Source: Dimorphilus gyrociliatus
Taxonomy: Eukaryota > Animalia > Annelida
Direction of reading: 5' to 3'
Assembly (NCBI GenBank): GCA_904063045.1
Contig: CAJFCJ010000006.1
Coordinates: forward strand, 1,527,601 to 1,591,600
Length of the DNA: 64,000 nucleotides
Part shown: positions 1 through 64,000 of the stretch, piece by piece
Position numbering within the stretch: the stretch's first letter is position 1
How the letters are laid out: every line of letters begins with the position of its first letter
The notes under the pieces: generated by a model
Seen by the model: only the letters and a program-made list of their open reading frames with translations
Database searches by the model: none
Told to the model about the DNA's origin: nothing
Made by a program: the position numbers and the translations under genes

Positions 1-435
1 CAATTCAGTTAATGTTGATAATGATGAAAATCTAGGCAAAGACGTTATATAATTACTAGAAAATGCCAATTTTTTTATATTTGGAAGGTATTTTAACCAC
101 GATGTATTAATTTTCTTTAAACTACAGCCCTTTAGGTTTAATGTCTTCAAATATCTCATACCGCAAAATGATCCAGGGACCAATTGAATATTAGGATTAT
201 TCGATAAATCTAAATATTCTATATTATCTAATTTGCAATTAGTATCAAAATTTTGTAGATTTGATCCAGAAAAATCTAGGTCATTATAGCCTTTTGGAAT
301 ATTTAAAATTGCATATTCACTTTTGCAGGTAACTCGACGATTTTCACAAATACATTTTGCTGGACATTGATCGTCCGCTTGGTTGATTGGAAACAGCAAA
401 AACACAGCAATAGAGAATAACCAAAAGATTTTCAT
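1..435 (-). CDS. Secreted/membrane leucine-rich-repeat protein, 5' part (ORF runs off the left edge, so absent from the ORF track)
   Basis: ATG at 435 opens 145 stop-free codons to base 1: hydrophobic signal MKIFWLFSIAVFLLFPINQA, LRRNT cap CPAKCICENRRVTC, LRR units LDNIEYLDLSNN, MRYLKTLNLKGC, LPNIKKLAFSSNYITSLP. Probable 47-nt 5'UTR intron 512-558 (GTAAGT...TAG). Confidence 0.85.
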   Translation of the reverse strand, partial: MKIFWLFSIAVFLLFPINQADDQCPAKCICENRRVTCKSEYAILNIPKGYNDLDFSGSNLQNFDTNCKLDNIEYLDLSNNPNIQLVPGSFCGMRYLKTLNLKGCSLKKINTSWLKYLPNIKKLAFSSNYITSLPRFSSLSTLTEL

Positions 436-870
436 TATCCAATATTGTCAGTCTATCATCAATGATCATATAGGATTCATTTTGAACAAATGATTCAGTT
501 TTTAAAAGTATCTATATAAAATTCTCATGCCATAACAATGTTTTCACACAAGACTTACCATTCACACAGCGTTCAATATGATCTCTGCTTGTTGCTATGA
601 GAAACTAGGCCTCTCATACACACATATACTACTGCGTTATTAATTAAGCCTATGTTTAAAAAAAAATGATGTACGTGTGTTGTTTGAGAATTAAAGAAAA
701 ATAATAAAATATCTAAACAGGACAGTTTTTATTCGACTATTAAATAAACTCTATTTATAGCTTATATATACATATATATATAAATTTATACAGTATATAC
801 CTTTCTTAATATATACTGTATACACATCCTATAACATGGCTTATTTTGTAAGAAGATAAGGAAAGGAAAA

Positions 871-907
871 GAGAAAGAGCGAGAGAGAGAGAGAGAGAGG
901 GAGAGAA
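871..907. repeat. (GA)n microsatellite in the filamin 3'UTR region
   Basis: gagaaagagcgagagagagagagagagagggagagaa read directly. Confidence 0.9.
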
Positions 908-1769
908 ACAGACAGGGATATTATCAAATACGACAAATGGAACGTTTCCTATTTTATTCCCTATTCAATTATCCAAAGTTCTCTTAGATAATCAAAAAAA
1001 AATTTAATCAAAGTAACAAACTTTCTTTTTGCTGTTTTTGAGTAGTTTGTCTACAAGTTTGCATTGTAAAAAATAGATTTGCTCTCTCTCCCTCTTTCTC
1101 TTTGGTAAAAAATTCGCATAAACTTTCAAACTTACTTTTCTCTATAATAAAATAATGTAAAAAGTAAAAGAAACAGCAAAATTTGATTCCATTTAGCATT
1201 CAAAAGAAATAAGGGTAAATTAACATCGCTTATTGACGTTAACAAATGATAATGACTCTCGATGATAGCTTTAATTTGTCTTTTCTTTTTTTAAGTGCTC
1301 TCATTAGACAATAATAGCTATTATAGTACTGTCAATATTTTTTTTTTATTGAACTAGAAAGGTAGATTTTACTGTTAATAAAACAGTTTTAACTTGAGAG
1401 TGGAAGAGGAGATTGATAGAAATGAAATAGTCTAATATTAAATGATTTGTCGAGTAAAAAGTGTTTATTCGAAGCATTATTATGCATACAGAAAAAACCG
1501 CAAAAAAAAGGAAATTAAAGCAGAAAATGAGCGTTCTCTCAATTATAGCTAAAAATCACTTTGTTTTCTTGTTCTAAATTCTCAAAAAACGATAATATTT
1601 CCTTCTTTGTTTTCTTTCAGACTTGTTAGACATTAATAAGGCAGTTGACTTAACTGAAAAAGGATGGTGGAAGCGCAAATTGCAGGTCAGAACCCAAAAA
1701 TAAACAAATAAACGTCAGAATAAACAATGGCACCAAAAAAAAACAGAAAAAAACGAAAGTGAAAAGTTT

Positions 1770-4700
1770 CTAAACATGCACATTGAAAGGACTACCAGGA
1801 ACGTGCTTATCGCCCCATAAAACGGCCAAAGTATAATCTCCGGGCTCTATGAGGACGTAACTGACATCATACATATTGCGACCTCTGTGTTGAACGACAA
1901 TTTTCTCGCAAGGACAAACAGGACCGTGTACACCGACCAAGAGCATGTTATTACCAGCTTGGGAGGCGTCAACTACAAAATTTGATGGAACATTTCGGCC
2001 TGCTTTGGATAAGCCAGGACCAGAGCATCGAACAGCTGAAGCATCCGATACAACAGGTGCAGAATAGCGTTGTGTACTACTACTCTTGGTCACCGTTTCG
2101 ACGACCACCTCTGAACTGTCCTGGAAACGACCTCTTTGTGGACCTGGACCTTCGACCTTTGCCAAGAAAGGAGAACCAGGAACATGTGTATTTCCAGCGT
2201 ATTTGATCGTTATGAGATAATCACCAGGGGCGGTAGGTGTATAAGTAAACTCGTAGCCATCGGCTACTTCCCGGCAGTTAAGTTGAACTTTGCTTGGACC
2301 GTCGACTGTGACGGCCAATGCTCCTGAACCAGCGTTCAGAGTATTGACGATGAACTTTGAAGGTTCGCAAGTGCGACCTCTTTGGAGGCCTTCTCCATAT
2401 GCTCTTACACGACCAGCATCAGCATCTAATTGACCAACAGCTACCTTGTAGGGACTGTCCATCAACGGAGCGTTATTTAAACGAACATGAATGTCGTGAA
2501 CGCCATTCTCGCGGGGTACAAATCGAACAGAATGTCTATTACGCTCTAACTGTTGAACGATTGCCTCTTCTTCAACACCAGCTGGAGATACTACGACTGC
2601 ATCTATTCTTCCGCCGTCCGTGTCTAGATCTATAATAAACTCTGCTGGTTCATTAACCAATAATTGATTTTGTTGTTTTAAATTGGGTCTATGAGCGACA
2701 CCAGGTGCCAATTGAATTTTGAAAGGGGATTCAGGGATGTGTTGATCGTTAAACTTAATGGAGCAGAGATATTCTCCTGGCTCTTCAGCAACGTAAGTTA
2801 CTACGCTTGAACCATCTTTTTTATCTTCGAAGTCAATTTCAGCCTTGCTGGGACCTTCTACGGCTATTGACAGACCACCAGCTCCAGCCTCTCGAGTGTA
2901 AACATTGAATTCATTTCTCTCGCCACAGATTCCTCTCTCGAGACCTCTACCACTAGCTTTAACTTTATGAGAGCCACCGTCGGTTATAGGGCCAACTGTA
3001 AATTGGAAAGGAGAACCTGGTATATGAACTCCACGATTCCTTACGAAAACAGTATGAATGCCCATTTCGGTGGGTACAAATTTAATGCTGTAATGACATG
3101 GAGCTAACTCAACAATATTGCATCTTTCAACGACTCCAGAAGGTGATTCTACATAGGCAGTCATATCAGCCAGATTCGTTGCTGGGATCTTCAAGGATAG
3201 CTCACATTCACTTCCAACATGAGTTACATCAGCTAATTCTCTTTGTCTGGTGATACATTCCATTTGTTGTCCGCTTACGTCACCACCAATGGTAACAAGG
3301 TAAGGACTACCTGGAACATGCTTATCAGCAAATTTAACATTGACTATGTATTTTCCAGGTTCTGTGGGTCTATAAGTTACTCCAATTGTTCCATCGTCGT
3401 TATCCGTACATTCTATATCAGCCTTACTAGGTCCTTCGACTGATAAACTCAAACCACCATATCCAGCTTCTTTCGTATTGATGGTAAACTCATTTAGCTC
3501 ATTTGCCATACCTTCGATTAAACCTCTTCCATAGACTTTCACCTTTGAGGCGTCACTTAAATCACTTTCACCAACATATATTTTAAATGGAGAATTTGCT
3601 ATTGGCTTCTCACTTCCGTCAGGATGACGTTTCAAGACGTGAACTTCGTGTTCACCGACCATTTCGGGTTTAAAAGAGATTCCCAAATGGCCATTTGGTA
3701 AGGACTTCAAGGAACATTGTTTTCGTCTATTGATGGGATCTACTATCTCAGCTCTTAAATTGGAAATATCTGTTTCACTAACTCCTAATGACATTTCATT
3801 AGCACCTAAGGACATTTGAGCTTTTGGTCTTCCTTCTCCTAAAATTTTGGCAGTGAAAGGACCTCCTTCAATTTGTCTTCCAGCAAACTTGATACTGATC
3901 TGATAATCTCCGGGAGCGGTGGGTAGATAGCTAACAGAGCATGTACCATCATTGTTGTCAACACATTTAATTTCAGCTTTGCTTGGCCCTTCAATACCAA
4001 GGGATAAACCACCACCTCCAGCCTCTTTCGTCACGATTGTAAAGCTAGCTAATTCATCAACAATACCATGTGTCAATCCAGGACCATAGGCAGTTATTTT
4101 TCCAGATCCAACGCTAGTCACATAAAACTCAAAAGGCGATCCTTTGATTGGTTTGTTATTATACAGGACATCAAGTTTGTGCAAGCCCTCCTCTGTTGGT
4201 TGATATCTTACGGTAACTGTACCATCTTTATTGTCTTCAATGCGAGGCTTATGGACATCTCTAGATGGAGTATGAACTCTAGCTTCAACAAAGTTAAATA
4301 CTGGACCAACAGGTAAGCAGAAATCAACCGGATGAAAGTATTGTGGTTCAATATTGGCTGCCTATAAAAAGGATAAAAATGAAATTAGCAATTTATTGAG
4401 TTTAGTTTTCTAAATTAAAGTAATCCTCTTGCCATAATGTCATACGAAATTATGCTTTGAGGAGAACTTTTTCCTTTATAAAATTCATCGTTTTTTTTAT
4501 TATAAAGAAGCATGAAAAGGAAGGAAAGAAAACACACGTTTAAAGATTGTAGCTGTTCCGCTTGAACTTGTTCGAATTGATCCATATCCATTACCTATAT
4601 AAAATTGGAAAGGACAAAAAAGAAGCATGGTAGATAAAAGATTAAAGTATATGATTTCGTAATATCATAGAGAAGCACATTCTTAACCCACTTACATTCA

Positions 4701-7700
4701 AAAGTATTTTAATGATGTTTTATATAGAGTATGCATCCGAAATATTTATTCCAGATGCAAAAAATGTTTAATGCCAAATAAAAAGCAACTTTTTAAATAA
4801 CAATAAACGCTTTTTGCTTAAAAAGAAATTATACTTTTGATGCAGTTGTGTTTTCAACAAACTATGAAGGTGCGTGTTTATAAGCAAGGATAAAGCATTG
4901 AAGACCTACCTTCTGGGTTATAACGCCATCAGGTACTGGTTGACCGCCAAATTTAATATTTAGCGTATGTGCTCCTGGAATACGAGGAGTATACATTAAA
5001 CTAACAGTACCATCTTCGTTGTCAACAATATCTAGATCAACATCAGCATCTCCTGTTGTACTTATTCTACAAGTGATAGCACCTTGTCCAGCTTCTCCGG
5101 TATCAATCTTTATTACGCACTCTTGACCAACTGGAATTACTTCCGGAACATTCTTCGGTACACGAACTTTACTTGCATCGCCGATAGGGAAAGCCGGTAC
5201 AATAAATGGAGCCCCAGGAACGTATTGACCTCCATAGCGAACGACAACTTGGTAATTTCCAAGATCTTCTGGTTTATAACTAACCGTATAGGTTCCGTCA
5301 TTGTTGTCATCAATTAAGGGTCTAACATTTCTGCCTGCTGGATCTGTGATAAGAACATCAAGATCGGAGAGTCCAGCATCTCTAGTATCGATAACAAAAG
5401 AGACTGGCAAACTAGCAGGAACACCTCCTCTAGAAACTCCATCTCCCAAGACACGAACTTTAGAAGCATCAAAACTTGGTTGAATAGTTGAGGTAAAAGG
5501 TGATCCAGGTACAGGTTTTCCTCCATAGAGAACGTTTACTTTGGCTGGTCCTTCGCTCAAAGGTACGTAAGTTGCGTCAAAAGTACCATCTCCTCTGCTC
5601 CTAGTTTCAACGGGTCGTCGTTGGCCGTTTGCAAACATAACCTTTAAAGAGAGATGCGTAGATAACTATATCGAATATAATAACCATTGAAAAACTTACC
5701 TCTGCTTCAAGAGGAGCAACTCCAGCATTTGCTGCATCAACAATAAAAGTTACCGGCTCGTTGAATCTACCGCCGTATGGTTCAACACCAGATCCATAGC
5801 ACCTAACTTTCGTTGGATCAACCACATCTGAAATTTTGACATGGAAAGGGCTTCCTGGAACATGAGTTCCTGCATATTTAACTCCAATATCATAGGTTCC
5901 GTGAACAGTTGGTATATAAGTAACTGAGCATGAACCATCTCTATTGTCTTCGCATTGCAATTTTGCCTCAATAGGTCCTTCGATCGATAACCCTAACTGC
6001 CCTTGTCCAGCACCGAGGGTTTCAACAGTGAAGCACTGAGCTTGATTAGTATGGCCTCCTTCTAAACCAGGGCCAAAGGCTTTAACTCTGGTTGGATCGC
6101 AACCTGGAGTTACATTGACTGCAAAAGGGCTTCTTGGTATCTTAATTCCTTCATAGGTCACATCAATCTTATGAGATCCTCTTTCACGGGGCGTATACAA
6201 ACATCTATAATAATGGAAAAGAAGTTATAAAGTGTTCACTATAAGAACATGTGCGTTATATTTATTTACCTATATTGGCCATTAGATTGATTATTTACTA
6301 AGGCTTCAGTTCTCACTCCAGATGGAGAGGTTACAAAGGCTCTGACCTTTCCATCTCCTTTTGATGTAATAGAACGAGCATCGACAGTGAATTCAGTCAT
6401 TGATTCTAGGAAGACGCCTGAAAGGTAATAATAGAATAAAAGTGTGCTAAAAAATTAAGCAATTAGCATAGTTAGATATTTATTGGGAATATGGTCTTTT
6501 AAAAAAACCATTTGTTTCATAAAAAAGCAGGCAACATGCATAAGTTTTCATTCCTTGGATTTATAGAGGAATAACCATAATTGTTAGAATAGGAGGGGAG
6601 AATTAGATAATCCATGAACAAGGGTAATTTTTTAACGAGCATAATTCAGTTCAAGACCGCCCAAAGATATTTATAGCTATCTGTCTGAAATATATTTGGA
6701 TGATAATTCTTTTCAGGCAATTAGTAGAGAAGTCACAGGTAAATGCAGTTTTTAGATTTAAAAAGGAAGAGCGCATTCGCAAAAAAGTAGATATTGACTG
6801 CACTCAAACTATAACAACCAACGATAGACTAACCATCCGGTTGCAAACCGGGACCATAGGCTCTGATTCCACTGACATCAACAATTCTACCGGGATTAAT
6901 TTGTGCAACAAATGGGGCACCCGGTATCTTCTTATCAGCATAAGTTACATCAATAATGTACTCTCCTGGTTCAGTTGGCCAGTAACGAACATCGCAAGTT
7001 CCATCTCCTTTATCAACTGCTTCAATTCTAGCCTCTGATGGCCCCTTTATAATTTTGAGGTTGGGTTTTAGTATTATTTATTCTACATTATTGAGTGTAA
7101 GGATATTTTTTTAATGTTATAAAAGTATCTGTTGTGATTTTTTTAATTAATTAATTATCTTTGATAAATTTTGCTATAGAATTCAAAGTAAAAAATCATA
7201 ATTTTTCTGTAGTTTTCGTCTTTTTAGGATAAAAATAGCTGAATTATAGAAAAACCAAATTCCGACCTTTATTGTTAATCCTAATCCACCAGGACCGGCA
7301 TCTCTTGTATCCAAAGTAAAGTTAGCCGGTTCGTTAGAAGTTCCACCAGCCAAACCGGGTCCGTAGGCTCTAACCTTATTAGGATCTCCGCTAGGAGTTG
7401 TTGGTTGCGCAGCAAGAGCTTCCACAACAAAGGGAGAACCCGGTATATGCTGGCCAGCAAAGAGAACATCCACAACATGATTTCCAGGTTCATAGCATGT
7501 AAATTTAGCGGCACTACCATCAATAGTATCTTCAACATGAGCCGCCATAACTTTTTGCGATGGTGATTTTATATGAACCTGAACGGGTAAGCTTTCTCCA
7601 GGTTTCAAAGGAACTTTACTAGCTCCACTAGTTACTATTTCGAATTCTTTCTCCATTCCGACAGGTACGGCTTTTTGACAAGAATTTTATCTATATAACT

Positions 7701-10700
7701 GGTGCATTTGTTTTGTAAAACGAAATTTGACTAGGAGACCGATGGACTGGGTCACCCCTACCATAGGTTGTGTTTTTGGTTCATAAATAGAATGATCATT
7801 ATCATAAGAACTTTAGAAGTAAACTACTCGAAATATAAGAAAACTTTTTTATACTCACTCTTTTCCAAATCTCTGACTGTCACCTTTGAAACATCAAACG
7901 ATGGTTCAACTCGAATTGCATATGGAGATCTAGGGATTTCTTGACCAGCGAAAAATACTCGACCAGTGTACGTTCCAGAACTTGTGGGTACGAAGTCAAT
8001 TCGGAATTTGTTAGGTCCGTCTTGATAGGTCTCTACAGGTACATCCAAGCCGCATTCGTCAGTTAAGGTCAAAGAAACGTCACCCGGTCCGGCTTCGTTG
8101 CAATCAACATTTAGATGAGTTGGAGTAAAAGTCATAACACTGCCCGGTTGTAAAGCAGGGCCATAGACTTTAACCTTATTTGGATCACTCGATTCTTCAA
8201 CCTACAAAAAGTATATACATCCATATATATACTGATATATACATATATAAATTTTACAAAAATATAAGAAAATACTCACGAGAACTCTATAAGGACTATT
8301 TGGTATTTGGACATTACCATAAGAAATAATAATAGTGTGCTTGACGGATCTTTCTGGCATATAACGACAGAAGAAGGTACCATCTTTGTTATCTCTAACG
8401 TGCAATTGTTTCACAGGTTTCAAATCAGCATCGATGCATGTAACATTTAACTTAGCTCTACCAGCTCGTCTAGTATTGACATTAAATTCAGCCCATTTAT
8501 TTACAGTGTTTCCAGTTTTCTCCAAGCCTGGTCCACTAGCTTCAACGCGACTGGGATCAAAATCTGGAGAGGGTGCAGTACTAAAGGGTACCATATAAGG
8601 TGACTTGGGAATATCTTCGTCATTGCATAATATGTGAACTGCATATTCTCCGAGTTGAGTTGGATAGTAAGTCACATCAGCTGAGCCATCGCGGTTATCA
8701 TCGCAAGATATTTTCGCTTGAGAAGGTCCCTCAATCTGAAATCCAAGTGAACCGGTTTCTCCGTTAGTTTCTACGGTGAATTTTGCTGGGAAATTAACAA
8801 CTCCAGCTTCGAGGCCAGGTCCGTAAGCTCTAATGCGCGATTCTTTGTAGGGTCCAACGTGGACACTAAAAGGACTCTTTGCGATATCTTGTCCACCATA
8901 CTGAATGATTACTTTATAGTCGCCAACATCTTTCGGTTCATAAAAGCATTCAAAGAGATTCGCATCCTTCTTTCGAATTTGGCACGGAACAGGACGTCCG
9001 CCTGGACCCAATACTTCGGCTTTCAGATCAGCAGATCCAGCTAGTTCAGTATGAACTTTAAAATCAGCAATATCACCAACTCTAACACCTTTAGGTTGAA
9101 GACCTCTTCCGGTTGCATAGACTTTCTTTGAATCGATGGCTGTTAATCGTAATTATCACTAGATTATAAAAATTTTTCACAATAGTAATAATACATTCAC
9201 TAATAATACATATTTGCTTTAAATACAAACTTCAACATTTATATAATATATTTACACAGCACTCAAACAGGATGTAGGTCTAATGATCGTTTCCTTCATT
9301 ATACATATCTTATTTTTTAAAGGCAATGATTAAATCACAAAATACTCCCATGTCAAAATGTACGTAATAATATCCATTTATAATTTTTCAATAAATTAGA
9401 TTTTCAATCTTTATTTTGCTTAGAAAGTAATACAAAAATTTCTTAAGGATGACACGAAAAGTTTAGCAATAGACTTTTTTTTTTTTTAAATAAAATCTCC
9501 CTTCTTTTAAAGACATTCTTCGATAGTGGCAATATTCTGAGATTTACTCTCAGTAAACAAAATATGTCTGCTTTTCCATTCATTAGTTCTCAAATTATTG
9601 CTTTTACGTCACCATTAAAACTTTACCGATCGTATTCAAAGAATATAGATCTATTATTATATTCAGGTATAGCCTTATTTTATAATAGAAGAGAGTTTTA
9701 TATCGTCCGATTGGAAGTTTATGATATATCAAAAAAGAAAAAAGAAACAAGTAAATCTTCTTTCACTTTGATATCGGAATGTAAAAAATTCAATTTCCAG
9801 TGAAAGTAATTTACTCTAAATCAATATTATCTGTTTAAATTATGACCTTTTCTGATATTTTGTAGAATTTTTCGCATTACATATAACATTTAAGAAAAAA
9901 AGAACGAGGGATAGAAAACACTGCATCATCACACTTATCACTCACGTTTCGGTACGTATGCGTACTGAACTGGAGGAGCACTCTGAGAAGGTGCTTGCTT
10001 CTGAGCTAAACGGAATTGATACATATTTTTAATGATATGATTATTCCAATATTAATCCAAAAACTGTCTATTCTCTTTTTAGTATTAATAGTCCTTAATT
10101 CAAAAATTCCAAACTGATTATTATTCGTATTTTCTTATTACCAAAATAAAAAGAAAAAAATTATTATTTTCCTATACTACTGAAGATTGCACGCAATGTC
10201 AATATTTGACCCTATATAAAGGCGCTGAAAAAGTAAATAACAAGGGCATGCAGTATTTTTGCAATCGGCTTACGTTTTATCGCCGGTTGTTCAGCGAAAG
10301 GAACGCCACCTTTCGGAGCTAGATGAAAGATTGTAAGGGATTTATTAGTTTTCTTTCTTGTAGAGTTCATAAAAAAAGGTTTTTTCCTTTATGAATTCAT
10401 ATTATAGAATATGAAATTATCATCAACTTTGTTTACAAATCTTAAACTTTTTTCCAAACAAATGGGGATAGCTTTATAAGAATTATGTTAGTAAACAAAG
10501 AAATTGCATAAAAAAGAACCGCAAACTTTGCAACTTGCATCTAATTTAAAATATGTAAAATTATTAAGTATCTATTCATAAAACTCTTATTAACTAAAGA
10601 AATAGTCAACTAATTAATTAATTTCCTATTAAAACAACCCTGTAATCAGCTATCCCCATTAAAATAATTTATCTCTATTTAGAATTAAATTTACTTGACA

Positions 10701-13700
10701 TTTATGGACTAAATCTGTTTTTAGAGTGGGTAAGTAGGACTTTTCACTTACGTGGTGCAAAGCAGGCAAGGGCTGCTTGAACTGGAATTTTTTTTGTAAT
10801 AAAATTTTAGTTAGGTATTTTTATTATGAACAGCCTAGCAGCTGCTGAAAATTGTACCTGGTGAACAAGAGGGTGCTTGTTCAGGTCCACTGGCTGTAAA
10901 ATCGAGTAGAATAATGAAAATTTTTTCTTTCAAATAGTTATTATAACACTTTGGTAACACAGCAAGAGGCTCGCAAAAATATTTTTTTTTGTTATAAATA
11001 GAGCTAAAATCAGTAAAACAAACGCTAATAAATTGGAATGAACCTGAAGGGAGGGGAAGTATAAAGATAGATTTTGCTTAGTTGGACAAGTATTGTTCCG
11101 TTTTAGTATTCTAAATTTGTAAATGAATTTCACTCTCAATATTATGTATCAGTTGGAGTTTGACTCAATTGTCAAAAGGATGCAATTTTTGGATAGGGAT
11201 TTTGTAAACCACACTGTAAATAAGAACCCACAACTACGTACATTTCACATCGAAGGGAGGTCCGCTTTCTGTGAATATTATTTAAAATATTAAACACGTA
11301 AGAAAATTCACCAATTTCGCGTTACTAAGGAAGCTAATCATCGGAATACTGAAATAAAAAACAATTTCACTTACCAGGACTAACGTTGACGGTGAAGGCA
11401 CTACCAGGAATATCTCTTCCAGCGAATTTTACAGTAACGTGATGTCTTCCAGGCACTTTAGCAGTGTATTGAACTAACCATGTTGTAGGACTTTCTTTCT
11501 TGACAAGAGGTCTGACAGTGTCATAGTTGTCATTAGGATCTTTAATTGCAACGTCGACAACGCCAACACCAGCATTATCCGTATCAACTTTAAAATAGGT
11601 TCCTCTGTTTGCAATATTTCCATTCGGTTCAATACCTGGTCCCATTGCAGAGCATCTGTAAATCATAGAAATGCATGAATACCGTGTATAGTATATATAA
11701 TCACTGAATTTACGAAAATTACCTTGAGGCATCACCAGGTCTAGGATCAACACCTACTTCGAATGGACTCTTTGGAATTTCGGTTTGATTACCGCCATTC
11801 TTGGGTCCATATTTTATTTCAACTCTATAAGTTCCTTGCATCTTGGGAGTATAAGTACAAGAGAAAGTTTTATTTCTATTAGCTTCTCCATCAGAGATTC
11901 CAGCACCAGATCTTCTCCTATCGTCCTCATCACGGAAATTTTTCTTTATCTCACAGTGTTCTACTTGCCCGGACGGACTCAAAACGACCACCGAGGGAAT
12001 ACCATCGCCAGCGCTAAAAATATCAATCGTAAAACGTGCTGGAGCTCCAACACAGTTTCCGGTAGGTTCCAAACCTTAGCAAAAAAAGCAGATAGTTTGA
12101 AAAAGACTTGTTTATAAATTTGTTTAAAGCATACCGGGTCCGTAAGCTCGAACTTTTTTGGGGTTCAATCTTGGTTTCAAAGGAGCACCAGGTTGTAGTT
12201 TTGCAGATGGAAACTGAGACAAGTAGGTCATCATAGAAAGTTCGTCCTTTTTGGGGTTAATTAATTCTTCAGGCCTGATCAGTTGAGGAACTCCCAACCA
12301 TTGTTCAGCCTTGTCCATAGCTTCCGTCGCATTTTCCTTTGGCCTTACTGGAGTCCAATCGGGCCAGTCTGGACACAAGCCAGGCGCTATATTATCTACC
12401 AAAGCACCGATGGTTATACCATCATTCCAATCCGTAGTGAAATTCGTAATAGGACGTTCTGGTATTTTGTTTTGTACCCAAGCCAATAGTTTTTGTTTGG
12501 GCGTTTGCTCTTTCTTTCCATCCGGCTGAAAAGATTCACATAGAATATAATATAAAATATAGGTATCTTATAAATAGAGGAAATTATAATGTAATTTAAA
12601 TTTGATCACTTTCTAATTGAAAAAATATTATTTAATTTGTCAGAAGAAAAAGCAAGTTTTAAAAAGCATCTTTAACTTAAAAATGCAATTTCCTATTAGA
12701 ATTAAATTACGTGTTTAAACAGTGTTTACCAATATAAGCGATAAAAGCACTATGAAAATGAAAGAAAAAGTAATTCATTAAATATGGCTTGAAGAAATTT
12801 TCTCATATGCAAATATATATATGTATATATAAATTTATATATGTGATATATTAAAGAAATACACTATATGAAGCATTTATATACATAGAAAGAATAGTTA
12901 GAAAGGAATTTTTTACACGAAGAGCATTAGGAAATTATCAAAGGAGATATACTAATTCAGTTACCAATTTAATTAGATAAAAAGAAAAGCATTAGATATC
13001 TTTTATATTTAACTTTAATAAAAGAATCATTTGTCTTTCATTTGTATTTGAAATAAAAAACCTATTACTAAATCTAGACTTACTTTTTAAAGGATTAGTA
13101 CGAGCTAAACGATAAAATTAGATTGCTAAATAAAAGAAAGCTTCCAAATAATTTTGCTGATAAAATATTTAAAATAAAAGTAGGGATTAAAGTAGCCTTT
13201 TTTCTAATGTTTAGTTCCAGCTTTTTAAAAAATTACTTATTTATTAATTAATTACAATATATCTCCTTTGGACATGCCCTTCTGCTGATTTTTAGCAAAG
13301 AAACTTATATTTTTATGTATTATTATACTTACTTTTTCCGATTTGACGGGATCCTTTAAAGAATATTACTCTTTGTAAATGTTTAATTTAAACGTTTGTT
13401 GTTATATAGTATAAAATTGCTTACAATAATTTACTTAAACTTAAAAAATTAGTCGGAAATAATTGATAAATAATCAATTATTTTTAATTCACTTAGGTCT
13501 GGATTATACCCTGATGATTGTAATTTTTTTTTATTATTAGCCTGAATATTGCTAACAAATAAGTATAATTAACTAATATATCCTAAATTGTATGGAATGA
13601 TCGATTACAAGTATCTTTTACGAAAACACTTACTGCATCCGAATCGTCCTCCCAAGTTGGCATTGAGATGCTGTAATGCAAAATCAATGTCCATATTAAG

Positions 13701-16700
13701 CCCAAAATTAATTTCAATTTATGATCGACGATGTCAGTACTATCTGTTGAAGAGAAAAGTTTTTGTTGAGAATATTGTAAAATGTGGCGCCATCTTAAGT
13801 ATAACAAATATGCTTTTTTTTTTATCAAATCTCTTACATCTCCTACTGTTAAGTTTTGTTAAGTAAATATATCTAAAATTGACACTCTAAGGATAAAATT
13901 TTTTATATTATAATAATAAAGCATTGTTTTTACTGTTTATACAGCTATTTGTAAACAAAGTATGTCTAGTCTAGACTATTATCAATTAGCATATCCTAAA
14001 TGATATATTGTATCTTTTCTCCAAATATATATCCCATTGGTAACGAACTATTATATATATATATATATATAGATCATTCTATTCTTAATTTTCGATGTAA
14101 TGATTTCCTATATAATTATTGGTAAAGTCGGTATAATTACAATTATCCATGACCTTGCAAAGCTATGGATGTCGGAATAGGTTTAGTTAATAGGGAAAAA
14201 GAAATTAGACCTTTTAAACTTGATACAATCTAACAAAGTATATTCTAACAAATTAAATTTATCAATACTAGTTTAGACAAACTTTGAATAGGGATTGTTT
14301 TAATTTTTCATGTTCGTTTTTCTTTTCATTCTTTGCAGTTTTGAGAGCAGAAGTATTTTTTTTTTATATATATAGATTTGTTTAGTAAACACAAGATATT
14401 GATGGAAAATTAGTAGTTTTAAGCATAAAATCGTTATCAACAGTTAAAAAAATCGAATAACCGTGACTATAAAAAGAAAAAAGAAAACTCTTTTAGCTTT
14501 ACATAATACAATTTTTACGTTATTTAGTGTAAAATACGTACAAAAAATAGTGTAACAGTTGTCGTATTCAAGTAATTTTTTCCAGGGGATGTATGATTGA
14601 ATTCGTTATTGTATTAATGATTTGCAACCTGTTCTAGTTCTTTTGTATTAATGAAAAGTTCACAAAAGAACTTGGGTTTATTATGCAAGGCCAACAAACG
14701 TTTGATACTGATTAATAGGTTCCTTTTTGTAGGTTAAAAATAGAGAATGCAAAATTATTCAAATAATTACTGGTAACTAAAATTAAGATAAAGAGAGAGC
14801 GAGAGAGAAATTACCTGAGGGAATTTGAGAAAAAAAAATAATTAATTAAAAATCTCAGATTTCAATTAAAAAAAAGGGCTTAACTAAATAGGATTTTATT
14901 TTACTAGTAAAAAGATGATATATGTTTTACTTTTTTTAAAGTTTTAAGTTTTTCAACAAACTATTTTCAACATCAAATGTTTCGTATATACTGTATTTTC
15001 TTAGGAAATGATATACTAAAAATTTATTCTATTTACTTAACGAATAAACAAGAAAAAAAGACAGTACATATATAAATCTGATTAAATTAGTCGCTCTTTT
15101 TCTTATCTCTCTTAATTTGTCACTTGTTATCTAGTCAAGTAAAAATTGAATTTATAGCTTTTATATGATACTAAAGAAAAAATTGGTAGGTGGTACAAAA
15201 TTGATTGATAATTATTGCCAGAGAGCGCCACTAGCAATCGATAGAAAATTTAGGATGTTTAAAGGATTAACATTTAAAAAGCATAGCGTAAAATATATAT
15301 ATATGATTGCATTGGCGGAAATTTTACTATTTTGATTATGTGATTTATAGACCTATACAAATCCAATAAAAACAACTAGTGTTGAGAATCAAACATGAAG
15401 AAGAGCTAATTAAGCCTACTCAAAGCAACCACAAAGTTAAATAAATATACAGCATTCTCGACTGTATAAAGCGACAACGATAAGTCAGTAAGGAGCAATA
15501 AAACACACGCTATTTAACTAGCGGCTCGATCACAGACACAATCAACTCTTTGTCATTCAGAGTTTGACTAAAAAACACCAACAAATAAATACAATCCTAC
15601 ACAAATCGTGCCTAGACTTAATTATCAAAAGATTAACACCCAAGCTGCATAAATTGGCCTATATTTATCGCTACATCCGTTCCTTTCCCGTTCAGTTTGA
15701 TTGAAAAAAAAAAAAACTTTTTATCTAAAACGTTTTTCTCTTCGTAGATAAAATTTTCCGTACAAGTACGAATGAACTAAATTTTTTTCCGAATAATTTA
15801 CATCTCTATTCAAGATTAACTCAACACAAAAAAAGACTAATAATAATCAATTATATTTGTTTGAAGAGAGCTTAACGCATAGTCAAGTTAATTAGATGAG
15901 TATTATATACCTTTTTTAACACTGTCGTACTTAAAATAATATTGACCTTGTTCATTTTGTTGCCTTTTTAATTATTATTTTTTTTTTTAAAATACCTATT
16001 CAAAACGAAACATTACTAAAACTCCTTAAGAAACAAGTCCATTCTATATGTTAATCTTATTAATAAGAAAAAGGCTTTTTCAAATCCTAACAAAAACTAA
16101 CATAGATAAGTGTATTGAAAGTAAGGTAATAGTTTTAATTTGTTCAATTCAATTATTTTTTCTCCCTTAGAAAAATGTATCTATTGGAATATACAGTATA
16201 CTAAATATACTAAAGTAAATCTTTTCTTTATATATATATATATATATAATAATTTTCCAAATCCTATATGTTCCTATATTAAATTAAATTCCTTTTTTAT
16301 CAGAATAATTTATACTATTTTTTTGCTATTGCTTAATCTAATAGTTCCTGTTGTAAAAATTTATATACTATATATATATATATATTGTTCTAATAGAAAA
16401 AGATATCGATGGGTGGTAGATGTAGGCGTATAAAACGTATGTATTAATACAATTAAATAATTAACTTAAATATATAGCCATTTTCAATCATAAATATATC
16501 CTTGTCTCCCATTCTCTTCCTACATTCTTTCCATTTTTCTCTTACAAAAAGAGGCCGTTCATATTTTATACTAAGAAAGAATAAGAAAAAACGCGGGAAA
16601 AGCTTTAAAAAAAAAATTATGCAGTGTTGCGAGTTTAGCTCCTATATTTATTCTTTATATTATATATACCGGTTTTTTTTTATAAATTGTTTGATTTCTC

Positions 16701-17548
16701 TATGATTCAAACGAATCGATTAAAAAGAAAAACATTCTAAAAATATGATTAAGAAGAAAAGAATCGGTAAAACTTATAGATGAGTGACTACTTCCTTTAT
16801 CTCCCCCACTTTTTTTTTATCCTATTAATTAGTTTTCTTTCTTTTCTTTTTTTTTTGTATACCATATATACTAATCAAACATTGAGCACTATTAGAACAT
16901 TCTTAAAACGTGAAAACTTGTTAAATGACCTGTTCTATTAAAGGAAATTACAAAATATGTTTAAAATGAAAAATGTTGTTGCAATGTTATCGATTTTTTT
17001 CAATTCTTATGGTCACCGAGATTTATATGCCCGAAGAAATTGATAGTCTAACTCTTTACGTATCGCACACGAAACAATACACTCGAAAATTTATCAATTG
17101 CTGGTATGAAATATTAATAAACTGGTCACGCATCGACTAAATTATCGATTTTCACATCTGTTCAGTATATGAGGTTTAAAAACCACGCTCAACTCACAAC
17201 TTAAAATTTGTAACATGAATTGAGCGATAATAGCGTACTTTTTTAAAACTACATACCAATATTTACAATTCTTATTCCTTCATCCTCCTCCAAGAATTTT
17301 AAGCACATTGTAACATTCTCCAACTTTTGAGTTCTAAAATTCGGTCTACGATTATACTTGCTAAATTTCTTTCCGGATAGCACTTCAACAAGGGCGATTA
17401 AACGAAGACCGTCGGCAAAATCGTATTCCAAATCAACGACATTCTTATTGACGGTTTTCAAGTGTTCGTTCGCCCAGCGAGTGAACGTGTTCTTCTGTAT
17501 AATCTTCCACTGGGCATCCTCAGCCAACTCACGTTCAGTGGCCGGCAT
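1770..17548 (-). CDS. FLN: Filamin (CH1-CH2 actin-binding domain + 22 filamin/Ig repeats), about 2406 aa core isoform
   Basis: Exons 17257-17548, 13634-13743, 12135-12525, 11723-12074, 11375-11655, 8280-9139, 7859-8201, 7267-7670, 6834-7044, 6270-6417, 5700-6204, 4910-5641, 1770-4361; all GT-AG, sum 7221 nt, in frame. N-terminus [25 protein letters not shown] is the filamin CH1 signature; repeated GPGL...EGPSKA.I.C.DN.DG...GSPF units; terminal dimerisation repeat. Confidence 0.97.
4538..4594 (-). CDS. Candidate filamin hinge-1 cassette exon (57 nt, [19 protein letters not shown])
   Basis: ttttatatag|GTAATG...TTAAAC|GTGTGT; phase 0-0 matching the flanking exons; stop-free. Confidence 0.65.
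4835..4861 (-). CDS. Candidate filamin hinge-1 microexon (27 nt, FVENTTASK)
   Basis: ccttcatag|TTT...AAA|GTATAA; phase 0-0; upstream intron 48 nt, similar to other short introns here. Confidence 0.45.
9946..10005 (-). CDS. Candidate filamin cassette exon E (60 nt, [20 protein letters not shown])
   Basis: ccgtttag|CT CAG...AAA C|GTGAGT; phase 1-1; GC-richer than the flanking intron. Confidence 0.8.
10274..10318 (-). CDS. Candidate filamin microexon D (45 nt, [15 protein letters not shown])
   Basis: ctttcatctag|CT CCG...AAA C|GTAAGC; phase 1-1; TGCATG about 22 nt downstream (10247-10252). Confidence 0.8.
10752..10781 (-). CDS. Candidate filamin microexon C (30 nt, [10 protein letters not shown])
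   Basis: ttccag|TT CAA...CCA C|GTAAGT; CTAAC branch point about 30 nt upstream; phase 1-1. Confidence 0.7.
10858..10893 (-). CDS. Candidate filamin microexon B (36 nt, [12 protein letters not shown])
   Basis: gattttacag|CC AGT...CCA G|GTACAA; phase 1-1. Confidence 0.7.
11242..11268 (-). CDS. Candidate filamin microexon A (27 nt, xSGPPFDVK)
   Basis: tattcacag|AA AGC...AAA T|GTACGT; phase 1-1. Confidence 0.65.
13333..13353 (-). CDS. Candidate filamin CH1-CH2 linker microexon (21 nt, DPVKSEK)
   Basis: tattctttaaag|GAT CCC GTC AAA TCG GAA AAA|GTAAGT; phase 0-0 as are the flanking exons. Confidence 0.7.
14052..14071. repeat. (TA)n microsatellite
   Basis: Direct read. Confidence 0.9.
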
Positions 17549-18740
17549 TTCCTCCTCTTCTTCGCCTGAAATTTGGTAATGTTTTGAATACGGAATGCGA
17601 AACGGTATAATTAAGCGCCATCTGTCGCACGTAGTTTTTTATTTTCAACAATTAATATTCGCGACATCTATCGAAGTTGACAATTGTAAAAGTTAACTGT
17701 TCATTCAAATAATAAAAGAGAAAATGGTAGAAAGACTACTATTGATTAAATTTTCAAGTTAAACTGTGAATAACGTGATCTGTGACAGATTTAAGAAAAG
17801 TTCTTGAAAAGTAGAGAGAGAGGCACCTCACTAAGCTATTATACAAATACTATGTGTTAAAAGCCCTATAGAAGCTTAGAACCAATCATATGGAAACTTT
17901 CTTAAAGCTATATCTATTAATTGTTATTTGATTAATTATGCATTAAAAACTACTTTAAAATAGACTTTTAATAGACGATTTTGGTTTTTGGGCGTTGGCT
18001 ATAGTTTTTTTTCTTCAATTAATCATTTCATCTTAATTTATAAAAATAAATTAACAATTTCTATTCTATTTACACTTTTTATTTATTTAAAAAAAAACAA
18101 CAAATTTTAATACTTTTTCTATTTATTCAAATTTATGCAAATATATATTAAAATAATATTATAATTTATTTTATTTCTTTTTATGCTTTATTATCTAAAG
18201 GAAAAAGAATTTGCTTAAAATTTTTAAGTTTCTACCACTCAAAGTAGGCTTAAATCTTTTAGATTCGCTGATTGATTACCGTCTGCTTATACGTTGTCCA
18301 TAGGCCTTTTCATATTGTTTTCAAATAATGTTTTACATAATAATGAAACCAATTCTTACGCAGTACATGAAAATAAAGTCTAATTTCCTTAAATTTATTT
18401 ACATCCATTAAAAAATAGACCTATATTTAAGAGCACTTTTAATTCATCCGGCATAGGTGAATATTAAGCCTATTGAAGCTATTTATAAGATATATCTAAC
18501 AAAGTCTTATTTCTTATGTAGAATATTTTAAGGCCTAGTGTATACAATTAGCAGTTATTCTAATAATTTTATATAAAAAATCAACGGTATATTGCAAAGG
18601 TCAAATGGAATTTTTCGTTTCTTTTTCTTTATTGGTTATGTAATACAAACCTTCATAGTCGTATTCATAAGGTGAAGCGGCATATTGATAAGCATCATTC
18701 GAACTAAGAGCCATGTCGAATATCCTCCTTCTTTTCTAAT

Positions 18741-18750
18741 CCTATTTAGG
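18741..18750. promoter_or_regulatory. CArG box (SRF site) upstream of the filamin start codon
   Basis: CCTATTTAGG matches CC(A/T)6GG; filamins are known SRF targets; a few such 10-mers are expected by chance in this composition. Confidence 0.35.
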
Positions 18751-19715
18751 AACAAATAAACAAATAAACTAAAATAATATCATATTACTTGGAGAGAAAA
18801 TCCTAATTTTCTATTTAAAAAAGAGGCTAATAGATGGCGCAATTGTTACAGCAAAACAGGGAAACTTTTTTTTAGCGGAGCAACCAAGAAAAGTTCGTAA
18901 TATTAAGAAAGAAAGAAAAGAATAGAGAGATGGATTCTAGGACTAAAGAAATGAAAAATGATGATAGTTAAAGATTAAGAGAGTGATAATATATGTATAT
19001 CATAATATATTATAATTATTTTCGCTTTTGTTGTAACTTTATAGTACAATAAAAAGACTTGGTTGTTTGGAAAAATTGTATTGTTTTTCAAGATAAAAAA
19101 TGATGCCTTGTAAGTAACAGAACAACAAAAAAAAGTGTCTTCTATTCAATATTAATTACAGGAGATATATATAAATAGTATAAATTTATATAAACACACG
19201 ATTAAAGATGTAGTTATTGTCTTAATAAAGTTATTAAATATGACAAAAAGTAAAGCATAGGAAGAGAGGTGAAATGAGAGAATTTTTTTTTTAATATTCT
19301 GTATATATACACTATATATATACACTCTCGCGAATGCCTTGGTTTTGTGCATGCGTGTTCGCTTGTAGGTTTATATATAAATATATATTTTTAGGTATAT
19401 AAAGTTCATAGTTTGGTTATAGGCTTTTATGTAGCCTTAATATGCATTCTGCAAAATATTTTTATGCATTTAATACTAAATTGAAGTAAAAATGTTTATA
19501 TAATTCGTTTAATTATGTTAACTTACTTTCCTACTATTCCGGAAATGATGATAATTGATGACTTATTGACTTTTTTTTTTTAAAAAGAAAAATAATTCAA
19601 CAGGAACCGTCCTCCATTTATAAATAACAATTTAAAAATGGCGGTCTATTCAAAACACCCCATGTCGAATAAGAATCTATTGTTGAATGAAACCGTATTA
19701 AACAGAAATACTTAC

Positions 19716-20150
19716 CAAAATCTGTTATATTTCTTTTCTTAAATATTCTTTTCTCTTTCTTTCTCCTTCTCTTTCTCTCTCGTTCTATTTGAGTAATTTT
19801 TCCAATATAATTCCTCAAATTTTTCCCTGTCTTTCTCTTCTTCTTACTCCTCTCTCTCTCTCTCTCTCTCTTCGTTTGAGTGTCTTTTTCTATTTGGATC
19901 TTTTCTAGCCTGTACTCTCAAGAGTAATAGTTTTCTCTGACTTCGGAAAAACTACTATTCAAGCGAGGTTAATCCTTGATTTTCCTCTTTTCTCAGCTCC
20001 TTAGGTCGCTTTGCCTTATCTCCGCTGGAAAGGTTAATCAAACGGGCGGAGCGTAATACTTTAAACTGAACAGCTGATTGGACGGTTATAGGCGATGGTC
20101 TAATCTATAAATAGAACAAGAAACCTGATACGCGTCTGGCTACCATGCAT
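19716..20150 (-). promoter_or_regulatory. Probable filamin promoter / 5'UTR exon (5' boundary approximate)
   Basis: Strong donor G|GTAAGT at 19716/19715 pairs with acceptor tttcag| at 17566, 17 nt before the ATG; CCAAT-like (ATTGG) and GGGCGG elements near 20040-20080. Confidence 0.45.
19851..19871. repeat. (TC)n microsatellite
   Basis: Direct read. Confidence 0.9.
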
Positions 20151-21787
20151 GTAGGAGAAGGAAATTCCTTCGTAGGCCTATTGTAGGCCTCATACAAACC
20201 ATAGGTTTTTTTCTTACAAAAACTTGATATTTTTTACAGCAGATTTTTATGCAAAGTAGTTACATTCTAATACATTAAATACTATTTAATGTATGGTTAT
20301 ATCTATATATAATGATATTGAAGTAATACCGCCATTACGCAACTTGGAATTATTTAAATAGTTAAAGATCTAACTAATTTGATACGAATTTCTTTAAAAA
20401 ACAAATAAGAACATTTAGTGCTATATTATTGATATTGAATTTATTTAAATAAATAAAGTATATCTTTCTATCTATTTCTTCTTTTCTCACTTCTAACTTT
20501 TTTTTTTCCCACTAACACGAAACATCACTTGTCTGTTAAAAAGACCTAGATCTGGACCTACTTATTTTAACGATACTATTTTATCTAAACTTTATACTAT
20601 ATTGACACGAATTAGCTTTTTTGTTGCTAAATTTTTTTTTTATAAATAATTTAATAAAATTGTAGAAAGAGAAAAATAGAAAACATTTTTTTTTAAAAAA
20701 AAAAGAAGAAAGGAGACAAAAACTAAAAAGAAAATATTTTTTGGATATAATTTTAATATGCAAGTTTAATTGAATAGTTGAAAATACTTATTAAGTATTA
20801 TATCCTTAAGGTTTCTTATTTTCCTTATTTTATTTAAATTCAATACACTTTTTCTCTTTCATATAACAATAACAAGATATTTAATAAATTTTCAATCTTT
20901 TAAAGGATACTGTATATATATACTGTATATATATATATTTATTTATTTAAACAGTATATACAAGTTATTCTTTTATTGTACATTTTCTCTATACCTATTC
21001 TTGACTTTATCTTCTCTATCTCTTTTGTTCCTTTAAGGTATATTAATGGGCTATTCACTTTCTTTAAATCTTCTCCTTTTATTGTTACTCATAAAAAAGT
21101 AGTATTTTTAAAATAGAAAGATTAGTACATCTTTTCTTGTAAACAGTTCTTTTGGAATGTTTTTAATGACTAATAAAAAGGGAATTCTGGTTAGGCCTAT
21201 AGCGAATGTCTATATTTTCATATGCTACTGGGTTTGTTCTTTAGCGTTAACCGTCTTTATTATCATTGGTCAATCGTAAGGGATATAAATTTCCGTCTAT
21301 AAACATTAGAATGACTAATCGGATGCGGAAAAGAGTCTCTTCGTGTTTTTGCAAGTCAGATTGATTAATCACGGATGAGTTATTTTGCTTTATCATCGAA
21401 ATACCCACTTTACAAACAAAAAGGGTGGAGAGGTAAGGTAAGAAATGATTTATAAATCTGTTAATAATCTGCCTTCCTATGTTCTAAAATTTCTGCATGA
21501 TTTTCTCTTAATCATTTTTACTGTTAATTCCTATCCAAATATACAAATGCTTTATAATCAGAAAGACAAACATGATAATGAAACTCTGTTCAAAAAAATA
21601 CAGATGTATTTATTTCTATACAAAATAACATTTACAGATTTCTAATATTTTAACTAATAATTGTACAATTATCTCAACCTACAACACGCGTGCAACAAAC
21701 TCTCGCTGCTATAATAAATCAGTTCAGATTATAACATATTATAAATACATTATATGCAAAAACAGTCCTGAGAAATTAGTTCACTGT

Positions 21788-21895
21788 TCAAGATCCTGGT
21801 TCGTTGGTTGCTGTGAGTGATGCCAGCTTATTCTGAAAAGCTGTCAAAATTGCGAAGACAACGAATATGATCGGAAGGAAGCTTAAGTGCGAGAG
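21788..21895 (-). CDS. SLMAP alternative terminal exon TM-B ([35 protein letters not shown])
   Basis: aataatttcag| acceptor, phase 0, hydrophobic helix plus polar tail then TGA. Confidence 0.75.
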   Translation of the reverse strand, partial: LSHLSFLPIIFVVFAILTAFQNKLASLTATNEPGS

Positions 21896-24800
21896 CTGAA
21901 ATTATTTACGTAAACACAAAATTGTTTGTTTAGTTTTTGAAATATAATAAAAAAACTAACTAAGCGTGCAGTAGAGAGATCAAGAGGAAACCGTTTGGCA
22001 GACAACGGCGAATAAGACGCCATACACGACAGCGATTAGTGGTACAATCCAACATGCAGAGATCTGCGTTAATTTAGTACAAAATTGAAAAAGAGCTAAA
22101 ACGTGCTAAGAATAAAATGCGGCCACAGAGAAACACTGCTGAAATAATAAGCATTTTCCCTTTGAACTGTTAGTAACCCTTTATTTCAAGCCCCCATTCC
22201 ATTATACGTTTTGTAAAACAAGCCACTGGAATTTCCAAAGTGGTTAGCTGTTCTGCTTAAATGCTCTAATAGCTTGTGCTAAAAGGCTAACTTTTTTGAA
22301 CATTCTAACTCTTCAATAACAATAATTACACTTTTTGTTCTATAATTGCAGTGTTCTTGAGCAATGTTTGTCTATGGCATTTTTCAGTGAAAAGTAATAA
22401 TATTTTTCAATGAATGCTTGTAAATGTAAGCTTTTTTTTCTAAACAATCAGATATAATAAAATAGTAATTTATATATCAAATATGTAATGATCATTCTTT
22501 TTCAATTTCTGTCTGTGGTTTGATCCTTCAATAAAGACTTTACGTTTGATTTTTTTTTATTGATAAAACATTTCAAGTTTTATCTACAAATCCATGAAAA
22601 ATTTGTTACTTTTTTTGTGTGATAATAGAAAAAAATATATAAATTTTTGGAGTAAAAACAGAAAAGAAAATTTTTGGTGTCTACAACTGAAATATTTAGT
22701 AGTGATTTATTTGACATTCTCAAGGCACCGACATTTATGTCGCGTTATTTTTTTGTTCAAAAATGTACTGAAAACAATCGCTAATCTAACACTACGTACA
22801 TTGATAAATAGCTAAAAGCGATATATTTCAGACATTTCATATAAATATATGTCTCAACTCCATTGTAAACAGAGTGCAACTAATATAACTTTTCTATGTT
22901 ATTGATTGCAAACTAGATAGCTCTATACTGAATAATTGTTTACAAAAGTGGAGGCATACCAAAAATAAATAAATTTGAAAAATAGCTAGAATTAGTTCTA
23001 ACTTTTTGGTGTAAAAAAAGTACTGAAAATTTAACGTACTATCTCGCAAAGAAAATTTTTTCTTTTACAGTTTAAAGACTTATCATTTTTACCGCCATCT
23101 GGTGGCTTAAGATATCCCGTTGATAACCTTAAATTACCTATAAAGCACTTAATAATAAATGAGATTGAAATAAGAAAACAACAAATAGAAAGCTAAGCCT
23201 TGCTTTAAGCCTGGTTTTTAACCTGAGGAGACTTAGACAAAGTCTTTAAAGGAAAGAAATGTTGGTGCCTTGTTTGAAATAGAGACTGATTGACTACACT
23301 CATTCAATATATAAACTCACCACTTTACTTCTGTAGGATAATTCTTTAAAACCAACGTCAATTTCTCTTAGCTCTTCTTTGGTCTCTTCATACTAAAAAA
23401 GGTTCATTTATACTTAATAATAAGCACGTGAACTAACCAAATAGAATTGCACATTAATTTTCTTATTAAGATAATAAAATAATAAAAATTGTAAATCATT
23501 TAAATTAAAAATTTCAATAAAACTGTAAAATATTAGTATTTTTTACCGATATTTCAACTGATTTCAATCTAGCTATTTCATCTTCAGCTTTTCTTAGCCT
23601 CTTTTTCAGTTCAAAATTATCCTTGACATCTGAATTCAATTCTTGGTACTTTTTTAATTGTTCCTCAGTTTTTTGAAGTTCGCCTATAAAAATTATGAAG
23701 TGGTAAAATTGTTGTTAATTTATCAACCATTAGAGGAAACTTAATTAAGGAGGAAAAAAAATTAAGCGGAAAAAATTTGGAAAAACTTACTCTAGACAAA
23801 AGTCAGAAACTTAATATAGAACAAAAACGTTTAAAGTTGATTTTGTTCATGCGTCCAATTATTATGTGAACAGGCTAAGCAAAATGTTCTCACAACGTCG
23901 AATTTTTTTTTGTTTTTTTTTGATTTTGTTACTTTGTTTTTTTTTTTTACATCACCTGCGACTAAGTGCAAAACTAACGAAAACGAAACTTTTCGAGAGT
24001 AAAAAAAACAACAGCAATAATGTATTTTTTTTTCTGTAAATATAAACGAGATAATTACTCGTCACAGGTGAAGTAATGTATAATATTGGTTAAATGAGGA
24101 GGGGAGGATAATCGTTAATCAAGCGGGTTATGAAATAAATAAAAACCAAGCATACAGCACTTCACCTGTTCACATTTCAAGATAACTTTAAAAATATGAA
24201 TGAAAGAACGCATGGACTTTAACTTTAAAGGCCTACTTATTTACTTTTCCTACTGGAGTCCCTCCTCTCTTATACCCATTGAGCAGTTATACAAATACTC
24301 TGTCAACTTAATGGTTAAGTAGAGTTCAAACAACAAAATCAATTCATCTTACAAACGATAATTAATAGAATTTAAGAAAAAGGCTGATGAATTTTTTAAT
24401 TTTTTCAAAAGGAAAATCAGTAGTCCATGCATTCACTCCTCAATTTTCAACATGCACAAAAAAAATAAAGGCTTTTAATGAAAAAAAAAATCATCAAGTT
24501 TTTTTTTCAGCACGCACAGATGGCTGGAAAAAGTTCTAATACAAAGTTTTTTTTAATCTATACTAAAAAGTCTTGGACAAGAAATATTTTTCTGATGTGT
24601 AAAGTTAAAAAAGACCAAATGATAAACAACAAATAAAAAAATGGTCATGCGTGCCAAACAAGTTCAGCATTAAGGCAAATACGGTACACTTGTGACTCAC
24701 TTCGAAGTTTCTGATTTTCAAGCATATTTCGTTTAGCATCTGCCTCTTCCGCTAATAGCCTCTCTGAAAATGGATTACATTTTTATTTTTATGCATGTTT

Positions 24801-27800
24801 AGCATTTCCCTTTGACTTTTGATCCTAAATTGATTTACCTTGAAGAGATATAATTTGAGGTTTAACTTCGTTAGTTAAATTTTCAGCTTTACGTAATTCA
24901 TCTGCAATTTCAGATATTAGTTTCATATTATGGATATAATTACTTTTTAAAAAGTAAGTACCTTCTAGTATGCATATTTTTTCTGACTTAACTTTGAGTT
25001 CATTCTGACTGCAGTTTAACCTACTCTCTAGTCCGTCAGTCTTATTCTTTAACGCATTTTCTTCAGTTTTAACTCTTTCTAATTCATCTATTGAAAAATA
25101 AACAAGAACATTATACAATACCTATTATTCTTAAATGTATAAAAATTTTAATGCATCTTTTAAAAATAATTTTTAATAATTTTTCAGTCTACGTTAAAAA
25201 AACAATAAAACATGAATTTTAACCAATATTATTTAGCTATTTCTATTAAAGTGTACTAAATTACATTTATATTGCATTATCAAAACATCTGTTACACAGG
25301 TTCAAATATCTAGACTTGACTTTATTATTTGCAATCAATAGCATAAACACTAAACCAGTAACACCTTTCTTTTAGCTTCTTAATACAAATCTCTTGTGAT
25401 AAGGGTTTGCAAACTAAAATTAATTATAGTATAAGTTTATACCGTTTCTGAAGCTGTCTAAACTCCTAAATCCGATTGAGTGTAATAGATTGTAATTTCC
25501 TTTACAAATATCAATACATATTCATTTATAAAAATAATATACAATGCTTATAAAGAGATAATCCTTCACTAAAAAAAATAACTATTCAAACAATTTAATC
25601 GCTTCTTATTATGCAAAATTAAGCTGAACTAACATTCTTACTTGAAAAAGTCAAAATACTTCAAGCTACTTTTCTATTGAAATTATGCAGTCAAACCTCT
25701 CTTAATATAGGTACAACAAGAGCAACAGCTTTCAAAACCGTGTGCTCCACAATATAATTTTTCGTCACAATTGTAAGATGTCTCCTCCAAAACATTATGT
25801 GAGGAATCGTAAAGATCAGTTATTGTTTTATCTTCAACCGAATAGTAATCAGTTCCAAAATTGAAATTATTAAAGTTCATTTCTAAGTCGTTCCATTCTT
25901 GACGTAGTTCCTTTACAATATATCCAAACATGTTTATATTATGGCTAGTTTCACTACAGGCTCATAGAAAGCCCAAAACTGGGGCGCTCAGAGGCGACTG
26001 TTGAATCGATAAGCGACTTGCACGCCGTCTATTACAAGTAACTAATGACAAGAATTCTTAAGCACAGAATACTTTTAGTGAAAGGAATTATTCTATTTCT
26101 TACACATTCTATTTTTTACAGTTCCGCTAAACCATTTCAATATGTTTTCAAAAAATTCAATTGGGTCTACTATTCATTATTCCCAGGACTAATTAAATAT
26201 TTTCGCCCTAATTTACTTGAAATCAATAACTGGTTACAATTAGAATCGCAAATTCCCAATAAATTAGTTTGGGATCTAAGTCGTTACTTAATGACGGCTT
26301 AAGAAAAATTTAACGCGTTTGTTTTGTAGAAAAATACAATTGAACGGAAAATTAAAATTATAGGGTTTTACTGAACTGTATACGACCATTTGTCTATTAT
26401 GTTCAAAAGCTTACGTATTGAAAAGCAATAAAATGTATTTTTAGCTAAAAAATTTCTAAAAAAGTAAATCGATAGAAAAGTCATACCTTTTAAAACGTTG
26501 ATATGATCCTCATATTTCATTCTAGCTTCCTCCGTATGTTGAAGCTGCTCTTTTAAAGATGAAACTTCTTGTTGAAGATCATTAATACTGGATAGTGACG
26601 TTTGCAAATGAGTTGCTATTGATGATATGGGGGTATTACTATTGGCCAAGTCTGGAAGGGAATTTCGAATTTGATCTAAATCTTCTTCTAATTCCCTTAC
26701 ACGACTCTGCAGAGTCTCACTTAAACTCTGCCTATCTTGATCTTGCATTTGGGATTCTTCCAGCTTATCTGTAGAATTTACAGCATTAGATTATTCCATT
26801 TGATACTCTTCAACTTACGTTTCAGTTCTTCACAAGCATTTTCAACCATTTCATTCATTCTCGTGTCAGCAAGACGCAAGTTTTCTGTTAACCGAATTTA
26901 GAAAAGCAAATATTTTAATTTAAAAAACAAAAATGTAAAAGTAACCTGTCAGAGTGTTTATCTGTGCGGCAGATTCGATCGCTTCAACTTCAGCTCTTTC
27001 AAGTTTTAGAGTCAGTTTTTCTACATCATCCCGACTAGCTCTTAACTTTTCTTCCGTGTCTTCAAGACGTTGTTTATAAAATTCAATTTCTTCTTTCGTC
27101 TTTTCCAAATTCGCTTGAAGCTCTAAAACTTGGCAATCATCTAAAATGGTTATGTCAGAAGAACAAGTTGATATGGCATCCAAAGCTTCCTGTAACTCTA
27201 CTTCAGATTCTAAAACTCCATCCTGTTCAGTGACAATATCACTACCAATAAGCGCCACCTGTCGAGTATTGTTACATTAAAAGATTGCACAACTATATGT
27301 ACAAAAAATTTAATAACCTGAACTTCTACTGTTGATTTAGTGGGAGATCTACGAACTGGGCATTCATCTGGCATATTATCCACATCGAGTTCCATATCGT
27401 CCTCAGATGTCGTATTCTTAATAAGATCGGGGGGAGAGGAATCATTTTGCAATTCAGCTTTACCTTTATAATCTAATTTTGCTCTTACAGCAGTCAGCTG
27501 TTGGGATGTAAAATCTTTATCGGCTTGCAGTTCTTCCATTTTAGCTGTAATGGCATCTTCACGTCTGATCATCTCCTCAATTCTTTCTTCATATTCGGTT
27601 CTTTCCCGTTCTGTTTGCTCTACCAGATCGGCGTGCCTTTTTTCGGCTTCTCGTAATTCTTCTTGTAAACTCTGAACTTCTTTCATTTGTTCATCATGCT
27701 TTTCGGCTAATTCACTTAACTCTCTCTGTGAATTTTCGCAAGCCTCCCTGAGTTGTGAACATTCCTGTTTGTAATAAATATTTTCTATATAAATCGTGCT

Positions 27801-30305
27801 CAACTGATGTCTTATACTGTTACATACCACGCAATGTAATACTATGAATAAATATTATTTCAGGGAAAAATCAAGAAGATAAAAGACTGTAAACTAACCT
27901 GTTCAGCTACAGCTAGAGATTTCTCGAGATCAACCAATTTACGAACTGCTTCCAATTTTTCCTCCATTATTGTTTTTAACGATTCCTTTGTCGTACTTTC
28001 ATACTCTTGCTGTTGTCGATGTAGTTCATCAATTTTAGCTCTTAGTGTTGAATTTTCATCATCTCCATTTGCACTCTCGCTATCGTCCAAGGAGGCGATG
28101 CGTTTTTCCAGTAAAGCTACACGTGACAACAGCCTATCCTCTGTTATGAGAGAACTCCAGCCATTGTCAGCTGACTCAGATATTCGACTGACAAGCCTTT
28201 GGAGGGCAGCCAATTTACTTTCAAGCAAAGCCTCCCTTTGAAGAGCCTCTTGTAGGAACTGATGTAACTGATAAAGTTCCTGAACTTGAATATTACTAGT
28301 TGCTGCAATACTTTTATTGTCGTCACTGTAAAATAAGAAAGATATTTTACAAAAAATATTACAAATATAAAACTAGGAAATTTTTGTAATTTTTTTGTAG
28401 GAATAAATTAGAGTATACAAATAGAAGTAGTTTTATTCTAAAGACTACCCCCCTTTTACTCAAATTATATTAGGGAGTTTGATTATTTTCTTTGCAGGCG
28501 GGGAATTTGTTTATTCGTTTAACGTCAATCTAACCATGATATGTGAGATATATATATTTAACAATTGGATTTAGTTTTTTAAAAAAAGTACTCTTCGTAA
28601 TCAATAACTAAGCCAATAGTGGAAAATTACAAAAGAAGACCATTTAGTTTTCTCAAGTTTCATTTACTTTATTGATATTGAATACACTTTGCAAATAATA
28701 TACAAAGCGAACTAAACCAGAAAGATATTATTGAATGTTATTGTTTCTATTATTTTATATTTTGATTTTTGGCAGCGATCTTTATGATTTTTATAGAATC
28801 ATTGGAGACAGAAATGACTATGAATATTTTATATAGTTACTCAAGGGCTTTTATTAGTCTTTAGAATAAGAAACTACTTTCGGCTTTCAATTTCAAGTTA
28901 ATATAGCAGAAAGGTTATACTTTCTGATTTATTCTCGCAGAAATACCACTGTCAATGAAAATGCTTCTATTTACGACAAATCTATCTTTAATGTTTGATA
29001 AGCCGCATGCAACATGGATTACAATAGTTCGCATTTAAAGTACATTAATCTAATTATGTTAACCTTTGTGACAGAGGTCTTATAACTACTGATTTTTTTT
29101 GCCTATTAGAAACAATCACAGGGAAATTTTTCAATAAAATCTTATTACGATAGATCTAAATGGATTTTTTTTAGTAGGTTAATCTACTACAAATAAAAAT
29201 ACACGATTAAGGCAAACCAGAGCAAACATGAATATGTATGAATAATGCACTAAATCTTGAAATGGTTTTTTTTAGTTTGTATAAAAATATAAAAGTGAGA
29301 AATTTTAAAAGTAAAGAGCTGTAGAATAATATAAAATGTTTGCTTTTTGGGCTGCATTTGTATATATAACCCAAAAAAAAGCTTAGAGAAATCAAAAACT
29401 TTAAATTAATCGTCGCAGCTGAAGCTACGTGACTGATTTTTTAAGTTTTTCTAAAGGGATTATTCAATGTTAACTAGATAATTGAAAGGTTATAAAATAG
29501 AACTATCGAACTTTTATAATAATGCATCATCAGGCGATACTGAAATATTTTTATAAATGGCACGCTGCATATAAAAGATATAACAAAGGTCTTTTAGCAA
29601 AAAGTTCTACAACTCAAAATAAATCTAGCTCTTGCTAAACACTTTTAGCGTTCGATAAGGAGTAATAACTGTTCTAAATTGAGATACTCCAGAAAGGTCA
29701 ATCAGTACTATGTTACCCAAATTTTATATATACTCCTACGCAAATTCATCGTGTAAACAATGGCAAATAGATTCCATAAATACTGACTCGCTAATTTGAT
29801 TGGGACAAAAATCTAGTTCAAATTGATTGAGAATTCTGTTATTCGCACAAGTATCCAAAACTGCCTGAAATATGTTTTTATCTAAAAACAAAATAAAAAC
29901 TTACATAGGCTTTGCTTCGGTTCCATCCGGATGAAATAACTGAACTGAGGCTATAATACAGCTATGAGTCACACGTTTTGAGTTCTCCATAACATCCACT
30001 CCAAACTGTAATATATCTCCAGAGTGTATTTCGTAAGGCAAGCTTTCCTCAGAGCCTTTACTGAGTCTATGACTGTTGACAAAAGTTCCATTGCTGCTCT
30101 TCGTGTCTTGCAAGTAGAATTTATTGTTTTCATACCAAAGCAGAGCATGATTCCTTGACAAGACTTTACAGTCATATATGGCATTGTTCTCTGAGGGACG
30201 AGCTCGTGCAACAGCTCTGCCAATTTTTGTTGGTTCATTTAATGTAATTTGTCTTTCCTGAAAAGGATGACTATTTGGTCTTGAGGTCAAAATCGCAATC
30301 CCCAT
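21788..30305 (-). CDS. SLMAP: Sarcolemmal membrane-associated protein (FHA + coiled coil + C-terminal tail anchor), 826/834 aa
   Basis: Exons 29905-30305, 27899-28325, 27318-27764, 26946-27258, 26819-26884, 26487-26768, 24962-25087, 24839-24901, 24701-24763, 23547-23683, 23321-23392, then 21980-22063 or 21788-21895; in frame. FHA motifs [23 protein letters not shown]; SLMAP-specific QELYQL..FLQEAL.RE..LE.KLA.LQRL and EDRLLSR. Confidence 0.93.
21980..22063 (-). CDS. SLMAP alternative terminal exon TM-A ([27 protein letters not shown])
   Basis: ttaacgcag| acceptor, phase 0, about 20 hydrophobic residues then TGA. Confidence 0.75.
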   Translation of the reverse strand: MSACWIVPLIAVVYGVLFAVVCQTVSS

Positions 30306-30587
30306 TTCTTAGTAATTGTTTATTTTTTGATAATCCTGTTATTTTTATAAATTAAGATAAGTTCACAAAACGACTGTTAACTGTATTTCCTCGCTCTATT
30401 CTAAAAACAACCGTCTCCTTTATCCGCCATTTTAACGCGCTGTCACGTGATCATTTTTTCGTATAATAAATTCATGGGTTGAATGTCCAAACGCAGTTAT
30501 TTAGTTTTCTCATTTTATTCATACATTTTTGAATAAGATTTTTGAAAGATTATTCTTGCGAAAATGGACAAAAAAAGATAAACAAAT
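30306..30587. promoter_or_regulatory. Bidirectional promoter SLMAP/DENND6
   Basis: Head-to-head ATGs 282 bp apart; YY1-like CCGCCATTTT (30424-30433) and E-box/CLEAR-like GTCACGTGA (30442-30450). Confidence 0.7.
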
Positions 30588-33500
30588 ATGGCGACTAGCG
30601 GGTTAAACGAGATTCGAACAAACGAGAATATCTCCATGGATAAAAGCAATTCGAGTGTTTCTTCCACAATATTACCATGGGATAGGTTTTCGAACTGGGT
30701 CTACTGTGTTTGCTCGGTAACATTTGACCTAGAATTGGGACAGGCAATGGAGGTAATAGCGTTGATATGATTAAAGTTCTTTTTTGAAACAGCCATTTAA
30801 TTAAGAATCTGGCATCTCTTAATGAGAATATGCTAACTTGGACTTAAATTACATTTAGCATAAGATCATAAGTGTAACATAAGTCAAAGTAATATAGAAT
30901 ATATTTTGCTTACGTGTGACCCCTTTTAAAAACGTGTTGGTATAATGATTTCTTGAAGAACAACGAGTTTTTATACAGACTTCCATTAGGTTTTATTAGT
31001 TTAACAAATAAATTTATAAGAAGTAATACACAATTATGAATTTTTTTTATTTTACAAAACAATCGTTTAGTTTAAAAATTAATGAACCATATGATTGATA
31101 AGAGATTCTTGATGATTTTCAGTATTTACCAATGATATTGTTTTTTTAAGTAGTATGTAATCAATGTAAGTTATTTAGGCAATTCAACAAATTAAAGAAC
31201 AATAAAAAAATTTTTAGTTCTATAACTAATCAAATATTTTACACAGATGATTTATCCTGCACATGTAAAATTGACGGAACGCGAGGTAAGTTTATAAAGA
31301 TATTACTATTTTTTATGTAATTCTAGTATTAACGAATATAATAGCTTTGAAATTATTTGTAGAAACTTAATATTTGCTATTTGTCTTTTCCTGATTCGAA
31401 TTCGGGTTGTATGGGAGATACTCAATTCCATTTTCGAATTCGACAATGCCCTGGAAAAAAAAGCCATTTTCCCGCTCAATTCAATTATAATAAGGACTGC
31501 CCTGCAAGTTTACAAGTACGTAAAAAAAGCTAATTTATTACATAATATTTTGATTAAACTCACTCTGTTTTATAACTTTTGATAACAATTGATTAATAGA
31601 TTTGATAACTTCTAGGTATTATTACTTTTATAACTCTATCATAAAAAGTAGTTCATTTGTGCCCTTTATTTGTTTTTTACCAAAATAGAATAATTATCAA
31701 TTTTATTTATATTTATAATAACCTTAGTTAAATAGAATAAGTGTCTCTTTGCATATTTGAAAATTCTCTTTTCTTCAATTTAAAAATACGGAATCATTAT
31801 TCTAATAGATGTAATATAAAATTGAAGAAAATTCAAATGAAGAAAAATAAGCTGATGATCGATACAATGAATATAATTTATAAATAGTATTTTTTTACTA
31901 AACAACGTTTTCTATATACTGTAGAATCCTTATTTAATTTTGCAATCTTTAATTATTTAATTATTCCAAATAATAGAACAAGATATATTTGAAGGTCTAT
32001 ATAAACAATATTCTATATTATTTCCATTTTATCCTATAGGCTTTTTCAATACATTATAATAATTAAATAAAATCGTTTAATTAAGTATAAATGTTACTTT
32101 AGATCACTTACAGAAGAGCTATTCATATCCATTGAAAATTTATATCTTATCAACAGTAATATTAAAAATGTTAACATTTGAATGATGGTTTTGAACTTCT
32201 TTAAGTATAAATTTCATATGTAAGCATTCTTAACGCCTTCCTATTTCATTACTTTAATATTAAGTATATGACTGTCTTTCTTAATGATTTTCATGTGTAT
32301 TTGTTTCTTCTTAAAATATTAAAATAAATTATTGTAAAAATTAACTAATAAAACTTTCTCTTTCTGCCCATTTTTTATAGAGTGATGCGGGCTATTGGTT
32401 CGGTTTCGTTTACTTTCGCCAAACAAGAGATCCTTCTCAAAAAAGAGGATATTTTCAGAAATCTGTTGTTCTTATTACTCGTTTACCTTTTACACAATTC
32501 TTTTCGCATGTGCTCTCAATAGTAGCTAACGAATTTTTTGAGAATGGAGAATTAAGTCTTGAAGCCGGTTAGTATATTATAAAGCAACCATGCCAATGAA
32601 TATTAAAGTTAATTTTTGATCATGAATAACTAGCTTGCCATGATATTGACCAATGGCCTGAACCTATCCCAGGACAAAATGTACAATTACCACTTGTCGG
32701 TTCTGTCCTACAAGTTTGTATACCTAGTCGATTGGATCAAATGATAATATCTCCCTTAAAAATAGGCGATTCTGTAAGTAAATCACGATTAATCGAGATA
32801 CAAAATAATTTTCAACTCATTAACTATAGAATCATTCATTGGGACAAGAAATTTATCCTTCAATTCACGAAATCGACATATTCTCACCACTTCAAACTGT
32901 TCTTAACAATGTACAACTATTGTGGGAACTTGTTTTAACTGCAGAGCCAGTTGTTGCAATGGCTTCTTCCCCTAGTTTTTGCGCTAATGCAGTTCAATCC
33001 CTAGTCAGGTTAGTAGTCAGAAAGTTTGAAATAAGATGTGCCTAATCATTTTCTATTATTGATTTCCACAGTATGATTTGGCCACTAAAATATTGTTCGG
33101 ACTATAGACCTTATTTTACCATTCACGATTCTGAGTTTAAGGAATATACAACCAAAACTCGACTTCCGTTAGTATTATAATTAAATTTCTCTCACTTGAA
33201 ATTAAAATTGTTAAATTGTGCTAAAACAGTCCATCAGTTATTTTAGGAGTTACTAATCCATTTTTCTCTAAAACTCTTCAACACTGGCCTCACATTATTC
33301 GTATAGACGATAATCTAGGAAGTAAGCTTTTAATCATTAAATTACGTGTTTTAATACCAAAGTATTTCCCTAAATGATTCGTTTTCATTATTTACACAGC
33401 GAGTGAGAAGTCTCTATCAAAAATGAAGAAAGCTTTCAATCCTAAAGCCTTAGATACCAAACCAGGAGTCTATACAGAATACAAACCGTTCCTTCAGAAA

Positions 33501-34097
33501 GATAAACAAATTCTTAAGAGATTCGTTAAGGGAGTGGAAACCAAGAGGCCTTTAGAAGTTCAGAATACAATTTTAAAACGTTATCTTATGGAGCTAACCC
33601 AAAGTTTTATGATACCTTTGGAACGATATGCAGCTAGTTTAATGCCTTTCCTAAAAAACATATCACCATTTAAGAGTGTGCCTACTCTAAAACCATTTGT
33701 CTTAAGTGACATGCTAGCTAGTGTGGAACGATCAGGTCCTCAACTAACGTGCGGAGTCAAAGGCGATTGGTTGGGTCTTTATAAAAAGTTTGTGCGAACT
33801 ATTAACTTCGAGGGGTGGTGGAGATATAGGCAAACCGAAATGAATAGAAAATTGCAAGCTCTACACTTTGAAGCCTTAGCAGATGCTGATTTAATATTAT
33901 GGATAAGAAATAAGCCGGAAGTAGAAGTTGTGGATATTATTTTAAGACTTAGGGACAAGCTTAGTTTGGCTCGACGAAAAATAATACCTGTCTCTGAAAA
34001 TTCAATAAGAAAAGTTAATATTCAACTGGAGTCAATTATAAACTGCGTTCCAGACGATTTAAAATCCGTTTTAATGAGTAATAACCGCCAAAGATGA
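30588..34097 (+). CDS. DENND6: DENN domain protein 6 (FAM116 family Rab GEF), about 582 aa
   Basis: Exons 30588-30752, 31247-31285, 31363-31515, 32381-32567, 32634-32773, 32830-33008, 33072-33167, 33230-33321, 33400-34097 (1749 nt, in frame). Motifs [79 protein letters not shown]. Confidence 0.93.
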
Positions 34098-34759
34098 CGG
34101 CTATATATTATTTTAGAATTTATCAAGAAAGCAAAAAGAAAGTTAACTTTGTTTAAAAAAGATATTGCTTAATTCGAATATTTTGCCATATTTGGAATTG
34201 AAACGAAAAAGAACTACTAGGGAAATTTACGCATGTCAAAGTTCTCTATGACGAGAAATTTTTTTGTTGTTGTCATTGTAAAGTGAAACAATATATAGAA
34301 AAGAGCTCTCTCTCCTTGTTCTATACAAAAACCAAAAAAAAGTAAACAGAAATGCAAAGAAGAAAAAAAAAGAAGAATAATCTTTTAGTTAGATATAGCA
34401 AATACTTTTTTTTCTAAAAAAAAATCAGTATTATTTCAACGCTTTTGCGGGGTATTTTAAAGGTAATTTGCTTTTTATCGATTAATTATAGTTCATAGCC
34501 TTTATTTAATCTTAGTAATTTATACAAAAAAAAACATGAAATATGGAACATTTAATCTCTTTTATAATTATAGAAATGGCAATTAGATTATAAGGCGAAA
34601 TGGAAGAAAGAGTTTGCATATATATCTATATATAAATCTTTTAAAAAATGAATTTATCAAATATTGTGAATCTATGAAGTGTCCTTATCGGAATGTGTAT
34701 ATATTTAAGTGTGAAAAAGTTATATTATCTTGTGTTAAGATACTTTATATCTGATATTT

Positions 34760-35892
34760 TTACTTTACATGGATGAAAGAGTGTAACAAACGAAGAGAAA
34801 TCAGAATAGACAAGATTTGTCCTGCAGAATTTGTTGTTGCGCATCCTAAAGCATAACTAATAAACTTGAGCAAATAATCTTCTATACTAACCCGACAGTC
34901 TTTGCCAGTGTTACTAGTAAGCACATTTGCATTGGTTAAGCAGTTGTCCAATGTCTTTCCGTTGATTGAAAAATCATTTAAACTCAATTTAATTGGGTAT
35001 TGATGATTCGATATTATTTCGCAACACGCCACTGGTATCTTCTATATTTTATCATGAAATTAAGTTTTAGTTGATATATTTTATTTAATATAAACTATCA
35101 ATATGTAATCATACCGTGGATAAGGAGCTTCCGTCAGATTTAACGTAATGAAATACTCGCGAAAAAATTTCGAAACCTTGATTATCTTTATCGTTAACTA
35201 TTCCGCAGCATTTGAACTAGAATTTTCGTTTACAATTTAGATCGAAAAGTTATCTTTGACTGTCTCAAAAAAACCTTAATCATGGCAGAATCCCATCCCA
35301 AAGAGTATGGATCATTTTTTATCACTATTTTTTCTCGATAATCTATACCTCTGTAAGACATGGCGGCAACATCGGACATGTGTTTGTCAAGATCTTTCAA
35401 TATTTGATTTTGATGCGTAGCCGCAAAGACAATTGCTGTAGATTGTGCAATAAATATAAAATTAGCCAAAACGATATAGATCTCTTTAAGAGCCTTTAAT
35501 TGTGCAACACCAGCGTATAAACCTATAGGGCTAGTTAAGAGGGTTGCAGCAGAACCGCTGATAATCAAATAGTAAGATACTTCTATTAACGTTGTACTAA
35601 GAAAGTCAGCATCTAATAAAGGCGTTTTTATTCTTATGAATAAATTTAATATGGGATCATCTTGTATTTCAGCTATCTTGCTAGCTGACAAAACTATTGA
35701 AATTATTGACAATATCTGTATATTCATAGGATTAATTATTCGGATTATTAATTATTACTATTCTTAAATTACCACATTTAAAATTTGACAATAGATCATA
35801 AACTTATAATCTCTCTTCCGTCCATTTGTAGAAAGCCTACTTGACTCTGCTAAAGTATTATCTAATTCTGTAGCAGTTAATCCATCAATCAT
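34760..35892 (-). CDS. Divergent tetraspanin, about 314 aa
   Basis: Exons 35773-35892, 35275-35715, 35115-35216, 34760-35041 (945 nt, in frame). Four hydrophobic segments; large extracellular loop with FKCCG, PVACC and further Cys before TM4. The CCG exon is missing from the ORF track. Confidence 0.85.
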
Positions 35893-36449
35893 TTCATTGA
35901 TGAACTTTAATCATTCTAGAAAAAATAGCCACAATTTTAACATTTAAATATTTATAACGTCACACTTCATGTTTTATTTATTATAGCCTTACATATTCTG
36001 TGAAATTAACTAAGTTTATAAGAAATAAGTGTATTTTAATTTCTTGTTTAATGTTAAACTATCTTTAGAAAAGTAATAGGGGAAAGAATGAAGATACACG
36101 ATATTAAAACTAGTTGCTATATTTAGTCTCAATTTCTGTATTAACAAGAGATTTTTCTCTATACCTTGTCTTGTTATTCTTCTCACCCTATCTCTCTTTT
36201 ACTTTCACTCTTTGTCTAGAGCTTTTAGGATTGATATCATCCCTTTTTTAGAAAATTGATTCTGGAATTCTAAAAAAGCTTAATGGCGCCATCTTGCGAC
36301 TAGTTTCCTAGTTGATTCTATTAAGTTAAATACATCCCATATTATTGTGCACTAATTATGCAGTAAATTGCAATTCATACAATTGTAATTGCTAGTAATC
36401 TGCACAATTTCCCTAACTGGTCAAATACAATTGATCCACAGAAACGATC

Positions 36450-37494
36450 ATGAGCGAAAAGATAACGATAAAATATCAAGATAGTCTTAATGAAGATGAA
36501 AATGAAGTTATTCTAGTCCCTGATATTGCTGATGTTACATTAGTAAATTCAACTGATAATGAGGAATTATGTAACCTAAAAAATAGTGATAGACAAGGTT
36601 CAGACGATAGTTTAGAATTATTTACAAACACTTTAAACGTCTCTCCAGATGAGAATCGCGAAGAAGAAATTATTATTAAAGTTCCTCAACCGTCTGAATA
36701 TAAAAGGCAAGAAAGTTTTAGTTCTACAATAGTAATAGACTTAAATGGTGAACAGCAAAAAGAATCGATAGAAGATAAGGTGACTGCGTCTTTTCTTCTC
36801 ATCTGTGCTGGTATTTAATGCAAAATTTTTATTATTTAAGGATGCTATTGAAGATGAAGCGGATTCCGGCTTCTCACCTTCTAGAATTAGAGATTCTATA
36901 GAATTAACTCAAACCAAAATGACTAATGATGTGATAAATCTTACTGCTCCTGACCTGAATGATAGACCTATTTCCGTATTTACCCAATCTGTTAAGAATT
37001 TTGACAATATAATAAACGAGTTTGAAGATTACGATTCACCGGTAGTTGATACAGAGGAAGTTGTTCATCAGGTTCATTTTAAAGAAAATATGCTTAAATT
37101 GAGTAAGATTGAGGAAGCTGTAGAAGAAGATAATCATAGCATAGATAAACATGTTGAAAATATGAAAAGAAGTATCAAGGAACTAGACGAAGTATTTCAA
37201 ACAACTACCATACAGACAGAGCAAGAGAAAGAGGAAAAAGATGAAAAAAAAGAAACTGTCGAAAAGGAAGAACCATCGGACTATAAAGTCACTTTTAGGC
37301 AAGAATTAAAACATGAAAACGTAATTCTTTCAAGAATTGATGAAAGGCAGGAGACACCGTCAGTTCTCGAAATTAATGATAATATAAAACAAGAAGAACA
37401 TCAGGAAATAAAAATACTTGATGAGAAACAATCGACTACTGAGGATAGGAAAAAGAAGAAAGTTTCCTTTCTTAGAACACTCTGTTGCTTTTGA
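36450..37494 (+). CDS. Acidic, low-complexity orphan protein (327 aa) ending KKKKVSFLRTLCCF
   Basis: Exons 36450-36779 (AAG|GTGACT) and 36841-37494 (ttaag|GAT), phase 0; E/D/S/T-rich; no family recognised. Confidence 0.75.
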
Positions 37495-40400
37495 GAATAT
37501 TGATAAAAACCAAAGAGGATTATTATTTAATTTAACACAATGAAGATATGCTAGAAATTTTCTTTTCTTTTTCTTGAGTAGTATCTGAATGGAGAATATC
37601 TTATTACTATATTTTCTTTATTAAGTTTTAGATAAAGACTATAGAAAAATACTGAAGATAAACGCTTAATCGGCTAATTAGAAAAATTTCTATTTAATTT
37701 ATTTAATCAATAAACTATTAAAAGTTTTAAATGATCATGCTATGAATATAAAAGTATAAATAGAGTTCATGTATATATCTAAAATGGCGGATACATTTAA
37801 AATAAGAGTACTAATTGGTCTACTTATTGGCCAGACTATCTTGCATTTATAAAAATATTTATTTATTATTTATTAAAAAACTATAATTTCACAATTAATA
37901 ATTATTACAAAATTTATTATTCTGAAAGGGAAAATTTTGTAATCTCTCAACCGGAAGTCATTCAATTAAGAAAAATATAGAGTTCTCAAATTCAAATCCA
38001 TATTTTTTCTATAAAAAGGAAAAGCTTTTTAAAGTTGTTTCTCTATAATATGAAAACGTATCCTTTCTATTATGTTAATTGACAATTTCAATAATTTTCA
38101 GTGTGTTCGGTGCTCAAATAATTGGAATATTATAGTTAAAGATATAATATAAGCTAGATAACTTTTGCACTATTTGCAAACTTCGTTAATTTGAAATATT
38201 ATACTATTAAATGAGTTTTAATGAACGAAAATATTTTCTTTATGGTTTATTCATCAATTAAACGTAAGATCATCTTATATGTTATAATATTTCCTTATGT
38301 AAATAATAATATATAGAACATTTATTCTACGTTCTAAGGAAATATTCTCTTTACTATGAATAATTTACTTATATTTCTTTCAAATTATTGAAGATGCTTA
38401 GGTATTTAACTCTGAATATTAATTCTACAAACTTTCACTCTCTCTGAAGAAAGCCATAGATCTATTCTATTGATCAGAGAGCTCTGATTAAAGAACTTTT
38501 TTCAATTTTCTATAAGTTTGAAATTTAATTCATAGCCTTATGGAAAGGAGGAAATTCATAATTGGACGTCACATGGCCTATAATTTTAGATCAGTCGGCA
38601 TTAAACTGTCTTCCTCTGTCAATAAGTGCAAGAAGGGAAAGTTTTTAAGGGGCATTTGGGCAGGTGAAAGAGTTTTTTTATGATCTGTCTGAAACAGGTG
38701 AAAGTGTATTTGAAGGGTGAAATAATCAATGTAAAATGTGTTAGAAATAAGAGTTTGAATAGCTAGTAAATTCGTAGCATAAAGTTTATTGACACAGCCT
38801 GGAGGAGACACGATTAACCGAACAAAAGCAACAGACTGATGCTACTAATGATAATGCAAGGAGAGTAAAGTCATTAGAAGGAATATCTCATTTAATTCAT
38901 ATTTAGGAAGTCTTCGATATTAGAATAAGTTATTAACTTTATTATAAGTGTTTACTTTATTTTTTATACGGAAGAGGAAATTTCAACTAATTTCCTTTTG
39001 CGAAGACTATTTTACCTGCAAGCTTAATTTGTTAAATATTGCGAAAACCATACTCAACTTTTCAATAAGATTTAAAAAAATTTATGTCGTCAGAGAAACA
39101 TATTGCCAATGGAGAATACGATGAGTAATATTCCATTACACTGTATTACATCTATTAAGTTCTTATATTTTGTTAATAAGTACATAAGAAGCTCTGGCTC
39201 TTTTGTATGATTATAACAACCTAGAAGGACTCATTAACCTGCTTTATTACCCGTAACAAATCATTGTCACTCTGCCCATACATAAAAAAAAAAAGTCATT
39301 TTAAGGAGAAAGTCTCTTTTTCAACAATGTCATCATTCTCCAAGCGATTGATATTTAGCAGAGATGTTGCTTCATCAATTTATAATAATTAAATTTAATT
39401 GATATTCATTATAAATTTTTTTCAAAATATGACCCAATTAAATTTTAAAGTTATCATTAAAATGTATAATCTAATTCTATATATTCTAATAATTCTATCT
39501 TATCATACTGTATATAATATCGTTATACAATTCTATGTAATTATTCAAAGATATAGATTTGTATAATAAAAATTAATTTACTAGCATATTAAAGAAAAGT
39601 TATATGAATAATTTATTACAAACTGAAGCAGAATATGTAGAATTATAGAATTTAAGCTATAATTTACATACTGCAGACTTTTCTACGGATTACTGTTTAA
39701 TATGAAATTGATTATAAAGTTATACGATAATTTAATGTTTAAAAGCTACCATGTCAAATATTATTCATTAAGATGTTGATAAAACTTAAACCCAACAAGT
39801 ATTTTACATTATGCACTGATTTGTTCTTTTGTTCAGACCAGAAAATCATCTATATAATTGTTATTATAAAACTAAGCTAAAAAAGAAAAGAACAAGTATC
39901 GTAATAAATATGCCATAGATCTTTAAAGAGTAACGCTGTCATCAAGTGAAGGTGTTGTTCACTATATTATTTTCTTAACAATCTAAATATCGATTGTAAA
40001 AAATGCAGTAGAGGAAAGATTAACATCTATTAATAAATTGATTCCAATATGAAAAACTAATAAAATTTTTATATATTTCTTTATATTAAAGATGGAGAGA
40101 TTCTTATTCAAATCGAGTGAAAGACTTTGGTCAAAATATCTTGGAAATCAATAAAACTAGTTTTGTGACTAATTCATCAATTTCAAGTTGTTTAGGCTTT
40201 TTTCTAATGTTTTTGCAATTTAACGGATAATTCTTCTATAATAGAGCTATTGTAATAGATTTCTTTCTAATACTTCATCTTGAAGGAATACCATTTTATC
40301 AATGCTATGTTAATGCCGGAGGAATGAAATTCTTCTTTCTATATTTCAGGGAATATCATAGCATCTTTTGAAAACCATTATTTAATATTGATTATCAATA

Positions 40401-40696
40401 CTGTTAATGACAGAACCAATTTTTTTATATTGACATATTATTGTTTCTAAATTATTAAGCATTATACTAATTCAATATTATTGAACATATACAAAGTATT
40501 TATAAAAACAGTTAGAATTATCTTTTGAAGTAAATAAACTAAGAGGTTCAATACAATATCTGCAGAATAGATGTTTAATAGAAGTCAACTAAGAAGAGTG
40601 ATATGTAAGAGAAATAGTTTACCGATTGATTATAAAGGATGACATTCCTTTGGTGTACTACTAAGTTACCTCTTTGTACAGAATATACAGAAGAAA

Positions 40697-40718
40697 TATA
40701 TATATATATATATATATA
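40697..40718. repeat. (TA)n microsatellite
   Basis: Direct read. Confidence 0.9.
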
Positions 40719-43051
40719 CAGTTCCTACTTAATTACTTTCTTAGCTTTTTTGACAAATAACATAATCAGAATTCAGATATAAACGCAAGTTTACCAAAAC
40801 TTTTATTAAAACTGTATTGCCTAAGCCTAAGCTACTATTCATATAACATCATTATTTTAATATATATAAATACTTGCAATATATTAAATTAAACGCTGTC
40901 ACTCATTTATTAGCTATAGCTCTAGAACAAACTAGAAGAAAAACGAATATTACAATACTTTCATATCAGATGTACAATCAACTTTGTTCTCTCTATTTTT
41001 TAATGTAATATTATTATCTTCACAAAATGAGAAACGGAAGTATATGTTATATAATATACATATAAAAGCCTTTTGATTGGTATAAGCAATATCAGCTTAG
41101 ATAGTCAATATGTAATATTAATTTCTACATGAAATAGATAGTACACGCAGGAAAAAATATTAGTTTTTTAGTGACTGACCTGCTTCCTAGAAATCTCAAA
41201 ATACTAGAGTGGAACTCTAATTATTAGGTTCGTAAGAGGATAGTGCTTGTATATAATATAAAACAACATCTATATTTAAATCTGTTGTTTTTATTACTAA
41301 AAATACAATTAATCAATAACAAAAAGTGCTACACTTTGCCTGAGACGTAAAAAATGGAATTAAAAGAACAACACAAGTTCTTCCGATAATTTTTTAGTAT
41401 ACTTTTTATATGGAATATATTCATTTATTATTTATTTCATATCAAATTAAATTCTATAAATATTTTATTGACGTATCAGTTTTGTTACCTTAACAAAGAT
41501 GCTTGTAGAGTTCATTTAAAATCGTTAGTTATAAACCGATTAAAATGTTATATACAGTATACTAATATATATATTTATATTATAAACTTGTAGTTATTCT
41601 TTTTAGGCTATTGTATTCTATATTTCTTTGATAGAAAAGGCTAATGGGTTTAAGCGAATTTTTGTAGGTGGCAATTTAATCTCTATGGTTTAGTTATTCT
41701 TTGGCCATTGCAATTATTAAAACTGTTCAATAGATTCAATCTACGATAACAACTGCTATATAAATCGGAGTAAATAACGGTGATATTAGACGGAAACGTT
41801 TGTTATACAAAATCGGAAAGATAGTTCTCATTGAAGTTGGTTCTGTAAGATCAGACTCCGGAAAAGCCTTTCTTTTACCCCAACTTCAATAGATGAAATT
41901 CGATAGTTAAACATATATAGTGTGCAATAAGTATGGACAGTGCTATAGAAATTCTTCTTGTTACATATCTACAACCTAATAGATCTAATCGAGCATACAT
42001 AAGAACTCGAAAAGGATAGGGAAAGCTAATATCAAGCAATGTATGTTTTCAATCGATGGATTTATACAATGAATATGGTTTGTTCAAAGGATTGCTTCTG
42101 TAAAGGAAAACGTGAGTTTGAAGTATGTTTTGTTGATGCTTCAAATATTATTGAAAATTGGATTGCTCATGTGTGCAAGTAGATTGAGAGAAAAGAGAAA
42201 CATTGTTCACTTTTAATATGTTCCTATCATTAATTAGATTGGAAATAGAGTGAATTGCTGGATACAATTACTAGATATACTTGACGCTTAAAAAATAACG
42301 GAGGGAAGAAGGGGTTTAAAAAACTAATTTACCTTTCAAATATCCGGAAATTGTGAATATTTGAATAATGGTTGTTGAGTAATTCTACAAATCAAAAGGT
42401 TATTCACCTCTCTTTTAGATAGTATTTTTTGGCTAATCAAAAGATGATTATTCTTAGAGAAAATGTATTAATTAAGTGAAATATTCATAATCTTTTACCT
42501 TATAATTATTCATATGCTGTATAATGAATATTTAACTCAAAAGAAAAATAAATCACTTTTTTTTTTCATTGTATTTCTTTACCTTTGTTTTGTCAATTAA
42601 TAATTAAAAGTAATGGCCGGAAGTTCTTATGATCCTTATCAAACTTCTAAGAGCTATTTTTTTGCTATAATATATAGTAGAGACTACTGTATACATTTGT
42701 AAACCAAATACAAGACTACCATTTAGAAGAGTTTCAACTATAAATATATTTTTACAGAAATAAATAGGCCAAATATGGTTAACGGATGTGAACTGTTTAC
42801 ACTGAAGTATCTCATTCAGCTAATCAAGAATGATAAGGATTTTATTAGCTATTCTTTCAAGTATATTCTTTGACACTGTTGTAGCGTAACTGACGTTAAA
42901 AGATGTTCTGACTATTTATGTTTCCCAGACTATAAACTTTTTTTTGAATTGCCATTTAATAGACGTTTTGTATGGTACCGTGCTTCTATTATTGTAAAAT
43001 TGTCGGTATTTTATAATCGGAAAACCGAACCATATGTTATCGTGGCGGGAT

Positions 43052-43065
43052 TCTTCCATGGCAAC
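43052..43065. promoter_or_regulatory. X-box-like (RFX) element
   Basis: TCTTCCATGGCAAC: perfect ATGGCAAC half, degenerate left half, about 330 bp upstream of the ATG at 43392. Confidence 0.4.
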
Positions 43066-43391
43066 TTGACTAACAAAAGTAGGTATAAAGGCTTTTTGTT
43101 GACATACCTTTTATAAATGTTGTCAACAGAATCCACTTTCTGACAACTTTCGGTGCTAAAAGGTGCTTATCGTCTTAATTATCGCCTTAAACGATTAGAT
43201 TATAGTATCAAAAATCGTTCTGTGGGAATTGTTAGCTATGCTTCCTTCTCACTAAAATTCTGCTAATAAATCTTATACACAGGTTAGCATTGATTTATTC
43301 TTTTGAGCGATAAAAGTATTATATCGACCTCAATCGAATGTTTCTCTTTACTCATTTTACATAGTAATTATTTGGCCTATCGTCAGTCAAA

Positions 43392-44600
43392 ATGGCAGAT
43401 AGCGACGGCGGGAGTGACGGCGGGAGCGATGGAGGAGAGTATTTTGAGCCTAAAGCTGATTTGGATAAACTTACTGAAAAACAACAGAAAAAAAGAATAA
43501 AAGATATTCAAAAATGGTTAGTTTCTTTTTTCTTTTCTTCACACCCACCATTATAGAATATTTACATAATCCTCTTCGACAGGAGAGTTTTTATGGACTT
43601 TTTATTCCGTCACGTTGCTATAGCTACCTTCAAGTACAATGTATTCGAAGCTGAAAATTTGGACAATTTTTTAAAGGCCATGGATACGGCTGAACATATA
43701 AGGTCGACCATGAAGTTGAAAAAGGGTGAAGAACCTAGGATAAGCTCTTTCAGAACTATGAAAGATTCTGCTGAACTTTTACACCAAAGAGACTACCTAC
43801 AAGAGGCGAAGGTTCTTCGTGGATTTTTAGACGTTTCCGGTCGAATGAAAGGACTGGGAATGATAGCAACAGGCTTCTTTAAAGCTTTGAAAAAAGGAAA
43901 AGTTAGAGGCCTTGACAAGTTAAAATATTATGTTGACTTTTGGAAAGGCTTCTGCATTAGGACCTACGACTACGGGCAATTGGCAATGAGAGGTGTCGAT
44001 CCAGACTCGCTTAGCGAGTTAGACAAACGATTTTTGCCTTGGCTTTGCGCCGCTAAAACTGCAATTAACCTTTCGCAAAAGTTTTTAAGAAGATCGAGCG
44101 AGGCAACAGGTCTCGATCTCATGTCTGACGATCCGGCGACAATACAAAAGCATATGAAAGCAGCAGAATTTATATTAGCCACAAAAATGGAAGAGATGCT
44201 ATTTGAAAGAGTCAGGCAAGAGACTAAATCTTTCTTATTAGGTGGGTTGACAGAAGATTCCGTCAATAATCTATAGATTTCTCTACAGGATCAATACCAT
44301 ATGCGTTTAATAATAATATTTCTGTTAAATATTTAGGTACTCCTCTGCAACAAGCTGAAAAGACTAAACGCTATGATCTACCTGAATTAGTTGATGTTGA
44401 TTTAGCTTGGATTCAACCTATTAGGGATGATGGTAAATACTACAATAGTCTTTGAATCATCAATTCATTTTATCACATCATATTTAGCACTACTCTTACA
44501 ACTACCTGAAGAGCCTCCAAAAGATAAGAAAAAAGGTAAAAAAGGCAAAAAAGGAAAAGGCGGGGCTGCTGGAGCTAAAAAGAAGAAAAAGAAGAAATAA
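43392..44600 (+). CDS. Uncharacterised protein (about 330-346 aa) with (SDGG)x3 N-terminus and Lys/Gly-rich tail KKKGKKGKKGKGGAAGAKKKKKKK
   Basis: Exons 43392-43516, 43583-44241, 44289(or 44337)-44432, 44488-44600; all phases compatible; helical-looking core; no family recognised. Confidence 0.8.
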
Positions 44601-45103
44601 CTTGAACAATTGAATTGAAAAAGAGAAGAACAGAACTAAAGCTTCGTAAGCTGTCTAAAATGATAATTTTGACGTCAATATTTGAACGCTTTTGGCTTAA
44701 ACTTTACATATTCTTTCTCCTTTCTTTTTCTCTCTATCAAAGGCTTTATAAATATAAATATAATCTTATTTTATTATTATTTCTATGCATTCCTTATTTA
44801 AAGTGGTTTTTTTTATATGTTTGTTTTTCCTTGTGAAGTCTAACTAAGAATTTTATCTTAATTATTTTATTTTTCTGTTTTTTTTGTTTGTTCATTTGTT
44901 TGTTTGTTTGCTTGCTTATTTGCTTCAAAGTGCCAAATCTTTTATTCTATATATACATATATATTTAAAACAAATAGATATGTATATTTGGATATATTCT
45001 CTTTTTTTTTTAAAGAAAAATAGGTAAAATGAAAAAGAAGAAAAAATAAACAAAGAAGTAATAAAGATGGATAAAAATTGTTAATTTCTTACTTGAAAAT
45101 TAT

Positions 45104-46257
45104 TTAACGCATTGTTATACTATTTCCATTCATAAATGTTGAAGATCTTCTCCTTGTGAGGAAAAAACAGAAAAGTTTTTTATAACCATTTCTAAACTTT
45201 TTATTCAAAACTCCATAAATAATAGGATTACACGCACTATTTGCACAACCCAGTAGTAGTGTTGTCATATCGGCTCTCTTAGGTACTTTAGAGTCTCCAA
45301 ATACAGACCAGAACATAGTTACACAATATGGAAGCCAACAGATGATAAATATCAAAATAACAACTAGAAAAGTTGATGCTAATTTCAGATCATCTTGCCT
45401 TCTTCTCTGCTGTCTATGCGTTTGAGTGTTGATAATTTCTGTCGACTTAACTCCATGGACCTGCAGTCTACTTTTCTTAACAACTCTCATTATATTGAAA
45501 TAGGAAAAGGTCATAACAGAACAAGGTCCTCCGAAGCATACACTAACCATAAAAATGGTATATGAAACACTTTTTGGCCATAAACAAAAGCAAAATGATT
45601 GACCTTCCAAAAATCCGTAGGAAGCCCAACCAATTAGGGGTGGAGTGGCTAAGATCATAGAAAAAGACCAAGTACCTTATAGGGACAAAAGAAAGTAACC
45701 AATATAAACCTCATTTTCAGCTATTTTTTAACTTAAACACGATAGTCATGACGTAATAAATAAAATAAGGAATTATAAATTATTTATAAATGAGCAAAGA
45801 GGATACATAAGAAAATAACTATGTAATAAATATGTTGACAAGAGAAACAAACACACTTACCGCTTATTATAAATATAATATTCCTTTTTGTAAATATTCT
45901 CTTGAACATCGATATATGACAAACAAGTATATATCTATTCAAGCTTATTACTCCCAAAAACATAACGCTTCCGACGAATGTTGACATATTTAAAAATCCT
46001 AATAATGTGCAGGCTTTCTCCGTTGGACGCCAACCATTCCTTAATAGTGTAACAATTAAAACGGGTACGTTAATTGATGATACCAAAATATCAGCAGTGC
46101 TAAGGCAAAGTACTAGAGCATTGGAAGTAGACCTCAATTCTGAATTTCTTGTTATTATCTGCCAAAGAGATATATTACCTAAAAACCCTATACAAGAAAT
46201 CATAATCAAAAACGTGACTTCAAAATATTCTCCCGTCTCCAACGTTTTCTTTTCCAT
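45104..46257 (-). CDS. Class A (rhodopsin-like) GPCR with NRY motif; probably orphan/melatonin-receptor-like
   Basis: Exons 45861-46257 and 45104-45675 (969 nt, 322 aa). GN in TM1, L..AD in TM2, SLNRY after TM3, CWLPY in TM6, NPIIY in TM7. A possible tiny first exon 46431-46441 (MENR) spliced to 46297 adds 17 aa in frame. Confidence 0.9.
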
Positions 46258-47827
46258 CAGATGCCTCTTATTAAAGTTACTTAATTCGAAGCACCCCCTA
46301 GTGGTAATTAAAAACTAATATCTCAGAATAGAGCACGAGACTAAAATGTCTCTTAGTGATATTTATTTATTTGTGGACAATCGATATTCAAATAAAACAA
46401 CTGAAAGCCAATTTGGTTAAAGCCATTAACCTATTTTCCATGTTTAATAAAAACTTTCATTTCTTCCCATTCTCTTAAATAATAGCATACTCTAAGCGCA
46501 AAAGAAAAGCTTTTTTTTTTTCTCCTTTTTCAATCTTTAATTAAACATCGTGTAAGAGTCGAACAAAAAAAGTGCATATATACATTTATATTTAGATCGT
46601 CCCCTTGAGAATTCGATTATAGTTTTTCATGTCATTATTAAGTATGAATAATTACCGAACTAAAAACTTGAAATCGTTTCATTAATCGGCTTCATTAAAC
46701 GGTTTGTGTTCAATAAGTAATCAGCTTAACTTTCCCATGTAGAAATTAATCAATTACTTTTAATAGAAATTCTCCTGTCATTAACAGATTAACTTAGTTT
46801 TAGTAGTTTTGGTACAAATTAGACAAGTCGTCAATGACAAATGCACTAGCCCTTACCCTAAGGGGAGAGAATAATTCCTATTATGAAAATCACTTGTTTA
46901 TAAAATATTTCTATACTTTACAAATATTTATCTACAGTACAGAAGCACTTTTAAAATGTAAATTAGATAAAACCATAGTTTATAGAAATACAAACAATAG
47001 CTTTCATACATTTACATGATTCCTAATTCAACTTTTCCTTACTCAGAATCTAATCAAATACACTCCGAAAAAAGTCATGCTATGTTATTATACGTATATT
47101 ATATATACATCCATACATGTATATATGTGTATATTATTATATGCAGCTAATATCTGTATGGTATTTATACATACTTTATACTTTCATATATACCCGTGAA
47201 GTAAATACAAAAAGAGAAAAAAAATAGAAAATCATTATCTATCTTGCTACGAAAGGAAAGTGATAGAACTTAGGCAATACCTATAAAAAAAATGAAAAAT
47301 AATTTAGTATTCCCTGAGGCTATGCAAGGGAATTAACATACTTTTTCCCTTTCCTATTAATTATAATATTAATTTTCTTAAAACATACTTTCTAAATTAA
47401 AGCATGAACGAAATCATGTTTTACTGTTCCTATTTAAAAACAGTAATCTTGTCAATGTCAAAATGATATAGAGAGGTCATGTTAAGGTTAAAGCGAAAAG
47501 TTATTTTTGTACCTTTTGTAAATATTATAAATTGACTTTCCTGCTTAATTAAGTAAGAAATTAAGTAATACTCAATAAAGTGAATAAGTACATAGGGATT
47601 ATAGTAAACAAACTAATAAACAAAGTGTTTTTTAATAAAATATATTCCTTCCAGAAATAGCAATTGTAGCGTGAACACTTGTATTCTGTAACGACTGCTG
47701 CACTTGTAATCGTCTTAACAAGTTAAGTGTCAATTGAGCATAAACGACAAATATATAATAGTTTTCACTATACAAAATTTTATTTCCTTCTATCGAAACA
47801 AATAGCGAGATCTGAAAACTTTCATTT

Positions 47828-50092
47828 TCATAAACTTAACTTTTCCATGCCACCAACTGCCCCTTTTTCGTCACTTTCTAAAACTTTCTCCTTTTCAAGT
47901 TTATCGCTTCGCTTTAATTCACAAGCTAATTTATAAGGCGGATTTATAGGTTTCTGTGTGGGTTGTCTATAAACATACTCGTCCTGAAAACAAGATGGTC
48001 TGTTAATATATCGTTTTTATTTTTTTTTAAATAACCAAACAATTCCCTAGTGTACAACTAAGTGTCTATTCAATCAATAAGTTATTTAACTTTCGGAAGT
48101 AGACCATTAAGATTGTATTTACCTCCAAGGGATACGTCATATCAGCGTCGTATCCGCTCAAGTCTCCACAGGCAATAAAAGGTGTAATTAGCCTATTAGA
48201 ACCTTCCAAGCTGTTTGTATCGTCTAAAAAATAGTCTCCTTTTAAATTATACCGAAACCAGACAAGCTCGTTTACGAACCATATTTTTGATCCAATAGAG
48301 GATTCAGCATATTCGGAGTATAATCATCCGGAGGTGAGTAATTTTGACAAACGACAAAAGATTCTGTTGATAGAGAGAAAAAATAGTTATTAGATAAAAT
48401 ACAATCCAAACTATAATCTGTGTAATTAACATAGCTAGCCCATCAACGATTTTTGACATTTTTGTAGCTAAATAAACGTACACAGAATTAGGTATCCAAT
48501 CCTTGTGTAAATATTCATGATAGATATTCTATGTTTAAATATAGATATGTACTTTACATACTATATAATATGCTTTGGATTCTTAATCTTCCTACGCAAT
48601 CTCCCCTATGTAAAGCAATGTAATTTATAAAGTTGAAATTTATTCAAATCATTATATTACTAGAGATCCATATTTACGTACAATGTTGTTATATGTTTAC
48701 GAATCTTAGGATCATTGAATTAATTAGCGCATTGTCACAGTAAGACGATGAATAATTAATCTTTAAGTTAAAACACGCAATGGAATTTCAGATGTAACAC
48801 TTTTTCATTCCCTATATTTTGCATTTATACAGCATACCTAGATATTTGCGAAATTAATCTTCATGATTTTACATACTCTTTGTTAAGTAAATCTAGACAG
48901 ACACAGATCTTTCCAACAGTCTGTTATTGAAAAATGAATTTACTTCGATATTACGCTTCAAAGGTGTGTTATAAAGCTTTCAATATAAGAATGATTATGT
49001 TACAAATACTGTTATGGAATATTCTAATATACTGTATATATGTATGTATATATATATATATATATACTGTATATGTTCGTAGCACTCTTTGAAAGAGAAA
49101 TTTTAAAGAGTGATATAATCTGCACATTCTTTTCCAAGTAAAAATTCATATTTTGAAAGAATATAAGGAAAAATTCAAACCTATACTAGAATTGCGGCTA
49201 CTCCTTGGTTTAGCGATTGTAACCAGGGGAAAGAAAATTTTTAATTGAGAGTATAACAGGCTAACATCTTTCCCTCTGAATATCTGCAAAAAGTTGAATC
49301 AATTTATAGACACGTTTTCACCTCAATATTGTTTAATCTTATTAATTTACTTTTGCCACGAATGTTCCAGACTTTTTCAAAACATGCGTTGTTATATTTA
49401 GAGCCTGGAAAATAGGAAGAATTTTTATAATTCTTTTAGATAATCATCACTAGTTGCTAAATTAAATATATAAATATATTTATGCTAACAGCTAATAATA
49501 ATTGTGCCTGTATGTATTCATCAATATCGTGCAGGCCCGTAACTGCAGTATTTGAAAAAAGCGAAATAAGTAATTTGCTACATATAAATACTTTTTATCT
49601 TTAATACGTGCCATCTGGAGCCCCATCGCATACTACCAAATCGGCTTTTTCCCCTTCAAAATGGCTTGTTATTTTCTTTGCTGTTGATAATTTGGTAATA
49701 TCTCCTTGAATTTGCTCAACTCCGGGAATAGGGGCCATAGCTTGTAAATCAACAGCTATAATTTTAGCATCGTCATTCTGTGGTTCTATTCTGTTTAATG
49801 GAAAATACTAAGTAAACCTAAATAGCTTAAGATAACTGCTACCTAATCTTCTTAGCCAACACCTGACTCCAGCTACCTGGGGCAGCACATAAGTCAACAA
49901 CATGACTAACATCTGCGAAGTATAACAACTTTAAAGTACAATTTAATCAATTCTGGAGGAAGAAATTGTACCTTTAAATATATTAAATTCTTCGTCAATT
50001 TGTAATAGCTTGAAAGCGCTTCGAGCCCTCCACCCCTCTTCTTTTGCCAAACGATAGTATATATCACGTTTGTCTTTTGACGAACGACCCAT
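47828..50092 (-). CDS. FTSJ1: tRNA (cytidine32/guanosine34-2'-O)-methyltransferase (Trm7/FTSJ1), 306 aa
   Basis: Exons 49972-50092, 49843-49912, 49612-49790, 49490-49542, 49351-49404, 49181-49283, 48280-48363, 48123-48223, 47828-47983 (921 nt, in frame). [85 protein letters not shown]. Not resolved by the ORF track. Confidence 0.95.
49029..49072. repeat. TA-rich microsatellite bracketed by two ATACTGTAT motifs
   Basis: atactgtatatatgtatgtatatatatatatatatatactgtat read directly. Confidence 0.85.
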
Positions 50093-50540
50093 TCTTTAAT
50101 TTCTATAGGTAGGAATCGTAGTAAAAGTGAATTAGACGGAATCATAAAAATTATAAAAATATAAATAATCTAGTTAGGTGCAAAGTTCCGTGATGTTTAA
50201 CATACATTTCTGCTTTAGAAAAGTCCAATTAAGAAAAGTGATAAATGGCGTGGGGAAGTTACGTAATTTTTTATTCGAAATTGGAGGATAAATAGAAACA
50301 CGTTGGTTTTACCAAACACGACTTTAGATTCCAATATTCGCGGTGTCCATAATAAAATGTGGTTACCTGTATAAATTCAAATATCCCCCAATTTTCATTT
50401 AACTATGCTTTTAATACAATAGTATTTTGCGAAATGCGATACAATATTTTTAGGGGTTTTTATTTCTAGTTCGAAATTAGATTTATTAATTAAAGTGAAC
50501 TATTGACTCTTTACCGCGGTTGTCGACCTGTACACCCAGA
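50093..50540. promoter_or_regulatory. Bidirectional promoter FTSJ1/eIF4G
   Basis: Divergent genes; AAATGGCG YY1-like site near 50243; pyrimidine-rich CTCTTT (TCT-like) just before the first eIF4G exon (about 50506). Confidence 0.55.
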
Positions 50541-50781
50541 ATGCAATTTTCGTGGAGACTTCCGCCTCCGAGCAAGGTAGCCATATTTCTTACTTCGAAT
50601 ACAAAATCCTCAAATATCTTCTGCATTGCGTAATGCTTTATGCAGTTTACTGATGTAGAGGAAAAACTATTGGCTATTTAGCAATAACATGCTCTGATTA
50701 TTCGTTTCAACAGATAAACAAGCAGCTTACTAACGTCCTGTAAGAATAGCAGGACCGAGAAGCATTCTGTCTGATTTTGTC

Positions 50782-53700
50782 ATGCTACAAAATCCTAATC
50801 AAACAAGAAAACCAGTGTCTGCACCTGTTCCAATACCGAGAAATCCTCAACCGAACGCCATATTTTTAGAAGGGTGAGTATACATGGACTTTTCAGACCT
50901 GAACGAATCTAAGTTTATGTATAAGGATTGCTAAGGCTGTAGCTAGCTCATCGGTGACCATATAAGAACTGCCTCAATATGAGTGAATCGCAATTAAAAA
51001 GTCGAGTTTTTTAAAGCTTGAGTTCTATTAAGCATTTACGGTGAAAGTACTAAAAAGAGTCACGTGGTCGCCATATTGCAGTTACGGCCTCAGATCTTTA
51101 ATGATAATGATTTCGTCGGAGGATATGTTCTGCAATTTCACAGCATACAATGATGGGGATTATAACTGTTGGTGAGTCAGATGAGTCAATACTTTTAGGC
51201 CTGGTTATTCATATTTTTGATAAAAGATTAATATTAAGTGAGCTCGAGAATATTTGTCTAATAAAACGAAATGGCTCGTTGAACTTTGTTTACGCGGGAT
51301 GACGTAAATTAACTCGTCCCCCATTCATTTGGTGACGCGCATAATTAAGGGGCCATCGTAATCCAATAGGGGCAAAACAATAGGGCTTGATTGCAGGGCG
51401 ACTCCAATTATGTAACCACTGGGCGCCACATGGCTATGTAATGTATACTATAAACTTTCCATCATTTCCTACGACCTTTCGTAGTTCATTCACGGGTTCG
51501 TTCAGCGTCTGAAAAGATGCTCGAACACCAAATATCTTATCGCAATCATGTTTACAGGCTTAAGTCGGCTGGACAAGTTCCCCAAGTAAACAGAGGTAAA
51601 AACAATTTTTTAAGTTCTGTCTCTTTAATATTACATAAGTGTAAAATATGTAAATAGGACCAGAGAAGCCAACAAACGTTCACACGAGCCAACAGGCAAA
51701 CTACAACATTTCAGTAAGTTATATTTTTATTTGATTTTATTTGTTTTGCATTTAAATGATGACTTAGTTATCCCTGTCCGATTTTAAATTCACTATGAGG
51801 TAACAATTACGTACTGAGCAGTTATATCATATAAAATTGCTATCATTTGGAAATATTTCGATTTACATGGTAATTTTCTTTACAGTTTGGCACCAACTCC
51901 AATCCAAGTCAGATTCAACCGTCAGTTAGTGGCTCATCACAAGTAGAAGGCGGGGGGTCGGTTGGCGGCCAAGTAGGGCAACCCTACAGTATGCAAATGT
52001 ACTCCGGTGCTGCTCCTCCTCCACGATCGAACCATCCTATTCCTCAAGTAAGTTCCTTCTCTTTATTTAGAGTAAAACACGCTTCATTAATTTGCGAAGT
52101 GTGAGTGTGGTGATTGTTCACTGAGAGTTTGACAATTTGCATCAGGTGTTGCCGTCTATAAAATCTTGGGTGAGACTTCAAATTTTTTCACTTATCCCGT
52201 AGATGCTTTCGTTCGCTTAGTTTTGTCGTTGTTTACAATTCTGTTTAAAAAATAATAATGTATGAATATCTTAGGATTGTTCGAATGAAAAACTTACAAA
52301 TCGCTTACTTAGTTTATAAAAAACTGCAATTTTTTTGTCACTAAGTAAATCAAATTTTGTCATAAAATGTTAGCTAGACAAATTAACAATAATTTACTTT
52401 TCAGAGGTTCGTTAATCCAAATGCTGGTTCAGGGAGTGGAGGAAATCGGGGACAGCGTCAGCCAGCTCAAACGTACCCTCCTCCTCAGCAGCAACAGCAG
52501 CCTGGTTTTATGGTACCTTCACCTTTTATTCAACCAGCACAGATATTTATCCCACAACAAGCGACTTATATCCAAAATACACATCGTATGCATAACCCAA
52601 ATCAGCAGCCCCAACAATATATTCAGCAGCAAGTACAGTATCCTCAAAATTACGTTAGCAGTAATTCCCAACCGCAGCAATTGCCATACATGAATCAGCC
52701 TTATCAGTCCAATTCGTACACTCAACCTAACCAGCAACATCAATCTGTTGTTAGCCATGTAACATCGACGCAACCGCAAAACAATCCCTATCAACAGCCT
52801 GCTCAACATCAAATGCTTGTGCAAAATCCGCCTCAACAACCCCAGCAAAGGGAGAAAAAAATAATACGGATAATAGATCCTTCTACTGGAAAAACACTTA
52901 ACGACGAAATTAGAACAAATCGAATGTCTTCGCTTTCTGTCACCTCCACGAATCAAGTGGAAGAAGTCAAAGATCAAACTACTGAAGTTGCTGATGATAC
53001 AAAGAGTAAAGTTTGTCAAGAATTTGCAGCCTTAGTAGCAGCCCGGTGCAAAACCGATCAACCTCAGACAAGTCAAACCGAAGATTCCAAAAGTGAAGAA
53101 TTAGCAAAGAATGAAGAAGAAGCAGAAGAAGAAGTAATAGTAGTTGAAAAACCTGAGGAGCCAAAAGTGGAGGAGAAGCTTGAAGAAACTAAGGAAGCAG
53201 TCACTGTTGAGCCTGAGGAAAAGCCAGATGAAGAAGTAAAACCTGAAGAACAAGAAACAATAGTGGAAGAAAAACCGGAGAAGACAATTGAGGAGAAGTC
53301 ATCCGAAACTGAAGATAAAGATAGTAAGTTTTATTACAGTGTCGTTTGGAAACTTTTCAATGTCTATATTTGAGTTTGTTGCGCTCGTTGACTGTATAGC
53401 GTCGTGTAAAATTCCGATTCCGGCGGCTCAGACACCGTCGGCTAAACAGCATTCAAAGAAAAAGAAGAAAAATGGTAAGTGAATCAGTGAATAAGCCGGA
53501 AGTATAGAATCCTCGCTTCGTTTCCCTCTGCTTCTAAATATGCTTGGGATTTTTTACCTGCAGATATATTTTAGTGCATTTAAAAGTATATGTGTATTTA
53601 TGTATAGGAAGGATAAAAGAATTTAAAAACTTCAAATGTAATATGCGCATGTAATTAAACTACAATTATGTATTTCGAGTAAATTTATCTTTACAGTTTG

Positions 53701-56700
53701 TATATATACATATGTATATATGAATATATATAGAGATATTGAATAGGTCAAACATATACCGTACATATGCATGTTTGGCCTATTCGATCACGTGATGTGG
53801 TGGTGATGTAGCAGATGGTGTTTTTAGCCTATGGTGCGGCAGAGTACTCGATATAGCCGAGCGGCTGTTAGAGTCGAAGCTGTCGGCCGATAGACATATT
53901 TTTGTTGGGTTGTGTAGATGTTACTCAGGAGCGATATTATATGATATTAGTCAATCTTATACTACTTACTCGTCCGGTAAATGTGTCATTATAGAAGTTA
54001 AGTTCGAAGTTCCACATTATATTTGCTGATGGATTAGATAGTCATGGCGAGACGTACGTATAATATTTTCTAGGTGGTGTCACGTGATATTACAGAAAAG
54101 TAGGACGTATAAAAATGTGTTCGAACGAATTTTTAACACTTCGCTTTTTTTACCGTTGATATTCTGAGCAAAATTAAATGGCGTCCGACATTGAATTTTT
54201 CTCGTGTGTTTAAAAAGGTTCAAAAGGAAAGAAGGCTCGTAAGAATAAGGAACAGAATAGTCCTACAACGAATACTACCGGTGCTATTGCTGTCGACATT
54301 GAGATAAAACGGGAGGAACGACCTTCGGTAAGTTTCAATAAAAAACATCGTAGTTTCGAATTTCTTTCATTTCACAATGATTATGTACCTAAAGCTTTCT
54401 CCACCAACTTCCGAGATACCAGAAGAAATTAAGGCTTCTAGTTTGGTTGAAAGTAGTCCTGAAATAAACGATACAATTAAGAAAATTGAAGACGAAGTTT
54501 CTGAGGAAAATGGTGTCACACCATTGTCTGAATCTCCTCAGGTCGTTACGGAAGACGATTCCGAAAGCCAGGAAAAGCCTGTTGACGATGAAACAGAGGA
54601 CACTGATTTGCAAAGAAGCGACAGTGAAGAGCAGTCTACAGACCCGCCATCTTTAAAATATGATTATAAAGAAAATCAATGGAGTCCGTTGAATACTGAA
54701 GGAAAAAAACAGTATGATAGAGAGTTTTTGATGCGTTTACAGTATGATGATCTAAGTAAGAAGAAACCGGACGACTTGCCCAAACTAGACATAATCCTTA
54801 CCCAACCTATATGCAATGATCAATCAAATACATCAACCGGAATGGAAAGACAAGACTTTCTTCCATATTTCCAACAACAGACACTTACTTCTGGGAGAAT
54901 GTCTGGTTCAATGCACAGACAAAAGTCTAGAGATTTCAATAAAAATCGAGTTGAATCTAGAAAGGTAATCCAAATTTCTAGAGAAAAGGAGGTTCAGTTT
55001 GTGAGAACTGCGAACGCTTACAGACCCCACTATCTAGGTGATGGTTCTGATGAAGATAGGCATGATGAGCGGTTATTCAGAAACGTTAGGTCTATGTTGA
55101 ATAAGTTGACACCTCAAAACTTCAACAGTTTAATCAATAAATTTAAGGAGTTGGAAATTAACTCAGAATCTAGGATGGTTGGGGTCATTAAACTGATTTT
55201 TCAAAAGGCTATTGACGAGCCAGCATTTAGTGTAGCTTATGCCAATTTGTGTAAAAGTTTATCTAATATCCTAACGAATACTAAAATGCAATCCAAGGAG
55301 GGTAAAGAGTTTACGTTCAGATCTGGTTTGTTAAACCGCTGTCAAGAACAGTTTGAAAAGAATAGAAATGATGATGAAATTCTTGAGAAAAAGAGGGGTG
55401 AATTGGAACTGGCTGAAAGTCCAGAAAAACGAAAAGAACTCCTTATGGCTTTAGAAGAGCACGAAACTGTTTCGAAGAGGAAATATTTAGGAAATATTCG
55501 GTTTATAGGTGAACTGTTCAAACTAAAAATGCTAACTGAGAATATCATGCACGGATGTCTATTTGAATTGCTCAAATCTCACGATGAGGAAAAATTAGAA
55601 TGTTTATGTAAGTTAATGAAAACAATTGGCAAAGAATGCGATCATAAACAGGCAAAGCCTAGGATGGATCAGTATTTCACTCAAATGCAGAAAATTGTTG
55701 AACAAAAGAAAACCTGCTCTAGAGTTAGGTTTATGTTACAAGATGTTATTGAATTAAGAAAGAATATGTGGGTGCCAAGACGTGACGAAAATGCTCCCAA
55801 GACAATCGCACAAGTTCGTGAAGAAATGGAAAGGGAAGCTCAAGAAAAAGCTGTACATCTGAACGCAGCTGCTAATAACGCCTCTAAGAGGAGGTCTATT
55901 CCCAATATTGTCTCTGGAATGAATAGTAAGTAAATTTAAAAATTGTTACACATTATTTTGAATTTACATTAAATCTTTCAGATCGTCACAGTGCTAGTGG
56001 TCCAAATGTGGGTGATGATTCTGGATGGCATAATGTCCAACACAGATATAACTCACAGAGAGCTAACGAAATGGACCGAAGCAGAATGATGAATATTGCT
56101 TCCCAACATAGTAATAAAATGACTGATGGTAATATTCAATTGGGACCTAGCAAAGCTGGCTGGGGAAGAGGAGCAAGCGGTGGACGCTCTCATAATAGTA
56201 GTCAAGACGACACATCTACAACCTCTGGAGCAAACAAGTTTTCTGTTTTACAGCAACATGATGAATTAAGACCTGCCGCTCATATTAAAGGTGCTAGTCG
56301 ATCGGCTCAACTTCCACCTAGACATCAAAGTAAATTTAGCGGACAATCAAGAGGACTTAATTCCAGACCAAGTGCTGAGCAAGAACGTGGCAAGAGGGAA
56401 GCCTTGGAAATGGCAAGAACAGTGGCAACTCCACCAAGGGGCAATAGCAGAGAATCAAGTAGAAGTAGAAGTGGTCAGCGTGCTCCAATTGATAAGGCCA
56501 CATCAGCCGTATCTGTAGAGGTACCGGAGATGTCTGATGATGAGTTGGAGAGAAGAATTAAGACTTTGGTAGATGAATATATACAAGTACACGACTTAAG
56601 TGATACTAAGGAATATGTTAAGGAAATGTTAAGAGCAAACGTTAAATCCGACTCTATTGTCAATAAGATTCTCCTTAGTGTTTTAGAGCGTTCGACTGAA

Positions 56701-57803
56701 GCTCGACGAACTATCGGTGATATGTTAAACACGCTGATGAAGGATACCGAGTGTATTGTAAATGCTCAGTGTTTTACCGCAGCTTTGGAATCAATTTTGG
56801 AATTTGCCGAAGATATGGAAATTGATGTTCCTAAAATATGGGGATACATTGCTGAATTAATTTCTCCTACTGTTGCTTACAAAGCTGTTCAGTTGACAAA
56901 CATTTTTGAAGCCTGTCTGCCAATGCGAAACCAAAATAGTAGTAAAACAGGGGAACTGTTTGCTGCACTATTGCACCAATGTGCCTCTATGATTGGGCCT
57001 AGCGAAGTTTACAATATGTGGCAGAAATCAGACTTAAAATGGGAAGATATTGTTCAGAATGTAGATACATTTATTAATGATAATCAATTGGAGTTTACCA
57101 TTACTGGAGGAAGGAGTAGAAACAGCAGCGAAATGCGACCAGTTAAAGAATTGTCAAATGGCATACGAGGTATTTTTAGATTGAGCAAAGCAGAGGAAAT
57201 GTTTGCTTGGATTGAGGTGTGTACTGATTTTCATATACATAACAAGTTTTTAGGCCAATGTGATGATTCATCCATCTGAGCAATATTTTTTTACACTGAT
57301 ATCAAAATTCCTCGTTTCTGACCACCTGTATACTTTACATAAAATTCTTTTTTTCGTATAAGAATGACTAATTATTTTTTTGTTTGATATAGGATAACGT
57401 TACCGAAGAAGGTGCAAAAAGTGAAGAATTTATAAGGAATTTGGTTTATGGTTTGTGCGAAGTTTGCACAGTTGGTTATGGCGCAAAAGCTCAATTTGAC
57501 AAAAATAGATACAAAGAAGAATATAAAGCGATACTTCAGAAGTATCTGGACTCTGATAAGGAACGAATGGAAAGATCGGCTCTGCTAGCTGTACAAAAAT
57601 TTTCAAACGACTTAGAACATCCACCTAATTTGTTTGAAACAGTAATGGAACATTTATATGATGACGATTTGATATCTGAGGAGGCTGTACTTGCTTGGGA
57701 TAAGGATGACAATAATGAACCTGGTTTTGGAGTGTGCAGGGCTGGTTCCCAAAGATTCGTTGATTGGTTAAAGAGTCCAAATGACAATGACGAAAGTAGG
57801 TAA
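50782..57803 (+). CDS. EIF4G: Eukaryotic translation initiation factor 4 gamma (about 1542 aa for isoform A)
   Basis: Exons 50782-50873, 51558-51595, 51658-51713, 51886-52047, 52405-53323, 53400-53474, 54218-54327, 54395-55925, 55982-57216, 57393-57803 (4629 nt, in frame). PABP-binding REKKIIRIIDP, eIF4E-binding KKQYDREFLMRLQ (YxxxxLphi), MIF4G (LNKLTPQNF, KAIDEPAFS..YA, GNIRFIGELFK), MA3, W2 with C-terminal FVDWL. Confidence 0.96.
52146..52169 (+). CDS. Candidate eIF4G microexon (24 nt, VLPSIKSW)
   Basis: tttgacaatttgcatcag|GTG...TGG|GTGAGA; phase 0-0; TGC at -8..-6 of the 3' splice site. Confidence 0.6.
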
Positions 57804-58048
57804 TGGGCAAAATATAATAGGCAATTTTCAATTTTTTACGGCTGCTGTTGGGGAATTAAATTTATAATTTGCTCATATTTGGGTTAAAAGACTATTTTGA
57901 CGCTTTTCGACACTGTGATTGAACTTTGTTGGCGCTGCTGTTTTCTTCGCATAAAACGATTCAAGTAATTTGATTTAGTTAAATGTTACTAAATTAATTC
58001 ATAGTAAACGTATAAACTTATTGCGAGTATTATGAAATCTATATACAG

Positions 58049-58050
<2 letters not shown>

Positions 58051-58080
<30 letters not shown>
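58051..58080. repeat. (TA)15 microsatellite
   Basis: Direct read. Confidence 0.95.
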
Positions 58081-58084
<4 letters not shown>

Positions 58085-59681
58085 CACATACATTATAATG
58101 AAAAATAAAACTTATTTATGACAAAAATGTGATGTAAATTAAAGTGATTTTAGGTGGTTGATAAAACCGTAATATCAGATACATTTAAAGCCACACTGCG
58201 TTCTACATTTAGTTTTAGAACGTGATGACCCTTCAAAAGGATGTCAAATACATAGAATTTGTAACCTTTTTATGGATATCTTATCGTTTAGAAGATGTAC
58301 ATACACTCTAGCGTCATTTTGCGAAGTGGCGAGCAATAAAAAATACACCTACCTTTCATATTATACATACGAGTTTGTTTGCATTGTCAATTTATCGAAC
58401 AAATTAGTTCAAGTACCAGAGATAATATCTGACAAATTGACTTGACAGGTAGCTTTGAAATAGTCCAGGCATTCATTGTATCCCGAAATAAATTCTCATA
58501 ATCGATTACAAATATAGCGTTGTAGCATCTAACATTCTACTTCTTGATATATGAGAAACCAATTAAAATTACTCAAGTAAATTGAACTGATTCACCCGGC
58601 CATAAGGAAATTTAAATCCTACAGTTTTATTAAAGTATAAAACAACTACATTATTTAATTTCATTTAATATTTCCTTTGAACTATTGGATTTAAAATAAA
58701 TAGGTCAGCAAAAAATTGTATTATTTTTTGTACGAATGTTAGTCAATTCAGAATTTCGTTTTATATAAGTTATACATTATTTTCTGGATTGTACAGTTAT
58801 TCAAAATATCTTGTCCAAAGGGGCGAAACTATTAAAATAACGCGACATTTCCCAGAAATTCTATGACGTTAACAATTTTCAAAATAGTTGAATCGTTTAA
58901 AAATATACTTCGATTTTTTTCATTAAATAGATAAAAATTCTTAATATACCTATATACTGTACATTTTGTCTGTTTTTATAACATTATGTTTATACTGTAT
59001 ATACAGAATATATATATATATAAATATATATGTTCAAGGTTTCTCCGTGTCACTTCCGTCTACATGAGATTATTTATATTAAGGATATTTTTTATAGAGA
59101 ATAACATATTTTACATATTAGATAAGATTTGAATTCTTAGTTATGTTCCGTGGCAAACAACAATAAAAAACTCATAACGTTATATTCTATTTTATATTGT
59201 AACAAACGCATTTCGTTTTCGAAAGCTGAATCGAAATAATATTGTTATATTAATTTTATAACAATTATAAAGGTCAGAAGTGTGATTAAAGATTAACAAA
59301 CAAATCATTAACATATGTAATAGACGTAAACAGCATTACAGTCTAATAAAATATGTTCTGAATACATGTTTAAATGTTATATCTGATAATTGTGTACGAG
59401 GGATAATTTAAATCTCTTCCCAGTATAACTCTCCCTCTGTGTGTCTGCCTATCTGTCTATATCTCGCCATACTGTATAGATATACTGTATATGCATATAG
59501 GCACTCTAATTTAATCAATACAATTCCAACATCACGTTTTTTTATTATAACTAAACAAAAGATAATACGTTAATTAGTGAAATAATACATATTTTCTAAT
59601 CCTGCTAAACGGGTTAGATTTCTTCATATACAAAAAAAATACAACATTACAAACTGCAAGAAAAACAATGCAACATAATTT

Positions 59682-61287
59682 TTAAATATAGTTTGTCAAT
59701 GGTTCGTAAATAATCATTTTCTTCAAAAGTTCTGGAAGAACGAGTTCTTTGACGGATTCTGTCAAAGGACACTTTAGTATCTTCCTTATACTATTCAAAG
59801 TGATATTTCTCAGAGGTCTACAAATAGATGCTTCTCGTAGAAGAATATCTATTATTTCTTTTTTCATTTTCTTCGATCTTTTTATGGCTGCTGTTTCAAA
59901 AGTATCTGCAACATTCAAAAGAAAACAGAAAATATCTGGATCATTTTCCAACTTATGCAATTGATTCAAGAGACCATCAACAGTTTTTGGCTTCAAGTAT
60001 CTTGTGGGAAGAGAAATTTTAACGCTTGCGCCGTATTGAACCAAAGTATGGATAACTTGCAAGTCGTATTCGTTTTGATAAGTAAGATATTCTAAAAGAG
60101 GAGTAAAACTTGGTAAAAAGTATTTATATTTTTTGCCCGAAATTCTTGGATCAGCACCCATACTTAGAAGAGTCTTTATCAATCTGCGAAACTGCAAATG
60201 TGTATATGATGGTTGGGCAACAGCTGATAAGGAACCACACTGTTTTACTTAGCAATTCTCATTTATATAAAAAGCGTAATTAAATGAATAGAGTTGATTT
60301 GTTTTTGTGTTTTAAATGAATAAAGAGTAGAAACAGTTTGGTTCCTAATTGTAAAGGCGTCACTCCTTCAGCGTTAAAAGCGTTTAAGTCCAAATTTTTT
60401 TGTAGTAAAATATCGACAATATCTAACTTTGTTCTCGTTATTGCAAGATCTAAAGCTGTAACATCACTTAAATTAGATTGAATTTTAGCACCTGTTTCCA
60501 GTAATTTCTCCACAAGTTTTGTATTACCACAAATAATAGCACAGTGGAGAGCCGTAAAATTACTTATGCTCTCAACTGCATTAACATTCACCTCTGGTCT
60601 GTTGATGAGTATTTCAACAGCGTCCATACAATTCTCCAAACAAGCTTTTATTCCATAATGAAGAAAAAGAATAAATTAGATGTAGGTCACTCAAAGATAA
60701 AGAACGTCAAGCTATGTATAGTATGATTTACCTTTAATAATCAATGGTTGACCAGATCGATTACAAGTATTAGGGTCTGCTCCATATTCCAAAAGCAATT
60801 GTAAACATTCAGTAAATTTTAATGGAAATCTATGGATTTCTGGAGCTAGAAAGTGAGGAATATTCGGATCAGCTCCATTTTTCAATAGTATCTTAACAAT
60901 TTCAACTCGATTGTTTTGCAATGCCAAATTTAAGGGCGTTGTTAAATACGCAGCACTTTTTAAGAGGTTTGCGTCAGGACCATTAACAAGAGCTCCATTG
61001 CGCAATAATAACTCGGTTATCTCCAAATAACCCTCTTTACACGCTATATGTAAAACAGTAAAGCCTGTGTCGTCTTTAACATTTATATCGGCACCTTTTC
61101 TTAAAAGTAATGATGTCACTTCCAAATTGTTAGCATATACTGCGTAGAATAGCGGAAAGAAACCTTTCGCATTGCGCCTATTTATGGACTCCTTGGATAG
61201 ACTATTAATAACTATTTCTGCTTCTTTAGCATCTCCACTAATCTTAAGATATTCGTTCAAAAGACTAAGATCTTCATCATCGTCCAT
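59682..61287 (-). CDS. Ankyrin repeat and SOCS box protein (ASB family), about 465 aa
   Basis: Multiple ankyrin repeats (G.T.LH.A...G..E....LL..GA..N) in 60732-61287 and about 60345-60644; C-terminal SOCS box RPLRNITLNSIRKIL...LPELLKKMI. The second splice junction is ambiguous (see findings). Confidence 0.88.
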
Positions 61288-61979
61288 TTTCTTTTAAAAG
61301 CTAACAAGAAAATTTTCCCCAAAATATAACTGGTACTGCTTCCGATGTACGCAAATATATATAGGTTGAGCTTAGGCCTATTAAGTTACCATCTAGGGTT
61401 TTTTGCTTACAAACATCACATGCACTCAATCCCGCTTGGTGCATCAAACTCACTCCGTTTGATGGTTTACTCTACAAGTATTATAGATGTCGCTATTGCT
61501 TCATGGAATAATATGTATCCAATAACAGTTTGAGATAAATAGTTTAAAAATCATTCATTCGTATAAGGTAAATAATAGGTTGTACAAATATATATTGAAT
61601 AGTTTAACTTCTATTAATAGGTCTATTACCATATTTTATAATTATTGCTTCCAATTTAATTGAGCACAAAGTTCTTTTCTTTAAAAGAGTAATTAGTATA
61701 TCAACATATCAATTATGATACTAAAGTTTCATACCCAAGTAGGTTTTGTCCTGTTTCTTTAAACAAACAAACAAACAAGCATTATATAAGCTTTTCTAAA
61801 TCCAGACATTTAAGCCTTTTTATCACCTATATTAAGGAGACTAATGTATGATACTTTATATAAATTTATGCCTAATCTTTCAATTGAAAAGTCTATCATT
61901 ATAAAGAATACTCAACTCTATGATATTAGATATATAGTATATACTAATATCTTGGACCTTTCTTCATTTTAGGTCATTG

Positions 61980-63254
61980 AAATGATTTTGGTAAGGATAC
62001 GCCGACTAACGAAGAATTTCTACAAGTACAATGCTACAAGAAACGCTTTTCTCATTTGGCTTATCAAAGTTTTTATGCTCAAATTGTTCGGAAGGAGAGT
62101 AAGCGACCGTAAGTTATTAGTAAATTCAAATACAACTTTCTTCTAGATGGTATTGATTCAACGTCTTTTAATTCTTTGAAGCGCAATCTACCGAAAACTC
62201 TTAACTATCTTCAAACTAAGGCAAATGCCATCTCTATGAAGGGCTTTGTAAAAGTTTTGCTGGGTATACTTTAGGAAATTTAGGTTTAATGTGGTGTGGA
62301 CAGCAGGCAAAAGACTGTTTGAACAAAGAACTAGATTTTTCCACTATAAGATGGGCTTGGGACGATTTTCGAGAAAATCATTATAGGACACTCTTTGCTG
62401 AAGATTGTGTTGGGCTCAGCATGTATTGAAGATTTAAAGGTTTTCGAAATCAACCAATGGATTATTGGATGCTGTCCCTTTCGTACGACCGCCGAGACAA
62501 ACCCGATTAATGAATATGGCCAGAATTATCCAGGATAAAGGACAAATGTTTCAGCTATCTTAGATTGGTTAGCTGAATTTTTTCTATAAAAAGGATAGAT
62601 ACCCTGCTCAAATCCACTAAAACTAACAAAGTCCATAATTCTAGGGGCGGATGATCGTCTTATGGGGATGAATGCTTGACTTTCAATCGTTAATTCTTGG
62701 AAAGGTATCTAAATAATACATTTATTTTTTCAACGGAGATCATAGTCTAAGACACGGAGAGTTTAGAGCAACCTACATCGGAAGAATTGAAAAATATTTA
62801 CCATTTCTCTTGGTAATAGCACCAAGATATTTCATAAAATCCTATCCTCATTTATTAACAATCTTCGATGTTTACCAAGCTCTATATATTAACGACTCGT
62901 CCATTTATATGAATATTATGAAAAATCAGATAGGACAATCTGTTTGTATCGGATATCGAAGGATAGAAATTCGATATAAAATCATTATGTGACGAGTTAA
63001 GATTATATAAAGTTTACGACGCTTTTATATATTGAAGGAATGAAATTATTGAAAAGATTCATATTGATATTCGGCTGAGAATGGTTCCGGCGAGGAAGAA
63101 AGCGAATATTGGTATGATAGAGGCAACTATTGGATATACTGAAGATACAAAAGTTTTTTCTCTATTGGAACAAATTAATCGAATAGACGCTTTTAAAGAT
63201 TTATCGTATTATGTTGGAAAAAGGATTTTAAACAATATTTGTTACTGTCTATAA
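61980..63254 (+). pseudogene. DUF229-family (alkaline-phosphatase/sulfatase-like) pseudogene
   Basis: Fragments across frames: NFLLDGIDSTSFNSLKRNLPKTLNYL, FAGYTLGNL, WAWDDFRENHYRTLFAED, FKGFRNQPMDYW, GDHSLRHGEFRATYIGRIEKYLP, FDVYQAL, IEATIG...INRI...CYC; several in-frame stops and at least one frameshift (about 62250). Family assignment from remembered motifs. Confidence 0.75.
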
Positions 63255-64000
63255 ATTAACTTATTTAATAGACGCTTTTTTAGATAAATGAAATTTGAAC
63301 AGAAAGAATCATCTTTCTCTGATAGTATTCTATCATCTTCAGGCCTATAGTCTTTTGACAGTACATTCCCTATCCCTAAGATTTTAACAATGGATGCTCT
63401 AGGACCATTTTGTTTTGTGTATACTTCTTTTGTTTCTAACCATGTTCTATCGAGATTGTTTGTTATAGTATATAATGTTTGATAATCGTCTAGAACTGAA
63501 GATGACTCTAGACAAGATATTATGTCTTCTAGGCCCAATTTCAGTGCATTGTTTACACTACGAACAATTCTACCCAAGGACTTTCTGTCAACATTAAACA
63601 AGTTAGGATGTGTTGCTGTCAAAGCCTTTGTATCTGTTTGGAAGGAACCGTACAAAGTTGCTCTTGAGAAGTTCGTCAATACTGGGCATGTCCAACCTTC
63701 GCCATCGACGTAGGTGGTAACTATAGAGTTCATGCTAATATTATTGACGATTATCGACTTCCTATGACATTTTTGAATGAGTTTAAACAAATCTGCTAGT
63801 AGTTTCATCCATCTCCAGTTTGGCATCAGTTTCTTTTTCGGTCTATGTTCTCTATTGTATGTTTCATGTATTAAGAGACGATGGAGAGTAGCAATTTCGA
63901 ATGATCGCGAATCCCCAATTAATAATGTAACAAGAGCTACAGGAAGGAAATGACTATTTGTCATCAAATTAACAAGACCGAATGAAGACGGAGCAATATT
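63242..64000 (-). CDS. Protein-kinase-fold (likely pseudokinase) ORF, 3' part; frame stays open to the window edge
   Basis: CHRKSIIVNNISMNSIV (VIb-like), PVLTNFSRA (VII-like), THPN (VIII-like), DRKSLGRIV (IX-like) in the correct order and spacing. Confidence 0.55.
   Translation of the reverse strand, partial: NIAPSSFGLVNLMTNSHFLPVALVTLLIGDSRSFEIATLHRLLIHETYNREHRPKKKLMPNWRWMKLLADLFKLIQKCHRKSIIVNNISMNSIVTTYVDGEGWTCPVLTNFSRATLYGSFQTDTKALTATHPNLFNVDRKSLGRIVRSVNNALKLGLEDIISCLESSSVLDDYQTLYTITNNLDRTWLETKEVYTKQNGPRASIVKILGIGNVLSKDYRPEDDRILSEKDDSFCSNFIYLKKRLLNKLIYRQ

Follow-up and report, generated by a model that had tools for sequence, protein, structure and literature searches.

Assembled RNA confirms that a filamin gene of the annelid Dimorphilus gyrociliatus contains five real, alternatively used, frame-preserving coding exons, all within one intron between Ig repeats 2 and 3. 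An alternatively spliced filamin hinge or insert is already a known kind of feature; the version built from five microexons is new. We consider it likely that the five (ME1 to ME5) form one coordinated cassette, which would encode an optional disordered linker with short binding motifs and be governed by conserved intronic RNA elements. All positions refer to the window, the 64,000-nucleotide stretch of genomic DNA that was analysed.

Host gene and intron

The gene is identified as a filamin by N-terminal calponin-homology (CH) domains followed by tandem Ig repeats (Pfam). Matches to PF00630 (Filamin/ABP280 repeat) lie at 11723-12072, 11376-11654 and 8280-9137, the last comprising three repeats. 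The array intron lies between filamin repeat 2 and repeats 3-5, with CH2 and repeat 1 upstream, so Pfam supports the placement proposed in the earlier note. Searches for full-length homologues and among 50%-identity cluster representatives returned no annotated filamin protein of D. gyrociliatus. The exons and the intron are as follows.

17249-17548: CH1 start exon, read from the sequence
12133-12498: CH domain exon (Pfam E 2e-18)
11375-11655, minus strand: constitutive exon, Ig repeat 2 (Pfam Filamin E 5e-18; borders from RNA contigs)
9140-11374, minus strand: array-hosting intron, phase 1, 2,235 nt (skip junction 11375>9139 in both RNA runs)
8278-9139, minus strand: constitutive exon, Ig repeats 3-5 (Pfam Filamin E 1e-67; RNA contigs)

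The Ig2 exon ends on a G, the first base of a split codon, and is followed by the donor gtaagt. The Ig3-5 exon opens with CC and finishes that codon, giving G/CC (Ala) in the short form and C/CC (Pro) after ME5. The median intron length in this species is 66 bp (PMC7854359); the host intron is about 34 times longer, and the adjoining introns measure 60 and 67 nt.

Five phase-compatible units

The units, listed in transcript order, are each preceded by YAG and followed by GT(A/G), and each is a multiple of 3, in phase 1-1 and stop-free in phase 1.

11242-11268, minus strand: ME1, 27 nt, peptide SGPPFDVK, junction codon GAA = E (junctions 11375>11268 and 11242>10893)
10858-10893, minus strand: ME2, 36 nt (RNA junctions)
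10752-10781, minus strand: ME3, 30 nt, peptide QAALACFAP (RNA junctions)
10274-10318, minus strand: ME4, 45 nt (RNA junctions)
9946-10005, minus strand: ME5, 60 nt (junctions 10274>10005 and 9946>9139)

Their GC content is 0.48-0.57, compared with 0.29 for the 2,235-nt intron. The islands, with their borders, phase, frame and GC enrichment, had been claimed from the sequence; rechecking bears them out, RNA junctions match each border to the base, and the peptides and their P/A/Q/S-rich character read as stated then. Where a microexon is an exon of 51 nt or less, ME1 (27 nt), ME3 (30 nt), ME2 (36 nt) and ME4 (45 nt) qualify and ME5 (60 nt) falls just outside; strict use of the term stops at 27 nt or less. 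The donors of ME1 (GTACGT) and ME2 (GTACAA) are weak.

Strict criteria (phase-compatible, stop-free, AG..GT) yield 15 candidates in the intron and about 9 in shuffled sequences. Requiring a GC content of at least 0.48 leaves nine, every one nested inside one of the units, where shuffles give 0.14 (maximum 3). Comparing the units with one another revealed no repeat family; an internal duplication was considered for ME2 and ME5, which share 11/12 nt, and rejected as not significant (p = 0.01, uncorrected over 10 comparisons).

Two observed forms of a probable single cassette

The RNA data consist of assembled transcript contigs from two whole-sample runs (X1 and X2) of two independent studies. 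Seven junctions, the skip junction and all six of the inclusion chain, occur in both. A look across 9139-11375 thus recovers the full chain besides the direct 11375>9139 junction, and the frame is kept in both forms, which makes the array an alternative cassette. In run X1, a single unbranched 258-nt contig contains all five units consecutively (30+27+36+30+45+60+30 nt). Inclusion relative to skipping is roughly 5.6 vs 7.2 in run X1 and about 90 vs 256 in run X2, these being contig depths only.

The earlier note had proposed that the microexons are selected independently of one another, so that tissues could make as many as 32 different linkers. Any subset would indeed be translatable, since the units are all in phase 1-1 and no ordered pair of them (all pairs were checked) creates a stop codon at its junction. 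There is also precedent for variation of this kind: in scallop, 5 aa inside the insert at the same site distinguish isoform X2 from isoform X9, and oyster filamins mix and match small cassettes, at other sites. The RNA does not follow this pattern. Both runs contain only two paths, five units or zero, with no junction of a partial combination, although contigs can conceal rare or minor partial forms. In run X2 the ME5>Ig3 junction is deeper (133) than the other chain junctions (84-90), as independent use of ME5 might produce, but four chain junctions share one common depth and the excess may be mere short-contig noise. At the contig level, 32-way use is unsupported, and we regard it as improbable. 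Because only all-five and none paths are seen, the array behaves as a single coordinated cassette of 198 nt (66 aa).

Beyond the general frequency of noisy splicing, nothing suggests that the long form is splicing noise or an unproductive isoform directed to NMD, without protein function. It is in frame, stop-free and abundant in two studies, and its substitution pattern (below) is that of protein-level purifying selection, so this explanation is very improbable indeed.

Conservation in a diverged relative

We compared the array with a 17-kb orthologous locus (L001) of a diverged relative, two species in all. The flanking constitutive exons provide a neutral benchmark of 54% identity at 4-fold sites. 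All five units are retained with identical lengths and AG/GT borders. ME1 has 4 synonymous and 0 non-synonymous changes and keeps its weak donor; ME2 has 2 and 0, and ME3 3 and 0. ME4 is unchanged (45/45 nt identical, including 8/8 four-fold sites), and in ME5 8 changes are synonymous and 2 replace a residue conservatively (A>T, S>T). Over whole codons, 2/61 are changed non-synonymously and 17/61 synonymously; the corresponding counts in the flanking constitutive exons are 17/616 and 244/616. In total, 64/66 insert residues are identical while synonymous sites are near saturation, a constraint as tight as that on the Ig domains. The codon-level check suggested earlier therefore comes out positive, and the insert units are under protein-level purifying selection.

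A probable optional linker behind the actin-binding domain

The insert adds 198 nt, a net 66 residues, which are 24% Pro and 15% Ala and rich in Ser and Gln. Our comparisons of the D. gyrociliatus insert were made per exon. AlphaFold2 was applied to Ig2-insert-Ig3 of P0295, an annelid-like homologue described below; the Ig domains are predicted with pLDDT >95 and the insert at 50-62, without secondary structure. Given the P/A/Q/S-rich segment and the predicted disorder of its equivalent in the closest insert-bearing homologue, a splice-controlled extra linker or hinge behind the actin-binding domain is a fair reading. The tunable hinge proposed earlier stands as far as the optional exons and the disorder predicted for the homologue go, and loses its combinatorial tuning.

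In this model, the transcript either joins Ig2 straight to Ig3 or runs from ME1 to ME5 in order. The added segment, most likely intrinsically disordered, would lengthen and loosen the rod right behind the actin-binding domain. A purely passive spacer, giving length and flexibility only with its sequence unimportant, would fit the low-complexity composition, the predicted disorder of the homologous insert and the wide variation in sequence and length (17-84 aa) of same-site inserts in other phyla. Passive spacers usually drift, however, whereas this one is as constrained as Ig domains in L001 and the ME4 motif is retained in a distant annelid-like filamin, making a passive role distinctly unlikely. 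Since its sequence is held so tightly, the optional linker probably also carries short binding motifs, for which the GGVPFA core of ME4 is a candidate.

Conserved intronic elements

Several conserved or paired elements accompany the units.

10862-10918: conserved block (95% vs L001) that includes about 25 nt upstream of the ME2 acceptor
10648-10660, minus strand: 5' arm of a GC-rich stem in the ME3-ME4 intron, AAUGGGGAUAGCU, part of a 13-bp perfect inverted repeat
10461-10473, minus strand: 3' arm of the same stem, AGCUAUCCCCAUU, with 174 nt looped out
10146-10315, minus strand: ultraconserved block that takes in ME4 and continues for about 128 nt into the following intron, with 99% identity to L001
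10247-10252, minus strand: UGCAUG (RBFOX-type element), +22 to +27 after the ME4 donor, identical in L001
9209-9267, minus strand: 59-nt non-coding block of the intron, conserved at 93% and situated about 70-130 nt before the Ig3 acceptor

The choice between the two forms is probably set by such elements, possibly through RBFOX-type, cell-type-specific control. Foremost among the candidates is the 170-nt ultraconserved block, which belongs to the longest near-identical run of the 17-kb orthologous locus. The UGCAUG claimed earlier downstream of ME4 is confirmed, and it is the only copy in the intron; its count alone does not reach significance, since about 0.3 copies are expected in 2.2 kb by our own estimate, and a conserved (U)GCAUG in the proximal downstream intron is the sequence feature of RBFOX-activated exons. 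The conserved stem, which would shorten the ME3-ME4 intron, may assist; both of its boxes are retained (10 bp) in L001 though the surrounding intron is unalignable (two species). The 25 nt preceding each of the five acceptors contain no TGC, and a scan for the eMIC/SRRM4 motif matches non-exon sites only.

Instead of controlling splicing, the block might act as an enhancer in the DNA, encode a small RNA that has escaped recognition, or form the end of a product in which the intron is retained. ATAC-seq peaks have been reported in unusually large D. gyrociliatus introns (PMC7854359). An unspliced contig spans the ME4-ME5 intron in run X2 (depth 13 vs 84 for the spliced path), and in our own reading of the sequence, a frame continued past the ME4 donor meets a stop after 20 codons. 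Against these roles, conservation extends across the exon, every silent site included, and borders immediately on the donor, a pattern typical of RNA-level splicing constraint. An Rfam scan of both intron strands gave chance-level matches only, with no family for the block, and folding z-scores against shuffles were -0.7 and -0.3 for the two strands, so nothing here points to a structured RNA or a miRNA/snoRNA host. As for a coding tail, conservation extends about 65 nt beyond the read-through stop and the block has no silent changes, unlike coding sequence. Taken together, a role other than splicing control appears unlikely. A-to-I editing was also rejected as the cause of the conservation, as the RNA contigs have no T>C differences there, and exact and degenerate DNA patterns for the block found no match in metagenome contigs.

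Inserts at the same junction in other filamins

The earlier note knew of no such array at this position. The position itself is not unique: inserts occur at the exact Ig2/Ig3 junction in predicted isoforms of scallop, amphioxus and teleost filamins, including FLNC, and in annelid-like transcripts, where they measure 38-74 aa (P0295, P0296 and the P0249/P0291-P0294 group). In tuna FLNC, a single 117-nt cassette exon sits in the same split-codon intron, with the codon G/CC for Ala as in the worm. No publications on inserts at this junction were found in the literature searched.

In a tree of Ig3-5, P0295 and P0296 are the nearest neighbours of the D. gyrociliatus filamin, with support of 96/88 for the P0295 grouping. 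P0295 comes from a Siedleckia TSA and probably derives from the host worm. The ME4 motif recurs in it (PRGGVPFAVDEAPIK), a peptide match reached by 0/500 shuffles (p<0.002); searched against the worm intron, the motif gives a tblastn E of 0.005. The two inserts share the ME4 core P[KR]GGVPFA..IKP and an EGGP or ESGP start. The peptide comparison with relatives proposed earlier thus succeeds for ME4; for ME1-3 and ME5, resemblance to other inserts is at most suggestive of homology. Collinear best matches of the five peptides in homologous inserts were sought and failed the test because the peptides are short and Pro-rich; only ME4 against P0295 is significant. A search with P0295:440-550 for insert-bearing fragments returned Ig-flank matches only. 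By eye, and without statistical support, a P-[VL]-[QH]-[IVY]-x-P motif can be seen in worm ME5, P0294 and teleost inserts.

A broader and much more tentative proposal, which we consider rather improbable, is that bilaterian filamins possess an overlooked third hinge or docking site of ancient origin at the Ig2/Ig3 junction. Annelids, molluscs, amphioxus and teleost FLNC would all encode a Pro-rich optional segment in the same phase-1 G/CC intron. Dinophilids would have split the segment into five microexons switched jointly by an ultraconserved RBFOX-type module; the resulting filamin would be specific to a cell type, perhaps muscle, and would differ in crosslink geometry or have a specific partner.

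Comparison with known systems

Accounts of filamin mechanics and signalling usually invoke a pair of hinges, one following repeat 15 and one following repeat 23, together with the repeat-20 insert of FLNC. A strongly conserved linker that can be included or omitted immediately behind the actin-binding domain would alter crosslink reach and angle and could add a partner site. Optional exons in the same intron of fish FLNC and of other phyla are apparently undescribed in the literature searched. Five jointly switched microexons across a 2.2-kb intron would offer a compact, testable case of microexon coordination, in a genome whose machinery is tuned to introns of about 66 nt and which yet keeps a 170-nt ultraconserved element beside the array.

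Neural microexons of the eMIC/SRRM4 type resemble the worm units in being very short, frame-preserving, conserved alternative exons, here in a cytoskeletal gene, but they have a UGC close upstream of the acceptor, which the worm units lack. Schistosome MEG-type arrays are likewise runs of symmetrical microexons (in the worm five, phase 1-1, multiples of 3); they use varied microexon subsets, whereas the worm contigs are all-in or all-out, though rare forms may be hidden. In the titin PEVK region, successive small exons that share one phase encode an unstructured stretch rich in Pro, and their inclusion sets the linker length. The worm array shares the same-phase small exons and the Pro-rich product, but has five exons rather than dozens, no repeat family among its units and no differential use in the contigs, and its composition is not that of a PEVK-like spring (P 16, E 3, V 5 and K 5 of 67 residues, just 43%).

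The annelid-like inserts share the junction, and P0295 the ME4 core; they are known from transcripts alone, and their regions matching ME1-3 and ME5 have diverged. The teleost FLNC cassette (predicted isoforms, for example in Thunnus, Salmo, Silurus and Gadus) has an identical intron position and phase. Like the worm insert, the teleost FLNC, scallop and amphioxus inserts are Pro-rich and come in isoforms with and without them; the tuna FLNC cassette differs in being one 117-nt exon instead of five, and the similarity of its sequence is not significant, so that the shared site could reflect either common descent or exonisation that happened more than once. Vertebrate filamin hinges are positioned after repeats 15 and 23 (PMC7216277), and the worm insert, after repeat 2, corresponds to neither. 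Hinge 1 of FLNB and FLNC, an alternatively spliced exon between repeats 15 and 16, is lost during myogenesis (PMC7216277, PMC2199218). As with the worm array, what vertebrate hinge 1 places between two Ig repeats is encoded by exon sequence and is either included in full or omitted; its flexibility is a property that the worm segment probably shares. Hinge 1 differs in following repeat 15 and using one exon, where the worm has five microexons after repeat 2 without sequence similarity to it.

A filamin intron with five small exons

The gene in the window is a canonical filamin according to Pfam, and the placement of its Ig repeats puts the array-bearing intron exactly between Ig2 and Ig3.

Features of the filamin locus (ME1-ME5, the five small exons; borders checked by script on the sequence)
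17249-17548, minus strand: first CH exon (sequence reading)
12133-12498, minus strand: exon with CH2 (Pfam)
11723-12072, minus strand: filamin repeat 1 (Pfam)
11376-11654, minus strand: filamin repeat 2 (Pfam)
9140-11374, minus strand: array-bearing intron, 2,235 nt, GC 0.29
11242-11268, minus strand: ME1, 27 nt
10858-10893, minus strand: ME2, 36 nt
10752-10781, minus strand: ME3, 30 nt
10274-10318, minus strand: ME4, 45 nt
9946-10005, minus strand: ME5, 60 nt
8280-9137, minus strand: filamin repeats 3-5 (Pfam)

The two introns adjoining this one measure 60 and 67 nt in RNA contigs. Introns of Dimorphilus gyrociliatus have a median length of 66 bp, and its splicing machinery is adapted to such short ones (PMC7854359); the short neighbouring introns and the annelid-side placement of the window in our tree (see below) fit this species.

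The earlier note had proposed five frame-preserving units here, and its coordinates proved exact in both a minus-strand reading and the scripted border check. Each unit is preceded by YAG and followed by GT(A/G), has a length divisible by three, and contains no stop in phase 1, with a GC content of 0.48-0.57 (vs 0.29 for the whole intron). Phase-compatible, stop-free AG..GT intervals number 15 in the intron, vs about 9 in shuffles; nine of these are GC-rich, all nested within ME1-ME5, vs 0.14 in shuffles. The proposal that any subset keeps the frame also holds at the junctions, as none of the ordered unit pairs (all checked) creates a stop codon. Inclusion of all five adds a net 66 residues, and the 67 codons of the included form comprise 16 Pro, 10 Ala, 7 Ser and 7 Gln.

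The array is spliced mainly as one cassette

We aligned assembled contigs from two sequencing runs, X1 (a 2024 coral metatranscriptome) and X2 (2017), to positions 8200-12500. X2 gave high-depth spliced contigs identical in sequence to the window. X1 differed at eight single bases, all transitions, at exonic positions within 8553-12349, and its worm therefore comes from another population; since X1 is a coral metatranscriptome, a worm of a slightly different population was present in a coral-associated sample.

The junctions looked for across the array are present in both runs: the skip junction (11375>9139), and all six junctions of the chain 11375>ME1>ME2>ME3>ME4>ME5>9139, each at the predicted base. 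A single 258-nt X1 contig (30+27+36+30+45+60+30 nt) carries ME1-ME5 in series between the constitutive exons. ME1-ME5 are real exons, and the observation of five units is confirmed and strengthened by the RNA and comparative data.

No junctions other than the skip and the six chain junctions were reported in the X1 and X2 contigs, which drop rare variants. Splicing is predominantly all or none, with minor partial forms possible for the same reason. The combinatorial use that had been suggested is thus not supported by these contigs; the five exons are used together, as a single coordinated cassette. Contigs for inclusion and for skipping had depths of 5.6 and 7.2 in X1, and of about 90 and 256 in X2. 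Contig depth is a poor measure, but these values suggest that roughly a quarter to less than half of the transcripts include the array. The five-microexon architecture and its coordinated use are new here.

The ME4-ME5 intron (10006-10273) also occurs unspliced in X2, at a depth of 13 compared with 84 for contigs in which it is removed. If translation continues past the ME4 donor, a stop follows after 20 codons, which end in a hydrophobic tail. The unspliced form may reflect intron detention or a truncated product.

Conservation of the insert and its intron

A 17.9-kb genomic contig from a separate sequencing run (L001), reached through a protein fragment, P0126, carries the filamin orthologue of a related species. 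P0126 is a prokaryote-style gene call (L001:10001-10444) running from the Ig5 exon into the next intron, and illustrates that exon-wise calls of eukaryotic contigs occur in the protein collection.

Between the window and L001, the flanking constitutive exons show 244 synonymous and 17 non-synonymous codon differences among 616 codons, and only 54% of their 4-fold sites agree, which places neutral sites near saturation. The intron for the most part aligns weakly (0.54 identity, gaps included). L001 nevertheless has all five exons, each with its length unchanged and its AG/GT borders kept. Nine whole codons are altered in ME1-ME3, all silently; ME4 has no changes; ME5 has eight silent changes and two conservative replacements. 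Overall, 2 of 61 whole codons are non-synonymous, a level equal to that of the Ig domains. On this comparison, the insert is under protein-level purifying selection, and such tight sequence conservation argues that it is more than a passive spacer.

ME4 and the roughly 128 nt of intron that follow it (10315-10146) are 99% identical to L001 and belong to the longest near-identical run of the whole 17-kb locus. The TGCATG noted earlier downstream of ME4 is present as UGCAUG within this block, 22-27 nt past the donor; it is the sole copy in the intron and is conserved in L001. The block matched no Rfam family and folded no better than shuffles on either strand, and the UGC element typical of eMIC/SRRM4-dependent microexons is absent at all five acceptors. 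Further upstream, the ME3-ME4 intron contains a 13-bp perfect GC-rich stem (10660-10648 pairing with 10473-10461) that encloses 174 nt; L001 keeps both boxes as a 10-bp stem, within sequence that cannot otherwise be aligned. Inclusion is probably controlled from the ME4 block, with its RBFOX-type element, and the stem may contribute. The ultraconserved RNA-level element adjoining ME4 is new here.

Other non-coding blocks are also conserved. Two are located ahead of the Ig3 acceptor, in the final portion of the array-bearing intron (9209-9267, 93% over 59 nt, including UGUAAAUA; and 9587-9616, 87% over 30 nt). In the first long filamin intron, a 154-nt block (15509-15661, minus strand) differs from L001 at only four positions, with weaker conserved stretches on either side (15838-16148 and 14371-14902). 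Possible roles for the 154-nt block are those of enhancer, alternative promoter or UTR exon.

Inserts at the same position in other animals

Most filamins have only a split codon between Ig2 and Ig3. Inserts at this position occur in the following sequences.

Inserts at Ig2/Ig3
Annelid-like transcripts P0295 and P0296: 74 and 38 aa
Annelid-like transcripts P0249 and P0291-P0294: 57-69 aa
Nemertean-like transcript P0300: 17 aa
Scallop isoforms: 33 and 38 aa
Amphioxus FLNC: 84 aa
Many teleost FLNC isoforms: 19-54 aa (insert absent from sister isoforms)

P0295 was found in the transcriptome of the gregarine Siedleckia nematoides, a parasite of a polychaete, and probably derives from the host. In a tree built on the Ig3-5 exon, the window and L001 cluster with P0295 and P0296 (support 96/88). 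P0295 contains PRGGVPFAVDEAPIK, aligned to the worm ME4 peptide with a score reached by none of 500 shuffles (p<0.002); this match is the best in-frame tblastn hit of the whole intron (E 0.005). ME1-ME3 resemble EGGP..D and C[ST]P.[EQ]AAL of other inserts at the same positions, resemblances that are individually not significant. A structural model of Ig2-insert-Ig3 as it naturally occurs in P0295, based on an alignment of 33 sequences, gave pLDDT above 95 for both Ig domains; the insert had pLDDT 50-62 and no secondary structure, indicating a disordered linker. The worm's insert presumably functions in both hinge and docking roles.

The 2-kb Ig2/Ig3 intron of the annelid Owenia fusiformis contains an unannotated candidate 78-nt phase 1-1 cassette (L003:33253-33330), with acceptor ...attcag, donor gtgagt and GC 0.59 vs 0.35 for its intron. 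The candidate is similar to the C-terminal portion of the P0291 insert (E 0.006). In the FLNC-like gene of tuna (Thunnus thynnus), one 117-nt phase 1-1 exon (L004:7901-8017), rather than five as in the worm, encodes the Pro-rich, 39-aa insert, yet the two introns split the same codon (G|CC, Ala).

Our literature search found no paper describing an Ig2/Ig3 insert, including those of teleost FLNC. The earlier view that no such array had been described here stands for the literature searched, but other animals do carry optional inserts at this position. Linking these scattered, undescribed inserts to one conserved intron is new here. Ig2/Ig3 is a recurrent site of optional filamin inserts and not a one-off, possibly of ancient origin. 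Already described as optional in filamins are hinge 1, which follows repeat 15, and the repeat-20 insert of FLNC (PMC7216277). Oyster filamin-A-like isoforms (P0003, P0152-P0164) mix and match small cassettes away from Ig2/Ig3, at four sites: within Ig2, behind Ig5, and around residues 1353 and 1770; spiralian filamins therefore have combinatorial small-exon use, elsewhere in the protein.

Follow-up and report, generated by a model that had tools for sequence, protein, structure and literature searches.

A conserved, frame-preserving 24-nucleotide microexon in the disordered N-terminal region of dinophilid eIF4G

Organization of the eIF4G locus

The window, that is, the entire 64,000-nucleotide (nt) stretch of the Dimorphilus gyrociliatus genome analyzed here, contains on its forward strand a gene that is identified as eIF4G: exons in its downstream part encode the eIF4E-binding domain (Pfam E = 2e-8), the MIF4G domain (E = 4e-55) and the MA3 and W2 domains (Table 1). 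Upstream of these exons, between exons 4 and 5, lies a 24-nt microexon (GTG TTG CCG TCT ATA AAA TCT TGG, encoding VLPSIKSW) that occurs once in the window. Exon 4 ends with CAT CCT ATT CCT CAA (HPIPQ) and exon 5 starts with AGG TTC GTT AAT CCA (RFVNP). The acceptor of the microexon reads ..TTTGCATCAG, with a TGC at positions -8 to -6 relative to the exon, and the donor at 52170-75 reads GTGAGA. All junctions around the microexon are in phase 0, and its 24 nt keep the frame open. The coordinates, the peptide, the phase, the TGC, the GTGAGA donor and the HPIPQ and RFVNP flanks that an earlier note had read from this DNA all match the window sequence.

At the protein level, the eight residues are inserted after residue 116, directly before the conserved RFVNxNAGSGSG segment; the PABP-binding motif follows 148 residues further on. 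The surrounding N-terminal region is disordered, Q/N/P-rich and prion-like, with a Q/N fraction of 0.33-0.50 in the stretch downstream of the microexon, and the placement upstream of the PABP-binding motif is as originally noted.

Table 1. Features of the eIF4G gene around the microexon (positions in the window)
Feature	Positions	Strand	Basis
First coding exon, putative ATG at 50782, MLQNPNQTRKP...	50782..50873	+	ORF and translation; joint 50872/3 to 51557/8 in RNA contigs X1, X7 and X2
Exon 4, ends ...PPPRSNHPIPQ, phase 0, donor GTAAGT	51886..52047	+	RNA joints, translation; 75% identity in three lineages
Intron end, 68 nt: GU-rich stretch, weak polypyrimidine tract, UGC at 52138-52140, AG at 52144-45	52078..52145	+	Conservation
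Cassette microexon VLPSIKSW, residues 117-124 of the inclusion isoform	52146..52169	+	RNA contigs, conservation
Donor GTGAGA and first 80 nt of the downstream intron: U-run, then pyrimidine-rich ...CCCGUAG element	52170..52249	+	Conservation
Exon 5: conserved RFVNxNAGSGSG start, Q/N-rich prion-like stretch, PABP-binding-type motif, acidic tail	52405..53323	+	RNA joints, composition
REKKIIRIIDP, PABP-binding-type motif, anchor of all comparisons	52849..52881	+	Sole N-terminal stretch alignable to eIF4G of other animals
eIF4E-binding domain and MIF4G domain, identifying the gene	54662..55765	+	Pfam PF21140, PF02854; MA3 and W2 in later exons

Transcripts with and without the microexon

Both forms of the transcript are represented among Logan RNA contigs, which come from whole-animal or metatranscriptome sources and keep one path per run. 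The contig of run X1 (4153 nt) contains the two joints expected for inclusion, 52047 to 52146 and 52169 to 52405, which the earlier note had proposed to look for, and the contig of run X7 (1632 nt) contains the skipping joint, 52047 to 52405; both contigs are at least 99% identical to the window. In addition, the exon is included in a spliced cDNA from a related lineage (L004), which reads ..NHPIPQVLPSIKSWRFVNQ.. across the joints. Thus, the eIF4G microexon is real, and transcripts occur both with and without it, the contigs being derived from slightly different strains. Compared with the window, X1 carries two in-frame 3-nt insertions and two SNPs, whereas X7 is identical to the reference; given this difference, together with the single path kept per run, the two contigs do not strictly prove that one and the same animal or strain makes both forms.

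Conservation of the exon and the flanking introns

We compared the window with the orthologous loci of two related dinophilid genomes, one represented by L001/L002, with FtsJ synteny, and the other by L003. The microexon is identical in all 24 positions in both, with the same eight residues and an open frame. The identity across the three lineages is 1.00 in the microexon, 0.96 over the final 68 nt of the intron upstream of it and 0.88 over the first 80 nt of the downstream intron, compared with 0.75 in exon 4, 0.64 in exon 5, 0.55 in intron 3 and 63% in the rest of the downstream intron. A run of 62 nt (52114-52175) that contains the microexon and both splice sites is invariant in all three lineages. 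Synonymous conservation of the microexon taken alone is not significant (7 of 7 codons agree, with a background of 0.69; P = 0.07). The conservation of the exon with its flanks and the transcript forms identify it as a genuine alternative microexon, maintained by selection, in the disordered N-terminal part of the protein. The near-invariance of the exon and of the adjoining intron sequence, over about 70 nt on the upstream side and 80 nt on the downstream side, amid diverged coding sequence, suggests that use of the exon is controlled by flanking intronic elements.

The difference between X1 and X7 and the single path per run could also be taken to mean that the exon is unregulated, with strain differences or noise in splicing accounting for the two forms and the exon being constitutive or accidental in any given animal. 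This reading is quite improbable, however: the three lineages show almost no variation in the exon, its two splice sites and some 150 nt of adjoining intron, so that selection acts on the exon in the reference lineage too, and inclusion recurs in the cDNA of a third lineage (L004). Accidental exons do not display such a degree of conservation.

Alternatively, the conserved block might serve some other embedded function, such as a structured RNA, a small RNA or an enhancer, with exon use being incidental. The gene indeed has a snoRNA-like element in intron 3, and parts of introns 1 and 5 are also highly conserved. Nevertheless, no Rfam match was found in 52048-52404, the predicted fold of the single sequence is not unusual (z = -1.16), and RNAalifold detects no covarying pairs, as is to be expected because the sequences of the block are invariant. 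Furthermore, the invariant run is centered on the exon and its splice sites, with the frame open and all eight residues retained. Taken together, these results make an embedded function of this kind very unlikely.

Two pattern scans of metagenomes, one with the genomic form including the splice sites and the other with the cDNA form, matched only the already known contig. Word searches with exon 5 and with the N-terminal fragment of a relative matched only the fragments of three relatives and no further annelid eIF4G N-terminus, and a scallop N-terminal query recovered one more scallop only.

Splicing signals and the question of neuron-specific use

The acceptor of the microexon is weak, with a pyrimidine fraction of 0.45 (positions -23 to -4); of the five other acceptors, four have values of 0.60-0.65. 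It is also the only one of the six acceptors with a TGC within 30 nt. The UGC just upstream of the acceptor, to which the earlier note had drawn attention, is invariant in the three lineages at -8 to -6. Features of the type associated with the eMIC domain, located upstream of the exon, include a long AG exclusion zone, a long UCUC-rich polypyrimidine tract and a strong CUAAY branch point (PMC8797185). Here, the nearest upstream AG lies at -20 from the microexon, so that a long AG exclusion zone is absent. The 40 nt upstream of the microexon contain no UCUC-rich tract, the sole UCUC-type run being located where the 98-nt intron begins, at its 5' end, and this upstream intron contains no CUAAY branch point.

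The microexon might be one of the neuron-specific microexons that depend on Srrm234 (eMIC domain) and, in this case, would provide nerve-cell-specific control of translation. Consistent with this possibility, the exon keeps the reading frame and does not exceed 27 nt, the UGC lies 6-8 nt upstream within the invariant block, and a weak polypyrimidine tract is combined with strongly conserved flanks. Moreover, the deepest run, X7, was assembled as skipping, as would be expected if inclusion were a minority event restricted to certain cell types. Against it, chance alone would place a single UGC within 15 nt of the 3' end of an intron in about 11% of cases in this window, the three upstream features listed above are missing, and two of the three whole-animal assemblies (X1 and L004) show inclusion, which indicates that inclusion may not be rare. 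On balance, we regard neuron-specific, Srrm234-dependent use as a tentative reading, somewhat less probable than its negation.

Relationship to the vertebrate eIF4G microexons

EIF4G1 and EIF4G3 of vertebrates reportedly carry neuronal microexons, and the earlier note left open whether the annelid exon occupies a deeply conserved bilaterian position or is convergent with these. As vertebrate comparators, we used fish proteins and one fish locus. The fish eIF4G1/3 microexons are 21 nt long, are in phase 0 and encode GGYRALQ or GGFRPIQ; their junctions lie 128-133 residues upstream of the PABP motif, against 148 in the annelid. At the fish locus, the microexon is accompanied by a UCUC tract and three UGCs, and another alternative exon, of 33 nt, lies next to it. 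The consensus of the vertebrate eIF4G microexons is GGFRxxQ (PMC10730148), and the annelid exon, with 24 nt and the peptide VLPSIKSW, differs from the 21-nt exons of this consensus in both length and sequence.

Comparison of the flanking protein sequences yielded no significant alignment. BLASTP between the annelid and other eIF4G N-termini aligned the PABP motif only, as did hhalign (probability 0.8%), and Smith-Waterman alignment of the junction flanks gave scores no better than those of shuffled sequences (p = 0.2-0.6), with the best local alignments not placing junction on junction. In the multiple alignments, the outcome varies with the mode of MAFFT: with L-INS-i, the annelid junction is 1 column from the fish junction after ..SQPRQ and 12 columns from that in HQQ/AYF, whereas with E-INS-i, the annelid and fish junctions are 20 columns apart. 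The alignment with vertebrates that was proposed in the earlier note leaves the junctions 1-20 columns apart depending on mode, and BLASTP, hhalign and the shuffles lend it no support. Phase-0 junctions at a similar distance from the PABP motif are also found in scallop, octopus and sea urchin.

Descent of the annelid and vertebrate EIF4G1/EIF4G3 microexons from the same ancestral bilaterian microexon would account for their occurrence in the same gene and the same disordered N-terminal region with phase 0 on both sides, for the similar distance to the PABP motif and for the near-coincidence of the junctions under L-INS-i. By eye, both upstream flanks also contain PRxxH..Q before the junction, and the downstream flanks start with x-aromatic-x (RFV in the annelid; AYF, FFQ and FLH elsewhere). 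We nevertheless consider such deep orthology very unlikely, given the difference in length, the position of VLPSIKSW outside the consensus, the flank similarity that does not rise above shuffles, the BLASTP and hhalign matches confined to the PABP motif and the separation of the junctions under E-INS-i. In addition, no microexon isoform at this junction is present among the scallop, octopus and sea urchin isoforms listed in the clusters looked up, and the eMIC programs of fly and mouse share only four exons at equivalent positions (PMC8797185). Of the two options in the earlier note, convergence is therefore favored: the shared region and phase stand, whereas peptide and length differ and the flanks show no significant similarity. 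As judged from sequence comparison, the annelid and vertebrate microexons most likely have separate origins, although both may have arisen in one shared ancestral intron; this view rests on the lack of detectable similarity and, since similarity decays fast in this region, is not proven by it.

Several resemblances to other animals were examined and dismissed. The sea urchin segment APRPQHPVPSQ resembles the annelid ..PRSNHPIPQ by chance: it lies at an exon start and is not colinear with the other landmarks. The scallop and octopus junctions (..RAGPP/PFFSGQ and ..QTS/NYFTS, respectively) resemble the annelid junction by eye, but the similarity does not exceed that of shuffled sequences (p = 0.03-0.9) and the junctions are not superposed. 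The idea of a microexon hotspot drew on VFQ in a tick and AFL in a bedbug, which are known from predicted isoforms and turned out to be 9-nt alternative acceptors rather than cassette exons. A 7-aa segment in amphioxus and an 8-aa segment in a scorpion are further candidates for such a hotspot.

Discussion

The interpretation that we favor, and consider likely, is that 52146-52169 is a frame-preserving cassette microexon of dinophilid eIF4G, the use of which is controlled by its flanks and which is independent of the vertebrate microexon. The mRNAs either skip the exon or include it, in the latter case adding VLPSIKSW to the disordered N-terminal tail, and the weak polypyrimidine tract, the single UGC at -8 and the good donor are the candidate control elements. 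By analogy, the insertion of tryptophan, lysine and aliphatic residues would probably alter how the N-terminal tail of eIF4G interacts or condenses in those cells whose transcripts contain the exon, and the effect on condensation would parallel that reported for the vertebrate GGFRxxQ microexon.

The vertebrate eIF4G microexons are linked to autism and belong to the small set of single microexons for which effects on behavior and on translation at synapses have been demonstrated. To our knowledge, eIF4G microexons have been treated as vertebrate features. The annelid exon would add another, independent example from nature of splicing that places a handful of residues in the prion-like tail of the central translation scaffold. 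A further-reaching and rather doubtful possibility is that the exon is a spiralian's own conserved microexon switch on the eIF4G N-terminal tail, restricted to neurons or to another cell type and located in the same intron region as that of vertebrates. If so, microexon tuning of eIF4G would either date back to the bilaterian ancestor or have evolved more than once as a solution, and cell type-specific inclusion would provide a direct test of ancestral versus convergent control of eIF4G microexons, for which this small, culturable animal with a compact genome is well suited. The literature searched contains no mention of microexons in Dimorphilus, nor of eMIC together with annelids.

Comparison with known systems

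Three known systems invite comparison. The closest is that of the vertebrate EIF4G1/EIF4G3 microexons, with which the annelid exon shares the host gene family, the location in the disordered N-terminal region upstream of the PABP motif, the form of a phase-0, frame-preserving cassette of no more than 27 nt with a UGC upstream of the acceptor, and the addition of an aromatic and a basic residue. The two differ in that the vertebrate exons encode 7 aa and the annelid exon 8 aa, with no detectable relationship between the peptides or the flanks; the fish locus combines a UCUC tract with three UGCs, whereas the annelid locus has one UGC and no pyrimidine tract; and neuronal, SRRM4-dependent, activity-regulated use has been shown for the vertebrate exons. 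The vertebrate microexons lie in prion-like domains and enhance condensation (reviews; PMC10730148, PMC10551640, PMC12628316).

With the eMIC (Srrm234/SRRM3/SRRM4) programs of bilaterians (Torres-Mendez et al. 2022; PMC8797185), the annelid exon has in common the size, the preservation of the frame, the weak 3' splice site, the UGC near this site and the strong conservation within a clade, but it differs from them in being without the long AG exclusion zone, the UCUC-rich polypyrimidine tract and the CUAAY branch point. Finally, the neuronal microexon of CPEB4 (PMC11711090) is likewise 24 nt long, encodes 8 aa and belongs to a translational regulator, and its mis-splicing reportedly promotes aggregation of the protein. 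The gene and the peptide are unrelated to those discussed here and the function has been demonstrated in vertebrates only, but the CPEB4 microexon is an analog for how eight residues could matter.

An alternative microexon in the annelid eIF4G gene

A 24-nt exon on the forward strand had been proposed in the earlier note as an eIF4G microexon, either deeply conserved or convergent with the neural microexon of vertebrate EIF4G1/EIF4G3, and its sequence description holds exactly: an open frame encoding VLPSIKSW, phase 0 at all three junctions around it, ..GACAATTTGCATCAG directly upstream, and a GTGAGA donor directly downstream. The preceding exon ends in ..HPIPQ (donor GTAAGT), the following one starts with RFVNP.., and the microexon sequence occurs only once in the window. 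The exons downstream encode the eIF4E-binding domain, MIF4G, MA3, and W2; therefore, the host gene is an eIF4G of the eIF4G1/3 type. The insertion point, after residue 116 counting from the ATG at 50782, lies in a disordered Q/N-rich tail adjoining the conserved RFVNxNAGSGSG motif. The PABP-binding-type motif REKKIIRIIDP starts 148 residues past the junction; Q and N make up a fraction of 0.33-0.50 of each 30 residues in the intervening sequence, which also has many aromatic residues.

The RNA evidence consists of Logan contigs from four runs placed on the window, and the 5' exon structure of the gene was taken from their joints. Both inclusion joints singled out in the earlier note, 52047>52146 and 52169>52405, are present in a 4153-nt contig of X1, a coral-sample metatranscriptome; the skipping joint, 52047>52405, is present in a 1632-nt contig, of the highest depth, from X7, a run of unrecorded library type with spliced contigs. 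Across these runs, the microexon is a cassette that is used alternatively. As Logan contigs keep one path per run, they show which forms exist rather than how often, or in which tissue, the microexon is included. Each of the two contigs matches the window at 99% identity or more; the X1 contig carries two 3-nt insertions that keep the frame, plus two SNPs, and hence comes from another strain.

Features of the annelid eIF4G locus and identity among three dinophilid lineages
Feature	Position	Source	Three-lineage identity
eIF4G exon	end 50872/3	RNA joints	
Intron 1, conserved stretch (~500 nt)	51020-51556		88-100%
Intron 1, invariant run	51407-51479		
eIF4G exon	51557-51593	RNA joints	
eIF4G exon	51656-51713	RNA joints	
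Intron 3			0.55
Intron 3, C/D-box snoRNA-like element (+)	51753-51824		
Intron 3, invariant 36-nt run	51753-51788		
Exon 4	51886-52047	RNA joints	0.75
Upstream intron, last 68 nt			0.96
Invariant 62-nt run	52114-52175		
TGC	52138-40		
Microexon, alternative	52146-52169	RNA joints	1.00
Downstream intron, first 80 nt			0.88
Downstream intron, remainder			0.63
Exon 5	52405-53323	RNA joints	0.64
PABP-binding-type motif	52849-52881		
Intron 5, conserved blocks	53320-53600, 53800-54217		
Intron 5, invariant run	53354-53430		
Intron 5, donor-like GTAAGT	53475-53480		
eIF4G exon	54218-54327	RNA joints	

Conservation in dinophilid relatives

Word searching with the sequence of exon 5 found three fragments from relatives, and their contigs were retrieved. 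Two genomic loci (L001, L002) share an FtsJ neighbour with each other and with the window; a third, L003, belongs to a long-read metagenome of Tara Pacific coral (PMC13083261), and a JGI sample yielded the spliced cDNA L004. These marine and coral-sample origins fit the assignment of the window to Dimorphilus gyrociliatus. The 24 nt of the microexon are unchanged in all the genomic loci, and the cDNA reads ..NHPIPQVLPSIKSWRFVNQ.., that is, the inclusion form, which is therefore expressed in a second lineage. The 62-nt run that is invariant in the three lineages takes in both splice sites of the microexon. Synonymous conservation of the eight microexon codons alone is not significant (7/7 vs a background of 0.69, P = 0.07), so the argument for constraint rests on amino-acid identity together with the intronic block; on this comparison, the microexon and its flanks are under strong constraint. 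Inclusion is probably controlled by the intronic sequence conserved on either side.

The L004 cDNA has a frameshift within the PABP-motif region (~1000-1052) compared with the otherwise nearly identical genomic L003 (protein P0003 ends ..QQREKKNYKHN.., and P0002 reads ..QQREKKIISITDP..), probably, an assembly or sequencing error.

Other introns of the gene also contain conserved elements. The snoRNA-like element of intron 3, with TGATGA close to its 5' end and CTGA close to its 3' end, matches Rfam snoR38 at 33.2 bits, under the gathering score of 45 (E = 0.023), and coincides with an invariant run, the rest of the intron being poorly conserved. The conserved stretch of intron 1, more similar among the lineages than the coding exons, is covered by RNA contigs (X7, 50845-51496; X1, 51200-51381) and has no match in an Rfam search; a retained intron, an alternative 5' exon, and a regulatory RNA are all possibilities. 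The two highly conserved blocks of intron 5 have RNA coverage from an X7 contig (53314-54051), whose depth is ~5% of that of the mRNA. Reading through exon 5 into this intron adds a short tail, ..KFYYSVVWKLFNVYI, before a stop, with the same tail in L003, and the donor-like GTAAGT lies past a Lys-rich reading frame; these blocks may represent a retained intron, a poison exon, or a truncated isoform.

Splicing signals

The TGC that the earlier note placed just upstream of the acceptor is indeed there, and among six verified acceptors only that of the microexon has a TGC within 30 nt; the chance expectation of a TGC within the last 15 intron nt in the window is ~11%. The pyrimidine fraction of this acceptor is 0.45, compared with 0.60-0.65 in four of the five others. 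Exons that depend on eMIC, the Srrm234/SRRM3/SRRM4 domain behind microexon programmes, feature a long AG exclusion zone, a UCUC tract, and a strong branch point (PMC8797185). In the annelid microexon, the first AG upstream of the acceptor lies at -20, and neither a UCUC run within 40 nt of the acceptor nor CUAAY was found; it thus differs from eMIC-dependent exons in all these features. The microexon region matches no Rfam family, its predicted RNA fold is unremarkable (z = -1.16), and no covariation was seen in it.

Short isoform segments in eIF4G of other animals

Comparator proteins were collected by a HMMER search with the MIF4G exon and by cluster look-ups. Predicted isoforms differ by short N-terminal segments in amphioxus (QQVTPPL, 7 aa; P0191/P0200), scorpion (AGVPGNCD, 8 aa; P0177/P0025), tick (VFQ; P0186/P0053, L011), and bedbug (AFL; P0213/P0215, L010); the last two were rejected as cassette exons, the DNA showing 9-nt alternative acceptors. 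Short insertions in one stretch of the MIF4G domain also separate predicted isoforms, directly after ..DLDFEKAK in fish (VCE; P0156) and amphioxus (12 aa; P0191) and after the corresponding divergent sequence in tick (16 aa; P0186) and octopus (NLIF; P0185); in the window, this site lies within a single exon. Beetle isoforms P0210 and P0085 have alternative N-termini, MVSRFVNGP.. in one beetle and MVSRFVT.. in another, that resemble the RFVNPN start of the annelid exon after the microexon. This likeness may be due to chance, the expected number of matches to a 4-mer in the set being ~0.2.

Relationship to the vertebrate eIF4G microexons

The vertebrate microexon, with the consensus GGFRxxQ, lies in a prion-like domain, and its regulation by SRRM4 has been reported (PMC10730148); in human, it is exon 3 (PMC12628316). 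Isoforms of eIF4G3 differ exactly by GGFRPIQ in sturgeon (X4 vs X7, between ..RPAHHQ and FFQRSQ) and in electric eel (X1 vs X3, between ..RPAHHQ and FLHRTQ). Those of snakehead (Channa argus) eIF4G1 differ by FAAGPRTLHQQ plus GGYRALQ, between ..SQPRQ and AYFPNRP. At the snakehead locus (L005), these segments are two consecutive small phase-0 alternative exons of 33 nt (964-996) and 21 nt (2724-2744); upstream of the latter, a CT-rich tract and three TGCs lie within 30 nt of the acceptor.

Deep homology with this microexon finds support in the shared gene, N-terminal region, and phase 0, and in the distance to the PABP motif (148 residues in the annelid vs 128-133 in fish). Length and peptide differ (24 nt, VLPSIKSW vs 21 nt, GGYRALQ/GGFRPIQ), and flank alignment also speaks against it. 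Only the PABP motif was aligned, both by BLASTP between the annelid N-terminus and every retrieved protein and by hhalign of the dinophilid against the fish profile (probability 0.8%), and Smith-Waterman comparison of junction-centred windows with fish N-termini performed no better than shuffles (p = 0.23-0.60), the junctions not being superposed. The alignment of intron positions proposed in the earlier note gave a divided answer: across eleven bilaterian N-termini, in MAFFT L-INS-i, the distance of the annelid junction was 1 column to the fish junction after ..PRQ, 12 to that between HQQ and AYF, and 2 to a scallop junction, whereas in E-INS-i it was 20 columns to the fish junction and 1 to the scallop one. 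Scallop (..RAGPP, then PFFSGQ) and octopus (..QTS, then NYFTS) also have phase-0 junctions, 102-127 residues before the PABP motif, as does sea urchin (..PRAYQ, then PQIPQ), ~135 residues before its motif. By eye, the flanks have PRxxH..Q before the junction and x-aromatic-x in common, which are post-hoc, low-complexity matches. Orthology of the intron holding the microexon to the vertebrate intron is conceivable, although we lean against it, and orthology of the microexon itself is very unlikely. The literature agrees in direction with these low estimates: the fly and mouse eMIC programmes have only four exons at equivalent positions in common, and it is common for orthologous genes to have alternative exons at positions that are not equivalent (PMC8797185).

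By analogy with the vertebrate microexon, for which reviews report such effects, the inserted Trp, Lys, and aliphatic residues of VLPSIKSW probably change how the eIF4G N-terminus interacts or condenses. In the literature searched, we found no paper linking Dimorphilus to microexons or annelids to eMIC. Alternative microexons in disordered parts of translation regulators are a known kind of element, to which the annelid eIF4G exon adds a new example; it is of interest for how it parallels those of vertebrate eIF4G.
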